In this document: positions 1 through 54,283 of the stretch, one piece after another
Layout of the letters: every line of letters begins with the position of its first letter
Numbering within the stretch: position 1 is the stretch's first letter
Assembly (NCBI GenBank): GCA_024636255.1
Contig: JAGXHK010000161.1
Coordinates: 1 to 54,283, forward strand
Direction of reading: 5' to 3'
DNA length: 54,283 bases
DNA from: Desulfuromonadales bacterium
GTDB lineage: Bacteria > Desulfobacterota > Desulfuromonadia > Desulfuromonadales > Geoalkalibacteraceae
Notes under the pieces: generated by a model
The model's input: the letters and a program-made list of their open reading frames with translations, nothing else
The model's database searches: none
Told to the model about the DNA's origin: nothing
Translations under genes and position numbers: made by a program

Positions 1-980
1 AAGGGAAGGAGATCTTCGTGACGGCGAGTATCGGTATTGTGGTTTATCCGCTCGATGGGCGCGACCGCACAACCCTGATGCGCCATGCAGATCTGGCCAT
101 GTACGCCGCGAAGGCACACGGCAGGAACAATTTTCAATTCTACTCCGATGAGATGAACGTCAAGGCGCGTGAGCGCAATGCTCTCGAGGTGGATTTGCGT
201 CGCGCCCTCGCGGCCGGTGAATTCTTTCTTCACTATCAGCCGCAATTCGATCTGAAAAACGCAAAGATCATCGGCACCGAGGCTCTTCTGCGCTGGCAGC
301 ATGAGAAAAAGGGGATTCTCATGCCTCGAGATTTTCTAAAGCTCGCGGAAGAAAATGGGTTGATCCGACCGATCGGAGAATGGATTTTGCGCGAAGCCTG
401 TCTTCAGAAGGCCCGTTGGCTGGCCATGGATATGGATACCGGCTATATGGCGATCAATATTTCAGGTCATCAGTTGCGCGAACCGGATTTTATCGATGTG
501 GTTGACAGAACGCTCGAAGACACCGGGGTGGATCCAGGCCTGCTTGATCTGGAGCTGACAGAGAAAGTCCTGATGGAATCCGCGCAGTATACCCTTGAAA
601 CATTGACGGATTTTAAAGTCCGGGGCATCAGCCTGACGATCGACGATTTCGGGACGGGCTACTCCTCGTTGAGTTATCTGAAAAACTTTCCGGTGGACAA
701 AATCAAGATCGCCCAGGATTTTGTGGGCAACCTGCCCGGGGATCCGGACAATGCGGCTATCGCCGAAACCATTATTCTGATGGCCCGCAGCCTGGATCTG
801 AACGTGATGGCCGAGGGCGTCGAAAATATGCAGCAGGTTGAATTTCTGCGTCGTCATGGCTGCCACGCAATGCAGGGCTATCTGCTCGGAGCCCCGGCTC
901 CGGGTGGCGAGATGCAAGATCATTTCAGGCGTTCCGGCAGGCCAGCTGCTGCCGCCACCTCTCGCAAGACCTCGCCATAA
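1..980 (+). CDS. GGDEF-EAL c-di-GMP signalling protein, C-terminal part (5' end outside window)
   Basis: Frame is open from nt 3 (GKEIFVTASIGIVVYP.., the end of a GGDEF domain). It continues into a complete EAL domain with EALLRW, DDFGTGYSSLSYL and EGVE motifs. Stop at 978-980. Confidence 0.85.
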   Translation, partial: GKEIFVTASIGIVVYPLDGRDRTTLMRHADLAMYAAKAHGRNNFQFYSDEMNVKARERNALEVDLRRALAAGEFFLHYQPQFDLKNAKIIGTEALLRWQHEKKGILMPRDFLKLAEENGLIRPIGEWILREACLQKARWLAMDMDTGYMAINISGHQLREPDFIDVVDRTLEDTGVDPGLLDLELTEKVLMESAQYTLETLTDFKVRGISLTIDDFGTGYSSLSYLKNFPVDKIKIAQDFVGNLPGDPDNAAIAETIILMARSLDLNVMAEGVENMQQVEFLRRHGCHAMQGYLLGAPAPGGEMQDHFRRSGRPAAAATSRKTSP

Positions 981-1054
981 TAAATTAGGTTTTTCCGGCA
1001 CTGCAGCGGGCCTTTCTCAATTGACAACATCGGCGCTCGGGATAACCTTTTGCT

Positions 1055-2389
1055 ATGGAAAGATTCCCCAAGGTTATCTTCTGTCTCGTTCTGTTCCTCT
1101 GCCTCGCCATGGTCCCGGCAGCTTCTTCTGCCGATCAAGGGGCCGATGCGGGCTCCGGGGTTTTTCGCGTGGTACAGGTAGCTGGCGCGATCAACCCTGT
1201 TGTCGCTCGCTTTATCGCCGGCGAGTTGGCCCTGGCCAACCGTGAAGACGCCCGCGCATTTTTACTGGAACTCGATACCCCGGGCGGGCTCGACACCGCC
1301 ATGCGCGAAATCATTCAACAGATATTCGGCTCAGAAATCCCTGTCATCGTCTATGTCTACCCGCAAGGCGCGCGCGCCGCTTCGGCAGGAGCGTTGATCA
1401 CGCTGGCCGCCGATTTCGCCGCCATGGCTCCCGGAACCAATATCGGCGCCGCGCATCCCGTTGCCGTCGGTGGGGGGCAGGCGGATGAGACCATGATGGA
1501 GAAGGTCGTGAGCGATGCGGTGGCGTATGTGCGCAGCATTGCTGAGCAGCGCGGACGCAACAAGGATTGGGCTGAGCGCATCGTGCGCGAAAGCATCTCC
1601 ACCCCGGCGCACGAGGCGCTCGATCTTGGGGTGATTGATCTTGTCGTGGCCAGCGAGGCGGAACTGCTCGCCGAACTCGACGGTCGGCGCTATCTGCGCG
1701 GGGGCGAGCCCCGCATTTTGCGAACCGACGGGGTTGTGCTCGAGCGCGCCGAGATGAACTGGCGCCAGCAGATCCTGAACACAATCAGCAATCCGAATGT
1801 GGCGTACCTGCTGCTGATGCTCGGATTTCTCGGGATTTTCTTCGAGATTTCCCAACCCGGCGCGATCTTTCCCGGCGCGGTGGGTGCGGTGGCTTTGCTG
1901 CTGGCTTTCTTTGCACTTCAGACCCTGCCTATCAATTATGTCGGCGTGCTGCTGATTCTGCTCGCTGTCATCCTCTTCATCCTCGAGATTAAAGTTCCCT
2001 CTTACGGCATGCTGACAATTGGGGGAATCCTGTCCATGGCTCTTGGTTCCCTGATGCTCATCGACACCTCGGAGCCGTATATGCAGATATCACGTGCCGT
2101 CATCCTCGCCACGGTCGCCGTAAGCGCCGGGTTCTTTATCCTGATCGTCTTTTTTGTCGCCAGGGATCAGGGCCGGCGCATGGTTTCGGGCCGTGAGGGG
2201 ATAGCTGGAGAAACAGGTCAGGCGGTTACGGATATCGATGCCGAGGGCGGACGCGTCTTCGTGCATGGTGAATACTGGGATGCCTTTTCCCGGACACGGA
2301 TCGCTTCCGGAGAAAAAATCGAGGTCTTACGCATGCTGTCGGGGTTGCGCCTTGAGGTCAGGGCTGTCCAGGGCGAAGAAAAGGCTTAA
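1055..2389 (+). CDS. NfeD-family membrane-bound ClpP-class serine protease
   Basis: 444 aa with a signal peptide, a ClpP-like protease domain, a central block of TM helices and a C-terminal NfeD-type soluble domain. It directly precedes an SPFH gene, the classical NfeD/stomatin pair. Confidence 0.8.
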
Positions 2390-2427
2390 TGCCGGCATCG
2401 CCGGCGACTTTCGGAGGAGGTTTGCAC

Positions 2428-3222
2428 ATGGGGCTGCCAATGAGCATCGGTTGGATTGTCGTTCTGGCTCTTGTCGTGATCATCATCGTGAGTGCGGTTC
2501 GCATTCTTTACGAATACGAGCGGGGCGTTGTCTTTCGCCTCGGGCGCTTCTCGAATGTCAAAGGCGCCGGCCTGCGATTCATTATCCCCGGTATCGATAA
2601 GATGATCAAAATCAGTCTGCGCACCATCGCCATGGATGTGCCTCCGCAGGACGTTATCACCAAAGATAATGTCTCGATCAAGGTCAATGCGGTTCTCTAT
2701 TTCCGGGTGGTCAGCCCCGAAAAGTCGCTCATAGAGGTCGAAAACTACCTCTATGCCACAAGTCAGCTTGCGCAGACCTCGCTGCGCAGTGTGCTCGGCC
2801 AATCGGATCTTGACCAGTTGCTCGCCGAACGCGACCAGCTCAACCAGCACCTGCAGCAGCTTCTCGACCGTCAGACCGATCCCTGGGGTGTGAAAGTTTC
2901 CAATGTCGAGATAAAGCATGTCGATCTGCCGGTTGAAATGCAGCGCGCCATGGCCCGTCAGGCGGAGGCCGAGCGTGAGCGGCGTTCCAAGGTGATTCAC
3001 GCCGAGGGTGAATTCCAGGCGTCGAAAAAACTCGCGGATGCAGCGCGCATTCTCTCGACAGAAGAGGGCGCGCTGCAGCTGAGATTTCTTCAGACGCTCA
3101 CCGAAGTTTCAGCGGAGAAGAACTCGACCATCATTTTCCCTCTGCCGATCGATCTGCTGCGCCCCTTTATGGACAAGGCGCAGAAGACGGTTGAGAAGAT
3201 AGAAAAATCATCCAATACATGA
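2428..3222 (+). CDS. SPFH/band-7 (stomatin-like) membrane protein
   Basis: ORF 2389-3222. The ATG at 2428 is preceded by GGAGGAGG. One N-terminal TM helix, then an SPFH domain ([11 protein letters not shown].., charged AEAERERR coiled tail). Confidence 0.85.
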
Positions 3223-3498
3223 TGTGAAAAGCCGGACAGCAAAGGGGTGGGAGCGCTTGTCTACCCAGTTTGTCGACATATGTTTGCGAAATCTGGTAAA
3301 AACGGCGAACGGAAGTAACCCAGCTGAGTGATTTCGGCATGTTGTTAAGTAAAACAAGATTTTATCTTGACTCTTAAAGGGGCCTTTGCTTAGATGATGA
3401 AAATTCTGAAACGAGCATAAATATTTAAAATTGCTGAAAAATTTAAGCGAAGTTAAAATTTTGAAGCCAAAATAATCGTTTCATTTTTTCATCCGGCG

Positions 3499-3667
3499 CT
3501 AGCAGTCTGTCGGAGTATTCATGAGCCGGCTGCAAATCCGGCTGTTTGGCCCATATTTCAGCTCCTTTTTGGTCCATAGCTACGGCTATGAACCTGCAAA
3601 GGAGCTAAAATCTGTTCTCAAATATCCAGATTTTCGCTTCGGCCCGCATAGTCCGACAGACTGCTAG
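3499..3667. repeat. 169-bp rod-like inverted-repeat element bounded by CTAG (MITE-like, or a structured leader RNA of pyc)
   Basis: Perfect 16-bp terminal inverted repeat: CTAGCAGTCTGTCGGA (3499-3514) / TCCGACAGACTGCTAG (3652-3667). Nested internal stems: AGCCGG/CCGGCT 3524-3529/3538-3543, ATATTT/AAATAT 3553-3558/3620-3625, AGCTCCTTT/AAAGGAGCT 3560-3568/3598-3606, CATAGC/GCTATG 3575-3580/3585-3590. Confidence 0.6.
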
Positions 3668-3692
3668 GGGCTTGCCGCCAGGAGGAGGTTCA

Positions 3693-6600
3693 ATGGCAGT
3701 AAAAAAATTTAAAAAGGTCATGGCCGCAAACCGCGGTGAAATTGCTATCCGGATTTTTCGCGCCTGTACTGAACTCGGGATCAGCACCCTGGCCATCTAT
3801 TCGGAAGAAGATAAGATTTCCCTGCATCGCTATAAGGCCGATGAAGCTTATCTGATCGGCAAGGGCAAGGGGCCGATCGACGCCTATCTGGCCATCGACG
3901 AAATCATCGACCTGGCCCGCAAGAAAGATGTCGATGCCATTCACCCGGGCTATGGGTTTCTTTCTGAAAATGCCGAGTTCGCCGAAGCATGCGAGAGAGC
4001 TGGAATCGCATTTATCGGGCCCACGCCGGATATCCAGCGGCGGCTCGGCGATAAGGTGTCCGCGCGTCAGGTCGCAATCGAGGCCGGCGTGCCGATCGTG
4101 CCGGGGACGGAGAAACCGATAACCGCCGAAGAAGAGGCCTTGCTTTTCGCCAAGGAAGCCGGCTACCCGATCATCGTCAAGGCCGCTGCCGGCGGAGGAG
4201 CGCGCGGCATGCGCGTGGCGCGCAATCAGCGCGAGTTGCTCGAAGGGCTCAAGTCGGCGGCCTCTGAGGCCAACGCTGCGTTCGGCAATCCTTCAGTTTT
4301 TCTGGAGAAATATCTGGAGAAACCCAAGCATATCGAAGTGCAGATTCTTGGCGACCGGCACGGCAACATCTACCATTTCTTCGAGCGGGACTGCTCCATT
4401 CAGCGTCGTCACCAGAAAGTTATCGAAATGGCCCCGTCCTTGGGTCTGGAGGAGAAAACCCGTGTCGCCATCTGCGAGGCGGCGATGAAGATCGCCCGCG
4501 CCGTCGATTATATCAATGCCGGGACGGTCGAATTCCTGCTGGATCAGAACGGGGATTTTTACTTTATCGAGACCAATCCCCGCATTCAGGTTGAACATAC
4601 CGTGACCGAAATGGTGACCGCGCGCAATCTGGTGCAGATGCAGATCCGGGTGGCCGAAGGGTTCAAGATGTCCGACCCCGAGATCGGCATCACCGACCAG
4701 AGCGAAATCGAACTGCGCGGCTTCGCGATTCAGTGCCGGGTGACGACGGAAGATCCACAGAACAGCTTTGCGCCCGATTTCGGCACGATCAAGGTTTACC
4801 GGACCGCAGCCGGTTTCGGCGTGCGCCTCGATGCCGGTCAGGGCTATGCCGGCGCGAAGATTACGCCATTTTATGACTCGATGCTGACCAAGATTACCGC
4901 TTTCGGCCGATCATTTCCCGATGCCTCCCGCACGATGCACCGCGCGTTGCAGGAGTTTCGCATCCGCGGGGTGAAGACCAATATCGGGTTCCTTGAAAAC
5001 GTGATCACGCACCCGACGTTCGTGGCCGGCAAGTGCGACACCAATTTCATCGACAATCATCCGGAGCTTTTCCGGATTTCGGCCAAGCTCGATCGCGCCA
5101 GTAAAATGCTCAGCTACATCGGTCACGTTACAGTCAACGGTTATCCTGGCATCAAGCAGCCGCTGAAGACCCGGGAGCTGCGTGAACCTGACGTTCCCGA
5201 AATCCCTTATGGTACGGCAAGACCGAGGGGAAGCCGTGACATTCTGCGCGAGAAAGGCGCGGAGGGGCTTGCGCTGTGGGCCAAAAAGGAAAGAAAGCTG
5301 CTCATCACCGATACGACCATGCGCGATGCCCATCAATCGCTGATGGCGACGCGCTTTCGCACCCATGATCTTGACCGTATCGCCGAAGCGACCAGTTACC
5401 TTGGCGGCGGACTTTTTTCACTGGAGATGTGGGGCGGTGCCACCTTTGATGTGTCGATGCGCTTTTTGCGCGAAGACCCCTGGGAGCGCCTCGATCGCTT
5501 GCGTGCGAAGATTCCCAATATCCTTTTTCAGATGTTGCTGCGTGGTTCGAACGCCGTCGGTTATACGAATTATCCTGACAACGTGGTGCAGGAATTTGTC
5601 AAGAAAGCAGCGGGAAGCGGAATCGATGTTTTTCGCATTTTCGATTCATTGAACTGGACCAGGGGGATGGCGGTCGCCATGGACGCGGTGCGCGATAACG
5701 GAGCCATCTGCGAGGCCGCCATGTGCTATACGGGGGATATTCTCGATCCCAGGCGCGATAAATATCCGCTTCAGTATTACGTGAACCTGGCCAAAGAACT
5801 GGAGCAGATGGGGGCTCATATTCTCGGCATCAAGGACATGGCTGGACTTCTCAAACCCTTTGCCGCCGAAAAGCTGGTCAAGGCCCTGAAAAATGAAATC
5901 GGCATACCCATCCATCTCCATACGCATGACACCTCCAGCAACGGCGGGGCCATGCTGCTGGTCGCCGCCCAAGCCGGGGTGGATATCGTCGATACCGCCC
6001 TCTCTTCGGTATCCGGTCTGACTGCGCAGCCGAATCTGAACGCCCTGCTGGCAGCGCTCGACGGCACGATCTGGGATCCCAGGCTCGACGAAGCCGGCCT
6101 GCAGATGCTGGCCAATTACTGGGAGACGGTTCGTAATTATTATGCGCCATTTGAATCCGAGCTGCGCAGCGGCACTGCACAGGTCTACTATCACGAGATT
6201 CCCGGTGGCCAGTATTCGAATTATAAGCCTCAGGTGGAGGGTCTCGGTCTCGGTCACCGCTGGGAGGAGTGCAAGGAGATGTACCGCCAGGTCAACGATA
6301 TGTTCGGCGATGTAATCAAGGTGACGCCCTCCTCGAAGATCGTTGGCGACATGGCCATGTTCATGGTGCAGAACAATCTGCAGCCCGACGATGTCTACGA
6401 ACGTGGGCAGGATCTGACCTTTCCGCAGGGGGTGGTCGATTTCTTCAAGGGAATGATCGGCCAACCCTATGGCGGATTTCCGGAGAAATTGCAGAAGATC
6501 ATCCTTAAAGGCGAGGAGCCGCTCACATGCCGCCCCGGAGAATTGCTCGAGCCGGTCGATTTCGCAGCGAAGAAGGTGGAATTGGAGCAAAAACTCGAGC

Positions 6601-7139
6601 ATGAAGTGTCCGAGCGCGACGTCATCTCGGCAACTCTATATCCGGGGGTGTTCGAAGAATTCGATCGCCATCGCCAGGAATACGGCGACACCTCGGTTCT
6701 GCCGACGCCCTTCTTCTTCTATGGTCTGGATGTCGGCGACGAGGTGAACATCGATATCGCGCCGGGTAAGACGTTGATCGTCAAACTCAACGCGGTCGGC
6801 AGTCTGCAAAAAGACGGCACCCGCAATATTTACTTCGAACTCAATGGCGAGCCGCGCCAGGTCACGGTTCCGGATCTTTCCGTGAAGGCTGACGAGGCGG
6901 CGCACCAGAAAGCCGACAAAACGAATTTCAAGCAGGTCGGAGCGCCGATGCCGGGCAAAGTCTTCAAGCTCCTCATCCGTGTCGGCGACGAGGTCAAGGA
7001 GGGGGATACCCTGGTGACCACCGAAGCGATGAAGATGGAGACCAATATCAAGGCCAGGACCGATGGGAAAGTGACGGATATCTTTTTCAGCGAAGGCGAT
7101 CAGGTTCAGCAGGGCGATCTGGTCGCGGTCCTCGAATAA
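3693..7139 (+). CDS. pyc: pyruvate carboxylase, single-chain type
   Basis: ORF 3672-7139. The ATG at 3693 lies 5 nt after GGAGGAGG. N-terminal biotin carboxylase (ATP-grasp), a central carboxyltransferase domain (HLHTHDTSS) and a C-terminal biotinyl domain with the EAMKME motif. Confidence 0.95.
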   Translation: MAVKKFKKVMAANRGEIAIRIFRACTELGISTLAIYSEEDKISLHRYKADEAYLIGKGKGPIDAYLAIDEIIDLARKKDVDAIHPGYGFLSENAEFAEACERAGIAFIGPTPDIQRRLGDKVSARQVAIEAGVPIVPGTEKPITAEEEALLFAKEAGYPIIVKAAAGGGARGMRVARNQRELLEGLKSAASEANAAFGNPSVFLEKYLEKPKHIEVQILGDRHGNIYHFFERDCSIQRRHQKVIEMAPSLGLEEKTRVAICEAAMKIARAVDYINAGTVEFLLDQNGDFYFIETNPRIQVEHTVTEMVTARNLVQMQIRVAEGFKMSDPEIGITDQSEIELRGFAIQCRVTTEDPQNSFAPDFGTIKVYRTAAGFGVRLDAGQGYAGAKITPFYDSMLTKITAFGRSFPDASRTMHRALQEFRIRGVKTNIGFLENVITHPTFVAGKCDTNFIDNHPELFRISAKLDRASKMLSYIGHVTVNGYPGIKQPLKTRELREPDVPEIPYGTARPRGSRDILREKGAEGLALWAKKERKLLITDTTMRDAHQSLMATRFRTHDLDRIAEATSYLGGGLFSLEMWGGATFDVSMRFLREDPWERLDRLRAKIPNILFQMLLRGSNAVGYTNYPDNVVQEFVKKAAGSGIDVFRIFDSLNWTRGMAVAMDAVRDNGAICEAAMCYTGDILDPRRDKYPLQYYVNLAKELEQMGAHILGIKDMAGLLKPFAAEKLVKALKNEIGIPIHLHTHDTSSNGGAMLLVAAQAGVDIVDTALSSVSGLTAQPNLNALLAALDGTIWDPRLDEAGLQMLANYWETVRNYYAPFESELRSGTAQVYYHEIPGGQYSNYKPQVEGLGLGHRWEECKEMYRQVNDMFGDVIKVTPSSKIVGDMAMFMVQNNLQPDDVYERGQDLTFPQGVVDFFKGMIGQPYGGFPEKLQKIILKGEEPLTCRPGELLEPVDFAAKKVELEQKLEHEVSERDVISATLYPGVFEEFDRHRQEYGDTSVLPTPFFFYGLDVGDEVNIDIAPGKTLIVKLNAVGSLQKDGTRNIYFELNGEPRQVTVPDLSVKADEAAHQKADKTNFKQVGAPMPGKVFKLLIRVGDEVKEGDTLVTTEAMKMETNIKARTDGKVTDIFFSEGDQVQQGDLVAVLE

Positions 7140-7169
7140 CTCCGAACTCTACATCACCTATGGACAGTT

Positions 7170-7198
7170 GCCGGGCCCTTTTGGCCCGGCTTTTCTTT
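7170..7198 (+). terminator. intrinsic terminator after pyc
   Basis: GCCGGGCC-cuuuu-GGCCCGGC stem-loop followed by TTTTCTTT. Confidence 0.8.
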
Positions 7199-7270
7199 GC
7201 CCGGCCGCTCCATTCTATGCAACTCCATGCACTTGTGCTACTCTCAGCCTTATCGTGCCGGAGGTGAGTT

Positions 7271-8404
7271 TTGCATTTGCGATCCGTCGTTTTTCTGCTG
7301 CTTTTCGCCCTGGGAGTTTTCCCGGGACAAACCTTTGCCCAGGATTTGACACAGCGCCAGTGGATGACCGGTCTTGTCGAAAGTATGGGATGGTCCTTCG
7401 GTCTGCCCGACGACCCGGAGCTTGCCGATTATCTGCGTATTCTCGAAGGACGGCGCAGCCTGCGTATTGAAGCTGAAGAATACAAGCAGCCCACCGATCT
7501 CGTGTCGGTCAAGCGCTACGGGAATTTCGGGCCGTTCAGCGGTGAGGGGTGGGTGAGTGGGGTGGCCGCACCGACCACTTTGCATCTGCGCTTCCTCCTG
7601 CCCCTCTCCGGCACCTATCGTGTCAGCGCTGCGGTTCGGCTGCCCGGCCATCGGGTGAAGGTCGGCGGACAGAGTTTTGAGATCGATGGTGGAAGAGAGC
7701 TGACGGAGACCATGATCGGTGATGTGAAGCTCTCTGCCGGAATGCAGGAGATTGCCGTGCAACTGCCCCCCAACGGCGCCATAGATTTCATCGAACTCCA
7801 CGCTCCTGCCTATGTGCCCGTCGAACCGCGCGGCGGCTGGCAGCCGGACGCGCCGCTGCACCTCGACGATATGGCGGTCACGGCGGTGCAGGCGATGGGA
7901 ATTTTGGCTCAGCTTCCGCCGACCGGCCGGCAGATCCGGGTCGAAGCGGAAAGCGCCAGCCGGATAAGCGGCGTCGATCTGACCTCGACCCGCTATCTCG
8001 GTCCTCCCAGCAGCGGACGCTGGCTGCGCGCCGGCACGGGAGCCGGTCGCGTGATTCTCCCCTTCGATATCAACGTGACGGGTGCGTATCGACTGCAGTT
8101 GGTGGCGGTGGGTGAACAGGAGCTGGAATTCGAACTCGACGGGCGCTATCGCCGCGTCCTGCAAGCAGGCCCCTATCTCTCTGCGATCGCAGCCGGCGCT
8201 TTCCCTCTCGAGGCGGGAGAGCACCAGGTGCAGGTTGGTCTGGAGCCGCGGTCAGGTATCGATTTGATGATCCTGCATGAGCTCTCGAACGACTCCGAAA
8301 GCTATCGCCAGCTCGCCGGGCTGTCCGGAGTCGATGATTCGCCGACCCCTGAACTGATCGATCGCACGCTTGAACTGCTTGCCGCTATCGGTTCGTTGCG
8401 CTGA
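7271..8404 (+). CDS. secreted protein with two tandem beta-sandwich-like (CBM6/35-like) repeats, function unknown
   Basis: TTG start 6 nt after GGAGG (7260-7264). Signal peptide ending FAQ. Two internal ~120-aa repeats (LRIEAEEY..IDFIELH and IRVEAESA..IDLMILH). Its stop lies 3 nt before the comEC ATG. Confidence 0.7.
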   Translation: MHLRSVVFLLLFALGVFPGQTFAQDLTQRQWMTGLVESMGWSFGLPDDPELADYLRILEGRRSLRIEAEEYKQPTDLVSVKRYGNFGPFSGEGWVSGVAAPTTLHLRFLLPLSGTYRVSAAVRLPGHRVKVGGQSFEIDGGRELTETMIGDVKLSAGMQEIAVQLPPNGAIDFIELHAPAYVPVEPRGGWQPDAPLHLDDMAVTAVQAMGILAQLPPTGRQIRVEAESASRISGVDLTSTRYLGPPSSGRWLRAGTGAGRVILPFDINVTGAYRLQLVAVGEQELEFELDGRYRRVLQAGPYLSAIAAGAFPLEAGEHQVQVGLEPRSGIDLMILHELSNDSESYRQLAGLSGVDDSPTPELIDRTLELLAAIGSLR

Positions 8405-8407
8405 ACC

Positions 8408-10798
8408 ATGGGGCTGGCGGTCTACTTTCTGGCCTATGTATCCGGTCTGATCGTCGCCCCATTTCTGGTGGGAGACTCCTTTTTTGCCGTCCTTCCGTTT
8501 CTTTGTGCGCTGCTCTGGTTTCTGGTCAGGAGACAGGGCAGAGCCTATTCTCTTTTCCCTCTCCTGGGCTTTTTCTTTACCCTGGCATTGTCCCTGTATC
8601 ACATCCAGCTTGCTCCGCCGGCCGGCTCTCTGGCCGAGTTTGCCGGGTCTTCCGAAGTCTTGACTCTCGATGGCTCGGTCACCGGGCTCGGCCCGCGCGC
8701 CGCCGGCAAAAGTTATCTCGATATCTCTGTGCAGACAATCGGTTCAGCAGGAACGGTGGCGGCCACATCCGGGCGGGCGAGAATCTATCTGGATGATGCG
8801 CTGCCGCGCGCCGGAGTCGGCGATCGGGTGCGTCTGCGCAGCCGCCTGCGCGAACCCCGGGCTTTCGGGACCCCCGGCGAATTCGACTTTGGCCGCTACC
8901 TTGCCAGGCGCCAGATCTTTGTCACCGGTTTCGTCCGGGATGCAGACGCTGTGGCGGTCTTCGCCCAAGAGCCGGAACCCGGGATTGCCGCCCGGGTGCA
9001 CCGGCAGCGCTGGAAAGTCGCCGAGCTTATCGACAGGTCCGTTGCGCCTAACATGCGGGGCTTGGCTCAGGCGCTCGTTATCGGTGAAAAGGGCTGGATT
9101 AGCGAAGAGCAGCGGCGGGTGCTTGCCCGCAGCGGGCTCTCGCACCTGTTTTCAATCTCCGGCCTGCACCTCGGACTGGTCGCCTTTTTCGCCTATCTGG
9201 TGCTGCGCGCTTTCTGGACGCGCAGTGAGCGACTGCTTCTGGCCGGCCCGCCCCAACGCTATCTGCCTTTGCTTCTGCTGCCTGTACTCTTCGGTTATCT
9301 GCTTTTCACCGGCGATGCCCTTCCGACCCGCCGTGCTTTCATGATGGCGGCGGCCGGCGCTTTGCTCCCCTGGTTCGCGCTGCGTGTCCGTCCCATCAAC
9401 CTGCTGCTCAGCCTCGCCTTTGCCGTTCTGCTTTTTGATCCGCTGGCTCTTTACGAGCCCTCTTTCCAGCTCTCTTACCTGGGCGTTCTCGGGATCATTC
9501 TCTTTGCCGGCCCGCTGGCCTCGCGGATCGCCGGGTTTTCCGGTCCCGTGCGTTGGCTCTCAATGCTTGCGGCGGTCACCTTTGCCGCTACGGTTGCAAC
9601 CGCACCGCTGGTTCTCGCCAACTTTCATCAGCTTTCCCCTGCAGGGCTGGTGGCCAACCTGATCGCGGCTCCGGTCATCGGTTTTCTTGCGGTTCCCCTG
9701 GGTCTTGCCGGCGTGATTTCCTCTTTTGCTCATGCCGGCTTCGCGGGTTTGTGGTTCGGAAGCTGTGCATGGCTTCTCGAAGCGATGTATAATTGTGCAA
9801 AATGGCTGACCGGACTGCCCATTTTGGGCGGGTGGACTTTTTTCCCCACGATAGGCCAGACTGCCGGGGTCGCGGTTCTGGCTGCGCTTATTCTTACCCT
9901 GGACAGCCGGTCGTTGAGTGTACGTCTGCGTGGTGGGCTTCTTGTGGCCGCAGTCGGCCTGCTGACCTGGCCGGGATGGGCCAGTTCTGAGCCCACGTTT
10001 ACGGTTCTGAGTGTCGGCCAGGGAGACTCCATGGTGGTTTCTCTGGATGGAAACAGGCATTTCCTGGTCGATGGCGGCGGTCTCTACAGCGAGAGCTTCG
10101 ATGTCGGCGAACGACTGATTGCGCCTGCTCTGGGGCGACTCGGTATCCAGCGACTTGAGGCCGTGATCCTGACCCACGATCATCCCGACCATCGCAAGGG
10201 GTTGTTGTATATCCTCGATAATTTTCCGGTCGAGCGGTTTCTGAGCCCGCATGCTTCAGGCGATCTCGACGCCGGCCTGCGTGAGATCCTTCAGCGACGC
10301 GGTGTTCCCCAGCAGGTCCCGGCAGCGGGCTGGAGCTCTGTTTCCCCGGCGCATAATCGCCTGCAGGTATTCCGCAGTGCACAGACACATGTAAAAACGA
10401 ACGATCAATCGCTGGTGCTCTATCTCGATCATGCCGCAGGCGGGGCGCTTCTTACCGGCGATCTGGAGCGTACCGGAGTTCGTGGCCTGCTCTCGGCGGA
10501 GCTTCCCGGTCCGGTCGCACTGCTCAAGCTCCCCCACCACGGCAGTGCCGGCTCCGATCCGGCAATCCTGTGCGATTCGCTTGCAATCAGGCAGGCATTC
10601 GTGTCGGTTGGGCGCGATAATATTTACAATCTTCCCTCTGCCTCCGTACGCCGTGAAATGGCTCAGCGTCGTATCCCTTTGTGGCGCACCGATCATCATG
10701 GCACGGTGCGGTTTGCTGCCAGCAGGGAGGGCTGGAAACCTGCGCATTGGGTCCGCGGCCGGTTCCAGGAATCTTCTGGTCTGCTTTTTGCTAGGTGA
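8408..10798 (+). CDS. comEC: DNA internalization competence protein ComEC/Rec2
   Basis: 796 aa. N-terminal DUF4131-like region, a polytopic competence domain and a C-terminal metallo-beta-lactamase domain (HDHPDH, LPHHGS). Confidence 0.9.
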   Translation: MGLAVYFLAYVSGLIVAPFLVGDSFFAVLPFLCALLWFLVRRQGRAYSLFPLLGFFFTLALSLYHIQLAPPAGSLAEFAGSSEVLTLDGSVTGLGPRAAGKSYLDISVQTIGSAGTVAATSGRARIYLDDALPRAGVGDRVRLRSRLREPRAFGTPGEFDFGRYLARRQIFVTGFVRDADAVAVFAQEPEPGIAARVHRQRWKVAELIDRSVAPNMRGLAQALVIGEKGWISEEQRRVLARSGLSHLFSISGLHLGLVAFFAYLVLRAFWTRSERLLLAGPPQRYLPLLLLPVLFGYLLFTGDALPTRRAFMMAAAGALLPWFALRVRPINLLLSLAFAVLLFDPLALYEPSFQLSYLGVLGIILFAGPLASRIAGFSGPVRWLSMLAAVTFAATVATAPLVLANFHQLSPAGLVANLIAAPVIGFLAVPLGLAGVISSFAHAGFAGLWFGSCAWLLEAMYNCAKWLTGLPILGGWTFFPTIGQTAGVAVLAALILTLDSRSLSVRLRGGLLVAAVGLLTWPGWASSEPTFTVLSVGQGDSMVVSLDGNRHFLVDGGGLYSESFDVGERLIAPALGRLGIQRLEAVILTHDHPDHRKGLLYILDNFPVERFLSPHASGDLDAGLREILQRRGVPQQVPAAGWSSVSPAHNRLQVFRSAQTHVKTNDQSLVLYLDHAAGGALLTGDLERTGVRGLLSAELPGPVALLKLPHHGSAGSDPAILCDSLAIRQAFVSVGRDNIYNLPSASVRREMAQRRIPLWRTDHHGTVRFAASREGWKPAHWVRGRFQESSGLLFAR

Positions 10799-10820
10799 AG
10801 CGCAAGCGAGTATCCGAAAT

Positions 10821-12197
10821 ATGATGAATAAAACGAAAATTCTTGTCGTTGACGACGAACTTTTTTTCCGTCAGCTTCTGGCCGATCTGCTCGAGCAGGA
10901 GGGGTACGCGGTGGAGGTTTACGGATCGGGAGCCGAAGCTCTGGAGCGAATCCGGAAGGGCGGCATCGATCTCGTTTTGACCGATATGGTCATGCCTGAG
11001 ATCAGTGGTCTTGAAATCCTGCGCGCGGCGCGCAGCATCGAGAACCCCCCTGAAGTCATTCTGGTGACAGGGCACGCCACACTTGAGTCGGCCATCGAGA
11101 CACTCAAAAGCGGCGCCCGGGATTATCTGGTTAAACCATTCAATCCAGAAGAGCTAAAGCATCTGGTTCGGCTTTGTCTGGAGCAGCGACGCCTGATCGA
11201 TGAGAATGTCGAGCTGAAGAATCAATTGCGCCTTTATCAGGGCGGTCAGCGGCTGGCTGCATCCATCGATCTGGAAAATCTGCTGCCGCAAGCCCTTGAT
11301 CTCTTGCTGCGTGAACTCGGCGCCGGCCGGGGCATCGCCTTTATCAAAGGCCCTGACGGGAACCCACAGCTTCTCGCCGAGGAAAATATCGAAGAGGGCG
11401 TGGGCGTTTCGCTGATCAGAGGACTGCAGTCGGGAATGGAGGAGATGCGCGGTCTGGTGGAAGTCAGGAGGCGCGATATTCCCGCCCGGTTGCCGGAATC
11501 CTCCGATGTGCGCGACGTTCTTTGCTGTGCTTTGCGGGCACAGGGGGTGGTCGAGGGGGGGATTGTCCTGATCAACCCTGTTGGGGGACAGCTCTCGGCC
11601 CCTCGCTCCAGCGAACGACTTCTCTTTCTCTGCGAGCAGACGGCTCTCGGGTTCGAAAATGCCTGGCGCTATCTGGGTGCCCGGGAGCTGATGTACTCCG
11701 ATGATCTCACCGGATTATATAACCATCGTTACATGCAGATCGTTCTTGATCAGGAACTGCGTCGCTCCGGCCGCTACGGGCTGGAATTCTCCATCATTTT
11801 CATGGATCTGGACAATTTCAAGAGGCTGAACGACACCTACGGCCATCTGGCCGGTAGCGCCATCCTGCATGAGGCCGGCCAGCTTCTTCGCGAATGCGTG
11901 CGCGAGGCCGACCTGCTTTTTCGCTACGGGGGCGATGAGTTCACGGTGCTGCTGGTGGAGACAGACGAGCGTGGTGCATCGGTGGTTGCAGAACGCATCC
12001 GGCGTTGTCTTGAAAATCATTCATTTCTCGCCGAGGAAGGGATCGGGGCACATCTGACCGCCACTCTTGGCTTTGCGACCTTTCCTGGTGACGCTGAAGA
12101 CAAAACGCGGCTGCTCGATCTGGCCGACCGCGCCATGTATTGGGGTAAGCGCCAGCGCAACACTGTCTGTGGCGTGCGGGAGATGACCACCAAGTGA
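10821..12197 (+). CDS. response regulator with REC, a central GAF-like region and a GGDEF diguanylate cyclase domain
   Basis: ORF 10431-12197, but the REC domain begins at MMNKTKILVVDD (ATG 10821). Acceptor Asp lies in LVLTDMVMP. The GGDEF active site is intact, with an RxxD I-site 5 aa upstream (READLLFRYGGDEF). Confidence 0.9.
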   Translation: MMNKTKILVVDDELFFRQLLADLLEQEGYAVEVYGSGAEALERIRKGGIDLVLTDMVMPEISGLEILRAARSIENPPEVILVTGHATLESAIETLKSGARDYLVKPFNPEELKHLVRLCLEQRRLIDENVELKNQLRLYQGGQRLAASIDLENLLPQALDLLLRELGAGRGIAFIKGPDGNPQLLAEENIEEGVGVSLIRGLQSGMEEMRGLVEVRRRDIPARLPESSDVRDVLCCALRAQGVVEGGIVLINPVGGQLSAPRSSERLLFLCEQTALGFENAWRYLGARELMYSDDLTGLYNHRYMQIVLDQELRRSGRYGLEFSIIFMDLDNFKRLNDTYGHLAGSAILHEAGQLLRECVREADLLFRYGGDEFTVLLVETDERGASVVAERIRRCLENHSFLAEEGIGAHLTATLGFATFPGDAEDKTRLLDLADRAMYWGKRQRNTVCGVREMTTK

Positions 12198-12474
12198 AAT
12201 CCAGTCTTCTGGGCCCGCGACCTGGCAATGTTCGCAACGATTCACAAAACCGACCGACTCCTCATGCGCAATCGCCTTTTTCGGATTTCTCGAAACGCCT
12301 TCTTTTCTCACGTGATTTCCTCCTTCGGATTCGTTTTCTTTTTCTAAAGAGAGACACTGTTTGCCACATATCACATTGACGACCTGCAGGCGGACGCGGT
12401 AAAAGAGTGACCGCGGTGGTTCACGTATTTCCCTGAATTTACCGGCGTAAATTTTTATTTGAGGTGACTGCTCT

Positions 12475-13752
12475 GTGAACATCACGGGAATCAAGGGAAT
12501 GAATGACATTCTGCCAGGCGACATCGAGACCTGGCAGTTTTTAGAGAATACCGCCCGCCGGGTCTTTGGCCTGTATGGGTTTGGCGAAATCCGCATGCCC
12601 GTCGTAGAGAAAACCGAGCTTTTCAGCCGCTCCATCGGCGAAACAACGGATATCGTCGAGAAGGAGATGTACACCTTTACCGACAAGGGGGGCAATTCGC
12701 TGACCTTGCGCCCCGAAGGGACGGCCTCGGTCATGCGGGCCTATATCCAGCATAAGCTCCATGCCCGTGATCCGATTGCCAAGCTGTTCTATATCGGCCC
12801 GATGTTTCGCCACGAGCGCCCCCAGAAAGGCCGCTATCGCCAGTTTCACCAGATTGGTGCTGAAGCGGTCGGCATCGACGATCCGAAAATCGATGCCCAG
12901 GTGCTCGCCATGCTGATGCACTATTGTGAAGAAGTCGACATCCGTGATGTCGAACTGCAGATCAACTCCCTCGGCTGTCCTGAGTGTCGGCCAGGGTATC
13001 GACAGATCTTGATCGATTTTCTCGAAAAGCGACTTTCCGAACTCTGTGAAGACTGTCGGCGCCGCTATCGCAGCAATCCCTTGCGGGTACTCGACTGCAA
13101 GGTTCCCGGCTGCAAAGACGCAACGGTCCTTGCGCCTTCGGTTCTCGACCATCTATGTGCCGGGTGCGCCGAACACTTTGCACAGGTTAAAATGCACCTC
13201 GACGATCTGGATCTGGTTTATGTCGTCAATGCGCGCATGGTCCGCGGACTGGACTATTATACCAAAACCACTTTTGAGATCCTGGCCGGCAGCCTCGGCG
13301 CCCAGAATGCCGTGGCGGCCGGAGGTCGCTACGACCGCCTGGTCAAAGAGCTCGGAGGCCCTGATGTGCCGGGGATCGGCTTTGCCATGGGGGTTGAGAG
13401 ACTTGTCCTGATGAAAGGGGACGAGCGGATCGCACCGTCCTGCCCGGATCTTTTTCTTGCTACGCTGGGCGAAGAAGCGCACCGCCGCGGCTTCGCTCTC
13501 GTGCACAGATTGCAGCGCCAGGGCCTGCGGGTGGAGATGGATTTCGAAGGGCGCAGCCTCAAGGCGCAGATGCGCCGTGCCGACAAACTCAATGCCGCCT
13601 ACTCGATGATTCTGGGTGAGAATGAACTGGCGGACGGCAAGGTTGCTCTGCGCGATATGTCGAGCGGCGGACAGTATGCGGTCGCGATCGAGCAGATCGC
13701 AACCCTGCTGCGCCAGAGACTGGCACGCGAAGCCCAGCCCGAATCGCCTTGA
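12475..13752 (+). CDS. hisS: histidine--tRNA ligase
   Basis: GTG start after GAGGTGA. Class II aaRS motifs, an N-terminus typical of HisRS ([14 protein letters not shown]) and a C-terminal anticodon-binding domain. Confidence 0.95.
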
Positions 13753-13817
13753 CGGCTTTTCCGGCAGATTCGTATAATTCAAAAATTCTGACCACTGCGT
13801 TATCGCAGGGGAAAACA

Positions 13818-15626
13818 ATGACGGAGGGTAAGGTCTTGAATGACATCTTGGGCGACTGGAAACGGACTCACTACTGCGGGCAGCTCACCGCTGACGATAT
13901 CGGCAAGGACGTCTGTCTCATGGGCTGGGTGCAACGGCGTCGCGACCATGGCGGTTTAATCTTTATCGACCTGCGCGACCGGGAAGGCTTTGCGCAGTTG
14001 GCACTCGATCCCGACCGCGACCCTGAAGCGCACATGAAAGCAGACAAGGTGCGGAACGAATTTGTCGTTGCCGTTCAGGGAAAAGTTTCACCGCGTCCGG
14101 AAGGAACAGTCAATCCTAAGATGAAAACCGGTGAGGTCGAAGTCGAAGTGCATGAACTGCGCGTTCTGAACACGGCGAAGACGCCGCCGTTTATGGTCGA
14201 GGACTATGTCGATGTGGCTGAGAACACCCGTCTCAAATACCGGTATCTCGACCTGCGTCGGCCTTCGATTCAGCAGAACATCGTGCTGCGCCACAAGATC
14301 ACCCGATCGGCTCGCGAATATTTTGACGGTGAGGGATTTGTCGAAATCGAGACCCCTTTTCTGACCAAAAGCACCCCGGAGGGGGCACGCGATTATCTGG
14401 TGCCCAGCCGCGTTAATCCCGGCACATTCTATGCGCTTCCCCAGTCGCCGCAAATTTTTAAGCAAATTCTCATGGTTGCCGGATATGACCGCTACATGCA
14501 GATCGTCAAGTGCTTTCGCGACGAGGACCTGCGTGCCGATCGTCAGCCGGAATTTACCCAGATTGACTGTGAGATGAGCTTTGTCGATCGCGACGATGTC
14601 CTGCGTATCATGGAGGGGATGATAGCCAAGGTCTTCAAGGAAACGATCGGCGTCGACGTGGCGCTGCCCATGCCGCGTATCACCTATGCCGAGGCACTGT
14701 CGCGGTTCGGGGTTGACAATCCGGACCTTCGCTTCGACATGGAATTGGTTGATATCTCGGATACGGCCCGCGAGTGTGGTTTCAAGGTGTTTGCCGATGC
14801 TGTGGCGTGGGGAGGTGTCGTCAAGGGAATGAACCTTAAGGGCGGCTCTTCTCTGTCGCGTAAAGAACTTGACGATCTGACTGATTTTGTCAAAATCTAC
14901 GGGGCGAAGGGCCTGGCTTGGGCAAAACTCACGCCTGACGGTTGGCAGTCGCCTATCGCAAAATTTTTCAAGCCCGAAGAACTCGAACGCATCAACCATT
15001 TACTGCAGGCGGAAACCGGCGATGTCCTCGTCTTTGTAGCGGATTCCTTCCGGGTTGCAAACGATGCGCTGGGGCGGCTGCGCGTGCACCTTGGACACAA
15101 ACTGGGACTGATTGAGAAAGACTCATACGCGTTTACCTGGGTCACTGATTTTCCGCTGCTCGAATGGGATGGGGAGATGCGCCGCCATGTTGCGGTTCAC
15201 CATCCCTTCACTGCGCCGATGGACGAGGATGTGCCTCTGCTCGATGCTGACCCGGGGAAGGTGCGTGCCAAAGCCTACGATCTGGTCCTCAACGGTTCGG
15301 AAATCGGCGGGGGAAGTATCCGTATTCATGACAAGGCGGTTCAGAGTCGAATGTTCGACCTGCTCGGAATCGATGAAGATGAGGCGCGGATTAAATTCGG
15401 CTTCCTGCTCGATGCGCTCGAATTCGGCGCGCCGCCCCATGGAGGGATCGCCTTCGGACTCGATCGGCTTGCAATGATCCTGACCGGATCAGACTCGATT
15501 CGCGACGTCATTGCGTTTCCGAAAACGCAAAAGGCCACCTGCCTGATGTCCGAAGCTCCCGGCCCGGTGGACGAAAAGCAGTTGAAGGAATTGTCCATTC
15601 GCCTTGCCACGCGCCCCAAGCAGTAA
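13818..15626 (+). CDS. aspS: aspartate--tRNA ligase
   Basis: ORF 13749-15626. ATG 13818 gives the usual N-terminus (..RTHYCGQL). OB-fold, class II core ([29 protein letters not shown]) and a GAD insertion. Confidence 0.95.
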
Positions 15627-15689
15627 CCGGCGCGTGTGCTTTTCTGTTGTGTTACAGATAGACAAAAATGGAGATCTTTTCATAGAAAA

Positions 15690-16412
15690 ATGACGCGCTT
15701 TCTACTCTTGGCCACTTTTCTCCTGCTGATTCTCGCAGGGTGTGCTGCGCCTCGTCCTACAGAACTGCAGCAGGTGCAGAAAACAGTGGCGCGCGCTTAT
15801 GCCGAAGGAGCCGATCACCTGGCTCCGGAGCACTACCAGGCAGCGAGCCGATCCTTGAGGAAGGCGGAAGAAAGTATTCGCCAGGATGAAGAAGAACAGG
15901 CTCGCACATACTACCCCCTTGCCGAATATCATGCCCGGCAGGCGATCGAAATGGCCCGGCGTGAAAAAGTACGCATTGAAAAGGAGTTGCGAGAGAAAGA
16001 GCGGATTGCAAAACAGAGAAGCGAAGCTGCCGCCAACCTGGCGCTGAAGCCGTCCTCGGCAAAGCCCGAAAAGCCCAGATCGTCAGCGCCGAAGCCGGAG
16101 ACAGCAGAGCCGAAAACCGGACCCGATCCGGTTCCCCTGGTCAATGCATACGCCGTTCATGAGGATGATGATACACTCTGGAAGATCTCATCACGTCGCG
16201 AGGTCTACGGCGATCCGCTCTTGTGGCCCATATTGTATCGGGCAAATCGGGATCAGATCAAGGATCCGCGGAAAATCTATTCTGGACAAACCCTCGAAGT
16301 TCCCCGTGGAATTGCCGAGAAAGACAAAGATGAGGCACGCAACCAAGCGCGACAGTCAGAAATCTTTCCGCTTGACACGCTTTTACCTGAAGCCTCTGCT
16401 CACAATCCATAA
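15690..16412 (+). CDS. lipoprotein with an N-terminal helical (DUF4398-like) region and a C-terminal LysM domain
   Basis: ATG 15690 gives MTRFLLLATFLLLILAGC, with a lipobox LAGC. C-terminal LysM-like segment YAVHEDDDTLWKISS...YSGQTLEVP. Confidence 0.75.
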   Translation: MTRFLLLATFLLLILAGCAAPRPTELQQVQKTVARAYAEGADHLAPEHYQAASRSLRKAEESIRQDEEEQARTYYPLAEYHARQAIEMARREKVRIEKELREKERIAKQRSEAAANLALKPSSAKPEKPRSSAPKPETAEPKTGPDPVPLVNAYAVHEDDDTLWKISSRREVYGDPLLWPILYRANRDQIKDPRKIYSGQTLEVPRGIAEKDKDEARNQARQSEIFPLDTLLPEASAHNP

Positions 16413-16436
16413 TACGTACTCTTCCCCCGCAGATCG

Positions 16437-16476
16437 TGGCCGGCTTCTTCCTATTCAGGAAGCCGGCCATTTGTCT
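16437..16476 (+). terminator. intrinsic terminator after the LysM gene
   Basis: 11-bp stem TGGCCGGCTTC/GAAGCCGGCCA followed by TTTGTCT. Confidence 0.7.
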
Positions 16477-16577
16477 ATGCGGCCCGCTCAATCTTTGCCG
16501 CTGCAGGGGGCGATTATTTCTCTCTTCCCGGGCATAGCAGACGCCCCGCCGGGTTGACCATTTTATGCATCAATCTC

Positions 16578-16612
16578 TTGACAGGTTCCGGCCTTTTGTA
16601 TACTGTATACAA
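16578..16612 (+). promoter_or_regulatory. icd promoter with a double-GTATAC operator
   Basis: -35 TTGACA 16578-16583. 17-bp palindrome TTGTATACTGTATACAA 16596-16612, whose first hexamer supplies the -10 (TATACT 16599-16604). Confidence 0.65.
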
Positions 16613-16734
16613 GATTAGAGGCATAACGGCGTTATGCCTGTCGTATCAAGTGTTTATAGCTTCAGGGTTTATTTGTGCGATAGGTTGTTTTTATACAACC
16701 GTGGTTAAATTACCGCTTAACGAAGGAGAGAAAA

Positions 16735-18966
16735 ATGGCATCGAAGCAAGCAACGATTATCTGGACTGAAATTGATGAAGCTCCCGCCCTTGCGACCTAT
16801 GCGTTGCTTCCAATTATCCAGGCTTTTACCAAGGGAACTGACATTTCCGTTGAAACCCGGGATATCTCTCTTTCAGGCCGAATCATTGCCAACTTTCCCG
16901 AAAATTTGACTGAGGAGCAGAAAATACCTGATTACCTGGGCCAGCTTGGTGAACTCGTGAAGACACCCGAGGCCAATATCGTTAAACTGCCGAATATCAG
17001 CGCCTCTGTTCCTCAGTTGGATGCCGCTATTAAAGAGTTGCAGAAAAAAGGTTATGACATTCCCGATTACCCCTGGGAGGCGAAGAACGAAGCGGATAAG
17101 AAGCTTCAGGAGCGCTATGCCAAAGTTCTCGGCAGTGCCGTCAACCCGGTTCTTCGCGAGGGGAACTCCGATCGGAGAGCGGCAGCATCCGTCAAGAAAT
17201 TCGCACAGAAAAATCCCCATAGAATGATGAAAGACTGGCCGGAGAAGTCCAAGGCCAGCGTTGCGCATATGGAAAGCGGGGATTTTTACGAAACTGAAAA
17301 TTCCACCACAATGGATAAGGCGCTCGACGCCAAAATCGAATTTGTCGACGCGAGTGGCAATGTGACCTCTCTGAAAGACAAGCTTCCTCTGCTTGAAGGT
17401 GAGGTCCTTGACTCCGCGGTGATGAATGTTGCTGCATTGCGTAAGTTCTATGCCGACCAGATTGAAGCAGCAAAGCAGGATGATGTTCTTCTTTCTTTGC
17501 ACCTCAAAGCGACCATGATGAAGATTTCCGACCCCATCATGTTCGGCCATTGTGTTTCCGTCTATTTTAAGGACGCTTTCGAGAAGCACGCCGATGTGCT
17601 GAAAGAGATCGGTGCCAATCCGAATTACGGTCTGGCCGATGTCCTTGCGAAGCTTGAAAAGCTCCCCGCCGACAAAAAATCCGAAATCGAAGCCGACATT
17701 CAAGCCGTTTATGAAAAACGCTCGCCGCTGGCGATGGTCGATTCGAGCAAAGGCATTACCAATCTGCACGTGCCGAACGATATCATCATCGATGCCTCCA
17801 TGCCGAACGTCGTGCGTGACGGCGGTAAAATGTGGAATACGGAGGATCAACTTCAAGATACCCTCTCCATGATTCCTGACAGCTGCTATGCAACCACCTA
17901 CAAGACGATTATCGAAGACTGCAAGGTACATGGGCAGTTTGATCCTTCGACAATGGGAAGCGTCGCCAATGTCGGCCTGATGGCCAAGAAGGCCGAAGAG
18001 TACGGTTCGCATGACAAGACCTTTGAAGCCCCCGGAAACGGAACGATCCGCGTAGTGGACGCTTCAGGAAACACACTGCTGGAGCAGAAGGTCGAAAAAG
18101 GCGATATCTTCAGAGCCTGCCAGACCAAAGACGTGGCGATTCGCGATTGGGTGAAACTCGCCGTGCGCAGGGCGAAAGAGTCCGGAGAACCCGCCATTTT
18201 CTGGCTGGATGAAAACCGCGGCCATGATGCGCAGATCATCGCAAAGGTCAATGCATACCTCAAAGATCATGACACCAGCGGCCTGGATATCCGGATTATG
18301 CCTCCCGTGGAAGCGATGAAATTCTCGCTGGAAAGAGTCCGGAAGGGGCAAAACACGATTTCCGTTACCGGAAATGTGCTGCGTGACTACCTGACGGACC
18401 TGTTTCCGATCCTCGAGCTCGGAACCAGCGCGCGTATGCTGTCCATCGTTCCCCTGATTAATGGCGGCGGTCTGTTCGAAACCGGCGCCGGTGGATCTGC
18501 ACCGAAACATGTTCAGCAGTTCCTCAAGGAAGGGCATCTGCGTTGGGATTCTTTGGGCGAGTACTGTGCGCTTGTCCCCTCTCTTGAACTGGTATCCAAG
18601 AATTTCGATAACGAGAAAGCTGCGGTGCTGGCAGAAACTCTGGATGTCGCCATCGGCAAATTTCTCGAAAATCAGAAGCTGCCGTCAAGAAAAGTCAATG
18701 AGATCGACAACCGCGGCAGCAGTTTCTACCTGGCCATGTACTGGGCCCGGGCTCTGGCCACCCAAGACAAAAATCCTGAATTGAAGAAGCGTTTTACCGA
18801 TGTGGCAAAGCAGCTTGAAGAGAATGAGGACAAGATCAACGAGGAACTTCTCGCAGCTCAGGGCCAGCCGGTTGACATCGGCGGGTATTTCCGCCCGGAC
18901 TCTGAAAAGGCGGCTAAGGAAATGCGGCCGAGCAAAACGCTGAACGCGATCATCGAATCTGTGTAA
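16735..18966 (+). CDS. icd: NADP-dependent isocitrate dehydrogenase, monomeric type
   Basis: 743 aa, the size and sequence pattern of monomeric IDH. RBS AAGGAGAG upstream. Confidence 0.95.
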
Positions 18967-19011
18967 CAATGAACAAAGAAGGCTATGTTGTGCAATAAGA
19001 TCGGCTAAAAA

Positions 19012-19060
19012 AGGCCCGAAGAGTTCGCTGCTCCGCGCACCCTTCGGGCCTTGCCTTTTT
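19012..19060 (+). terminator. intrinsic terminator after icd
   Basis: AGGCCCGAAG ... CTTCGGGCCT 10-bp stem, then TGCCTTTTTA. Confidence 0.65.
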
Positions 19061-19118
19061 ATGTCTGCAAGCGCATGGGGATGTTCCTGGATAAAGTGCC
19101 CCTGCAACGCAAATGGTC

Positions 19119-19152
19119 TTGACAGTCAAATGATGTTTGTATACTGTATACA
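19119..19152 (+). promoter_or_regulatory. mdh promoter with a double-GTATAC operator
   Basis: -35 TTGACA 19119-19124. Palindrome TGTATACTGTATACA 19138-19152, with the same 14-nt offset from the -35 as at icd. Confidence 0.65.
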
Positions 19153-19170
19153 CGTTATATGACCTGTTGA

Positions 19171-20193
<1,023 letters not shown>

Positions 20194-20227
20194 TTTATGT
20201 TCCTTGGACGTTCTGAAATGAAATTAG

Positions 20228-20256
20228 GGGCAATGGAGACATTGCCCTTATTTTCT
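20228..20256 (+). terminator. intrinsic terminator after mdh
   Basis: GGGCAATG-gaga-CATTGCCC stem-loop followed by TTATTTTCT. Confidence 0.8.
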
Positions 20257-20434
20257 GTCAGCGATAGTTATTTCTTCAGCGGGTTCCGGCCGGTACCCGA
20301 AGAAATAAATTCTCCTGGCGGATAGAACGGCGTATACATATTTTTGTGGCACATATCTGCCGATCATGTTAGTATTTCGCCGTTTTAACCCCTTTGGGGG
20401 ATTTTTCCGGCATCTCGAAAAGGAGAGAATGTGA

Positions 20435-20626
20435 ATGAGCAGTCCGAGAGTAGAGGTTATTGACAGATTGTGCAAAGGATGCAGCATCTGCGTCGAATTC
20501 TGCCCCACGCGCGTTTTCGAAATGGATGGTTTCATCGCTAAGGTCGTCAAGGAGGACGCCTGCATCAAGTGCATGCAGTGTGAACTGCGTTGCCCTGACT
20601 TTGCTGTGAAAGTTCATACTGAATAA
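20435..20626 (+). CDS. korD: 2-oxoacid (probably 2-oxoglutarate):ferredoxin oxidoreductase, delta (2x[4Fe-4S] ferredoxin) subunit
   Basis: 63 aa with two CxxCxxCxxxCP motifs (CKGCSICVEFCP, CIKCMQCELRCP). First gene of a four-gene OFOR operon. Confidence 0.85.
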   Translation: MSSPRVEVIDRLCKGCSICVEFCPTRVFEMDGFIAKVVKEDACIKCMQCELRCPDFAVKVHTE

Positions 20627-20646
20627 TTTCCCTAGGAGGTCTTTTC

Positions 20647-21780
20647 GTGGCTAAGAAAACCGCTCTTGTCCAGGGGAACGAGGCATGCGCCCATGGTGCA
20701 GTCTATGCCGGCTGCAAGTTCTTCGCCGGATATCCCATTACACCCTCCACGGAAGTGGCGGAGGTCCTCGCTGCCGAACTTCCTAAGGTCGGTGGCAGTT
20801 TCATTCAGATGGAAGACGAAATCGGCGCCATGGCTGCCATTCTCGGCGGCTCCCTGACGGGTGCCAAAGCCCTGACGGCGACTTCGGGTCCCGGCGTTTC
20901 GCTTAAACAGGAACTGATCGGTTATGCCTGCATTGCCGAGATCCCCTGCGTTATCGTCAATGTCATGCGCGGTGGCCCTTCTACCGGCATGCCGACCGGG
21001 CCCGGACAATCCGATGTCATGCAGGCCCGCTGGGGCACCCACGGCGACCATGCCGCAATCGCTGTTGCGCCGGAATCGATCCAGGAGATTTTTACCGAAA
21101 CGGTGCGTGCCTTCAATCTGGCAGAGAAATACCGGATGCCGGTACAGATTCTCTTTGATGAAATCGTCGGACACATGCGCGAGCGCATCGAGTATCCCGA
21201 ACCGGGCGAGCTCGAGGTTATTGATCGCGCTAAACCCGATGTTTCTCCGGAAGACTACAAGCCTTATGATTCCAGCAAGGGTGATATCCCGCCGCTTGCC
21301 TCTTTCGGCAGCGAGTACCGCTTTCATGTTACGGGCCTGAACAAGGCCGCTGATGGATTTCCGACCACCAAGCCCGATCTGGTCGATGCCGAAGAGCGCC
21401 GCCAGATTCGCAAGGTCGAGGCGAACCGAAAAGATATTGAGAAAAACGAAGAGTACATGACCGAGGACGCGGAGGTTCTGATCTTCGCTTTCGGCTCGAC
21501 CAGTCGTTCGGCCCGCTATGCTGTGAACGAGCTGCGCAAGGAGGGGATCAAGGCCGGTTTGTTCCGTCCGATTACTCTTTGGCCTTTCCCTGAGGAGCGC
21601 ATTGCCGCTCTTGGCAAGCAGGTCAAAGGGATGGTTGTTGCGGAGATGAATCTGGGCCAGATGATTTATGAAGTTGAGCGGGTTACCAAAGGCAGCTGCA
21701 AGCTTGAGGGAGCCTTCCGCGTCGATGGTGAGCCCATCACCCCCGCCCAGATCATGGAAAAGGTCAAGGAGGTCAATTAG
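20647..21780 (+). CDS. korA: 2-oxoacid:ferredoxin oxidoreductase, alpha subunit
   Basis: GTG start after AGGAGG. The N-terminus GNEACAHGAVYAGCKFFAGYPITPSTE is typical of the OFOR alpha subunit. Confidence 0.9.
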   Translation: MAKKTALVQGNEACAHGAVYAGCKFFAGYPITPSTEVAEVLAAELPKVGGSFIQMEDEIGAMAAILGGSLTGAKALTATSGPGVSLKQELIGYACIAEIPCVIVNVMRGGPSTGMPTGPGQSDVMQARWGTHGDHAAIAVAPESIQEIFTETVRAFNLAEKYRMPVQILFDEIVGHMRERIEYPEPGELEVIDRAKPDVSPEDYKPYDSSKGDIPPLASFGSEYRFHVTGLNKAADGFPTTKPDLVDAEERRQIRKVEANRKDIEKNEEYMTEDAEVLIFAFGSTSRSARYAVNELRKEGIKAGLFRPITLWPFPEERIAALGKQVKGMVVAEMNLGQMIYEVERVTKGSCKLEGAFRVDGEPITPAQIMEKVKEVN

Positions 21781-21782
21781 AA

Positions 21783-22604
21783 ATGGCTTACGATTACGAA
21801 AAATCGATTCGGCCCGGCAAGCTGCCCCATATCTGGTGCCCCGGCTGTGGACACGGTATCGTGATGAAGGGCCTTATCCGGGCCATGGATACCTGTGGAC
21901 TCGACAAGAATAACACCGCTATTGTTTCCGGCATCGGCTGCGCCAGCCGACTCCCGGGTTACATGGATTGTTGTACCCTGCATACCGCCCACGGCCGTGC
22001 AGCGGCATTTGCCGCTGGCGTCAAAATGGCTAAGCCGGAGATGAACGTTCTCATTGTCGGCGGTGATGGGGACGGGGTCGCCATCGGCGGCAATCACTTC
22101 ATCCATGCCTGCCGGCGCAACATGGACATGACGTATGTCGTGCTCAACAACAATATTTACGGTATGACCGGCGGCCAGTTCTCGCCGACCACACCGACCG
22201 GCGCAAATGCATCCACCACGCCCTACGGCAATCCGGATCCGACCTTCGATATCAGCAAGCTTGCCATTGGCGCCGGCGCCACGTTTGTCGCCCGGACAAC
22301 CGCATTCCATGCGACCCAGATCGATAAGCTGATCGCCGAGGGGATTAAGCACAAGGGGATGTCGGTCATCGAAGTCCTGGACGACTGCCCGACCTGCTTC
22401 GGCCGCCGCAACAAGTTCCGCTCTGTCGTTGATATGATGAAGCGGCTCAAGGAAGTCGCCGTGCCGGTGCAGGCTGCTGCCAAGATGCCCGCCGAAAAGC
22501 TGGAAGGCAAGATACTCACAGGTGTTCTCTTCAAAGAGGAGAGACCCGAGTATTGCGCCGAATATGCCAAGATCATTGAAAAGGCTAAGGGCGCAAATGC
22601 CTGA
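21783..22604 (+). CDS. korB: 2-oxoacid:ferredoxin oxidoreductase, beta (TPP-binding) subunit
   Basis: WCPGCGHG N-terminus and the GDGD TPP/Mg motif (VGGDGDGVAIGGNH). Confidence 0.9.
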   Translation: MAYDYEKSIRPGKLPHIWCPGCGHGIVMKGLIRAMDTCGLDKNNTAIVSGIGCASRLPGYMDCCTLHTAHGRAAAFAAGVKMAKPEMNVLIVGGDGDGVAIGGNHFIHACRRNMDMTYVVLNNNIYGMTGGQFSPTTPTGANASTTPYGNPDPTFDISKLAIGAGATFVARTTAFHATQIDKLIAEGIKHKGMSVIEVLDDCPTCFGRRNKFRSVVDMMKRLKEVAVPVQAAAKMPAEKLEGKILTGVLFKEERPEYCAEYAKIIEKAKGANA

Positions 22605-22631
22605 TAACCAGCTCTAAAGGAGATAACATCG

Positions 22632-23180
22632 ATGGCTGAAAGATTTGAAATTCGTTTTTCCGGTGCCGGTGGTCAGGGGCTGATTACCGCCGGGATCATT
22701 CTGGCCGAAGCGGCCTCTATCGTTGAGGGAAAAAACGCTGTACAGTCGCAGAGTTATGGCCCGGAAGCCCGCGGCGGCGCATCGAAGTCGGAGGTCATCA
22801 TTTCTGATGGTCCCATCGACTACCCGAAAGCGACCATTGTCGATGCCTGTCTGGCTATGACGCAGGAGGCGGCAGACAAATATGCAAGCGGCATCAAGGA
22901 TACCGGCGTTCTGCTTCTTGACTCCGAATTCGTCAAACGCGAGCCGCAGGGGAATTATAAAATATACAAATTCCCCATCATGCGCACCGCCAAGGAAGAA
23001 GTCGGTCGTGAAATCGTGGCCAATGTGGTTGCACTCGGCGCCATGGTTGCCCTCACGGACGCGGTTTCTCGGGAAGCAGGCGAAAAGGCCGTGCTTTCCC
23101 GTGTGCCTCCGGCATTCATCGAACTCAATAAAAAAGCATACAATCTCGGCTTCGAAAAAGTTAAGGCCCTGATGGACTAA
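22632..23180 (+). CDS. korC: 2-oxoacid:ferredoxin oxidoreductase, gamma subunit
   Basis: 182 aa with the GAGGQG motif and a SQSYGPEARGG segment typical of the gamma subunit. Confidence 0.9.
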   Translation: MAERFEIRFSGAGGQGLITAGIILAEAASIVEGKNAVQSQSYGPEARGGASKSEVIISDGPIDYPKATIVDACLAMTQEAADKYASGIKDTGVLLLDSEFVKREPQGNYKIYKFPIMRTAKEEVGREIVANVVALGAMVALTDAVSREAGEKAVLSRVPPAFIELNKKAYNLGFEKVKALMD

Positions 23181-23341
23181 AATGCTTCTCCTGTAATTTT
23201 ATTTGTTTTCCTCAGGCCCGGTTTTCCGGGCCTTTCTTTTGTCCGCTTTGCAGGGATAAACATATCTGCGAGAAACCTTTCGGGGAACAACGGGCGCAGT
23301 GCCGCACAAAAAAACGCCAGGAGCATAACCATTTCGAACAT
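23177..23341 (-). CDS. possible small membrane protein (54 aa), hypothetical
   Basis: ATG at 23341 is preceded at 5 nt by a strong SD (AAGGAGG). Hydrophobic N-terminus MFEMVMLLAFFCAAL. However, the frame runs through the korC terminator hairpin and has no recognisable family. Confidence 0.3.
   Translation of the reverse strand: MFEMVMLLAFFCAALRPLFPERFLADMFIPAKRTKERPGKPGLRKTNKITGEAF
23214..23240 (+). terminator. intrinsic terminator after korC
   Basis: AGGCCCGG-tttt-CCGGGCCT followed by TTCTTTT. Confidence 0.8.
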
Positions 23342-23518
23342 AAAGTCCTCCTTGGCTGTATGCTGACCTGGGCTAGTGACTAAATATGTCACATGGCTCC
23401 CCGGACGCAAGAACGCTGTCTTTTTTTTCAGGCGCAAACGGGAAGCACAGGCCTTGAAAAGAATCATGGTCGGTCAATCCCCCGAATCAAACAGTGTCAT
23501 GCCCTCCTATAAACGCCA

Positions 23519-23553
23519 TTGACAAGAACTAAGAGAATCGTATACAGTATACA
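23519..23553 (+). promoter_or_regulatory. acnB promoter with a double-GTATAC operator
   Basis: -35 TTGACA 23519-23524. CGTATACAGTATACA 23539-23553 contains two GTATAC hexamers 1 nt apart. The first hexamer overlaps the -10 (TATACA 23541-23546). Confidence 0.6.
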
Positions 23554-23682
23554 GGTTTTATAAAAAGACAGGCTGGATTTCCCTGCTTTTTCAACGGCTG
23601 TATTGAGCCTGCAGGATGAGTAAAATTCCTTTTCTGGAGTTTGGATCAGCCTGTCGCGCGAAATTTACCGAGGAGGATAAAG

Positions 23683-26223
23683 ATGATCGAAGCTTACAAA
23701 CGGCACGAAGCCGAGCGCAACGCCCAAGGGATTCCGGCGCTGCCGCTGAGTCCGGAGCAGACCCGGGAACTCTGTGAATTACTCAAAAATCCACCGGATG
23801 CACAGGAAGAGTTCATTCTGAACCTGTTTAAAAACCGGATCTCTCCCGGCGTGGACCCGGCTGCCGAGGTCAAGGCCGAATTCCTCGATCAGATTGTCAA
23901 AGGAAAGGCCGAATCTCCGCTGATCAACAGGAAAGAGGCGGTGGAACTTCTCGGGACCATGATCGGCGGTTACAATGTCAAACCCTTGATTGACACTCTC
24001 GATGATTCCGAACTGGCCGATGATGCTGTCAGGGCGTTGTCAAAACTGACTTACATGTACGATGCCGCCGACGAAGTCTTCGAACTCGCCAAAAAGAATG
24101 CGGCGGCGAAAAAGGTCGTCGATTCCTGGTCCGCAGCAGAATGGTTTACCTCCAAACCCGAGATGCCCGAAGAAGTCACTGTGAAGGCATTTAAAGTCGA
24201 AGGCGAAATCAACACCGATGATTTCTCTCCGGCCGGTGACGCCTGGAGTCGCCCTGACATTCCCCTGCATGCGCTGGCCATGGGGAAAACACTTTTCCCC
24301 GGCGGCATCGAGACGATCCGCGAATGGCGGGAGCAAGGGCATACGGTGGCTTTTGTCGGCGATGTCGTAGGGACCGGATCTTCCCGTAAATCTGCATGTA
24401 ACAGCCTGCTCTGGCACATCGGTGAGGATATTGATTTCGTTCCCAATAAGCGTCGTGGGGGTCTCGTGTTAGGAGGGGTCATTGCACCGATCTTCTTCAA
24501 TACGGCTGAGGATTCCGGCGCGCTGCCGCTGCAGATGGATGTCTCCAATATCAACAACGGCGACATGATCACCATCAACACGAAAAAGGGCGAAGTTAAA
24601 AACGATCAGGGCGAGGTGGTCGCAACCTTCACCATCAAGCCCAATACATTGCCGGACGAATATCGCGCTGGGGGCCGGATTCCGCTGATCATCGGCCGTT
24701 CGGTGACAAATCAGGCGCGCGCCGCCCAAGGGCTGGGCGAGGCCCAACTCTTCGATGAGCCGGATAACCCGACTCCCAAGTCCGGCCAGAGCTATACCCT
24801 GGCGCAAAAGATGGTCGGCAAGGCATGTAATCTGCCCGGAGTTCTTCCGGGGACGGCCTGCGAACCGAAGATGACCACAGTCGGTTCTCAGGATACCACC
24901 GGTCCCATGACGGCCGACGAGCTCAAGGAGCTGGCCTGCCTGCGCTTTCAGGCGCCGATGTTCATGCAGTCTTTCTGCCATACGGCCGCATATCCGAAAC
25001 CGGCCGACGTGAAGATGCACAAGAATCTACCCGCCTTCATCGAGGAGCGCGCCGGAGTCGCACTGCGCCCCGGCGATGGAGTCATCCACAGCTGGCTGAA
25101 CCGGCTGCTGCTCCCGGATACGGTCGGCACCGGGGGTGATTCCCATACCCGTTTTCCGATCGGCATTTCCTTTCCCGCCGGTTCGGGCCTGGTCGCTTTC
25201 GCCGGCGCCCTTGGATTCATGCCGCTTGATATGCCCGAGTCTGTGCTTGTGCGCTTCAAAGGGAAATTGAAGCCGGGCGTTACGCTGCGCGACGTGGTCA
25301 ACGCGATTCCTTATTATGCGATTCAAGAGGGTCTGCTGACCGTGCCGAAGAAGAACAAGAAAAACATCTTCAATGGCCGGATTCTCGAGATGGAGGGTCT
25401 GCCGGACCTGACTGTCGAGCAGGCTTTTGAGTTGACCGACGCCGCCGCCGAGCGTTCAGCCGCTGCCGGATGCATCAAGCTTTCAGAAGAATCTGTCGCA
25501 ACCTATGTGCGTTCAAATATTGCGCTGATGCGCAAGATGATCGACGAGGGGTATCAGGATGCAGAAACCCTGCAGAAGCGCATTGAGGATGCCGAAGAGT
25601 GGTTGAAGAACCCGCAGCTTCTGGAAGCGGACGCGGATGCCGAATACGCGGCGGTTCTCGAGATCGATCTGGCTGACGTGAAGGAGCCGATTCTTGCCTG
25701 CCCGAACGATCCGGATGACGTGAAGCTTCTTTCCGACGTGACCGGTACACGGATCAATGACGTGTTCCTCGGTTCCTGCATGACCAACATCGGTCATTTC
25801 CGTGCTGCTGCTGAGATCTGGCGTGGGCAGAAATTCAACCCCGAGGTGCGCACCTGGATCTGCCCGCCGACCCGCATGGACCAGGAAAAACTCAAGGAAG
25901 AGGCTCTCTTCTCCATTTACAGCGCCATCGGTGCACGCATTGAGATCGCCGGCTGTTCCCTGTGCATGGGGAACCAGGCTCGCGTGCCGGAAAAATCCTA
26001 TGTATTTTCCACCAGCACCCGTAATTTCAACGATCGGCTCGGCGATGGCGCCCAGGTTTTTCTCGGCTCGGCCGAACTTGGAGCGGTAGTTGCTACACTG
26101 GGCAAATTGCCGACTCCGCAGGAGTATTTCGCGGTCTACCAGGAACGCATCGCGCCCAAGGAAGCCGAGATCTATAAGTATCTGCAATTCGACGAAATGC
26201 CAGGATTCCAGAAATCAGCTTGA
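23683..26223 (+). CDS. acnB: aconitate hydratase 2 / 2-methylisocitrate dehydratase (AcnB type)
   Basis: ORF 23641-26223. ATG 23683 follows GAGGAGG. The AcnB-specific N-terminal HEAT-like domain (MIEAYKRHEAERN..) precedes the swivel and catalytic domains. Confidence 0.95.
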   Translation: MIEAYKRHEAERNAQGIPALPLSPEQTRELCELLKNPPDAQEEFILNLFKNRISPGVDPAAEVKAEFLDQIVKGKAESPLINRKEAVELLGTMIGGYNVKPLIDTLDDSELADDAVRALSKLTYMYDAADEVFELAKKNAAAKKVVDSWSAAEWFTSKPEMPEEVTVKAFKVEGEINTDDFSPAGDAWSRPDIPLHALAMGKTLFPGGIETIREWREQGHTVAFVGDVVGTGSSRKSACNSLLWHIGEDIDFVPNKRRGGLVLGGVIAPIFFNTAEDSGALPLQMDVSNINNGDMITINTKKGEVKNDQGEVVATFTIKPNTLPDEYRAGGRIPLIIGRSVTNQARAAQGLGEAQLFDEPDNPTPKSGQSYTLAQKMVGKACNLPGVLPGTACEPKMTTVGSQDTTGPMTADELKELACLRFQAPMFMQSFCHTAAYPKPADVKMHKNLPAFIEERAGVALRPGDGVIHSWLNRLLLPDTVGTGGDSHTRFPIGISFPAGSGLVAFAGALGFMPLDMPESVLVRFKGKLKPGVTLRDVVNAIPYYAIQEGLLTVPKKNKKNIFNGRILEMEGLPDLTVEQAFELTDAAAERSAAAGCIKLSEESVATYVRSNIALMRKMIDEGYQDAETLQKRIEDAEEWLKNPQLLEADADAEYAAVLEIDLADVKEPILACPNDPDDVKLLSDVTGTRINDVFLGSCMTNIGHFRAAAEIWRGQKFNPEVRTWICPPTRMDQEKLKEEALFSIYSAIGARIEIAGCSLCMGNQARVPEKSYVFSTSTRNFNDRLGDGAQVFLGSAELGAVVATLGKLPTPQEYFAVYQERIAPKEAEIYKYLQFDEMPGFQKSA

Positions 26224-26257
26224 GCCTGTCAATTTTGACGTGCAGCAATTAAAATGC

Positions 26258-26289
26258 GGCCGCTTCCTTCGGGGAGCGGCCTTTTTTTA
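26258..26289 (+). terminator. intrinsic terminator after acnB
   Basis: GGCCGCTTCC-ttcg-GGGAGCGGCC followed by T7. Confidence 0.85.
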
Positions 26290-26303
26290 TCGGGGAGGAA
26301 TTG

Positions 26304-26936
26304 ATGCAGATCACTGAGCCGATGACCATGCTGACCGACTACCTCCTGGCCGGCTGGACAGGCTATCTGGGGTATCGGCTTCTGCAGTGCGGATCCGGTC
26401 AAATGCCCCGGGCACGGCGTTGGTGGGGGTGGGCTTTTATCTGCAGCGCGCTCGCCGCTCTTAGCGGCGGCAGTTATCACGGGCTGGCCCTCGTGCTGCC
26501 GCAGGAGATCCTTTTTTCTCTCTGGAAAATGACGCTCTATGCGGTCGGACTGGCGGGATTTTGCCTGCTGATAGGGACTGCACTGGCCATCTTGAAATAT
26601 CCGGCTCGAAAATGGTTGTGTATTGGCGCTGCCCTGAAATTAGTCGTTTACGCCATCTGGATGGTGTGGCACGAGAGCTTTCTTTACGTCGTTCTCGATT
26701 ATCTGCCATCCCTGATGGTGGTGCTGCTCTTGTTTTCCTGGCGCTTTTTTCGGCATGGTGAAAGTGCCGGAGCCTGGGTGGCCTCGGGTATCCTTGTCTC
26801 CTTCATTGCGGCCGGCATCCAGCAGAGTGGAATCGCTCTTCATCGTCATTTCAACCACAACGATCTCTACCACCTGGTGCAGATGGTCGCGTTCTATTTT
26901 CTCTTTCGCGCCGGGCTTCTGCTTCACGAAAGATAA
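26304..26936 (+). CDS. polytopic integral membrane protein, function unknown
   Basis: ATG 26304 follows GGGGAGG. About 6 predicted TM helices and a C-terminal HFNHNDLYHLVQ motif. No confident family assignment. Confidence 0.7.
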   Translation: MQITEPMTMLTDYLLAGWTGYLGYRLLQCGSGQMPRARRWWGWAFICSALAALSGGSYHGLALVLPQEILFSLWKMTLYAVGLAGFCLLIGTALAILKYPARKWLCIGAALKLVVYAIWMVWHESFLYVVLDYLPSLMVVLLLFSWRFFRHGESAGAWVASGILVSFIAAGIQQSGIALHRHFNHNDLYHLVQMVAFYFLFRAGLLLHER

Positions 26937-26939
26937 TGC

Positions 26940-27104
26940 CTAGTGTCCCGTGCGGTTAGTAGCATCAATTAATTCTGAGTCATTTTGGCCGCTGTTAAGG
27001 CGCGCCGACGCTGGCATAGCCAGAGCTAAGCCGAGGAGGCGCAACGCCGAGAGCGGGCAAAAGGGCCAGAATTAGAAGAGGGAACTAGCCGCACGGGGCA
27101 CTAG
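26940..27104. repeat. 165-bp rod-like inverted-repeat element bounded by CTAG, filling the convergent intergenic gap
   Basis: 21-bp arms CTAGTGTCCCGTGCGGTTAGT (26940-26960) / ACTAGCCGCACGGGGCACTAG (27084-27104), with two T:G positions. Inner stems: TAATTCTG/CAGAATTA 26970-26977/27067-27074, TTTTGGCCGCT/AGCGGGCAAAA 26983-26993/27052-27062, CTGGC/GCCAG 27011-27015/27019-27023. Confidence 0.6.
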
Positions 27105-27985
27105 TCCCGATATCGCCGTGTCAGGTCCTGATACGCCTCGATGCGACGATCGCGCAGAAACGGCCAGATACGGCGTACATCTTCGCTGCGTTTCTTGTCG
27201 ATGGCCACAACCAGAACCTCTTCTTCCTCTTGTCCGGCTCGGGCCAGAAATTCTCCCTGGCTGCCGGCCACAAAGCTGCTCCCCCAGAACTGCGCTCCCG
27301 GTCCGGCGCTGCTCGGATCTCTCTCGAATCCGACCCGGTTGACGCTGATGACAGGAATCCCATTGGCCACGGCATGCGAGCGCTGAATGGTAATCCAGGC
27401 ATCGAGTTGTCGCTGGCGCTCGTCTTCGGGATCGCGCGGGTCCCAACCGATTGCCGTGGGATAGAGAAGCATCTCGGCGCCGGCCAGTGCCATAAGCCGG
27501 GCCGCTTCGGGATACCACTGATCCCAGCAGACCAGCAGACCGAGACGCCCTGCCGAGGTGTCGATAGGAGTGAAGCCGAGATCGCCGGGCGTGAAGTAAA
27601 ACTTCTCATAATATCCCGGGTCGTCGGGGATGTGCATTTTTCGGTAGCGCCCCGCCAGGGAACCGTCGCGTTCGAGAACCACCGCGGTATTGTGATAGAG
27701 GCCCGGCGCGCGCTTCTCGAATAGGGAGGCGACGATAACGATGCCGAGTTCGGCTGCCAGAGCGCCGAAGCGCTCGGTTGAAGGGCCGGGGATTGTCTCG
27801 GCTTGATCAAAGCAGGCGGTATCTTCGCTTTGGCAGAAGTAGAGCCCGGGGTGGAGCTCCTGCAGAACGACCAGTTCTGCTCCACGGGCGGCCGTTTTGC
27901 GAATGCCCTCGACGCTTTTGGCGATATTCGTTTCGCGATCCTCGGTGCAGCTCTGCTGGACCAGGCCGATGTTCAGTTTGCTCAT
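27101..27985 (-). CDS. aguB: N-carbamoylputrescine amidase (CN-hydrolase family)
   Basis: 294 aa. Nitrilase-superfamily E-K-C triad context (LLVCWDQWYPE). Overlaps aguA by 4 nt (ATGA). Confidence 0.9.
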   Translation of the reverse strand: MSKLNIGLVQQSCTEDRETNIAKSVEGIRKTAARGAELVVLQELHPGLYFCQSEDTACFDQAETIPGPSTERFGALAAELGIVIVASLFEKRAPGLYHNTAVVLERDGSLAGRYRKMHIPDDPGYYEKFYFTPGDLGFTPIDTSAGRLGLLVCWDQWYPEAARLMALAGAEMLLYPTAIGWDPRDPEDERQRQLDAWITIQRSHAVANGIPVISVNRVGFERDPSSAGPGAQFWGSSFVAGSQGEFLARAGQEEEEVLVVAIDKKRSEDVRRIWPFLRDRRIEAYQDLTRRYRD

Positions 27986-29007
27986 GGCAAGACTCCTTTA
28001 GGCAACTGCATGGTCACGCAATGCAGAGAGCCGTGCTGCAGTATCAGAGGACGGCAGTCGATGCCGACAACCTCGCGGCCAGGAAACGCACGTTCTATGG
28101 CGAGCAGAGCCGCTTCGTCCCTGGGATCCCCATAAACGGGCACCAGCACCGCACCGTTGATCACCAGGAAATTCGCATAGGTCGCGGGTAACCTCTGGTT
28201 CTTCTCATCATAACACGGCCGCGGCCAGGGAAGGGGGATCAGGGTGTAGGGCTGATCGTTCGCCGTGCGCATGCCCTCGAGTTCTGCCGCCATGCTCTGC
28301 AGGGCCGCAAAGTGTTCGTCCTTCGGATCGTCACAGGCGCTGTAAATGATCGTGTCGTTCGGAGCGAAACGGGCCAGAGTATCGATATGGCTGTCGGTAT
28401 CGTCGCCGGCAAGATATCCGTTCTCCAGCCAGAGTACGCGGCGCGCCCCAAGCAGCCGCTTCATTCGTTCTTCGATCTGCGCTCGGCTCAGGTGGGGATT
28501 CCGGTTGGCCTCGAGCAGGCAGTCGGCCGTGGTGAGCAGGGTGCCCGAACCATCGCTTTCAATGCTGCCGCCTTCAAAGATCATTCCTTCGGTCTTCATC
28601 GCCGTGGCCCCGAACGCCCCGGCGTCGCGCAGCCGCCTGCTGATCATGTTGTCGAAGTTGCAGGCGAATTTCAGGCCCCACCCATTGAATCCGAAATCGA
28701 GCAGGAGAGCGCGGCCGTTCTCAAGGACGGTGAGAGGGCCGAAATCGCGGGCCCAGGTGTCATTGTTCGGCAAGGCGAAGTACCTCACCGCATTTTCATT
28801 GACCTGGGCGGCACTGAGCAGATCGCGCACCCGTTCTGGCTCAGGGGCGATAATTATCAGCCGTTCGCGGCGGGCGATCTGGCGTGCGATTTCGGCAAAA
28901 ACCGGTTCAACCTGAGTGAGATAAGGCGCCCAGTCGGTTCCGGCATGGGGCCAGGCCAGCAACACACCGTCCTGATCTTCCCATTCGGCGGGCAGGCGTC
29001 TGTTCAT
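27982..29007 (-). CDS. aguA: agmatine deiminase
   Basis: ORF to 29040. ATG 29007 gives MNRRLPAEWEDQ.., the usual N-terminus. C-terminal catalytic GSLHCVTMQLP motif. Confidence 0.9.
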   Translation of the reverse strand: MNRRLPAEWEDQDGVLLAWPHAGTDWAPYLTQVEPVFAEIARQIARRERLIIIAPEPERVRDLLSAAQVNENAVRYFALPNNDTWARDFGPLTVLENGRALLLDFGFNGWGLKFACNFDNMISRRLRDAGAFGATAMKTEGMIFEGGSIESDGSGTLLTTADCLLEANRNPHLSRAQIEERMKRLLGARRVLWLENGYLAGDDTDSHIDTLARFAPNDTIIYSACDDPKDEHFAALQSMAAELEGMRTANDQPYTLIPLPWPRPCYDEKNQRLPATYANFLVINGAVLVPVYGDPRDEAALLAIERAFPGREVVGIDCRPLILQHGSLHCVTMQLPKGVLP

Positions 29008-29107
29008 CGTGTCTCCTTGCAATTCGTCAGTGAAGCGCAATGCTAAAAGAAATCCGAAATTTCCGCAATCCTCTGCAGGGCGGTATCAGCTCGACCAATC
29101 CGAACGT

Positions 29108-31267
29108 TCAGCTCTCTTCGAGCCACACCAGATAAACCTGACCGTCGGAAACGAATTCGTTCCCAGCCACATCTTCTCCGGAAAAAGAATCTGCTGCGCG
29201 ATGGGGGGTCCATTTCTCGACAGCGCCTGCATCGCGCAGAGTATCGAGCAGAAGATCGCGCTGCCGGTCGATTTGCGGTTGCAGCAAGGGCAGTGGGAGA
29301 GGAACTCCGAGCAGCTTCCGGTTACCGGGATGATAGGAGACGCTCAGGCCCCAGGCGGTTCGACCATCCGTGAGGCGCAGCGGAAATTTCCAGAGCAAAA
29401 GGACCTTGCGTCCTTGTCCCTCGTGGGGCGCATTGACCAGGGTCATGTCCTGAGTTTTCCCCTGAACCAGATGAGGTAGAGCGGCCGAGCGCAGATGCGT
29501 GGAGCCCTGCAGGGCAGCGAAGGTGCGATTCAAGAAACTGGTCAATCCGGTCGGGGCCGCAGGTTCCCATCCATCGGACAACAGGGTATCGATAAGCGTT
29601 GTCTGATCGGCAAACAGCACCATGCTCAAAGGGCGCTCAGGGTTTCCGCCAAGATCTTCCGTAAAGAGTGGAAGCCGCGTCGCAAGCTCCTCGGGTGTCG
29701 TCGTTTCTGGCAGAACCCGGATCGTTTCCTCCCGGTTCCGGGCGGAGGCGACTTCGGAGGCCCTTTCCTGGATGTAGAGACCTGCGCCAGCCAGAGCTGA
29801 GAGGGTTACAGGCGTCAAAATCACCAGGCGCCATGTTCTGTTCAGAGAGACCGGTCGCCAGCCGCGCAGCCAGGGGAACTCCCCGGTGCCGCGCCGGCGC
29901 ATTTCGCTTGCGGTGATCAGGACGGTGAGCCAGACAGCGGCAAGCGCGAAGCCGCCGAGCACGTCACTGGCCCAGTGCAGACCCAGGTAAATGCGGCTGA
30001 ATCCGATAACCATCGCCAGAAAGCTGGCAATAAAGGCCAAAGCGAATCGCATGCGCCACGGGCGAACCGCTCCCAGGAGAAAATAGACAAGCAGGCCGTA
30101 AAAAAGCAGGGAATTAAATGCATGAACACTGGGAAAGCTGACGGAGAGAGGAGCAAGCTCCGGAAAAAACGGTGCAGGCCGCGGCCTCTCGAAAACATAT
30201 TTGAGGAAAAAAACCAGACCCTGTCCGAAGATGACTCCCGCAAGGAGAATCACGGATGAAAAATCACGGTTGTACAGCATCAGCCAGAAAAGCACGAGGC
30301 CGGTCAGGATCAAAAGAACCGGAAGACTTCCCAGGTAAGTTGAAATAAGAAAAAATGTGTCGCTTACCGGATGGTGAAATTCCTGCATCAGTTCATAGAC
30401 GCGCAGATCGATGCGAATCAAGGGGGTGCGTAAAAAAACTTCCTGTACGATGCGGAAAAAAAGAGCGGAGAATAATCCGGTGAACAGGAAGCCAAGAGTC
30501 AGATAAAGTCCAAAGCCGCGATGCGGATTGAATCTCTCGGTGAAGAAGGTCCAGAATTTCGGATGCTGCGCGGCGAAATTCTGCACTCTCTGATCGGTGA
30601 GAAGGCGAGACCCGAACCCCTGGAACCGCTTGCCCATCGTGTCGCATCCACGGATGAAAAATGGAATGAAGCGCCGCCAGAAGAGAGTATTGAGTACGAT
30701 CAGGATAAGTAAAATGGCAACCAGAAAGCTGAATCGGCCCGTCCAGATCTTGACCATCTGCCAACTGGTGCCAAAAAAATAGCCGAGGCCGGGATAGGCC
30801 AGTCCCCAGAGAACTGCGCTGATCAGAGCGTAGAGAAGAAATCGCCAGGCCGCCATCCCGGCACTGCCCGCCACAAAGGGGATGAACGGGCGCAGAAGAC
30901 CGATAAAGCGCCCGAAAAAAACGCTCTTGCCGCCATGGGCATTAAAAAAATCCCTCGCCTTGATGAGCAGGCCTTGACGTTTTCTGAACAGAACTGTGGA
31001 TTGAAGGCGAGAGCTGAGATGGCCGCCGAGCCAGTAGCTGAGAAGATCGCCGGCGAGAGCACCGAAAGCGGCAACCGCCATCAGCAGGGCAGGGTCGCCT
31101 TTACCGTGAGCCGCCAGGAACCCGGCAAAGACGATAAGGACACTGCCAGGCACGAAAATGCCTACTACTGCCAGGGACTCAAGAAACGAAATCAGTCCGA
31201 TCAGGCCATAATAGAGGCTTCCTTCAGGCAGCCATGCAGCAAAGGTTTGCAGCCATTCTTCCATCAC
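29108..31267 (-). CDS. three-module membrane protein: DedA (SNARE-associated), PAP2 phosphatase and an LssY-C-like C-terminal domain
   Basis: 719 aa. DedA-type N-terminus (FLESLAVVGIFVPG). PAP2 motifs KYVFERPRP, PSVH and SRIYLGLHWASD. A soluble ~230-aa tail after the last TM helix. Confidence 0.75.
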   Translation of the reverse strand: MMEEWLQTFAAWLPEGSLYYGLIGLISFLESLAVVGIFVPGSVLIVFAGFLAAHGKGDPALLMAVAAFGALAGDLLSYWLGGHLSSRLQSTVLFRKRQGLLIKARDFFNAHGGKSVFFGRFIGLLRPFIPFVAGSAGMAAWRFLLYALISAVLWGLAYPGLGYFFGTSWQMVKIWTGRFSFLVAILLILIVLNTLFWRRFIPFFIRGCDTMGKRFQGFGSRLLTDQRVQNFAAQHPKFWTFFTERFNPHRGFGLYLTLGFLFTGLFSALFFRIVQEVFLRTPLIRIDLRVYELMQEFHHPVSDTFFLISTYLGSLPVLLILTGLVLFWLMLYNRDFSSVILLAGVIFGQGLVFFLKYVFERPRPAPFFPELAPLSVSFPSVHAFNSLLFYGLLVYFLLGAVRPWRMRFALAFIASFLAMVIGFSRIYLGLHWASDVLGGFALAAVWLTVLITASEMRRRGTGEFPWLRGWRPVSLNRTWRLVILTPVTLSALAGAGLYIQERASEVASARNREETIRVLPETTTPEELATRLPLFTEDLGGNPERPLSMVLFADQTTLIDTLLSDGWEPAAPTGLTSFLNRTFAALQGSTHLRSAALPHLVQGKTQDMTLVNAPHEGQGRKVLLLWKFPLRLTDGRTAWGLSVSYHPGNRKLLGVPLPLPLLQPQIDRQRDLLLDTLRDAGAVEKWTPHRAADSFSGEDVAGNEFVSDGQVYLVWLEES

Positions 31268-31327
31268 GGTCTCCGAGGATCTCGGAAAATTGTAGCAAAT
31301 CGAAAGGTCCCCGGGTAAACCGATTTA

Positions 31328-31879
31328 TTAGACGCCAAAGCGCTCGCGCCAGTTATCGAACACGGCTGCGTTGCCGGCTCCGTAGCGCAGCAGTTTGGCG
31401 CGAATTTCCTGTACAGGATTGCCTGTTTTTTGGCGCGGGTCCTTGCTGAAGAAGAGATCCGCATAGGTAACGACCTGCTCTTCAAGGCTCAGGGGGCGCA
31501 TGTCGCGTTCCGGCAGGGGCAGTTTCTGCTCCCGTATCTCGCGGATGCCGATGCCGACACCGATATGGCGTTCGCAGACCAGCGCATGGCGGGGCAGTCC
31601 CTCCGCCTCGAGAAGTTCCCTTCCCTTGAGCCCGTGGCATATGTAAGGCTGATTGCCATAGCAGCCTATGCCCGCAGCCCTGGTCTCGCCAATGCCGATG
31701 TCATGAAGCAGGGCGGCCTCCTGGACGAACGCGACATCGATAGCGATCCCGGTTTTCTGGAGACGCTCGGCAATGCGCATGGCCATCTGCGAAACCTTAA
31801 GGCTGTGGTCGAGCAAGATGGGATAGGCTGGTGAATCGGGCGGATAATATCGACGCAACAAGGCAAAGCAGTCAGTCAT
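31328..31879 (-). CDS. HD/HDIG-domain phosphohydrolase
   Basis: 183 aa with the HD doublet in AALLHDIGIG and further conserved His residues. Its start overlaps the upstream gene stop by 4 nt. Confidence 0.8.
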   Translation of the reverse strand: MTDCFALLRRYYPPDSPAYPILLDHSLKVSQMAMRIAERLQKTGIAIDVAFVQEAALLHDIGIGETRAAGIGCYGNQPYICHGLKGRELLEAEGLPRHALVCERHIGVGIGIREIREQKLPLPERDMRPLSLEEQVVTYADLFFSKDPRQKTGNPVQEIRAKLLRYGAGNAAVFDNWRERFGV

Positions 31880-32436
31880 GATTCTCCGGGCAGAACCGTG
31901 AAGGATTCCGCCATTTCCTCGAACAGGTCCAGGTAGCTGTCAAAGCGTTTCGGCAGGGCGGAAAATTCGAGAATAAAGCGACGACCCTCAGCCTGAACAG
32001 CAATGATCCAGTACGTCTTCAAGTCCGTTTTTCCGAACACCGAGCGCAGATCCTTGAAGGGCAGGTCAACCGACTTTTCAGCGGTAATCGTCAACTCATC
32101 CGGGATTTCCGGAAGGACTTTCAAGGACACATCGAGGTTTTCCGAGTGGGACGCGGGCGCGGCAAAAACGCGCATCGCAGCAATCGATATCTGCTTTTCG
32201 GTACGTGGCGATTGCCAGCCGACCCAGGTTTCCGGTGCACGATCACCTGTGATGCGTTGCCAGTTGCCCGGGTATTCGATGGCAAACCCGCGAGGCACAT
32301 CGACATACATCTTTTGCTGGATCGTCTCGCCGTCTTCGTCCGGGGAGGGCGAAGAGCAACCCATAGCGCAGAGAATTAAAATACAGGCGATCCCCCTGAA
32401 AAGAGATATCCGGAAGTTCTCTGCTGTGCAATTCAT
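31876..32436 (-). CDS. lipoprotein, function unknown (PsbP/DcrB-like fold suspected)
   Basis: ORF to 32532. ATG 32436 follows GGGAGAG and gives a signal peptide with lipobox LCAMGC. Confidence 0.65.
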   Translation of the reverse strand: MNCTAENFRISLFRGIACILILCAMGCSSPSPDEDGETIQQKMYVDVPRGFAIEYPGNWQRITGDRAPETWVGWQSPRTEKQISIAAMRVFAAPASHSENLDVSLKVLPEIPDELTITAEKSVDLPFKDLRSVFGKTDLKTYWIIAVQAEGRRFILEFSALPKRFDSYLDLFEEMAESFTVLPGES

Positions 32437-32541
32437 AAAGCTCTCCCGAGCGAAAAGAAAGAATATCGGATTTTCATATTGTAACAAACGTAGCGTAGAT
32501 CCACGAATATCCAAGCGGGATAAATTTTTCAATTTTCTGGA

Positions 32542-32569
32542 TTGACAAAAAAGAGGATCAGGATATATT
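32542..32569 (+). promoter_or_regulatory. orphan sigma70-type promoter
   Basis: TTGACA 32542-32547, a 16-bp spacer, then TATATT 32564-32569. It points away from both neighbouring minus-strand genes. Confidence 0.55.
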
Positions 32570-32575
32570 TATAAC

Positions 32576-32683
32576 CAAGAAGGTCAGCAAAGCAGAGAGT
32601 GACCGACAAGCCAAGCACATGCAGACCACCACCTCCTAGCTCCTCCTTTTGACCCGGTGACCTCCAATCACCGGGTTTTTTTT
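32576..32683 (+). ncRNA. candidate ~108-nt sRNA with anti-Shine-Dalgarno motifs
   Basis: Predicted TSS about 7 nt after the -10. 5' hairpin GGTCA/TGACC 32582-32604. C/U-rich stretch CACCTCCTAGCTCCTCCTTTT 32630-32650. Terminator stem CCCGGTGA/TCACCGGG 32653-32675 with a CCTCCAA loop, then T8 at 32676-32683. Confidence 0.45.
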
Positions 32684-32739
32684 GTCTTGGGGCCAAGAAT
32701 GCCCCATCCTCCTTAAAGAGAGCACGTTCTGTTTAAGAA

Positions 32740-33927
32740 TCACGTCGCCGGAAAGCTTTTCTCCAAGCGCCAGAAAATAAAAACCAAGGGCGCCAGCACA
32801 AGAACCAAGGTCGCGCCGAGGATCTGGAAAGTGGCGAAAAGGCCGGCATTATCCGCCAAGGCACCGATCAGGGGGCCAGTGCAGACGAAAACCAGCCGAA
32901 AGACGAACGATTTCAACGACAGGATGCTGGCCCGGTTGCCCGAGCGACTGTGTTTCTGGATATGGCTTTTCAGCAGCGGCCCCTGGAGCCCGCGCATGGC
33001 GGTGAGCAGGTAGTAGAAAAGAAAGCTCCAGAGCCCCCCGGCCAGCCCGAGCCCAAGATATCCGGCAAGGACCAGCACCAAAAACAAAATCACCATGCCT
33101 CGATCCCCGAAGACGAAATGAACGCGGTGGCTGAGCATCGAAAAAAGCGCGACAGCCGCATTGGCACCGGCCCAGATCGGTCCGAACCAGGTCAGGGGCA
33201 CATTGTTCTGCTGCATGTAGGGCTGAATCAGCCATACCGGATAAAAGGAAGACAGGCCCAGTACCGTTGCGAGAAAAATGACCAGACACAGCCGGCGATT
33301 CTCGATAAACACATAGCGAATTGTGCCCCAGGCCTCGAAAAGGTGCGAGGTGGCCTGAATATGGCTGACCCGCGGGACCTCTTTAAGTGAGCGGGAGACA
33401 AAAAGTGCCAGGGCCCAGACTCCGATCTGCAGCAGGAACGGCAGCAGCGGATACCAGGCATAGAACAGGCCGGCGAAAAGGGCTCCGATCGCTTCGCCGG
33501 TCTGCGCCCAGCCGACCATGCGTCCGTCGTAGCGTGCATAGCTCTCCTCGCGTCCCTGCTGGTGCAGCGTCTCGTAAAGAAGGGCGCTGTCCGAACCGCT
33601 GACGAAGGCAAAGGATATCCCCAGAAGAATCTCGGCAAGCAGCACCTCGCCGAATGAGTCCGCCACCGTGTACCAGCCCCAGCCCAACAGGCCGAGAACA
33701 GAAGCCAGATTCAGCGAGAACCGGTAGCCGAGCCGGTCGCTGAGATACCCCGACGGATATTCCATGGCCAGGGTCGCCAGCGAGAATATTCCCTGCAGCA
33801 GCAGGATTTCGGCCAGCGAGAGCCCGATATGGTCCTTCCAGTAAAGCGTGATGATCGCCATGGGAAACAGCGTCATCTTCAGGAAGGAGAAGGCGTAGAG
33901 CCAGCGGATGTTGCTTGCGTAATTCAA
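32740..33927 (-). CDS. MFS transporter
   Basis: 395 aa with about 12 TM helices. TTG start assumed and no clear SD, so the start is uncertain. Confidence 0.8.
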   Translation of the reverse strand: MNYASNIRWLYAFSFLKMTLFPMAIITLYWKDHIGLSLAEILLLQGIFSLATLAMEYPSGYLSDRLGYRFSLNLASVLGLLGWGWYTVADSFGEVLLAEILLGISFAFVSGSDSALLYETLHQQGREESYARYDGRMVGWAQTGEAIGALFAGLFYAWYPLLPFLLQIGVWALALFVSRSLKEVPRVSHIQATSHLFEAWGTIRYVFIENRRLCLVIFLATVLGLSSFYPVWLIQPYMQQNNVPLTWFGPIWAGANAAVALFSMLSHRVHFVFGDRGMVILFLVLVLAGYLGLGLAGGLWSFLFYYLLTAMRGLQGPLLKSHIQKHSRSGNRASILSLKSFVFRLVFVCTGPLIGALADNAGLFATFQILGATLVLVLAPLVFIFWRLEKSFPAT

Positions 33928-33954
33928 AGAAGTTTCGGTAAATCAGAGGAGCGT

Positions 33955-34167
33955 CTATTTCTCTTCCCAATAGATGCAGCTGACCGGGCAGTTGTCCATG
34001 GCCTCTTCGATCTTCTCCTCCGAAGCGCCTTCGGGGTTGTAAACCTGCGATTTGTGGTCGTGTCCGGCACCGGGGGCATCCACCATGCGGAAGACCTCGG
34101 GGCAGATCTGGGCACACATTTCGCAGCCTATGCAGGTGGGCTGATCAACGACAGGAATGCGGGGCAT
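33955..34167 (-). CDS. small ferredoxin (single Fe-S cluster type)
   Basis: 70 aa. CIGCEMCAQICP plus a distal CP (DNCPVSC). Confidence 0.85.
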   Translation of the reverse strand: MPRIPVVDQPTCIGCEMCAQICPEVFRMVDAPGAGHDHKSQVYNPEGASEEKIEEAMDNCPVSCIYWEEK

Positions 34168-34264
34168 GAGCTTTGTCCTTTCCGGGAAAATTTTAGAAGG
34201 AATAAGAATTTAACAGCAATCCTTTCGAATTGCCAGCACACCGGGGCTCGGCTGGTGAAGCAGG

Positions 34265-34294
34265 TTGCCTTGGCCCCCTCTTGCGCGCTATGAT
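34265..34294 (+). promoter_or_regulatory. possible sigma70 promoter of minor-pilin module 1
   Basis: TTGCCT 34265-34270, an 18-bp spacer, then TATGAT 34289-34294. Confidence 0.3.
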
Positions 34295-34342
34295 GCCGAT
34301 TTTGCAGACTTCGTTTGTGCATTCTTCATCGGTAAAAAAGCC

Positions 34343-34756
34343 ATGACTCGAAATACATCGACAATGCTGGACCGTCGCGGTTTTACCCTGCTCGAATTGC
34401 TGATTGCCGTGACGATTTTCGCCATTGGCCTGCTGAGCGTCGCGGGCATGCAGATCACGGCGATCCGGGCCAACTCAACGGCGGATACCCTGACGGTTGC
34501 AACAGCGGTTGCCCAGGGTGTATTCGAAGACCTGATGTCGCGCGATCCGCATGACAGCCTCTTTGATTCCACTGTGACCAGCAAGTCGTATCCACTCGAC
34601 AGCGACGCGATGAGTCAGGTGACAGGCGGCTCCAACTACCGGGCGACTTTCGATGTGAATGTGGATAAACCGGCCGACGGGCTGGTCCGTATTGAGGTGA
34701 GCGTCGTCGGCAACAACCGTGAAGTCTCGCTTTGCGGCTTTAAAAGGGTTTTGTAA
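34343..34756 (+). CDS. pilV: type IV minor pilin, PilV-like (module 1)
   Basis: ORF 34265-34756. ATG 34343 gives a prepilin leader ending RRG|FTLLELLIAVTIFAIGLL, with Glu at +5. Confidence 0.8.
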   Translation: MTRNTSTMLDRRGFTLLELLIAVTIFAIGLLSVAGMQITAIRANSTADTLTVATAVAQGVFEDLMSRDPHDSLFDSTVTSKSYPLDSDAMSQVTGGSNYRATFDVNVDKPADGLVRIEVSVVGNNREVSLCGFKRVL

Positions 34757-35763
34757 TGCCGGGATGCAAGATGCTTCGCGCCCGATGCGGCTTCACCCTG
34801 GTTGAGCTGCTGATTGTGGTCGCCTTGCTCGGCGTCGTCATGACGGCCGTCCTGAGTCTGGTCCGCACGACCCAGCGGCATGTCTACACCTCGGACGAGG
34901 TGGTCGAGGTCCAGCAGAATCTGCGGGTGGCTCTTGACTTTATGAGCCGGGATCTGCGCCTCGCGGGATTCGGCATTGCGGATGATGCGGCCATGATCAG
35001 TGCGCCGGCGCAACTGGCCTGCGCCGATAATAATTCAGACGGAGACTGTCTGGATGCCGGCGAAGCACAGTTTTTCAGCTTCCGAACTCTATGCGCCACG
35101 GGACAGATCGCGCGCATGGGCGGGTCTTCAGAGATTATCACGGTTTTCGACCCGGCCAGCGACCAGTCCATACCCCTGGCCTCCAGTGACATGGCACGGC
35201 TCTTCGCAGTGGGTCATTCCCTGCGTATTTTCCGGCCAGCGAGCCGGGTCCAGCCACTGGAGAGAGTTTTTCGTGTCACCGGCGCCGACGATGCCTCTCC
35301 GTCGGTGACGCTCAGAGGGTTCAACGCGCCAACGGTGCTGCGTCCCGGAGACCTGCTGCTGCGGGTCCTCGATGCGAATCTCGACGGCGACAACGACCCC
35401 AACACAAATCCGCCGGCGCACCCCAATACCGTTTCGTATCGCCTGGTCAAGAGCGACAGCGAGGACGCGGCGCAGTTCTACCTGGCGAGAATCCCCACCG
35501 GAGTCGATCCGAACGACGAAGATGCTTTCGAGATCCTCGCGACAAAGATTGTCGGCGTGCAGTTCGGGTATCTTCTCCAGGACGGCAGCGAAACATCGAC
35601 GCCAGGAGCCAGCGATCTCGATGAGATCAGGGCGGTGCGCATCACTCTGGTCGGGGCCAGCGATGCAACCCGGACCGGGAGCGCCAACTATCTCGGCCCC
35701 GGGCAGGCCGACAATGTGAAGACCCGCAGCATGACCACGATCGTCCACCTGCGCAACCGGTGA
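34756..35763 (+). CDS. pilW: type IV minor pilin, PilW-like (module 1)
   Basis: TAATG overlap with pilV. Prepilin signal ..RCG|FTLVELLIVVALLGVVM. About 330 aa, the size class of PilW. Confidence 0.75.
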   Translation: MPGCKMLRARCGFTLVELLIVVALLGVVMTAVLSLVRTTQRHVYTSDEVVEVQQNLRVALDFMSRDLRLAGFGIADDAAMISAPAQLACADNNSDGDCLDAGEAQFFSFRTLCATGQIARMGGSSEIITVFDPASDQSIPLASSDMARLFAVGHSLRIFRPASRVQPLERVFRVTGADDASPSVTLRGFNAPTVLRPGDLLLRVLDANLDGDNDPNTNPPAHPNTVSYRLVKSDSEDAAQFYLARIPTGVDPNDEDAFEILATKIVGVQFGYLLQDGSETSTPGASDLDEIRAVRITLVGASDATRTGSANYLGPGQADNVKTRSMTTIVHLRNR

Positions 35764-35786
35764 CGAGAGGCAGATCTGGAGCAGCC

Positions 35787-36275
35787 ATGTCTCGAAAATC
35801 ATCCTGCTTGAATAACGACCGGGGAACGGCTCTGGTCCTGGTTTTAACCATGCTCGCTGTGTTGATGGTTCTGTGTGTTCTCGCGCTCGAAAATTCAACC
35901 CTCGAGGTGAAGATTTCGGGCAATTACCGCGCCTCCCAGGAATCGCTGTACGCCGCGGAACGCGCAGGGCAGTATGCCCTGGACAACCTTGCCGACGGCT
36001 TGGATCTCAACGCCGATAAAGCCCCCGGCGGCGAACGTTACTACAAAGACGATATCCGGATCGGGAAAGGCGCCCTCGATCTCACCGAAGCGAATGGCGT
36101 CACCCGAATCGGCAGCGGCCCTCCACCGGCGGGCTCGGGGATGGATGCCACAACCGCAAGCGGTTTCCAGGCCATCTATTATGCGGTCGAGGTCCACGGG
36201 CAGTATCCGGAAGGGGCGCCGAATCCGTCGCGCAGCGGAGTTGAAATGCAGGTCGGTCGGATTGTTGCCAAGTAA
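35787..36275 (+). CDS. pilX: PilX-like minor pilin/assembly protein (module 1)
   Basis: ORF 35760-36275. ATG 35787 follows GGAG. PilX_N-type hydrophobic N-terminus (GTALVLVLTMLAVLMVL) without a cleavable G|F site. Confidence 0.7.
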   Translation: MSRKSSCLNNDRGTALVLVLTMLAVLMVLCVLALENSTLEVKISGNYRASQESLYAAERAGQYALDNLADGLDLNADKAPGGERYYKDDIRIGKGALDLTEANGVTRIGSGPPPAGSGMDATTASGFQAIYYAVEVHGQYPEGAPNPSRSGVEMQVGRIVAK

Positions 36276-36349
36276 GCTTTGATTCAGGCGCAGATGGCGC
36301 ATGTTTGCAAATTAATGGGCCGGTCTTCCGGTCTCGAGAAGGAAAAGCA

Positions 36350-36706
36350 ATGATCCGGATAATACAGGTAATTTTTATGGTGATCGGTGTTTTGCTGGTG
36401 AGTCTGCCCGCCGTCAACGCTGCTTCCGAAGTGCGCCAAGGCAGCGGCGGATACCAGAGCGAAGCTGTTTACGCCGGGCAGTATCGCACCGATAATCTTT
36501 ACATGCGTCGCTCTTCACTGCAGGCCTTTACCGGCTATCAGAGCCCGACCCGGCTTGCCGCCGTCAGCTGCCGCGAGGCGCGCGCTGCCCTTGAATCCCA
36601 GGGCCGGTGGGAGGGCAACCTGAAAGAAAGCGGGGCCTGCGCTGGCCCGGGGGATCCGGCAGAATGGGGCACCGGCAATTACCTTAATTTTCTGACGGGC
36701 AAATAA
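36350..36706 (+). CDS. small secreted protein of unknown function inside minor-pilin module 1
   Basis: ORF 36305-36706. ATG 36350 follows GAAGGAAAAG. Signal peptide ..LPAVNA|AS, two Cys, and ends ..GTGNYLNFLTGK. Its stop lies 3 nt before the pilY1 ATG. Confidence 0.6.
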   Translation: MIRIIQVIFMVIGVLLVSLPAVNAASEVRQGSGGYQSEAVYAGQYRTDNLYMRRSSLQAFTGYQSPTRLAAVSCREARAALESQGRWEGNLKESGACAGPGDPAEWGTGNYLNFLTGK

Positions 36707-36709
36707 GCA

Positions 36710-39700
36710 ATGAAAAGAGCAGGATACATATTCGCATGGAGTCTGATTTTCTGGCTGGGTTCGGTCGGTCAGGTCACGGCCGGGCCCGATGATTATGCAT
36801 GCGATACGGTTATTTATGGCGGATCGACCGCAGCGGTCAACCCCAATGTGCTGATCATTCTCGACACATCACTAAGCATGAACGACGAAGTCGAAGTCAC
36901 CGCCAGCGGCGGTCATGGAGACGATGTCGAGCGCAGAGCCAAAATCGAAATCGCCAAAGACGTCATCGATGACACCGTCAAGACCGCGAGTGGCGTCAAT
37001 CTGGGCCTGATGCAATTTCATTACAACAAAAACGCATCGCGCGAGGAGGATGTCGCAAAAGGCGGGGAGTTCGTTTCTTTTTCCGGGTATACAGCCACCA
37101 TCAAGGATATGGCTGCCGATTACAATCCACCCAAAACCAACAGGGAAAAACTCCGTGAGATAATCCCTGAAATTACCGCCCAGGGATTTACGCCTCTGGC
37201 CGAATCCCTCTATGAGGCCGGCCGTTATTTCCGGGGCGAGACCAGCGCGTTTCAAAAGAATGTCAGTCATACGTCCCCCATCCAGGCCACCTGTCAGACG
37301 AATTACGTCGTTCTGATCTCCGATGGCATGTCACGTCACGACCGGCATCCGGTTCTCGCGCGGGAAATCGGCGATCAGGATGGGGATGGTTATGAGCCGG
37401 GCGGCGACAGCGACAAAGATTACGGCTCGGATAACAATAACGATCCCGAAAGACTCGGCTCCGATTACCTCGATGATGTGGCAAAGTGGCTCTACGACAA
37501 CGATCATTCCGATCTCGAGGGTTTGCAGAACGTTGTGACCTATACCGTCGGCTTCGGAGAGGTCGGCGCTGACTCCGGCGCCGTGAAACTGTTGAACGAG
37601 ACGATCGCCAAGGGCACCGGCGGCGCGCTCAATCAGGCCTATTTCGCCATGGACCTGCCAGATTTGAATCGCGTTCTGCAGACGATTTTTGCTGAGATCA
37701 AAAAGGTCAACACCTCCTTCGCCGCTCCCGTGATCCCGGCCAGCCCGCAGAACCGCTTCGCGAGCGGCGAGCGGGTCTATTTCGGACTGTTCCAGCCGAG
37801 CGAAAACGGCCGCTGGAAGGGGAATCTGAAAAAGTACGGCATCAATGCCGACGGGCAGATCCTCGATAAAGACCTGGAGGAGGCTACCGATGAAAACGGT
37901 CGCATCAAGGAAAAGGCCACCTCCTTCTGGAGCAGCACGATCGATGGAGATAAGGTGCCGGCCGGAGGGGCGGGGGCGATCCTTCTCGAGAGAGATTTCA
38001 GTTCCAACCATCCGGAGGATGGCAGGCGCCGAATCTACAGCAATCTCGTCTACAATTCCGATCTGACCCACGCCTTTAATGCCCTTTCAATCGACAACGA
38101 CTCAAGCCTGACCGCCGCCCGGCTCGGCGTGCCCGGGTCCGAGCGCGACAAAATCATCAACTTCGTGCATGGTTTCGATGCCTACGACGATGATGCCGAT
38201 GACGATACCTTCGATAAGCGCTCCTGGATTCTCGGCGATATCCTCCACGCCGCACCGGTAACGGTCCATTATGACGATTACGCATTCACCGCTGAAAACG
38301 AAGCGGATCCGGCGATCAACAAGTCGGTGATCTTTGTCGCCGGCAACGACGGCCAGCTGCACGCGTTCCGCGATGCCGACGGCAAGGAGCTCTGGTCGTT
38401 CATCCCCGATGTCCTGCTGCCAGACCTGGAGAGCCTGCGCGACGGGCAGCATACCTACTACGTGGATATGGCACCCTCGGTCTTTATCTTCGATCCCGGC
38501 GGGAACGGGCCGTCCGATCCCGGCGATCAGGTGATTCTGATCTTCGGTCTGCGCCGCGGAGCGGGGAAGGATACGTTGCGGAAAAATCAGGTACGCGGGG
38601 CCTATTATGCCCTTGATGTTACCACAGCCGATGCTCCGAAACTTCTCTGGAGGCTGCTACCCGGCGACGTAACCGGATTCGAAGAGTTGGGCGAGGCCTG
38701 GAGCGCGCCGACTTTTGCACGCATGCGCGTTCAGGAGAATGGCATCGCAAAGGATATGATGGTTGCGGTCTTCGGTGCCGGCTACGACAATAACGAGGAC
38801 CTGCGCTTCGGTGATACTCAGGGTTTTCCGAAAACCAGGAACGGCACCGACACGACCTTGGCGACCAATGACGCCGGTCATGAGACCAGCGCCGATAACG
38901 GCGCGCAGCACAATCCGCGCGGGCGCGGCCTGTTTGCCTTGAAGGTCGGCGAGTTCAGTTTCGACAGCGGCCCGATCTTTACTCCGGCATGGAGCGTCCG
39001 CAAGGTCTGGGGATACAGCAATGCCGAGAATGCGGCGATGAGCTTCGGTATACCCTCCGAAGTGGCGGCTCTCGACCTCAATCATGACGGCTACGTGGAC
39101 CGTTTTTACGTCGGCGATACCGGCGGCCAGCTCTGGCGCGTCGATGCGGGAAGCAGCAATCCCGAAAAATGGAGCGTCGATCTGCTCTTTCAGGCCGATG
39201 CCGGCACGCACAGAGAAAAAGGGCGCAAGTTCTTCTATCGCCCGTCGGTCACTGTCGAACGCAATGGCCAGCCGATGATTTTCATCGGCAGTGGCGACCG
39301 GGCGCACCCTCTGAACGAGGCTGTGGTTGACCGCCTCTATGCCGTGAAAGACCCTGTCGGTCCGCTCTGGGATGCGGCCACGCCCCTGAATGAAGAGGAC
39401 CTGGCCGATGTGACGGAAAACACGCTGCAGGGTGAGGACGCCGAAGCAGTGCAGGCAAAGCTTTCCGATCTGTACTCCAGCCATGGCTGGTTCATAAAGC
39501 TCGATCAGAACAGTGGAGAAAAAGCGCTGGCGTCCCCCCTGGTCTACAACAAGGCGGCTTATTTCACCACGTTCACCCCGAATGTGCTGGACGGAAACGA
39601 TCCCTGTGAAACCGGGAACCTTGGGACCGCCAGGGTTTATGCGGTCGATTATCGCTCGGGCGAGGCCGTGCTCAACTACGACCCGCGAAACGACGACAAT

Positions 39701-39922
39701 GCAGAAGCTATCACCAACATTCGGGCTTTGGACAACGCCGGCAACGTTCTGCGTCGTCCCGACCGGGCCAGGGCCATCGGCTCCGGAATCCCAAGCGAGG
39801 TCAAGGTCTTTATCACCGAGACCGGTGAAGCGAAGGTGATGACTGCGAGCGATGGCGGGATTCAGATGGAAGACGCTCTGCCCGGCGGCGGAGTTCATCC
39901 CCTGTACTGGCTGCAGCGCTAA
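36710..39922 (+). CDS. pilY1: PilY1-like type IV pilus tip adhesin with an N-terminal vWA domain (module 1)
   Basis: 1070 aa with a signal peptide. vWA with an intact MIDAS (DTSLS, GFTPLAES, SDG). C-terminal PilY1 beta-propeller blocks (NDGQLHAF, GAGYDNNED, GDTGGQLWR, GSGDRAHP) and an EF-hand-like loop DLNHDGYVD at 39074-39100. Confidence 0.9.
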   Translation: MKRAGYIFAWSLIFWLGSVGQVTAGPDDYACDTVIYGGSTAAVNPNVLIILDTSLSMNDEVEVTASGGHGDDVERRAKIEIAKDVIDDTVKTASGVNLGLMQFHYNKNASREEDVAKGGEFVSFSGYTATIKDMAADYNPPKTNREKLREIIPEITAQGFTPLAESLYEAGRYFRGETSAFQKNVSHTSPIQATCQTNYVVLISDGMSRHDRHPVLAREIGDQDGDGYEPGGDSDKDYGSDNNNDPERLGSDYLDDVAKWLYDNDHSDLEGLQNVVTYTVGFGEVGADSGAVKLLNETIAKGTGGALNQAYFAMDLPDLNRVLQTIFAEIKKVNTSFAAPVIPASPQNRFASGERVYFGLFQPSENGRWKGNLKKYGINADGQILDKDLEEATDENGRIKEKATSFWSSTIDGDKVPAGGAGAILLERDFSSNHPEDGRRRIYSNLVYNSDLTHAFNALSIDNDSSLTAARLGVPGSERDKIINFVHGFDAYDDDADDDTFDKRSWILGDILHAAPVTVHYDDYAFTAENEADPAINKSVIFVAGNDGQLHAFRDADGKELWSFIPDVLLPDLESLRDGQHTYYVDMAPSVFIFDPGGNGPSDPGDQVILIFGLRRGAGKDTLRKNQVRGAYYALDVTTADAPKLLWRLLPGDVTGFEELGEAWSAPTFARMRVQENGIAKDMMVAVFGAGYDNNEDLRFGDTQGFPKTRNGTDTTLATNDAGHETSADNGAQHNPRGRGLFALKVGEFSFDSGPIFTPAWSVRKVWGYSNAENAAMSFGIPSEVAALDLNHDGYVDRFYVGDTGGQLWRVDAGSSNPEKWSVDLLFQADAGTHREKGRKFFYRPSVTVERNGQPMIFIGSGDRAHPLNEAVVDRLYAVKDPVGPLWDAATPLNEEDLADVTENTLQGEDAEAVQAKLSDLYSSHGWFIKLDQNSGEKALASPLVYNKAAYFTTFTPNVLDGNDPCETGNLGTARVYAVDYRSGEAVLNYDPRNDDNAEAITNIRALDNAGNVLRRPDRARAIGSGIPSEVKVFITETGEAKVMTASDGGIQMEDALPGGGVHPLYWLQR

Positions 39923-39999
39923 CCGGAGAGATACCTGATGTGCCCGGCGCAAAAACTTACGGCCACCTTGAACGATCTGCAGCAGGAGCAGGAGGCGTG

Positions 40000-40536
40000 A
40001 TGCGGCGCTCGCAGCGCGGGTTCGCCCTGATCGAAATGCTCGTGGTGGTCGCCCTGATCGGGATCGTGGCGTATATCGCCATGCCGTACTACAAAGTCTA
40101 TCTGCGCAGTGCCAGCTACCGTTCAGCCGCCCGCGACATCGCCTCGGCCATGCGCGTTGCGCGCTCCGAAGCCGTGACGCAGAACCTCGAGCATCGCCTG
40201 CAGATCGATGTGGGACGGGTGGATGGCCCGGCGGATGCCGGGGCTGACCGATTTCTCATCAGCAGGGGGAGTAGGGCGCGCGGCACCCCGGATGACGGGT
40301 GGGAAGAACGCGGCGGATGGCGCAAGGCCTCCGTCATGGTCGACCTGCGGGCAGGCGCCGACCCGGCCGATCCGAATGACTGCAGTAAGGGCTCCGGAAT
40401 CATCGATCTGAGATTTTATCCGGACGGCACGGTGGATCAGCCGGCTGCTGTCTGCATATTGAACCGTTATGGGGATCGAAAATTCAGAACGCAGATCAGG
40501 TTTCCCACCACCGGCCAGGTTGAGGTCATCCGATGA
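40000..40536 (+). CDS. fimT: GspH/FimT-family minor pilin
   Basis: ORF 39940-40536. ATG 40000 follows GGAGCAGGAGG. Prepilin signal QRG|FALIEMLVVVALIG. Confidence 0.75.
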   Translation: MRRSQRGFALIEMLVVVALIGIVAYIAMPYYKVYLRSASYRSAARDIASAMRVARSEAVTQNLEHRLQIDVGRVDGPADAGADRFLISRGSRARGTPDDGWEERGGWRKASVMVDLRAGADPADPNDCSKGSGIIDLRFYPDGTVDQPAAVCILNRYGDRKFRTQIRFPTTGQVEVIR

Positions 40537-40632
40537 TGATCAGCACAAGGATTGAATAGTCTGCAGCAGTGACATTTTTTTTCCTGCCGTTCGCTAAAAC
40601 CCCGACTTACACAGAAATTCTCGCACATCAAA

Positions 40633-40662
40633 GCCGACCTCTTCACAGAGGCGGCTTTTTTT
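40633..40662 (+). terminator. intrinsic terminator closing module 1
   Basis: GCCGACCTCT-tcac-AGAGGCGGC (one bulge) followed by T7. Confidence 0.75.
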
Positions 40663-40764
40663 ATGCGCTGATTCAGTGGGCTGACAGGCCTTCGGATCGT
40701 GGCGAGGAATATATATTGCAGACTCTAGCCTGAGTTAATTTTTTGTCATTTTAAGAGGTTGGGG

Positions 40765-41196
40765 ATGATGACCGGTCCAGCATCCGATCAGCGCGGGTTC
40801 ACACTGCTCGAAATGATGATCGCCATAACCGTTCTTGCCGTCGGCCTTCTGGGCCTGGCGCAGCTTCAGATGACGGCGATTCGCGCCAACACTCAGGCGA
40901 ATACGATCGCCTCGGCCACGGCGCTTGCGCAGAGCGCTCTTGAGCACATCATTGCCATGGACGGCGACCATGCGCTCTTTCAGGGCCCCGAGCTCACCAA
41001 TGCGCAGCCCGCCGCGTTGGCCGACCTGATGAACGGCACACCTTACGAGCTTTTCGTCAGCACCGATATCGACTGGAACGGCGTCCCGAATGTGACCAAG
41101 GTCGATGTCACCGTACAATCCATCGACGTGGTAACGGATATTACAGGAACGGCAAAGCGCACCGTAACTCTGACCGCACTGAAGCGCTCTTTTTAA
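40765..41196 (+). CDS. pilV: type IV minor pilin, PilV-like (module 2)
   Basis: ATG 40765 follows AAGAGG. Prepilin signal QRG|FTLLEMMIAITVLAVGLLG. Clear paralog of the protein at 34343-34756. Confidence 0.8.
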   Translation: MMTGPASDQRGFTLLEMMIAITVLAVGLLGLAQLQMTAIRANTQANTIASATALAQSALEHIIAMDGDHALFQGPELTNAQPAALADLMNGTPYELFVSTDIDWNGVPNVTKVDVTVQSIDVVTDITGTAKRTVTLTALKRSF

Positions 41197-41211
41197 AAAA
41201 GACGAGAATTT

Positions 41212-42018
41212 ATGCTGAAAAAGCTCGGAGACAACAGAGGGTTCAGCCTGATCGAAACAGTTGTTGCCGCATCGATCATGCTGATCGTTGTGGCGGTGGT
41301 GTTCAGATTATTCATGCCGACCAACGAAACCGCCACGGTCCAGCGAGGCGTCGCGGACGTGCAGAAAAATTTGCGGGTGGCCCTCGAGCATCTGAGCAAC
41401 GATATTCGCATGGCCGGCTTTCTGACCACCCAAGACCCCATTGTCGATCGCTCGTCCACGGCCTTTACGATCAATACTGTGACGGCCGCACGCCGCTATG
41501 CGCGCATCGTACAGCAGGACCCTTCCGACAGTTCCCTGTTCCATATCGCCACCGAATCCATGGTCGAGCGCCTGCACGTTGGCGAAACGGTCAGAATTCT
41601 CCGTCCTCCCAATCAGGAACTTCCCGGCGGCTATGCCGGCCTGATGACAGTTTCGGCGACAAATCCCGCATCCCGCACCATTCGTTTGAGCGGTCTGCCC
41701 GCCGGGGTGACCTACCAGGACGGCGATATGATCGTGCGCACCGACTCCGGCACCGCAGTGGTGAATACCTTGCGCATCGAACATGACGCGGGCCTGAATC
41801 TGATTCGCCGAATTATCAACGAAGGTACGACGGCATCGCGCAGCCAGATTCTGGCTCACAACATCAGCCAGGCTGAATTCTCTTATGAATTTAACGACGA
41901 CGGACTGGTCAAGACAATCGTGGTCGAGTTGACAGGCAGCACGCAAACTGATCCGGCAGGCACGATTCCGGTCGCGCAACGCACATTGCGCAGCAGCGTC
42001 TCTTTACGCAATCTCTGA
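41212..42018 (+). CDS. pilW: type IV minor pilin, PilW-like (module 2)
   Basis: Prepilin signal NRG|FSLIETVVAASIMLIVV. Shares the RVALEHLSNDIRMAGF block with module-1 PilW (RVALDFMSRDLRLAGF). Confidence 0.75.
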   Translation: MLKKLGDNRGFSLIETVVAASIMLIVVAVVFRLFMPTNETATVQRGVADVQKNLRVALEHLSNDIRMAGFLTTQDPIVDRSSTAFTINTVTAARRYARIVQQDPSDSSLFHIATESMVERLHVGETVRILRPPNQELPGGYAGLMTVSATNPASRTIRLSGLPAGVTYQDGDMIVRTDSGTAVVNTLRIEHDAGLNLIRRIINEGTTASRSQILAHNISQAEFSYEFNDDGLVKTIVVELTGSTQTDPAGTIPVAQRTLRSSVSLRNL

Positions 42019-42028
42019 GGTGGATGTG

Positions 42029-42553
42029 ATGAACCCGCGAAGCGAAATCCGATTCATGCGCCGACTCGCCGATCAAAAAGGCATGGCCTTGATCCTGGCG
42101 ATCGGCATGCTCGCCATCTTCAGCCTGCTGGGATTTACCGTTCATCAGGTTGCCAGCCGCGATGTCCGCTCCAGTGCCACCTTTCGCGCTCAGGAGACGG
42201 CCTTCTACGCGGCTGAACGGGCCGTTGAATATGCGCTGAACCGGGATCTTCTGCTGACCATGGGGTCTGGCGTCGACCTGACCTCGGGGAGCCACCAGAC
42301 CAGCATCAATGCCGGCAATTCTCTGATCAGCGGCGGGGGGGAGCTTGATTTGGGCTCGGTCAGCGACGCCGGTCCGGGTGAGATGCCGATAAAACTGAAA
42401 GCTCGATATGGCAGTGACTTCGGCGCCAACTATTACTACATCACCGTCAAGGGCATCGGACCGGAGAACACGGAAGCCGAGATCGATTCCCAGGTCGTGC
42501 GTCTCTTCAAACGCGACGACGACAACATCTTCCGTACGACGGGAGGGGGCTAG
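42029..42553 (+). CDS. pilX: PilX-like protein (module 2)
   Basis: ORF 42020-42553. ATG 42029 follows GAGGTGG. PilX_N-type N-terminus (GMALILAIGMLAIFSLLG) and YAAERAVEYAL, like the module-1 YAAERAGQYAL. Confidence 0.7.
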   Translation: MNPRSEIRFMRRLADQKGMALILAIGMLAIFSLLGFTVHQVASRDVRSSATFRAQETAFYAAERAVEYALNRDLLLTMGSGVDLTSGSHQTSINAGNSLISGGGELDLGSVSDAGPGEMPIKLKARYGSDFGANYYYITVKGIGPENTEAEIDSQVVRLFKRDDDNIFRTTGGG

Positions 42554-42554
42554 T

Positions 42555-45500
42555 ATGAGAACGTCAGCTTTATGGACCGTCTGGTTATTCCTGCTGGTGT
42601 ATATCCCGGCAACCGCACTCGCCGCGGGAGACGCCTACATCGGCGATACCGCCATCTATACCGGTGATCCGGGGAAGATCCGCCCCAATATTCTTCTCAT
42701 CATCGACAACAGCAAGGCGACTCTGAACAGTGCCGCGGGCGTCGAGTACATTTTTAATGCGGATGAGCTCTATCCCCAGGAGGGCGGCCCGAATCACGCG
42801 GATATCCTGGCGGGGGACAATCAGGGGAACTTTACTTCTGTGGTGGTCAACGACTCCTTCGCCACCGATAGCTCCGGGGACACCTATCTGCAGACGCTGG
42901 CCGGATTTTCAGGGTGTCCCGAAATCGTCATGCACGACCTTCTGGAGTACGGTACCTATACGGCCGACGGCAGCTCGTCGCGCCCGATCATCAAGGCCAA
43001 CCAGAGTAGCTGCACGAGGGCCCCGAAAGGCGCGGTCTACGCGCTTGGGAATTATATCAATTATACCAATTCGCCGCCCCCGGTCCCGATTGTTCAAGGA
43101 CCGGACGGAAACGATTACAAACTGATCGAGGAACACCTTTCCGCAGACGAGAACCGCCCCCCCTCCGGTGCGAACTGGAGTGCCTACTGGGCGGATAATG
43201 GAACGATCGAGACCGGGGCGATCTGGACCAGCGGAACCGATTACACGTTTTCGGAATCGGCCCAGGCCCAGCGGGAGATCGTCTTCAAAGCCATCAAGCA
43301 GGTGGTTTCGGCCACCCGCGGCGTCGCCAACTTCGGGGCCATGGTGTACGGCGACAACAACAAGGGCGGACGCATCATCTACAACATTGCCGATCTGGGC
43401 GACAGCTCAGCGGCGCCCGATGCTGACAGCGATGGCATTAACGACGAGTTTCCGGCATTCCTCAAGGTTCTGCCCGGCAGCGGCGAGCCGGAGAGCGCCC
43501 CCGCTATAAGCGCCGGGCCGCAGCGCCCGCAATCGGAAGCTCTTTACGACGCCGGCGCCTATTACGGGGCCAACTGGAGCCCCGTCTCGGAAACCTCGAC
43601 GATCCCTGCCGAATTTCAACAGAACTGCAACAATCACGTGGTGTTCATCACCAATGGCCTTTCGAACTCTGAAGGCGACCCCAAGCTGGAAACCTATATC
43701 GGTGACGGGGATGCCAATGCCGGTCCAGAAGAGAACGGGACACTGATTATCAAGGGGGAATCGGTTCCCGACGTCGATCAGGAAGATCCCTATGGCCTCG
43801 GAGTTCATTATCTGGACGACGTCGCCTATCGGATGTACCAGGACTATGAAATGAACACCCACATGATCCTGGCCTTCCAGAAAACCGACAACCTGATCAC
43901 CCGGGCTGCGGCAAACGGCAAGGGGGAATTTCACAATGTCTATAATGCCAATGAGCTGGTCGAGTCGCTCTCCAATCTGATCTTTCGCATGGTGCTCGAG
44001 GAGGACACCTCTTTTGTCGCACCGGTGGTCCCCGCCAGTACCACCAACCGCACCATCAGCTCCGACCGGGTCTATCTCGGACTGTTCAAGCCGCAGAAGA
44101 TGAAACCCTGGCTGGGGAATCTCAAAAAGTACCGGGTCAGTTCCGAGAACAGGCTGCAGGATGCCAACGAACCGCCGAATAATGCCACGACGTCCGACGG
44201 CGATTTCATCACCGAAACGAATTCGTTCTGGGGCGTCGACCCGACGGACAGCACAAAGATCATGTCCCTGGTCGAGAACAGCGATACCCTGACCCGCAGC
44301 TACAGTGACGGCGACGGGGGGATCATCACCGCCGGAGGGGCCGCCGGAACGCTGCTGGCGAGAGTCCGGGATGGCATACCGCGAAATATCTATGCCAACC
44401 TTGATTCCGCGAACAGCGACCTGAGCGCCGCAGGCAATGCCTTCGTCAAGACCAATACCCTGGCGACCGACGCCATGAACATGGCCGATACCACCTTGCG
44501 CGACAATCTTATCGACTATATCCACGGCAAGCTGGACTACTTCGACCATGACGATGACGGCAATACGTCCGAGATCAGCCCATGGCCGATGGGAGACATC
44601 CTGCACTCGAAGCCGCTGGTCTTTCACTATCAGAACTACGACGCAGCCAAAGAAAATACCTGTTACGCCGATGACGCGGCCGGCAACCGCTCCATGCTCT
44701 TCGTCGGTGCCAACGACGGCATGCTGCACGCCTTCCGCGATTGCGACGGCTCCGAGGCGTGGTCGTTTATTCCGGATAACCTACTGCCGCGCCTGCAGGA
44801 CCTCGATAGTGCCCGTCATTCCTATTTCGTCGATGCCTCGCCGACCCTTTATGTCCATGACCAGGCGGACGACAGCGTCATCGACAGCTCCGCGACCACC
44901 GAGGACCTGGTGCAGATCGTCTTCGGGCAGCGCCGCGGAGGCGGCACCAACAACCTGACCGCCGCCGACCCGCGCGGGGCGTATTACGCGCTTGATCTGA
45001 CGGACCCGGAAACGCCCGAATTTCTCTGGAAGGTCGATGCGAGCCTGGCTGATTTTGCCGAGATGGGCGAAACCTGGGGGCAGCCGCGCCTCGTCAAGAT
45101 CAAGCACGGCAATGCGGTCAAAATCGTGGCCTTTGTCGGGGCGGGCTATGATAACAATGAAGATCTTCGCTTCGGCAACACTCAGGAGTTCCCCGCCGGT
45201 TTCGATGACACGACCGATATGAGCCTTCAGCCGGCCGGCAGCGGGGTGACGACATCGACCGGCGGCGGCCGTCAGACCAACCCAAGAGGGCGCGGGATTT
45301 TCGCCATCGAGATTGCGCAGCTCGACACGGTGGACGGCAAATTCAAGCCGAATACGTCGAATATGGGTGCCAGGGTCTGGAGGATGACGCATGCTGAAAA
45401 TTCGGCGATGACCTATTCCTTCCCCACGGATGTGACTGCCCTGGATACGGATGCCGACGGTTTCGCAGACACGATCTATGCCGGCGATACCGGCGGCCGC

Positions 45501-46322
45501 ATGTGGCGCTTCGGTATCTCAGATCCGAATCCCGCCTACTGGAGCAGCAGGATCATCTTCCGCTCCAACCCCGGCGGCGACAGCACCAACGGCCGCAAGA
45601 TCTTCTTCAAGCCGTCGGTGACCTTTGCGAAGGTCAGGGTTCTGGAGGGGGATCAGGTCATGACGCGGACCAAACCTGTCCTGTTCTTCGGCAGCGGAGA
45701 TCGTGCCCATCCATTGAATGAAGGGGTGACCGATCGCATTTACGCTCTCATCGACAAGGGACAGGGCTCATCGACGCTGATCACCGAAAGCGACCTCGTC
45801 GATGTGACCGCGAACACTCTGCAGGCCAGTGGTACGACAGAAGCGGAGGTGGACACGATTTTGTCCGGTCTGGAAGCCGTCGACAATTACGGCTGGTTCA
45901 TCGAACTGGAGAACTCCGGAGAGAAAGTTCTCGCACCGGCCGTCGTCTTCAACAAGGCCGCTTTCTTCACCACCTATACCCCCGACATGCCCGAGGTCCC
46001 GGATCCCTGCAATCCCGACTTTCTCGGCACTTCGCGTGTCTACGCCCTCAATGTCGAAACGGGCGAGGCGATCATCAATTACTATCAGGACAACGATTCT
46101 CAGAGCACGAGTGACAACGAACGCGCCGTGAACGAGGACGGCGAGGTGCTGAGAAAAGAGGATCGGGTCAAGCTGGTCGGGGAGGGAATCCCCTCGGGCA
46201 TCGTGACCCTGATCGATGCCAGCGGTAATGTGACCATGATGATCAGTTCGAGCAACCGGGTCGGCACCTACTCTGCCCCCGATTCACGGCTGATCAGTCC
46301 GGTTTACTGGATGCAGTGGTAA
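42555..46322 (+). CDS. pilY1: PilY1-like tip adhesin with a degenerate, insertion-bearing vWA domain (module 2)
   Basis: ORF 42408-46322. ATG 42555 follows GGGAGGGGG and gives a signal peptide. All PilY1 propeller blocks are conserved with module 1. EF-hand-like loop DTDADGFAD at 45444-45470. Confidence 0.9.
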   Translation: MRTSALWTVWLFLLVYIPATALAAGDAYIGDTAIYTGDPGKIRPNILLIIDNSKATLNSAAGVEYIFNADELYPQEGGPNHADILAGDNQGNFTSVVVNDSFATDSSGDTYLQTLAGFSGCPEIVMHDLLEYGTYTADGSSSRPIIKANQSSCTRAPKGAVYALGNYINYTNSPPPVPIVQGPDGNDYKLIEEHLSADENRPPSGANWSAYWADNGTIETGAIWTSGTDYTFSESAQAQREIVFKAIKQVVSATRGVANFGAMVYGDNNKGGRIIYNIADLGDSSAAPDADSDGINDEFPAFLKVLPGSGEPESAPAISAGPQRPQSEALYDAGAYYGANWSPVSETSTIPAEFQQNCNNHVVFITNGLSNSEGDPKLETYIGDGDANAGPEENGTLIIKGESVPDVDQEDPYGLGVHYLDDVAYRMYQDYEMNTHMILAFQKTDNLITRAAANGKGEFHNVYNANELVESLSNLIFRMVLEEDTSFVAPVVPASTTNRTISSDRVYLGLFKPQKMKPWLGNLKKYRVSSENRLQDANEPPNNATTSDGDFITETNSFWGVDPTDSTKIMSLVENSDTLTRSYSDGDGGIITAGGAAGTLLARVRDGIPRNIYANLDSANSDLSAAGNAFVKTNTLATDAMNMADTTLRDNLIDYIHGKLDYFDHDDDGNTSEISPWPMGDILHSKPLVFHYQNYDAAKENTCYADDAAGNRSMLFVGANDGMLHAFRDCDGSEAWSFIPDNLLPRLQDLDSARHSYFVDASPTLYVHDQADDSVIDSSATTEDLVQIVFGQRRGGGTNNLTAADPRGAYYALDLTDPETPEFLWKVDASLADFAEMGETWGQPRLVKIKHGNAVKIVAFVGAGYDNNEDLRFGNTQEFPAGFDDTTDMSLQPAGSGVTTSTGGGRQTNPRGRGIFAIEIAQLDTVDGKFKPNTSNMGARVWRMTHAENSAMTYSFPTDVTALDTDADGFADTIYAGDTGGRMWRFGISDPNPAYWSSRIIFRSNPGGDSTNGRKIFFKPSVTFAKVRVLEGDQVMTRTKPVLFFGSGDRAHPLNEGVTDRIYALIDKGQGSSTLITESDLVDVTANTLQASGTTEAEVDTILSGLEAVDNYGWFIELENSGEKVLAPAVVFNKAAFFTTYTPDMPEVPDPCNPDFLGTSRVYALNVETGEAIINYYQDNDSQSTSDNERAVNEDGEVLRKEDRVKLVGEGIPSGIVTLIDASGNVTMMISSSNRVGTYSAPDSRLISPVYWMQW

Positions 46323-46352
46323 AAAGGGTCCGAGAAATTTCGGAGCATGGGA

Positions 46353-46384
46353 AAAGCCCGCAGCGAAAAGCGTTGCGGGCTTTT
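46353..46384 (+). terminator. intrinsic terminator closing module 2
   Basis: AAAGCCCGCA ... TGCGGGCTTT 10-bp stem followed by a short T tract. Confidence 0.7.
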
Positions 46385-46577
46385 CGCGTCGGACGCGGTC
46401 AAAATACGGATAAAAGCCTTCAGTCCTCCGCAGGTTGCCACCTGTATTGAGCAAATGAAAACTTGCGTCGCGTCGGGTCAGCGATTACGATATACAACGT
46501 TTCTACCGGGTATTGTCCCGCTGGGCAGCCCGATCATCAGATTTTATGTGCCCTGCCTCTGACCCAGGAGTTTTCGC

Positions 46578-47927
46578 ATGGCAAAAATCGCTCCCTTTCG
46601 GGGCCTTCGCTATAATCCCGAAAAAGTCCCCGACCTCAACAGCGTCATGGCGCCACCCTACGATGTCATCTCTGCCGAGCTGCAGGAGGATCTCTATCGG
46701 CGCAGCCCCTTTAACATCGTGCGGCTGATTCTCGGCAAGCAGGAAAAAACCGACTCGGAAAGCGACAATCGCTATGTTCGCGCTGCGCGCGATTTTGACG
46801 CCTGGCAGCAGCAGGAAGTTCTGCGTCGCGACCCTGAGCCGTCGATATATCTCTATGATCAGGAATATCCCCTTGAGACCGGGGAGAGCGTCGTGCGGCA
46901 GGGGATTATCGCTCTGACCCGCATCGAGGATTTCTCCTCGGGCATGGTCAAGCCGCATGAAAAGACGCTGTCCGGACCCAAAGCCGACCGGCTGAAGCTC
47001 ACCCGGGCCTGCGGGGCGAATTTCAGCCCGATATTCTCACTCTACAGCGATCCCTGCTGCGTTCTCGAATCGCTCAACCGGCGGGAAAAAGAGGGTGCAC
47101 CTGAAATCGAGGTGGTCGATGACGACGGGGTTAAGCACCGGCTCTGGCCGGTCACCGATCCCTTGTTGATCGCCAAGGCGCAGAATCTGATCGACAACAA
47201 GCCCTTATTTATCGCCGATGGCCATCATCGCTACGAAACCGCGCTGAACTACCGCGATGAAATGCGCGAAAAGCATCCCGGCTATACGGGCAAAGAACTG
47301 TTCAACTATGTGCTCATGTATTTCTCGAACATGGATGACAAGGGGATGCTGATTTTTCCCACGCATCGTCTCATCCACGGCATCGAGAGGTTCAATCTCG
47401 GCGAACTGGTCAGCAATCTCAAGGATTACTTCGAGGTCGAGCAGGTCGAGTTCAACCCCTCGGAGGAAAAGGGGCGAACCGAGGTGCGCCAGACCCTGCA
47501 GGAAAAAGGGAGGGAAGGGCATGCCCTGGCCATGTACGCCGGCGGTGGCAGCGTTTATTTTCTGACTCTGCGCGACGAGTCCGTCATGGACCGGTTTTTC
47601 GACGCAAAGAGCCCGAAAGCGCTGCGCATTCTCGATGTATCTATTCTGCACCGGCTGATACTGGAAAACCTGCTGCACATTAGCGCAGAGGCGCAGGAGG
47701 CCCAGACCAATCTGCAGTACGTGAAAAATTTCAATGATCCGTTTGAAAAAGTGCTCTCCGGCGATTGCCAGGTCGCGTTCCTGATGAACCCTCCGCGCAT
47801 GGGTGAGGTACGTGATGTGGCCAATGCCGGTGAAAAAATGCCGCAGAAGTCCACCTATTTCTACCCGAAACTGCTCACCGGCATGGTTGTCAACCGGATC
47901 TATGAAGATGAGAGCGCACCGGAGTAG
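46578..47927 (+). CDS. DUF1015-family protein
   Basis: 449 aa beginning MAKIAPFRGLRYN, with the FIADGHHRYETAL motif characteristic of DUF1015. Confidence 0.85.
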   Translation: MAKIAPFRGLRYNPEKVPDLNSVMAPPYDVISAELQEDLYRRSPFNIVRLILGKQEKTDSESDNRYVRAARDFDAWQQQEVLRRDPEPSIYLYDQEYPLETGESVVRQGIIALTRIEDFSSGMVKPHEKTLSGPKADRLKLTRACGANFSPIFSLYSDPCCVLESLNRREKEGAPEIEVVDDDGVKHRLWPVTDPLLIAKAQNLIDNKPLFIADGHHRYETALNYRDEMREKHPGYTGKELFNYVLMYFSNMDDKGMLIFPTHRLIHGIERFNLGELVSNLKDYFEVEQVEFNPSEEKGRTEVRQTLQEKGREGHALAMYAGGGSVYFLTLRDESVMDRFFDAKSPKALRILDVSILHRLILENLLHISAEAQEAQTNLQYVKNFNDPFEKVLSGDCQVAFLMNPPRMGEVRDVANAGEKMPQKSTYFYPKLLTGMVVNRIYEDESAPE

Positions 47928-47954
47928 ATTTTATATGGACGGCAGCGCGGAGGG

Positions 47955-47980
47955 CCCCGGCTTCTTTCCGGGGTTTTCTG
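47955..47980 (+). terminator. intrinsic terminator after the DUF1015 gene
   Basis: CCCCGG-cttcttt-CCGGGG followed by TTTTCTGTTT. Confidence 0.7.
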
Positions 47981-48041
47981 TTTCAGGTGCGAAAAGAACT
48001 CCCGGCAATATGGCAACCGCGTTTATTCTAATTCCCATCCC

Positions 48042-50234
48042 ATGATCTTGAGGTCCGCCCCCATGAGCATCAACGCCAAGGACATCATCAGTTTTTTCGA
48101 GAACCGGGCTCCGCACCCGCTGACTCCCCAGGAGATCGTGAGGATGATGGGTATCGGGCGGCAGCAGCGAAAGGAACTTCTCGCCAAACTCGACGAGCTT
48201 GCCGATAAGGGCGCTCTGGTGCGGCTCAAGGGAAAGCGCTATGCGCTGCCGCGGCGGGTCAACCTGGTCGTGGGAACGATCAGCCTGCACCGCGACGGCT
48301 ACGGTTTCGTCAAGCCGTCGGAGGGGACAGACAAGGATGTCTTTATCCCGGCGCGCTTCGCCGGCGAGGCCATGCATGGCGACCGGGTTGTGGTGCGCGT
48401 CGAGCGCGGCGCGCGCAGCGGCAAGCCCGAGGGGCGGATCATTCGCGTTGAGGAGCGGGCCCACCAGAGCGTGGTGGGGCGCTATGAAGCATCCCGCAAG
48501 TTCGGTTATGTGGTGCCGGCCGATCCGAGACTGAGCCATGACGTGTATATCCCGCGCTCTGCGGCGGGCAAAGCCCGCCCCGGCGAGATCGTTATTGCGC
48601 GCATCGACAGCTACCCGAGCCGCAACCGCAACCCCGAGGGGACGGTGGTCGAGATATTGGGCGAGCCGGATGACCCGAATGTCGAAGTGCTCACAATCGT
48701 GCACAAACACGGCCTGCCCCATCGTTTTCCCCAGAGCGTTCTCGATGCGGCCGAAGCCGTTCCCGACCAGGTGAGCGAAGAAGAGCGTGTCGGCCGGGTC
48801 GATCTGCGCGACGTGCCCACCGTGACAATCGATGGCGAAACGGCCAAAGATTTCGATGACGCGGTCGCGGTGCGCAGGGAAGACGGTGGAAACATCCGCC
48901 TCTGGGTCTCCATCGCCGATGTCGGACATTACGTCCGCGAGGGCAGCATCATTGACGTGGAGGCCTATGAGCGCGGCACCAGCGTCTATTTCCCGGGTCA
49001 GTGCATCCCCATGCTTCCCGAAAAGCTCAGCAACGGCATCTGCTCTCTCAATCCGCATGTCGAGCGACTGACCATGACCGCCGAAATACTTTTCGATCGT
49101 CAGGGCGAGCGCCTGGAGAGCCGTTTTTACGCATCGGTCATCCGCAGTCACGCCCGTTTGACCTACACCGAGGTGAGCGCCGTCATTGAGCGCGACGACG
49201 CCCAGGTAAAAGCGGCCTATCCGCACCTGGTGGACCACCTGCAGGTGATGAAGGAGCTTGCCCTGCGCCTGACGGCGATGCGCCGGCGGCGCGGCAGCCT
49301 TGATTTCGATCTGCCGGAAGCTGAAATCATTCTCGATCTGCGCGGCCGCATCGAGGACATCGTGCGCTCTGAGCGCAACCTGGCGCACCGCCTGGTCGAA
49401 GAATTCATGCTGGCCGCCAACGAAGCCGTCGCCCGTTTTGTCAGCGATCACGAAGCGCCTCTGCTTTTCCGCGTCCACGAGGCCCCCGATCCTGAGAAAC
49501 TGCAGGAACTTCGCGACTTCGCGCAGAATTTCGGCTGCGATCTCAAGCTGCAGGACAGCAAGGTCCGGCCCGGCCAGTTGCAGGAGCTGCTCAACCAGGT
49601 CGAAGGCCGGCCTGAGGAGCGCCTCATCAACCAGGTCCTGCTGCGTACCATGCAGCAGGCGCGCTATCGCCCTGAGAACATCGGGCATTTCGGCCTGGCT
49701 GCAGAAACCTACTGCCATTTCACCTCTCCCATCCGCCGCTATCCTGATCTGATCGTGCACCGCATACTTTCTGAAGTCATCGTGCATAAAGGCCTGCCGC
49801 CGCATCGACGCCAGCAGTTCGAGCGGAAGCTGCCGCAGGCGGGCGAAGATACCTCGACCCGCGAGCGCAGGGCCATGGATGCAGAGCGCGAGATCGTCAC
49901 TCTGAAAAAGTGCCAGTTCATGGTCGACAGGGTCGGCGAAGAGTTCGACGGCTTTATCTCCGGCGTCCAGTCCTTCGGTTTTTTTGTCGAACTCAAGGGG
50001 ATCTTCGTCGAAGGGCTGGTGCACATCTCGACCCTCGAGGATGACTTCTACCATTTCGAAGAGGAGCATTACCGGCTGATCGGTGAAAACAGCCGGAAGA
50101 TCTTCCAGGTCGGCGGTTCGGTGCGCGTTCGCGTCAATCATGTCAGTATCGAGCGCCGGGAGATCGACTTTATCCTGGTCGGCCCGCCAAGTGGCGCCGA
50201 GCCGGGTTCGGAACACGCCGGCCAACCGGCATGA
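48042..50234 (+). CDS. rnr: ribonuclease R
   Basis: 730 aa. N-terminal HTH/cold-shock-like domains, an RNB catalytic domain and a C-terminal S1 domain. The start may instead be ATG 48063. Confidence 0.9.
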   Translation: MILRSAPMSINAKDIISFFENRAPHPLTPQEIVRMMGIGRQQRKELLAKLDELADKGALVRLKGKRYALPRRVNLVVGTISLHRDGYGFVKPSEGTDKDVFIPARFAGEAMHGDRVVVRVERGARSGKPEGRIIRVEERAHQSVVGRYEASRKFGYVVPADPRLSHDVYIPRSAAGKARPGEIVIARIDSYPSRNRNPEGTVVEILGEPDDPNVEVLTIVHKHGLPHRFPQSVLDAAEAVPDQVSEEERVGRVDLRDVPTVTIDGETAKDFDDAVAVRREDGGNIRLWVSIADVGHYVREGSIIDVEAYERGTSVYFPGQCIPMLPEKLSNGICSLNPHVERLTMTAEILFDRQGERLESRFYASVIRSHARLTYTEVSAVIERDDAQVKAAYPHLVDHLQVMKELALRLTAMRRRRGSLDFDLPEAEIILDLRGRIEDIVRSERNLAHRLVEEFMLAANEAVARFVSDHEAPLLFRVHEAPDPEKLQELRDFAQNFGCDLKLQDSKVRPGQLQELLNQVEGRPEERLINQVLLRTMQQARYRPENIGHFGLAAETYCHFTSPIRRYPDLIVHRILSEVIVHKGLPPHRRQQFERKLPQAGEDTSTRERRAMDAEREIVTLKKCQFMVDRVGEEFDGFISGVQSFGFFVELKGIFVEGLVHISTLEDDFYHFEEEHYRLIGENSRKIFQVGGSVRVRVNHVSIERREIDFILVGPPSGAEPGSEHAGQPA

Positions 50235-51247
50235 GCGCGATGAAGATCATCCGCGACCTGAATAATATCCGTGCGCCTTTTCCGAACGCCGTGGTGACTC
50301 TGGGCAATTTCGACGGGGTTCACCTCGGGCATCGCGAAATTTTCCGCAAGGTTGTTTCACGCGCCCGCGCCATTGGCGGAACGGCCGTGGTCTTCACCTT
50401 TTGGCCGCATCCTCTCAAGCTCATCGATCCCGGGCATGCTCCGCCGTTGATAAATACCCAGCCGGAAAAAGAGCGGCTGATCGCGGCCTCCGGTGTTGAT
50501 GTTCTCGTCTGCCCTCCGTTTACCTACGAATTGGCGGGGATGCCGCCGGAGCATTTCGTCGACGACGTTCTGGTCGAAAAGCTGGGCGCCCGCCACGTTA
50601 TCGTCGGCTTCGATTACGCTTTCGGCCGCAAGCGAGCCGGGAATACCGATTTTCTGATCAACAAGGGGCGCGAGGCCGGCTTCGGCGTCGAGGTGCTCGG
50701 CCCGATCACCGCGGAGGGTGTCCAGTACAGCTCAACCCGCATCCGCGAGCTGATCGCAGAGGGCGATATTTCTCGCGCCAATGCCTTTCTGGGGCGCAAC
50801 TTCAATTTGGAAGGAACTGTTGTCAGCGGCGCCCGGCGCGGCAAGGGGCTGGGATTTCCCACGGCCAACCTGGCATCCAGCAAAGAGCTGCTGCCGCGTC
50901 CCGGAGTCTATGCGGTCAAGGTTCGCTGGCGCGATGCCATGTACGATGGCGTTGTGAACCTCGGGTGGAATCCGACCTTTCGCAACGACACGCTCTCCAT
51001 CGAGGTGCATCTTATCGATTTTTCAGGGGATCTTTATGGTGAGATCCTGCGGGTTTACTTTGTCGAGCGGTTGCGCGACGAGGTTCAGTTTGCCAGCATC
51101 GCTGAACTCACCCGGGCTATCGAGGAGGATGTGCGGCGCGCCCGAGACATCCTGGCGCAAAGCAACGTGGTGGAATTCAGAGAATACCTTGCCGATAACC
51201 CCGGCGCGCAGGGTGGTGCAGACGACGCGCGAGGCTCTCTGCCATGA
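50231..51247 (+). CDS. ribF: bifunctional riboflavin kinase / FMN adenylyltransferase
   Basis: ATGA overlap with rnr. GNFDGVHLGH motif and a C-terminal riboflavin kinase domain (GFPTAN, E..L..F). Confidence 0.95.
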   Translation: MSAMKIIRDLNNIRAPFPNAVVTLGNFDGVHLGHREIFRKVVSRARAIGGTAVVFTFWPHPLKLIDPGHAPPLINTQPEKERLIAASGVDVLVCPPFTYELAGMPPEHFVDDVLVEKLGARHVIVGFDYAFGRKRAGNTDFLINKGREAGFGVEVLGPITAEGVQYSSTRIRELIAEGDISRANAFLGRNFNLEGTVVSGARRGKGLGFPTANLASSKELLPRPGVYAVKVRWRDAMYDGVVNLGWNPTFRNDTLSIEVHLIDFSGDLYGEILRVYFVERLRDEVQFASIAELTRAIEEDVRRARDILAQSNVVEFREYLADNPGAQGGADDARGSLP

Positions 51248-52107
51248 GCATCACCGGAAAAACGCGGGTGCTGGGGATTTTCGGCGACCCCGTCAGCCAT
51301 TCTCTCTCCCCCGTCATGCAGAACGAAGCTCTGGGCGCCGTGCCGATCGATGCGATCTATGTCCCCTTTCATGTCAAAGCCGACCGATTGCCCGAAGCGG
51401 TCGATGCCATCCGCAGCCTGAATCTGCTTGGCGTCAACGTGACCGTTCCCCACAAGGAAGCGATCTGTTCTCTGCTCGATGCGCTCGACGATACGGCGCG
51501 CCTGGTCGGCGCCGTCAATACGGTGGTCAATGAAAAGGGCCGGCTTGTGGGTCATAATACCGACGGTACAGGTCTGCTCACCGCGCTCCGGACCGATCTG
51601 GATTTTAACCCGCGGGATCGGCGCATCTTATTGCTCGGCGCCGGCGGGGCCTGCCGGGCGGCCCTGGCGGTCCTCGCCCGATCCGGCGCCGCCTGGATCG
51701 GTATCGCCAACCGAAATTTCGAACGCGCCCGGAAACTGGCCCGAGAGTTCTCCCCCCATTTCAAAGGCACGGCTATTGCAGAACTTCCACTGCAAGATGG
51801 GGACGGTCCGGACGATATGCCCGGTGGAATCGACCTGGTGATCAACACCACCAGCCTTGGGTTGAAGGAAGAAAATGCGCCCCCGGTTCCCTGGCAGAAG
51901 CTCTCGCCCGGTGCCTGCGTGTACGATATGGTCTACCGGATCGGTGCTGAGACACCTTTGCTGGCCATGTGCAACCGGCGCGGAATTGCCGCTGCGGATG
52001 GCAAGGGGATGCTCGCCGCACAAGGCGAGGAGGCCTTTTATCTCTGGACCGGCATCCGTCCGCCTCCGGGTGTCATGAAAGCCCGGCTTTTGGCCGAGCT
52101 GTCCTGA
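51244..52107 (+). CDS. aroE: shikimate dehydrogenase
   Basis: ATGA overlap with ribF. GDPVSHSLSPVMQN N-terminus and GAGGA Rossmann motif. Confidence 0.95.
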   Translation: MSITGKTRVLGIFGDPVSHSLSPVMQNEALGAVPIDAIYVPFHVKADRLPEAVDAIRSLNLLGVNVTVPHKEAICSLLDALDDTARLVGAVNTVVNEKGRLVGHNTDGTGLLTALRTDLDFNPRDRRILLLGAGGACRAALAVLARSGAAWIGIANRNFERARKLAREFSPHFKGTAIAELPLQDGDGPDDMPGGIDLVINTTSLGLKEENAPPVPWQKLSPGACVYDMVYRIGAETPLLAMCNRRGIAAADGKGMLAAQGEEAFYLWTGIRPPPGVMKARLLAELS

Positions 52108-52123
52108 CATTTCACGCTTCCCA

Positions 52124-52152
52124 TTGACAGGCTGTTATTAAAAATACATGAT
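52124..52152 (+). promoter_or_regulatory. possible sigma70 promoter of pilB
   Basis: TTGACA 52124-52129, a 17-bp spacer, then a weak -10 CATGAT 52147-52152. Confidence 0.3.
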
Positions 52153-52194
52153 GAGCAATCATCAGGATGCTTGCCGCAGGAGATTTTTCTTTAC

Positions 52195-53895
52195 ATGACC
52201 AGTAACCGTCTCGGAGAGCTTCTTGTCCGCAATAAGCTGATTACCGACTCTCAGCTTGTCCAGGCGTTGCAAGAGCAGAAGACTCAAGGGGGGCGGCTCG
52301 GGGCCAGTCTCATCAAGCTTGGCTTCATCCAGGAGGATGACCTTGCCTCCTTTCTGTCCAAGCAATACGGTGTTCCCTCCATAAACCTCGATGAATTCGA
52401 GATCGAGACCTCAGTCGTTCGCCTGATCCCTTCCGAAGTGGCGCAGAAATACCAGGTGGTGCCTGTCAATCGCGCCGGCTCGACGCTGATCATCGCCATG
52501 AGCGATCCGTCCAATATCTTCGCCATCGACGACATCAAATTCATGACCGGCTACAACGTCGAGGTGGTCGTGGCATCTGAAGCCGCGATCCGCAGCGCGA
52601 TCGACCGCTACTACGATCAGAGCGCCACGCTGGCCGATGTCATGGAAGATCTCGATGACATCGATCTCGAACTTGTCGACGAAGAGGATAACGTCGATGT
52701 TCGCGAACTGGAAAAAGCCACCGAAGATGCGCCCGTTGTCAAGCTGGTCAATCTTATTCTGACCGACGCCATCAAGCGCAAGGCCTCCGATATTCACATC
52801 GAACCGTACGAGAAATCGTTCAGGGTGCGCTATCGCATCGACGGCGTGCTCTACGAAGTGATGAAGCCGCCGATGAAGCTTAGAAGCGCGATCACCTCGC
52901 GCCTCAAGATCATGGCCGAGATGGATATCGCCGAACGCCGCCTGCCCCAGGACGGGCGCATCAAGATCAAGCTCCCCGGCGGCAAGGACATGGACTACCG
53001 GGTCAACTGCCTGCCGACTCTCTTCGGCGAGAAGGTCGTTCTGCGTCTTCTCGACAAGAGCAACCTGCAGCTCGACATGACCAAACTCGGCTATGAGGAG
53101 CAGGCCCTGAAATGGTTCATGGAGACGATCCATAAACCTTTCGGCATGGTGCTGGTGACCGGTCCGACCGGTTCGGGAAAGACGGTTTCCCTCTATTCGG
53201 CCCTTTCCGAGTTGAACAAGATCACCGAAAATATCTCCACCGCCGAGGACCCGGTCGAATTCAACTTCGCCGGCATTAACCAGGTGCAGATGCACGAGGA
53301 GATCGGGCTGAACTTCGCCGCGGCGCTGCGCGCTTTTCTCCGACAGGACCCGGATATCATCATGATCGGTGAGATCCGTGACTTCGAAACCGCTGAGATC
53401 GGCGTCAAGGCCGCCCTGACCGGCCATCTCGTGCTCTCGACCCTGCACACCAACGATGCACCGAGCACGATCAACCGTCTGCTCAATATGGGCATCGAGC
53501 CCTTCCTGGTCTCTTCGGCGGTCAACCTGATCACCGCTCAGCGCCTGGGCCGCCGGGTCTGCTCCGAGTGCAAGGAGGTCGAGAATATCTCCAAGCAGAG
53601 CCTGATCGAGGCGGGCGTGCCGGCAGAAGAGGTGGACGATTACACCTGTTACCGGGGTCGCGGCTGCAATCATTGCAACGACACCGGCTACAAGGGTCGC
53701 GTCGGGATCTACCAGGTGATGCCGATGTTCGAGGAGATTCGTGAAATGGTCCTCGCTGGGGCCAATACCTCCGAAATCAAGCGCGAATCGATGCGCCTGG
53801 GGGTCAGAACCATGCGTCAGGCCGCCCTGAACAAGCTCAAGGAGGGTGTGACCTCCTTTGAAGAGGTTCTGCGCTGCACCGTCTCCGATGATTAA
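52195..53895 (+). CDS. pilB: type IV pilus assembly (extension) ATPase PilB
   Basis: ORF 52171-53895. ATG 52195 gives MTSNRLGELLV.. (T2SSE_N domain). Walker A GPTGSGKT, Walker B, His box and a tetracysteine motif (CSEC...CNHC). Confidence 0.95.
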   Translation: MTSNRLGELLVRNKLITDSQLVQALQEQKTQGGRLGASLIKLGFIQEDDLASFLSKQYGVPSINLDEFEIETSVVRLIPSEVAQKYQVVPVNRAGSTLIIAMSDPSNIFAIDDIKFMTGYNVEVVVASEAAIRSAIDRYYDQSATLADVMEDLDDIDLELVDEEDNVDVRELEKATEDAPVVKLVNLILTDAIKRKASDIHIEPYEKSFRVRYRIDGVLYEVMKPPMKLRSAITSRLKIMAEMDIAERRLPQDGRIKIKLPGGKDMDYRVNCLPTLFGEKVVLRLLDKSNLQLDMTKLGYEEQALKWFMETIHKPFGMVLVTGPTGSGKTVSLYSALSELNKITENISTAEDPVEFNFAGINQVQMHEEIGLNFAAALRAFLRQDPDIIMIGEIRDFETAEIGVKAALTGHLVLSTLHTNDAPSTINRLLNMGIEPFLVSSAVNLITAQRLGRRVCSECKEVENISKQSLIEAGVPAEEVDDYTCYRGRGCNHCNDTGYKGRVGIYQVMPMFEEIREMVLAGANTSEIKRESMRLGVRTMRQAALNKLKEGVTSFEEVLRCTVSDD

Positions 53896-53950
53896 ATTTC
53901 AGGCTTTCGGAGTTCAGTGTTCTGCGCCATAGATGTGAGGACGTACCACG

Positions 53951-54283
53951 ATGGCGAACATTCACCAGCTTCTCAAGACCATGGTCGAGCAGGGTTCGTC
54001 CGATCTGCACATCTCGACCGGCACCCCGCCGCAATTGCGCGTCGACGGCAAGATACTCCCCTTGAAGGCGCCGCCGATGACGCCGGCCGAAACCAAGCAG
54101 GTGTGCTACAGCATTCTCACAGACGCCCAGAAACGCAAGTTTGAGGAGGAGAACGAGCTCGACTTCTCGTTCGGCGTCAAGGGGCTCTCGCGCTTTCGCG
54201 GCAATCTGTTCATGCAGCGCGGCGCCGTAGCCGGGGCGTTTCGCCTGATCCCTTACAAAGTGCTGACGTTCGAGGAGCTGGGG
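53951..54283 (+). CDS. pilT: twitching-motility (retraction) ATPase PilT, 5' part (runs off the window)
   Basis: ATG 53951 opens MANIHQLLKTMVEQGSSDLHISTGTPPQLRVDGKI.., a typical PilT N-terminus. The frame stays open to the window end. Confidence 0.9.
   Translation, partial: MANIHQLLKTMVEQGSSDLHISTGTPPQLRVDGKILPLKAPPMTPAETKQVCYSILTDAQKRKFEEENELDFSFGVKGLSRFRGNLFMQRGAVAGAFRLIPYKVLTFEELG

What the first reader, a model, noticed from the sequence alone, without database searches (positions are those of the whole stretch)
32542..32683. Orphan promoter-terminator unit: candidate sRNA with three anti-Shine-Dalgarno CCUCC motifs, antisense to a 20-codon hydrophobic ORF
Both neighbouring genes are on the minus strand, yet the spacer carries plus-strand signals:
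- A near-consensus promoter (TTGACA, 16-bp spacer, TATATT; 32542-32569).
- About 75-80 nt after the predicted start, a textbook intrinsic terminator (8-bp GC-rich stem 32653-32675 plus T8).
- No plus-strand ORF with an RBS in between.

The predicted ~108-nt RNA has a 5' hairpin and a single-stranded stretch CACCUCCUAGCUCCUCCUUUU (32630-32650). Its first 8 nt equal the anti-SD tail of 16S rRNA (CACCUCCU). A third CCUCC sits in the terminator loop. This is the design of sRNAs that mask ribosome-binding sites.

On the opposite strand the same stretch reads as tandem SDs (AAGGAGGAGCUAGGAGGUGG) 9-11 nt before ATG 32620. That ATG opens MCLACRSLSALLTFLVINIS* (32558-32620). A type I toxin/antitoxin-like pair, with an Ibs/Sib-style fully antisense arrangement, is therefore an alternative reading. 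The ORF is short enough to be a chance ORF.
Basis: partly seen in the sequence, partly recalled or inferred. Interest (0 to 1): 0.65.

Follow-up and report, generated by a model that had tools for sequence, protein, structure and literature searches.

The report
Orphan promoter-terminator unit, candidate small RNA
A strong promoter and a strong terminator about 110 bases apart, with no usable gene between them, probably make a small non-coding RNA in an uncultured Desulfuromonas-like bacterium; no relative carries anything like it, so it is an ordinary, unconfirmed sRNA candidate and may be what is left of a lost mini-gene.

Summary
The sequence features are real. TTGACA-16-TATATT (32542-32569, +) is one of only two 11/12 promoter matches in the 54-kb window. 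The hairpin 32651-32677 plus T8 is one of about six strong terminators, and the only one not lying 24-35 nt behind a co-directional ORF. No plus-strand ORF has an RBS. A discrete RNA of about 105-108 nt is therefore the best reading.

Its function is unproven:
- No Rfam family reaches threshold. LhrC, ncS16 and the toxic sRNA RF02278 score 19-25 bits.
- No homologue turned up in a metagenome pattern scan or in 13 syntenic loci.
- The nearest relative is only 74% identical in the neighbouring MFS protein, so conservation cannot be tested fairly.
- Two of the three CCUCC motifs are predicted to be half-paired with a purine-rich 5' arm. Only the terminator-loop copy is free.
- Target prediction does no better than shuffled seeds.

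In relatives, the same slot between the MFS and PsbP-like genes holds other opposite-strand units: a conserved 34-aa zinc-ribbon mini-gene, and ArgZ-like and transglutaminase-like genes. The unit may be a decayed or replaced version of one of these.

The type I toxin-antitoxin reading is weak because no minus-strand promoter is found. Interest is low to moderate.

The parts
32520..32541 (+). A/T-rich stretch directly upstream of the -35 hexamer (UP-element-like)
   Evidence: Read from the sequence. GC is 0.375 over 32400-32599. A role as a UP element is inference.
32542..32569 (+). Sigma-70-type promoter: TTGACA, 16-bp spacer, TATATT
   Evidence: 11/12 match. Only two sites in the 54-kb window reach 11/12.
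32577..32683 (+). Predicted non-coding RNA of about 105-108 nt (start inferred 7-8 nt after the -10, end in the U-run)
   Evidence: Follows from promoter and terminator positions. No Rfam family reaches gathering score. No RBS-preceded + ORF: the three frames give QEGQQSRE*...KHMQTTTS* and (V)TDKPSTCRPPPPSSSF*.
32577..32604 (+). Purine-rich 5' arm (AAGAAGG...GCAGAGAG), including a weak 5-bp hairpin at 32582-32604
   Evidence: It pairs with the CU-rich stretch in the MFE and ensemble structures. The hairpin alone folds at -4.3 kcal/mol.
32630..32650 (+). CU-rich stretch CACCUCCUAGCUCCUCCUUUU with two CCUCC motifs (anti-SD-like)
   Evidence: Unpaired probability is 0.28 and 0.44.
32651..32683 (+). 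Intrinsic terminator: 10-bp stem, 7-nt loop CCUCCAA holding the third CCUCC, and a T8 run
   Evidence: Folds at -16.2 kcal/mol, with loop unpaired probability 1.0. It is the only strong terminator in the window without a co-directional ORF upstream.
32558..32632 (-). 20-aa (ATG 32620) or 24-aa (GTG 32632) hydrophobic mini-ORF behind two GGAGG motifs; probably a chance ORF
   Evidence: Translated. No minus-strand promoter-like site lies in 32437-32800. No Pfam hit.
32529..32696 (-). 55-aa ORF (TTG start); rejected as a gene
   Evidence: GC3 is 0.41 against 0.62-0.75 in the neighbouring genes. No Pfam hit. Only two low-complexity hits among 1.84 billion representatives.
32740..33927 (-). MFS transporter gene, convergent with the unit
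   Evidence: Pfam MFS_1, 5.5e-18. Homologues are Desulfuromonadales-like.
31876..32436 (-). PsbP-like lipoprotein gene, divergent from the unit. Its likely own extended -10 (TGTTACAAT) lies at 32478-32486 on the minus strand.
   Evidence: Pfam PsbP, 1.9e-5. Syntenic homologues in L004, L059, L058, L061 and L065. The promoter reading comes from the sequence and is inference.

Best explanation
This is a self-contained plus-strand transcription unit that makes a small non-coding RNA of about 105-108 nt.

How it would be made. A strong sigma-70-type promoter (perfect -35, 16-bp spacer, TATATT, A/T-rich upstream) would start transcription near 32576-32577. A strong intrinsic terminator would end it in the U-run at 32680-32683. 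There is no usable ORF in between.

Where it sits. The unit occupies a variable slot between the convergent MFS gene and the divergent PsbP-like lipoprotein gene. Relatives carry other opposite-strand units there, so it is lineage-specific. It may be the decayed or replaced counterpart of those units.

How it would act, if it acts. By base pairing:
- In trans, through its CCUCC (anti-SD-like) motifs with Shine-Dalgarno regions. The terminator-loop copy is exposed. The other two would have to be released from a weak purine-rich 5' arm.
- In cis, by perfect complementarity, with any MFS read-through transcript. The MFS gene has no terminator of its own.

Shown: the signals, their rarity, the absence of coding potential, and the synteny. 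Inferred: transcription, RNA ends, and any regulatory activity.
For: - The promoter is an 11/12 match, one of two in the window.
- The terminator is one of about six strong ones and the only orphan. All the others follow a co-directional ORF by 24-35 nt.
- There is no RBS-preceded + ORF.
- The minus-strand ORFs look non-coding: GC3 0.41, no family, no homologues.
- The only CCTCC cluster in the window falls inside this unit, and the loop copy is fully unpaired.
- Sub-threshold Rfam look-alikes are all CU-rich, terminator-bearing sRNAs: LhrC 24.5 bits, ncS16 21.5, toxic sRNA RF02278 19.5. This design is experimentally established for LhrC, which has CU-rich sites in a loop, a linker and the terminator loop (PMC4132741), and for the cuckoo/CcsR family (PMC4615179).
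- No strong intrinsic terminator lies on the minus strand between the MFS and PsbP-like genes; the only hit there is a weak 5-bp site at 32505-32489. The RNA would therefore be antisense to read-through transcripts.
- In relatives the same slot carries opposite-strand units with a promoter next to the PsbP-like gene and a terminator next to MFS. A promoter and terminator in these positions and this orientation are thus the norm for this locus.
Against: - There is no expression data.
- No homologue was found anywhere. The 26 metagenome hits to CACCTCCTNNCTCCTCCTTTT share nothing beyond the pattern. Nothing turned up in 13 loci of relatives by blastn or nhmmer. There is no second copy in the window.
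- The fold is not better than shuffles (z -1.73).
- Two of the three CCUCC motifs are predicted to be largely paired.
- Duplex energies with translation-initiation regions of 39 window ORFs (best -34.5, median -21.6) fall inside the range for shuffled seeds (best -29 to -38, median -18 to -22).
- The CCUCC motifs lie in a pyrimidine tract, where they are expected by composition alone.
Confidence: 0.4

Rival explanations
1. Non-functional relic. The promoter and terminator are the surviving expression signals of an opposite-strand gene that once filled this slot: the 34-aa zinc-ribbon mini-gene, or the ArgZ-like or transglutaminase-like gene seen in relatives. A short RNA may still be made but has no role. 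The terminator may persist only because it stops antisense transcription into the MFS gene.
For: - The syntenic slot is occupied on that strand in 6 of 9 relatives with conserved flanks. L059 and L005 carry the transglutaminase-like gene, L004 the ArgZ-like gene, L057 the mini-ORF plus ArgZ-like plus transglutaminase-like genes, and L065 the mini-ORF alone.
- L065 has the same gene order as the window. Its unit is short (about 260 nt), with TTGACA-16-TGcCAGAAT and a hairpin whose stem base, GACCCGG/CCGGGTC, is identical to the window's.
- L057 has CCCUCCUCUUUUCC directly before its terminator, much like the window's CUCCUCCUUUU.
- Loose-gap alignment of the window unit to the L057 unit gives z about 4.2.
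- The region upstream of the window's -35 resembles the region upstream of the transglutaminase-like gene in L005 (p = 0.012).
Against: - An nhmmer profile of the two mini-gene units does not hit the spacer at all.
- tblastn finds no remnant of the mini-protein or of the ArgZ-like or transglutaminase-like proteins in the spacer.
- Unrelated terminator regions reach z = 3 under the same loose-gap scoring, and each half of the unit alone gives p of about 0.09.
- The L065-based and L057-based alignments contradict each other on which part is deleted.
- The p = 0.012 result is uncorrected for six tests.
- Both signals are near-consensus rather than decayed.
Confidence: 0.3
2. Cis-antisense regulator or insulator only. 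The RNA, or the act of transcribing it, acts on minus-strand MFS-to-PsbP-like read-through mRNA by duplex formation and cleavage or by transcriptional interference. The CCUCC motifs are incidental.
For: - No strong intrinsic terminator lies on the minus strand after the MFS gene. The hairpin is followed by CAAAAGG on that strand, and the only other site is a weak 5-bp one at 32505-32489.
- The RNA is fully complementary to the intercistronic region.
- The PsbP-like gene seems to have its own extended -10 downstream of the unit (inference).
Against: There is no evidence that read-through occurs. The arrangement is not conserved: L058 has a 59-bp spacer and L061 has REP-like hairpins instead.
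Confidence: 0.1
3. Type I toxin-antitoxin pair (Ibs/Sib-like). The minus-strand 20-24-aa hydrophobic peptide is the toxin and the plus-strand RNA is its antitoxin.
For: - The ORF is hydrophobic (GRAVY about 1.7, my calculation from the sequence).
- It is preceded by two GGAGG motifs, 9-11 nt from the GTG and ATG starts.
- The plus-strand RNA would cover the SD and 15 of the 20 codons.
Against: - No minus-strand promoter-like site lies upstream.
- No other copy exists in the window or in relatives.
- The hydrophobic stretch after Arg6 is only 14 residues.
- A CU-rich strand yields hydrophobic codons by composition alone.
- Pfam gives nothing.
Confidence: 0.07
4. Chance co-occurrence of promoter-like and terminator-like sequence in an A/T-rich spacer, with no discrete transcript.
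For: - The spacer is A/T-rich (GC 0.375-0.45), which favours promoter-like hexamers.
- A 21/22 match to the promoter spacer occurs inside an unrelated ORF at 2137-2158, which shows that such strings can recur by chance.
- The CCTCC cluster alone is not significant window-wide.
Against: - An 11/12 match is rare: two in 108 kb of strand, against shuffles averaging about 0.9 sites at the looser 9/12 level in 2.2 kb.
- A 10-bp stem with T8 is not a chance object.
- The joint probability is about 0.01-0.02 (my estimate).
Confidence: 0.08

Closest known systems
LhrC sRNAs of Listeria monocytogenes (Rfam RF00616)
   Same: Both are about 110 nt and have redundant CU-rich sites, including one in the linker just before the terminator followed by UUUU and one in the terminator loop. 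In LhrC these sites bind the SD region of target mRNAs (PMC4132741). The Rfam model aligns the linker, terminator stem and loop motif of the candidate.
   Different: The score is 24.5 bits against a gathering score of 110. LhrC uses UCCC rather than CCUCC, carries a loop-A site that is absent here, is multicopy in Listeria (single here), and comes from an unrelated phylum.
Cuckoo / CcsR (RSs0680) / NfeR1-type sRNAs and the Betaproteobacteria toxic sRNA (RF02278)
   Same: Anti-SD-like CCUCC-containing motifs are repeated within one short terminator-bearing RNA. The proposed mechanism is occlusion of ribosome-binding sites (PMC4615179).
   Different: That family is defined by CCUCCUCCC in the loops of 2-4 adjacent hairpins. 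Here the full motif is absent and only one of three CCUCC lies in a loop. RF02278 scores 19.5 bits against 50. The family is alpha/beta-proteobacterial, not Desulfuromonadales.
Ibs/Sib type I toxin-antitoxin loci of E. coli (from my own knowledge of Fozo et al. 2008)
   Same: A roughly 20-aa hydrophobic ORF is overlapped over its RBS and most of its codons by an antisense RNA of about 110 nt that has its own promoter and terminator.
   Different: No toxin promoter is found, there are no repeated copies, the peptide is less uniformly hydrophobic, and there is no conservation.
34-aa zinc-ribbon mini-gene unit in the same slot of relatives (L065, L057)
   Same: It lies in the same slot and on the same strand. 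In L065 it has the same TTGACA-16 promoter type and the same hairpin stem base, GACCCGG/CCGGGTC. In L057 a CU-rich stretch precedes the terminator.
   Different: The window has no CxxC...CxxC ORF and no start codon with an SD. The nhmmer profile does not detect the spacer.

Membership tests
LhrC (RF00616) | Covariance-model score at or above the Rfam gathering score (110 bits) | tested here: not met
   24.5 bits, E = 0.15; nothing at gathering threshold.
LhrC (RF00616) | Three CU-rich sites: loop A, the single-stranded linker and the terminator loop | tested here: inconclusive
   Linker-like and terminator-loop sites are present. There is no loop-A site, and the linker sites are predicted to be 56-72% paired.
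Cuckoo / CcsR / toxic sRNA (RF02278) | CCUCCUCCC motif in the loops of 2-4 adjacent hairpins (PMC4615179) | tested here: not met
   The sequence has CACCUCCU, CUCCUCCUU and ACCUCCAA. There is no CCUCCUCCC, and only one motif lies in a loop. RF02278 scores 19.5 bits against 50.
Generic trans-acting base-pairing sRNA gene | Own promoter and Rho-independent terminator in an intergenic region, with no coding potential | tested here: met
Generic trans-acting base-pairing sRNA gene | Sequence or structure conservation in related genomes | tested here: not met
   No homologue in the 26 pattern hits or in 13 syntenic or related loci. Caveat: the nearest relative is 74% identical in the MFS protein, too distant for most sRNAs.
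Generic trans-acting base-pairing sRNA gene | Detected transcript and validated target | not testable with these tools
   No expression data are available. In-window target prediction is no better than shuffled seeds.
Type I toxin-antitoxin (Ibs/Sib-like) | Small hydrophobic ORF with an RBS, overlapped by an antisense RNA | tested here: met
   20/24-aa ORF at 32558-32632 (-) with GGAGG 9-11 nt upstream. The plus-strand RNA covers the SD and 15 codons.
Type I toxin-antitoxin (Ibs/Sib-like) | Separate promoter for the toxin mRNA | tested here: not met
   No minus-strand promoter-like site at 9/12 or better in 31500-33700. Manual reading of 32685-32800 finds none.
Type I toxin-antitoxin (Ibs/Sib-like) | Repeated copies or conservation of the peptide | tested here: not met
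   No second copy in the window or in relatives' loci. The rest of the genome is not available.
Zinc-ribbon mini-gene unit (L065/L057) | 34-aa ORF with CxxC-x12-CxxC | tested here: not met
   tblastn finds it in L065 and L057 only (E = 2e-15 for L057) and not in the window. The three plus-strand frames hold a single Cys (and reading).
Zinc-ribbon mini-gene unit (L065/L057) | Same slot, strand and signal layout | tested here: met
Zinc-ribbon mini-gene unit (L065/L057) | Detectable DNA homology | tested here: inconclusive
   The nhmmer profile gives no hit. Loose-gap alignment to L057 gives z = 4.2, but unrelated terminators reach z = 3 and each half alone gives p = 0.09.

The most novel reading that the evidence does not exclude
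The unit is a young sRNA born from a decayed mini-gene. On this reading, the promoter, the CU-rich 3' UTR element and the terminator of a 34-aa zinc-ribbon protein gene survived loss of the ORF. They now produce an anti-SD-type riboregulator in a Desulfuromonadales lineage. This would be a caught-in-the-act case of sRNA origin from a protein-coding unit, in a phylum where no anti-SD sRNA family is described in Rfam.
Probability: 0.12. Interest if true: 0.55.

Novelty: new member of a known kind. Interest (0 to 1): 0.3.

Why it matters
If the RNA is expressed and active, it would extend the design of redundant CU-rich, anti-SD motifs plus a terminator-loop seed. That design is known from Listeria LhrC and from the alpha/beta-proteobacterial cuckoo/CcsR RNAs. 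The extension would be to Desulfuromonadales-like bacteria, for which Rfam holds no such family.

The locus would also be a concrete example of how a slot that holds different small genes in different relatives can end up as a non-coding unit. As it stands it is a single, unconserved candidate in an uncultured organism. Its practical value is as an annotation note and as a test case for metatranscriptome mapping.

Tried and rejected
1. Rfam, at gathering threshold on the whole window and at E-value threshold on 32400-32800. Only sub-threshold look-alikes appeared.
2. Exact look-up of the window's MFS and HD proteins in public assemblies. Neither is on record.
3. Genome-collection scan with the MFS protein. 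It returned three loci at 61-68% identity, with synteny broken downstream and no similar unit.
4. Viral-contig calibration of a loose pattern (25 chance hits), followed by a metagenome scan with CACCTCCTNNCTCCTCCTTTT. It gave 26 hits, none with a terminator or flank similarity.
5. Ten contigs of MFS homologues at 68-74% identity. No homologous spacer was found by blastn-short or nhmmer.
6. tblastn of the slot proteins of relatives (transglutaminase-like, ArgZ-like, 87-aa, 40-aa and the zinc-ribbon mini-protein) against the window. There is no remnant in the spacer.
7. Plasmid and phage BLAST of the spacer. The only hit is a 39-nt terminator look-alike behind a small membrane-protein gene on Rhizobium plasmids, which is chance.
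8. The 55-aa minus-strand ORF as a small protein. Rejected: GC3 0.41, no Pfam hit, and only two low-complexity hits in 1.84 billion representatives.
9. Target prediction against 39 window ORF starts. It was indistinguishable from shuffled seeds.
10. Homology of the unit to the L065/L057 mini-gene. It is suggestive under loose-gap scoring but fails the nhmmer and negative-control checks.
11. A 17-codon plus-strand ORF (GTG 32599...RPPPPSSSF*) ending at the foot of the terminator, considered as a leader peptide. Rejected: it has no SD within 5-12 nt and there is no downstream plus-strand gene.
12. A bidirectional terminator for the MFS gene. Rejected: on the minus strand the hairpin is followed by CAAAAGG, not a U-run.

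Full report
**The observation**

The plus strand of the 303-bp spacer (32437-32739) between two minus-strand genes carries TTGACA, a 16-bp spacer and TATATT at 32542-32569 (11/12 match). An A/T-rich stretch lies just upstream. Eighty-one bases after the -10 there is a hairpin at 32651-32677: a 10-bp stem with an 8-bp G+C-rich core, a 7-nt loop CCUCCAA, and eight T's at 32676-32683. It folds at -16.2 kcal/mol.

Scans of the whole window found one other 11/12 promoter match (13749 +) and five other strong terminators (7170, 16436, 20225, 23214, 26258). Each of those five lies 24-35 nt behind the stop codon of a co-directional long ORF. The terminator at 32651 is the only orphan. The only plus-strand ORF upstream (32003-32545) is the shadow of the PsbP-like gene on the other strand, which has a Pfam hit and syntenic homologues. 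My rough estimate for one of two such promoters lying within 150 nt upstream of one of about six such terminators on the same strand is 0.01-0.02. So the unit is more than chance would give.

**The CCUCC motifs**

CCTCC occurs at 32632, 32642 and 32661, and again at 32708 just beyond the terminator. It is the only 3-in-40-nt cluster on either strand of the window. However, 35% of dinucleotide shuffles of the window contain at least one such cluster, and 9% contain 4 in 90 nt. The cluster is therefore notable only because it coincides with the orphan unit. It also sits in a pyrimidine tract, where the motif is expected by composition.

Thermodynamic folding does not support a free 'single-stranded stretch'. 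The CU-rich segment pairs with the purine-rich 5' arm (AAGAAGG...GCAGAGAG). Unpaired probabilities are 0.28 and 0.44 for the first two motifs and 1.0 for the loop motif. The 5' domain is weak, and the whole RNA is not significantly more stable than shuffles (z -1.73).

**Coding potential**

No plus-strand frame between promoter and terminator has a start codon with an SD at a workable distance. On the minus strand the 20-aa ORF exists and is extendable to 24 aa, with GGAGG 9-11 nt upstream. No promoter-like site lies on that strand anywhere in 31500-33700. The 55-aa minus-strand ORF (32529-32696) has GC3 of 0.41 against 0.62-0.75 in the neighbouring genes. It has no Pfam match and only two low-complexity hits among 1.84 billion representative proteins. 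I treat both minus-strand ORFs as non-genes, the short one with less certainty.

**Known families**

No Rfam family reaches its gathering score in the window. At relaxed thresholds the region attracts LhrC (24.5 bits against 110), ncS16 (21.5 against 48), anti-hemB (20.2 against 49.5) and the Betaproteobacteria toxic sRNA (19.5 against 50). These matches rest on the CU-rich linker plus the terminator. They are resemblances of design, not membership.

The design itself is well documented. LhrC uses three CU-rich sites, in a loop, in the linker and in the terminator loop, to bind SD regions (PMC4132741). The cuckoo/CcsR family carries CCUCCUCCC in 2-4 hairpin loops (PMC4615179).

**Relatives**

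The neighbouring MFS protein places the contig among Desulfuromonadales-like bacteria such as Desulfuromonas versatilis, Trichloromonas and Geoalkalibacter. The best homologue among 5.8 billion clusters is only 74% identical, and the window's own protein occurs on one contig only. No close relative is available, so absence of conservation is weak evidence.

With that caveat, nothing similar was found:
- Three genome loci at 61-68% identity.
- Ten further contigs, searched by blastn-short and nhmmer.
- 26 metagenome matches to CACCTCCTNNCTCCTCCTTTT, none of which shares flanks or a terminator.
- Plasmid and phage collections, where the only hit is a chance terminator look-alike in Rhizobium.

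**Synteny, the new information**

The flanks are conserved: sigma-54 regulator and kinase, then Fer4 and MFS on one side, and PsbP-like, HD and VTT/PAP2 on the other. The slot between MFS and PsbP-like varies, and it is usually filled by units on the strand opposite to MFS, which is the window's plus strand:
- A transglutaminase-like gene in D. versatilis (L059) and in L005.
- An ArgZ-like gene in L004.
- Both of these genes in L057.

Each has a promoter region next to PsbP-like and an intrinsic terminator next to the MFS stop. L058 has only 59 bp there, and L061 has REP-like GGGAGAGGG hairpins.

L065 has exactly the window's gene order and a 357-bp spacer. On the opposite strand this spacer contains TTGACA-16-(TG)CAGAAT (10/12). 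After it comes an SD followed 7 nt later by an ORF reading (L)AAWSCTKCGFEKEGRCKPRKCLTCKKAVSFVKK*. Then comes a hairpin whose stem base, GACCCGG/CCGGGTC, is the same as the window's.

The same 34-aa zinc-ribbon ORF, this time with an ATG start, lies at the head of the opposite-strand genes in L057 (tblastn E = 2e-15). It is followed by CCCUCCUCUUUUCC and a terminator. The two copies differ by 11 synonymous codon changes with all Cys conserved, so it is a real, uncalled mini-gene.

**Is the window's unit a decayed copy of that mini-gene?**

The position, strand, promoter type and hairpin base fit. So does a CU-rich stretch in front of the terminator in L057. A loose-gap alignment to the L057 unit scores 4.2 sd above shuffles.

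Against this:
- Unrelated terminator regions reach 3 sd under the same scoring.
- Each half of the unit alone gives p of about 0.09.
- The L065-based and L057-based alignments disagree about which part is missing.
- An nhmmer profile of the two mini-gene units does not hit the spacer at all.
- tblastn finds no remnant of any slot protein.
- A similarity between the region upstream of the window's -35 and the region upstream of the transglutaminase-like gene in L005 has p = 0.012 before correction for six tests.

Shared ancestry of the unit is therefore plausible but unproven.

**Mechanism**

I commit to the following. The unit is transcribed into a non-coding RNA of about 105-108 nt (confidence about 0.6 that a discrete RNA exists).

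If it regulates anything, it does so by base pairing in one of two ways. In trans, it would pair through the exposed loop CCUCC and the two partly sequestered CCUCC with SD regions, as LhrC and the cuckoo RNAs do. In cis, it would pair with MFS read-through transcripts, since no strong minus-strand terminator separates MFS from PsbP-like.

The UUUU before the hairpin and the 3' U-tail fit the usual Hfq-binding module of such RNAs. That point rests on my knowledge and was not tested. In-window target prediction gives no support, since shuffled seeds score equally well.

Overall confidence in a functional base-pairing sRNA is about 0.4, including the cis mode partly covered by a rival. The main rival, at 0.3, is that the unit is a functionless leftover of the slot's former gene. 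The terminator would then be retained because it shields the MFS gene from antisense transcription. The type I toxin-antitoxin reading (0.07) fails on the missing toxin promoter and the missing extra copies. Pure chance is unlikely (0.08).

**Novelty and verdict**

The kind of element, an intergenic promoter-terminator sRNA candidate with anti-SD-like motifs, is well known. This would be a new, unrelated member in a lineage without described examples. There is no expression or conservation evidence, so interest is low to moderate (0.3). The most novel reading still open is birth of an anti-SD sRNA from a decayed zinc-ribbon mini-gene, with probability about 0.12.

Noticed in passing
L057 7058-7159 (-) and L065 4791-4895 (-): A conserved 34-aa zinc-ribbon mini-ORF (CxxC-x12-CxxC; MAVWNCEKCGFEKEGRCKPKKCPSCAESGSFVKK*) that the gene callers missed. 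The two copies are 68% identical and differ by 11 synonymous codon changes. The L065 copy appears to start at CTG, 7 nt after AAGGAGG. It lies in the slot between MFS and PsbP-like, on the strand opposite to MFS.
   Followed up: partly
L004, L005, L057-L061, L065 versus window 32437-32739: The slot between the MFS gene and the PsbP-like/HD/VTT-PAP2 genes is a hot spot of gene turnover. Its content differs between relatives: a transglutaminase-like gene, an ArgZ-like gene, an 87-aa gene, the mini-ORF, REP-like hairpins, or almost nothing.
   Followed up: yes
L061 3650-3745: REP-like hairpins built from CCCTCTCCC/GGGAGAGGG and CCCCTCC/GGAGGGG fill the equivalent spacer.
   Followed up: no
L001 5230-5500: A long intergenic region downstream of the MFS homologue with extended inverted repeats (gcgattgcgttaaagccc...gggacactagcaatcgcctaaagccc). 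It may be a structured or mobile element.
   Followed up: no
window 2137-2158 (-) and 32544-32565 (+): A 21/22 identity (GACAAAAAAGA[C/G]GATCAGGATA) between the promoter spacer and a site inside the ORF 1055-2389. Blastn-short E = 2e-4; probably chance.
   Followed up: partly
window 32544-32552 and 32678-32686: A perfect 9-nt inverted repeat, GACAAAAAA / TTTTTTGTC, brackets the whole unit. One arm overlaps the -35 hexamer and the other overlaps the terminator T-run. It does not extend further.
   Followed up: partly
window 32507-32540; L005 about 5403-5443 (-); L059 5480-5525 (-): A motif TATCC(A/G)AGCG followed by an A/T-rich stretch, upstream of the opposite-strand promoter, resembles the region upstream of the transglutaminase-like gene in relatives (p = 0.012 uncorrected). 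It may be a shared operator.
   Followed up: partly
window 32478-32486 (-): TGTTACAAT, an extended -10-like element about 40 nt upstream of the PsbP-like start codon. D. versatilis has a similar string (ATGTTTACCTAT) at the equivalent place. This is likely the PsbP-like gene's own promoter.
   Followed up: no
window 34265-36275 (+): A run of genes with N-terminal methylation (type IV pilin-like) motifs, probably a pseudopilin cluster (Pfam N_methyl on 34265-34756).
   Followed up: no
window 32708-32714 (+), i.e. AAGGAGG on the minus strand 26 nt after the MFS stop: A fourth SD-like GGAGG on the minus strand, immediately followed by ATG (32707) and 11 nt before the TTG start of the rejected 55-aa ORF. 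Its purpose is unexplained.
   Followed up: partly
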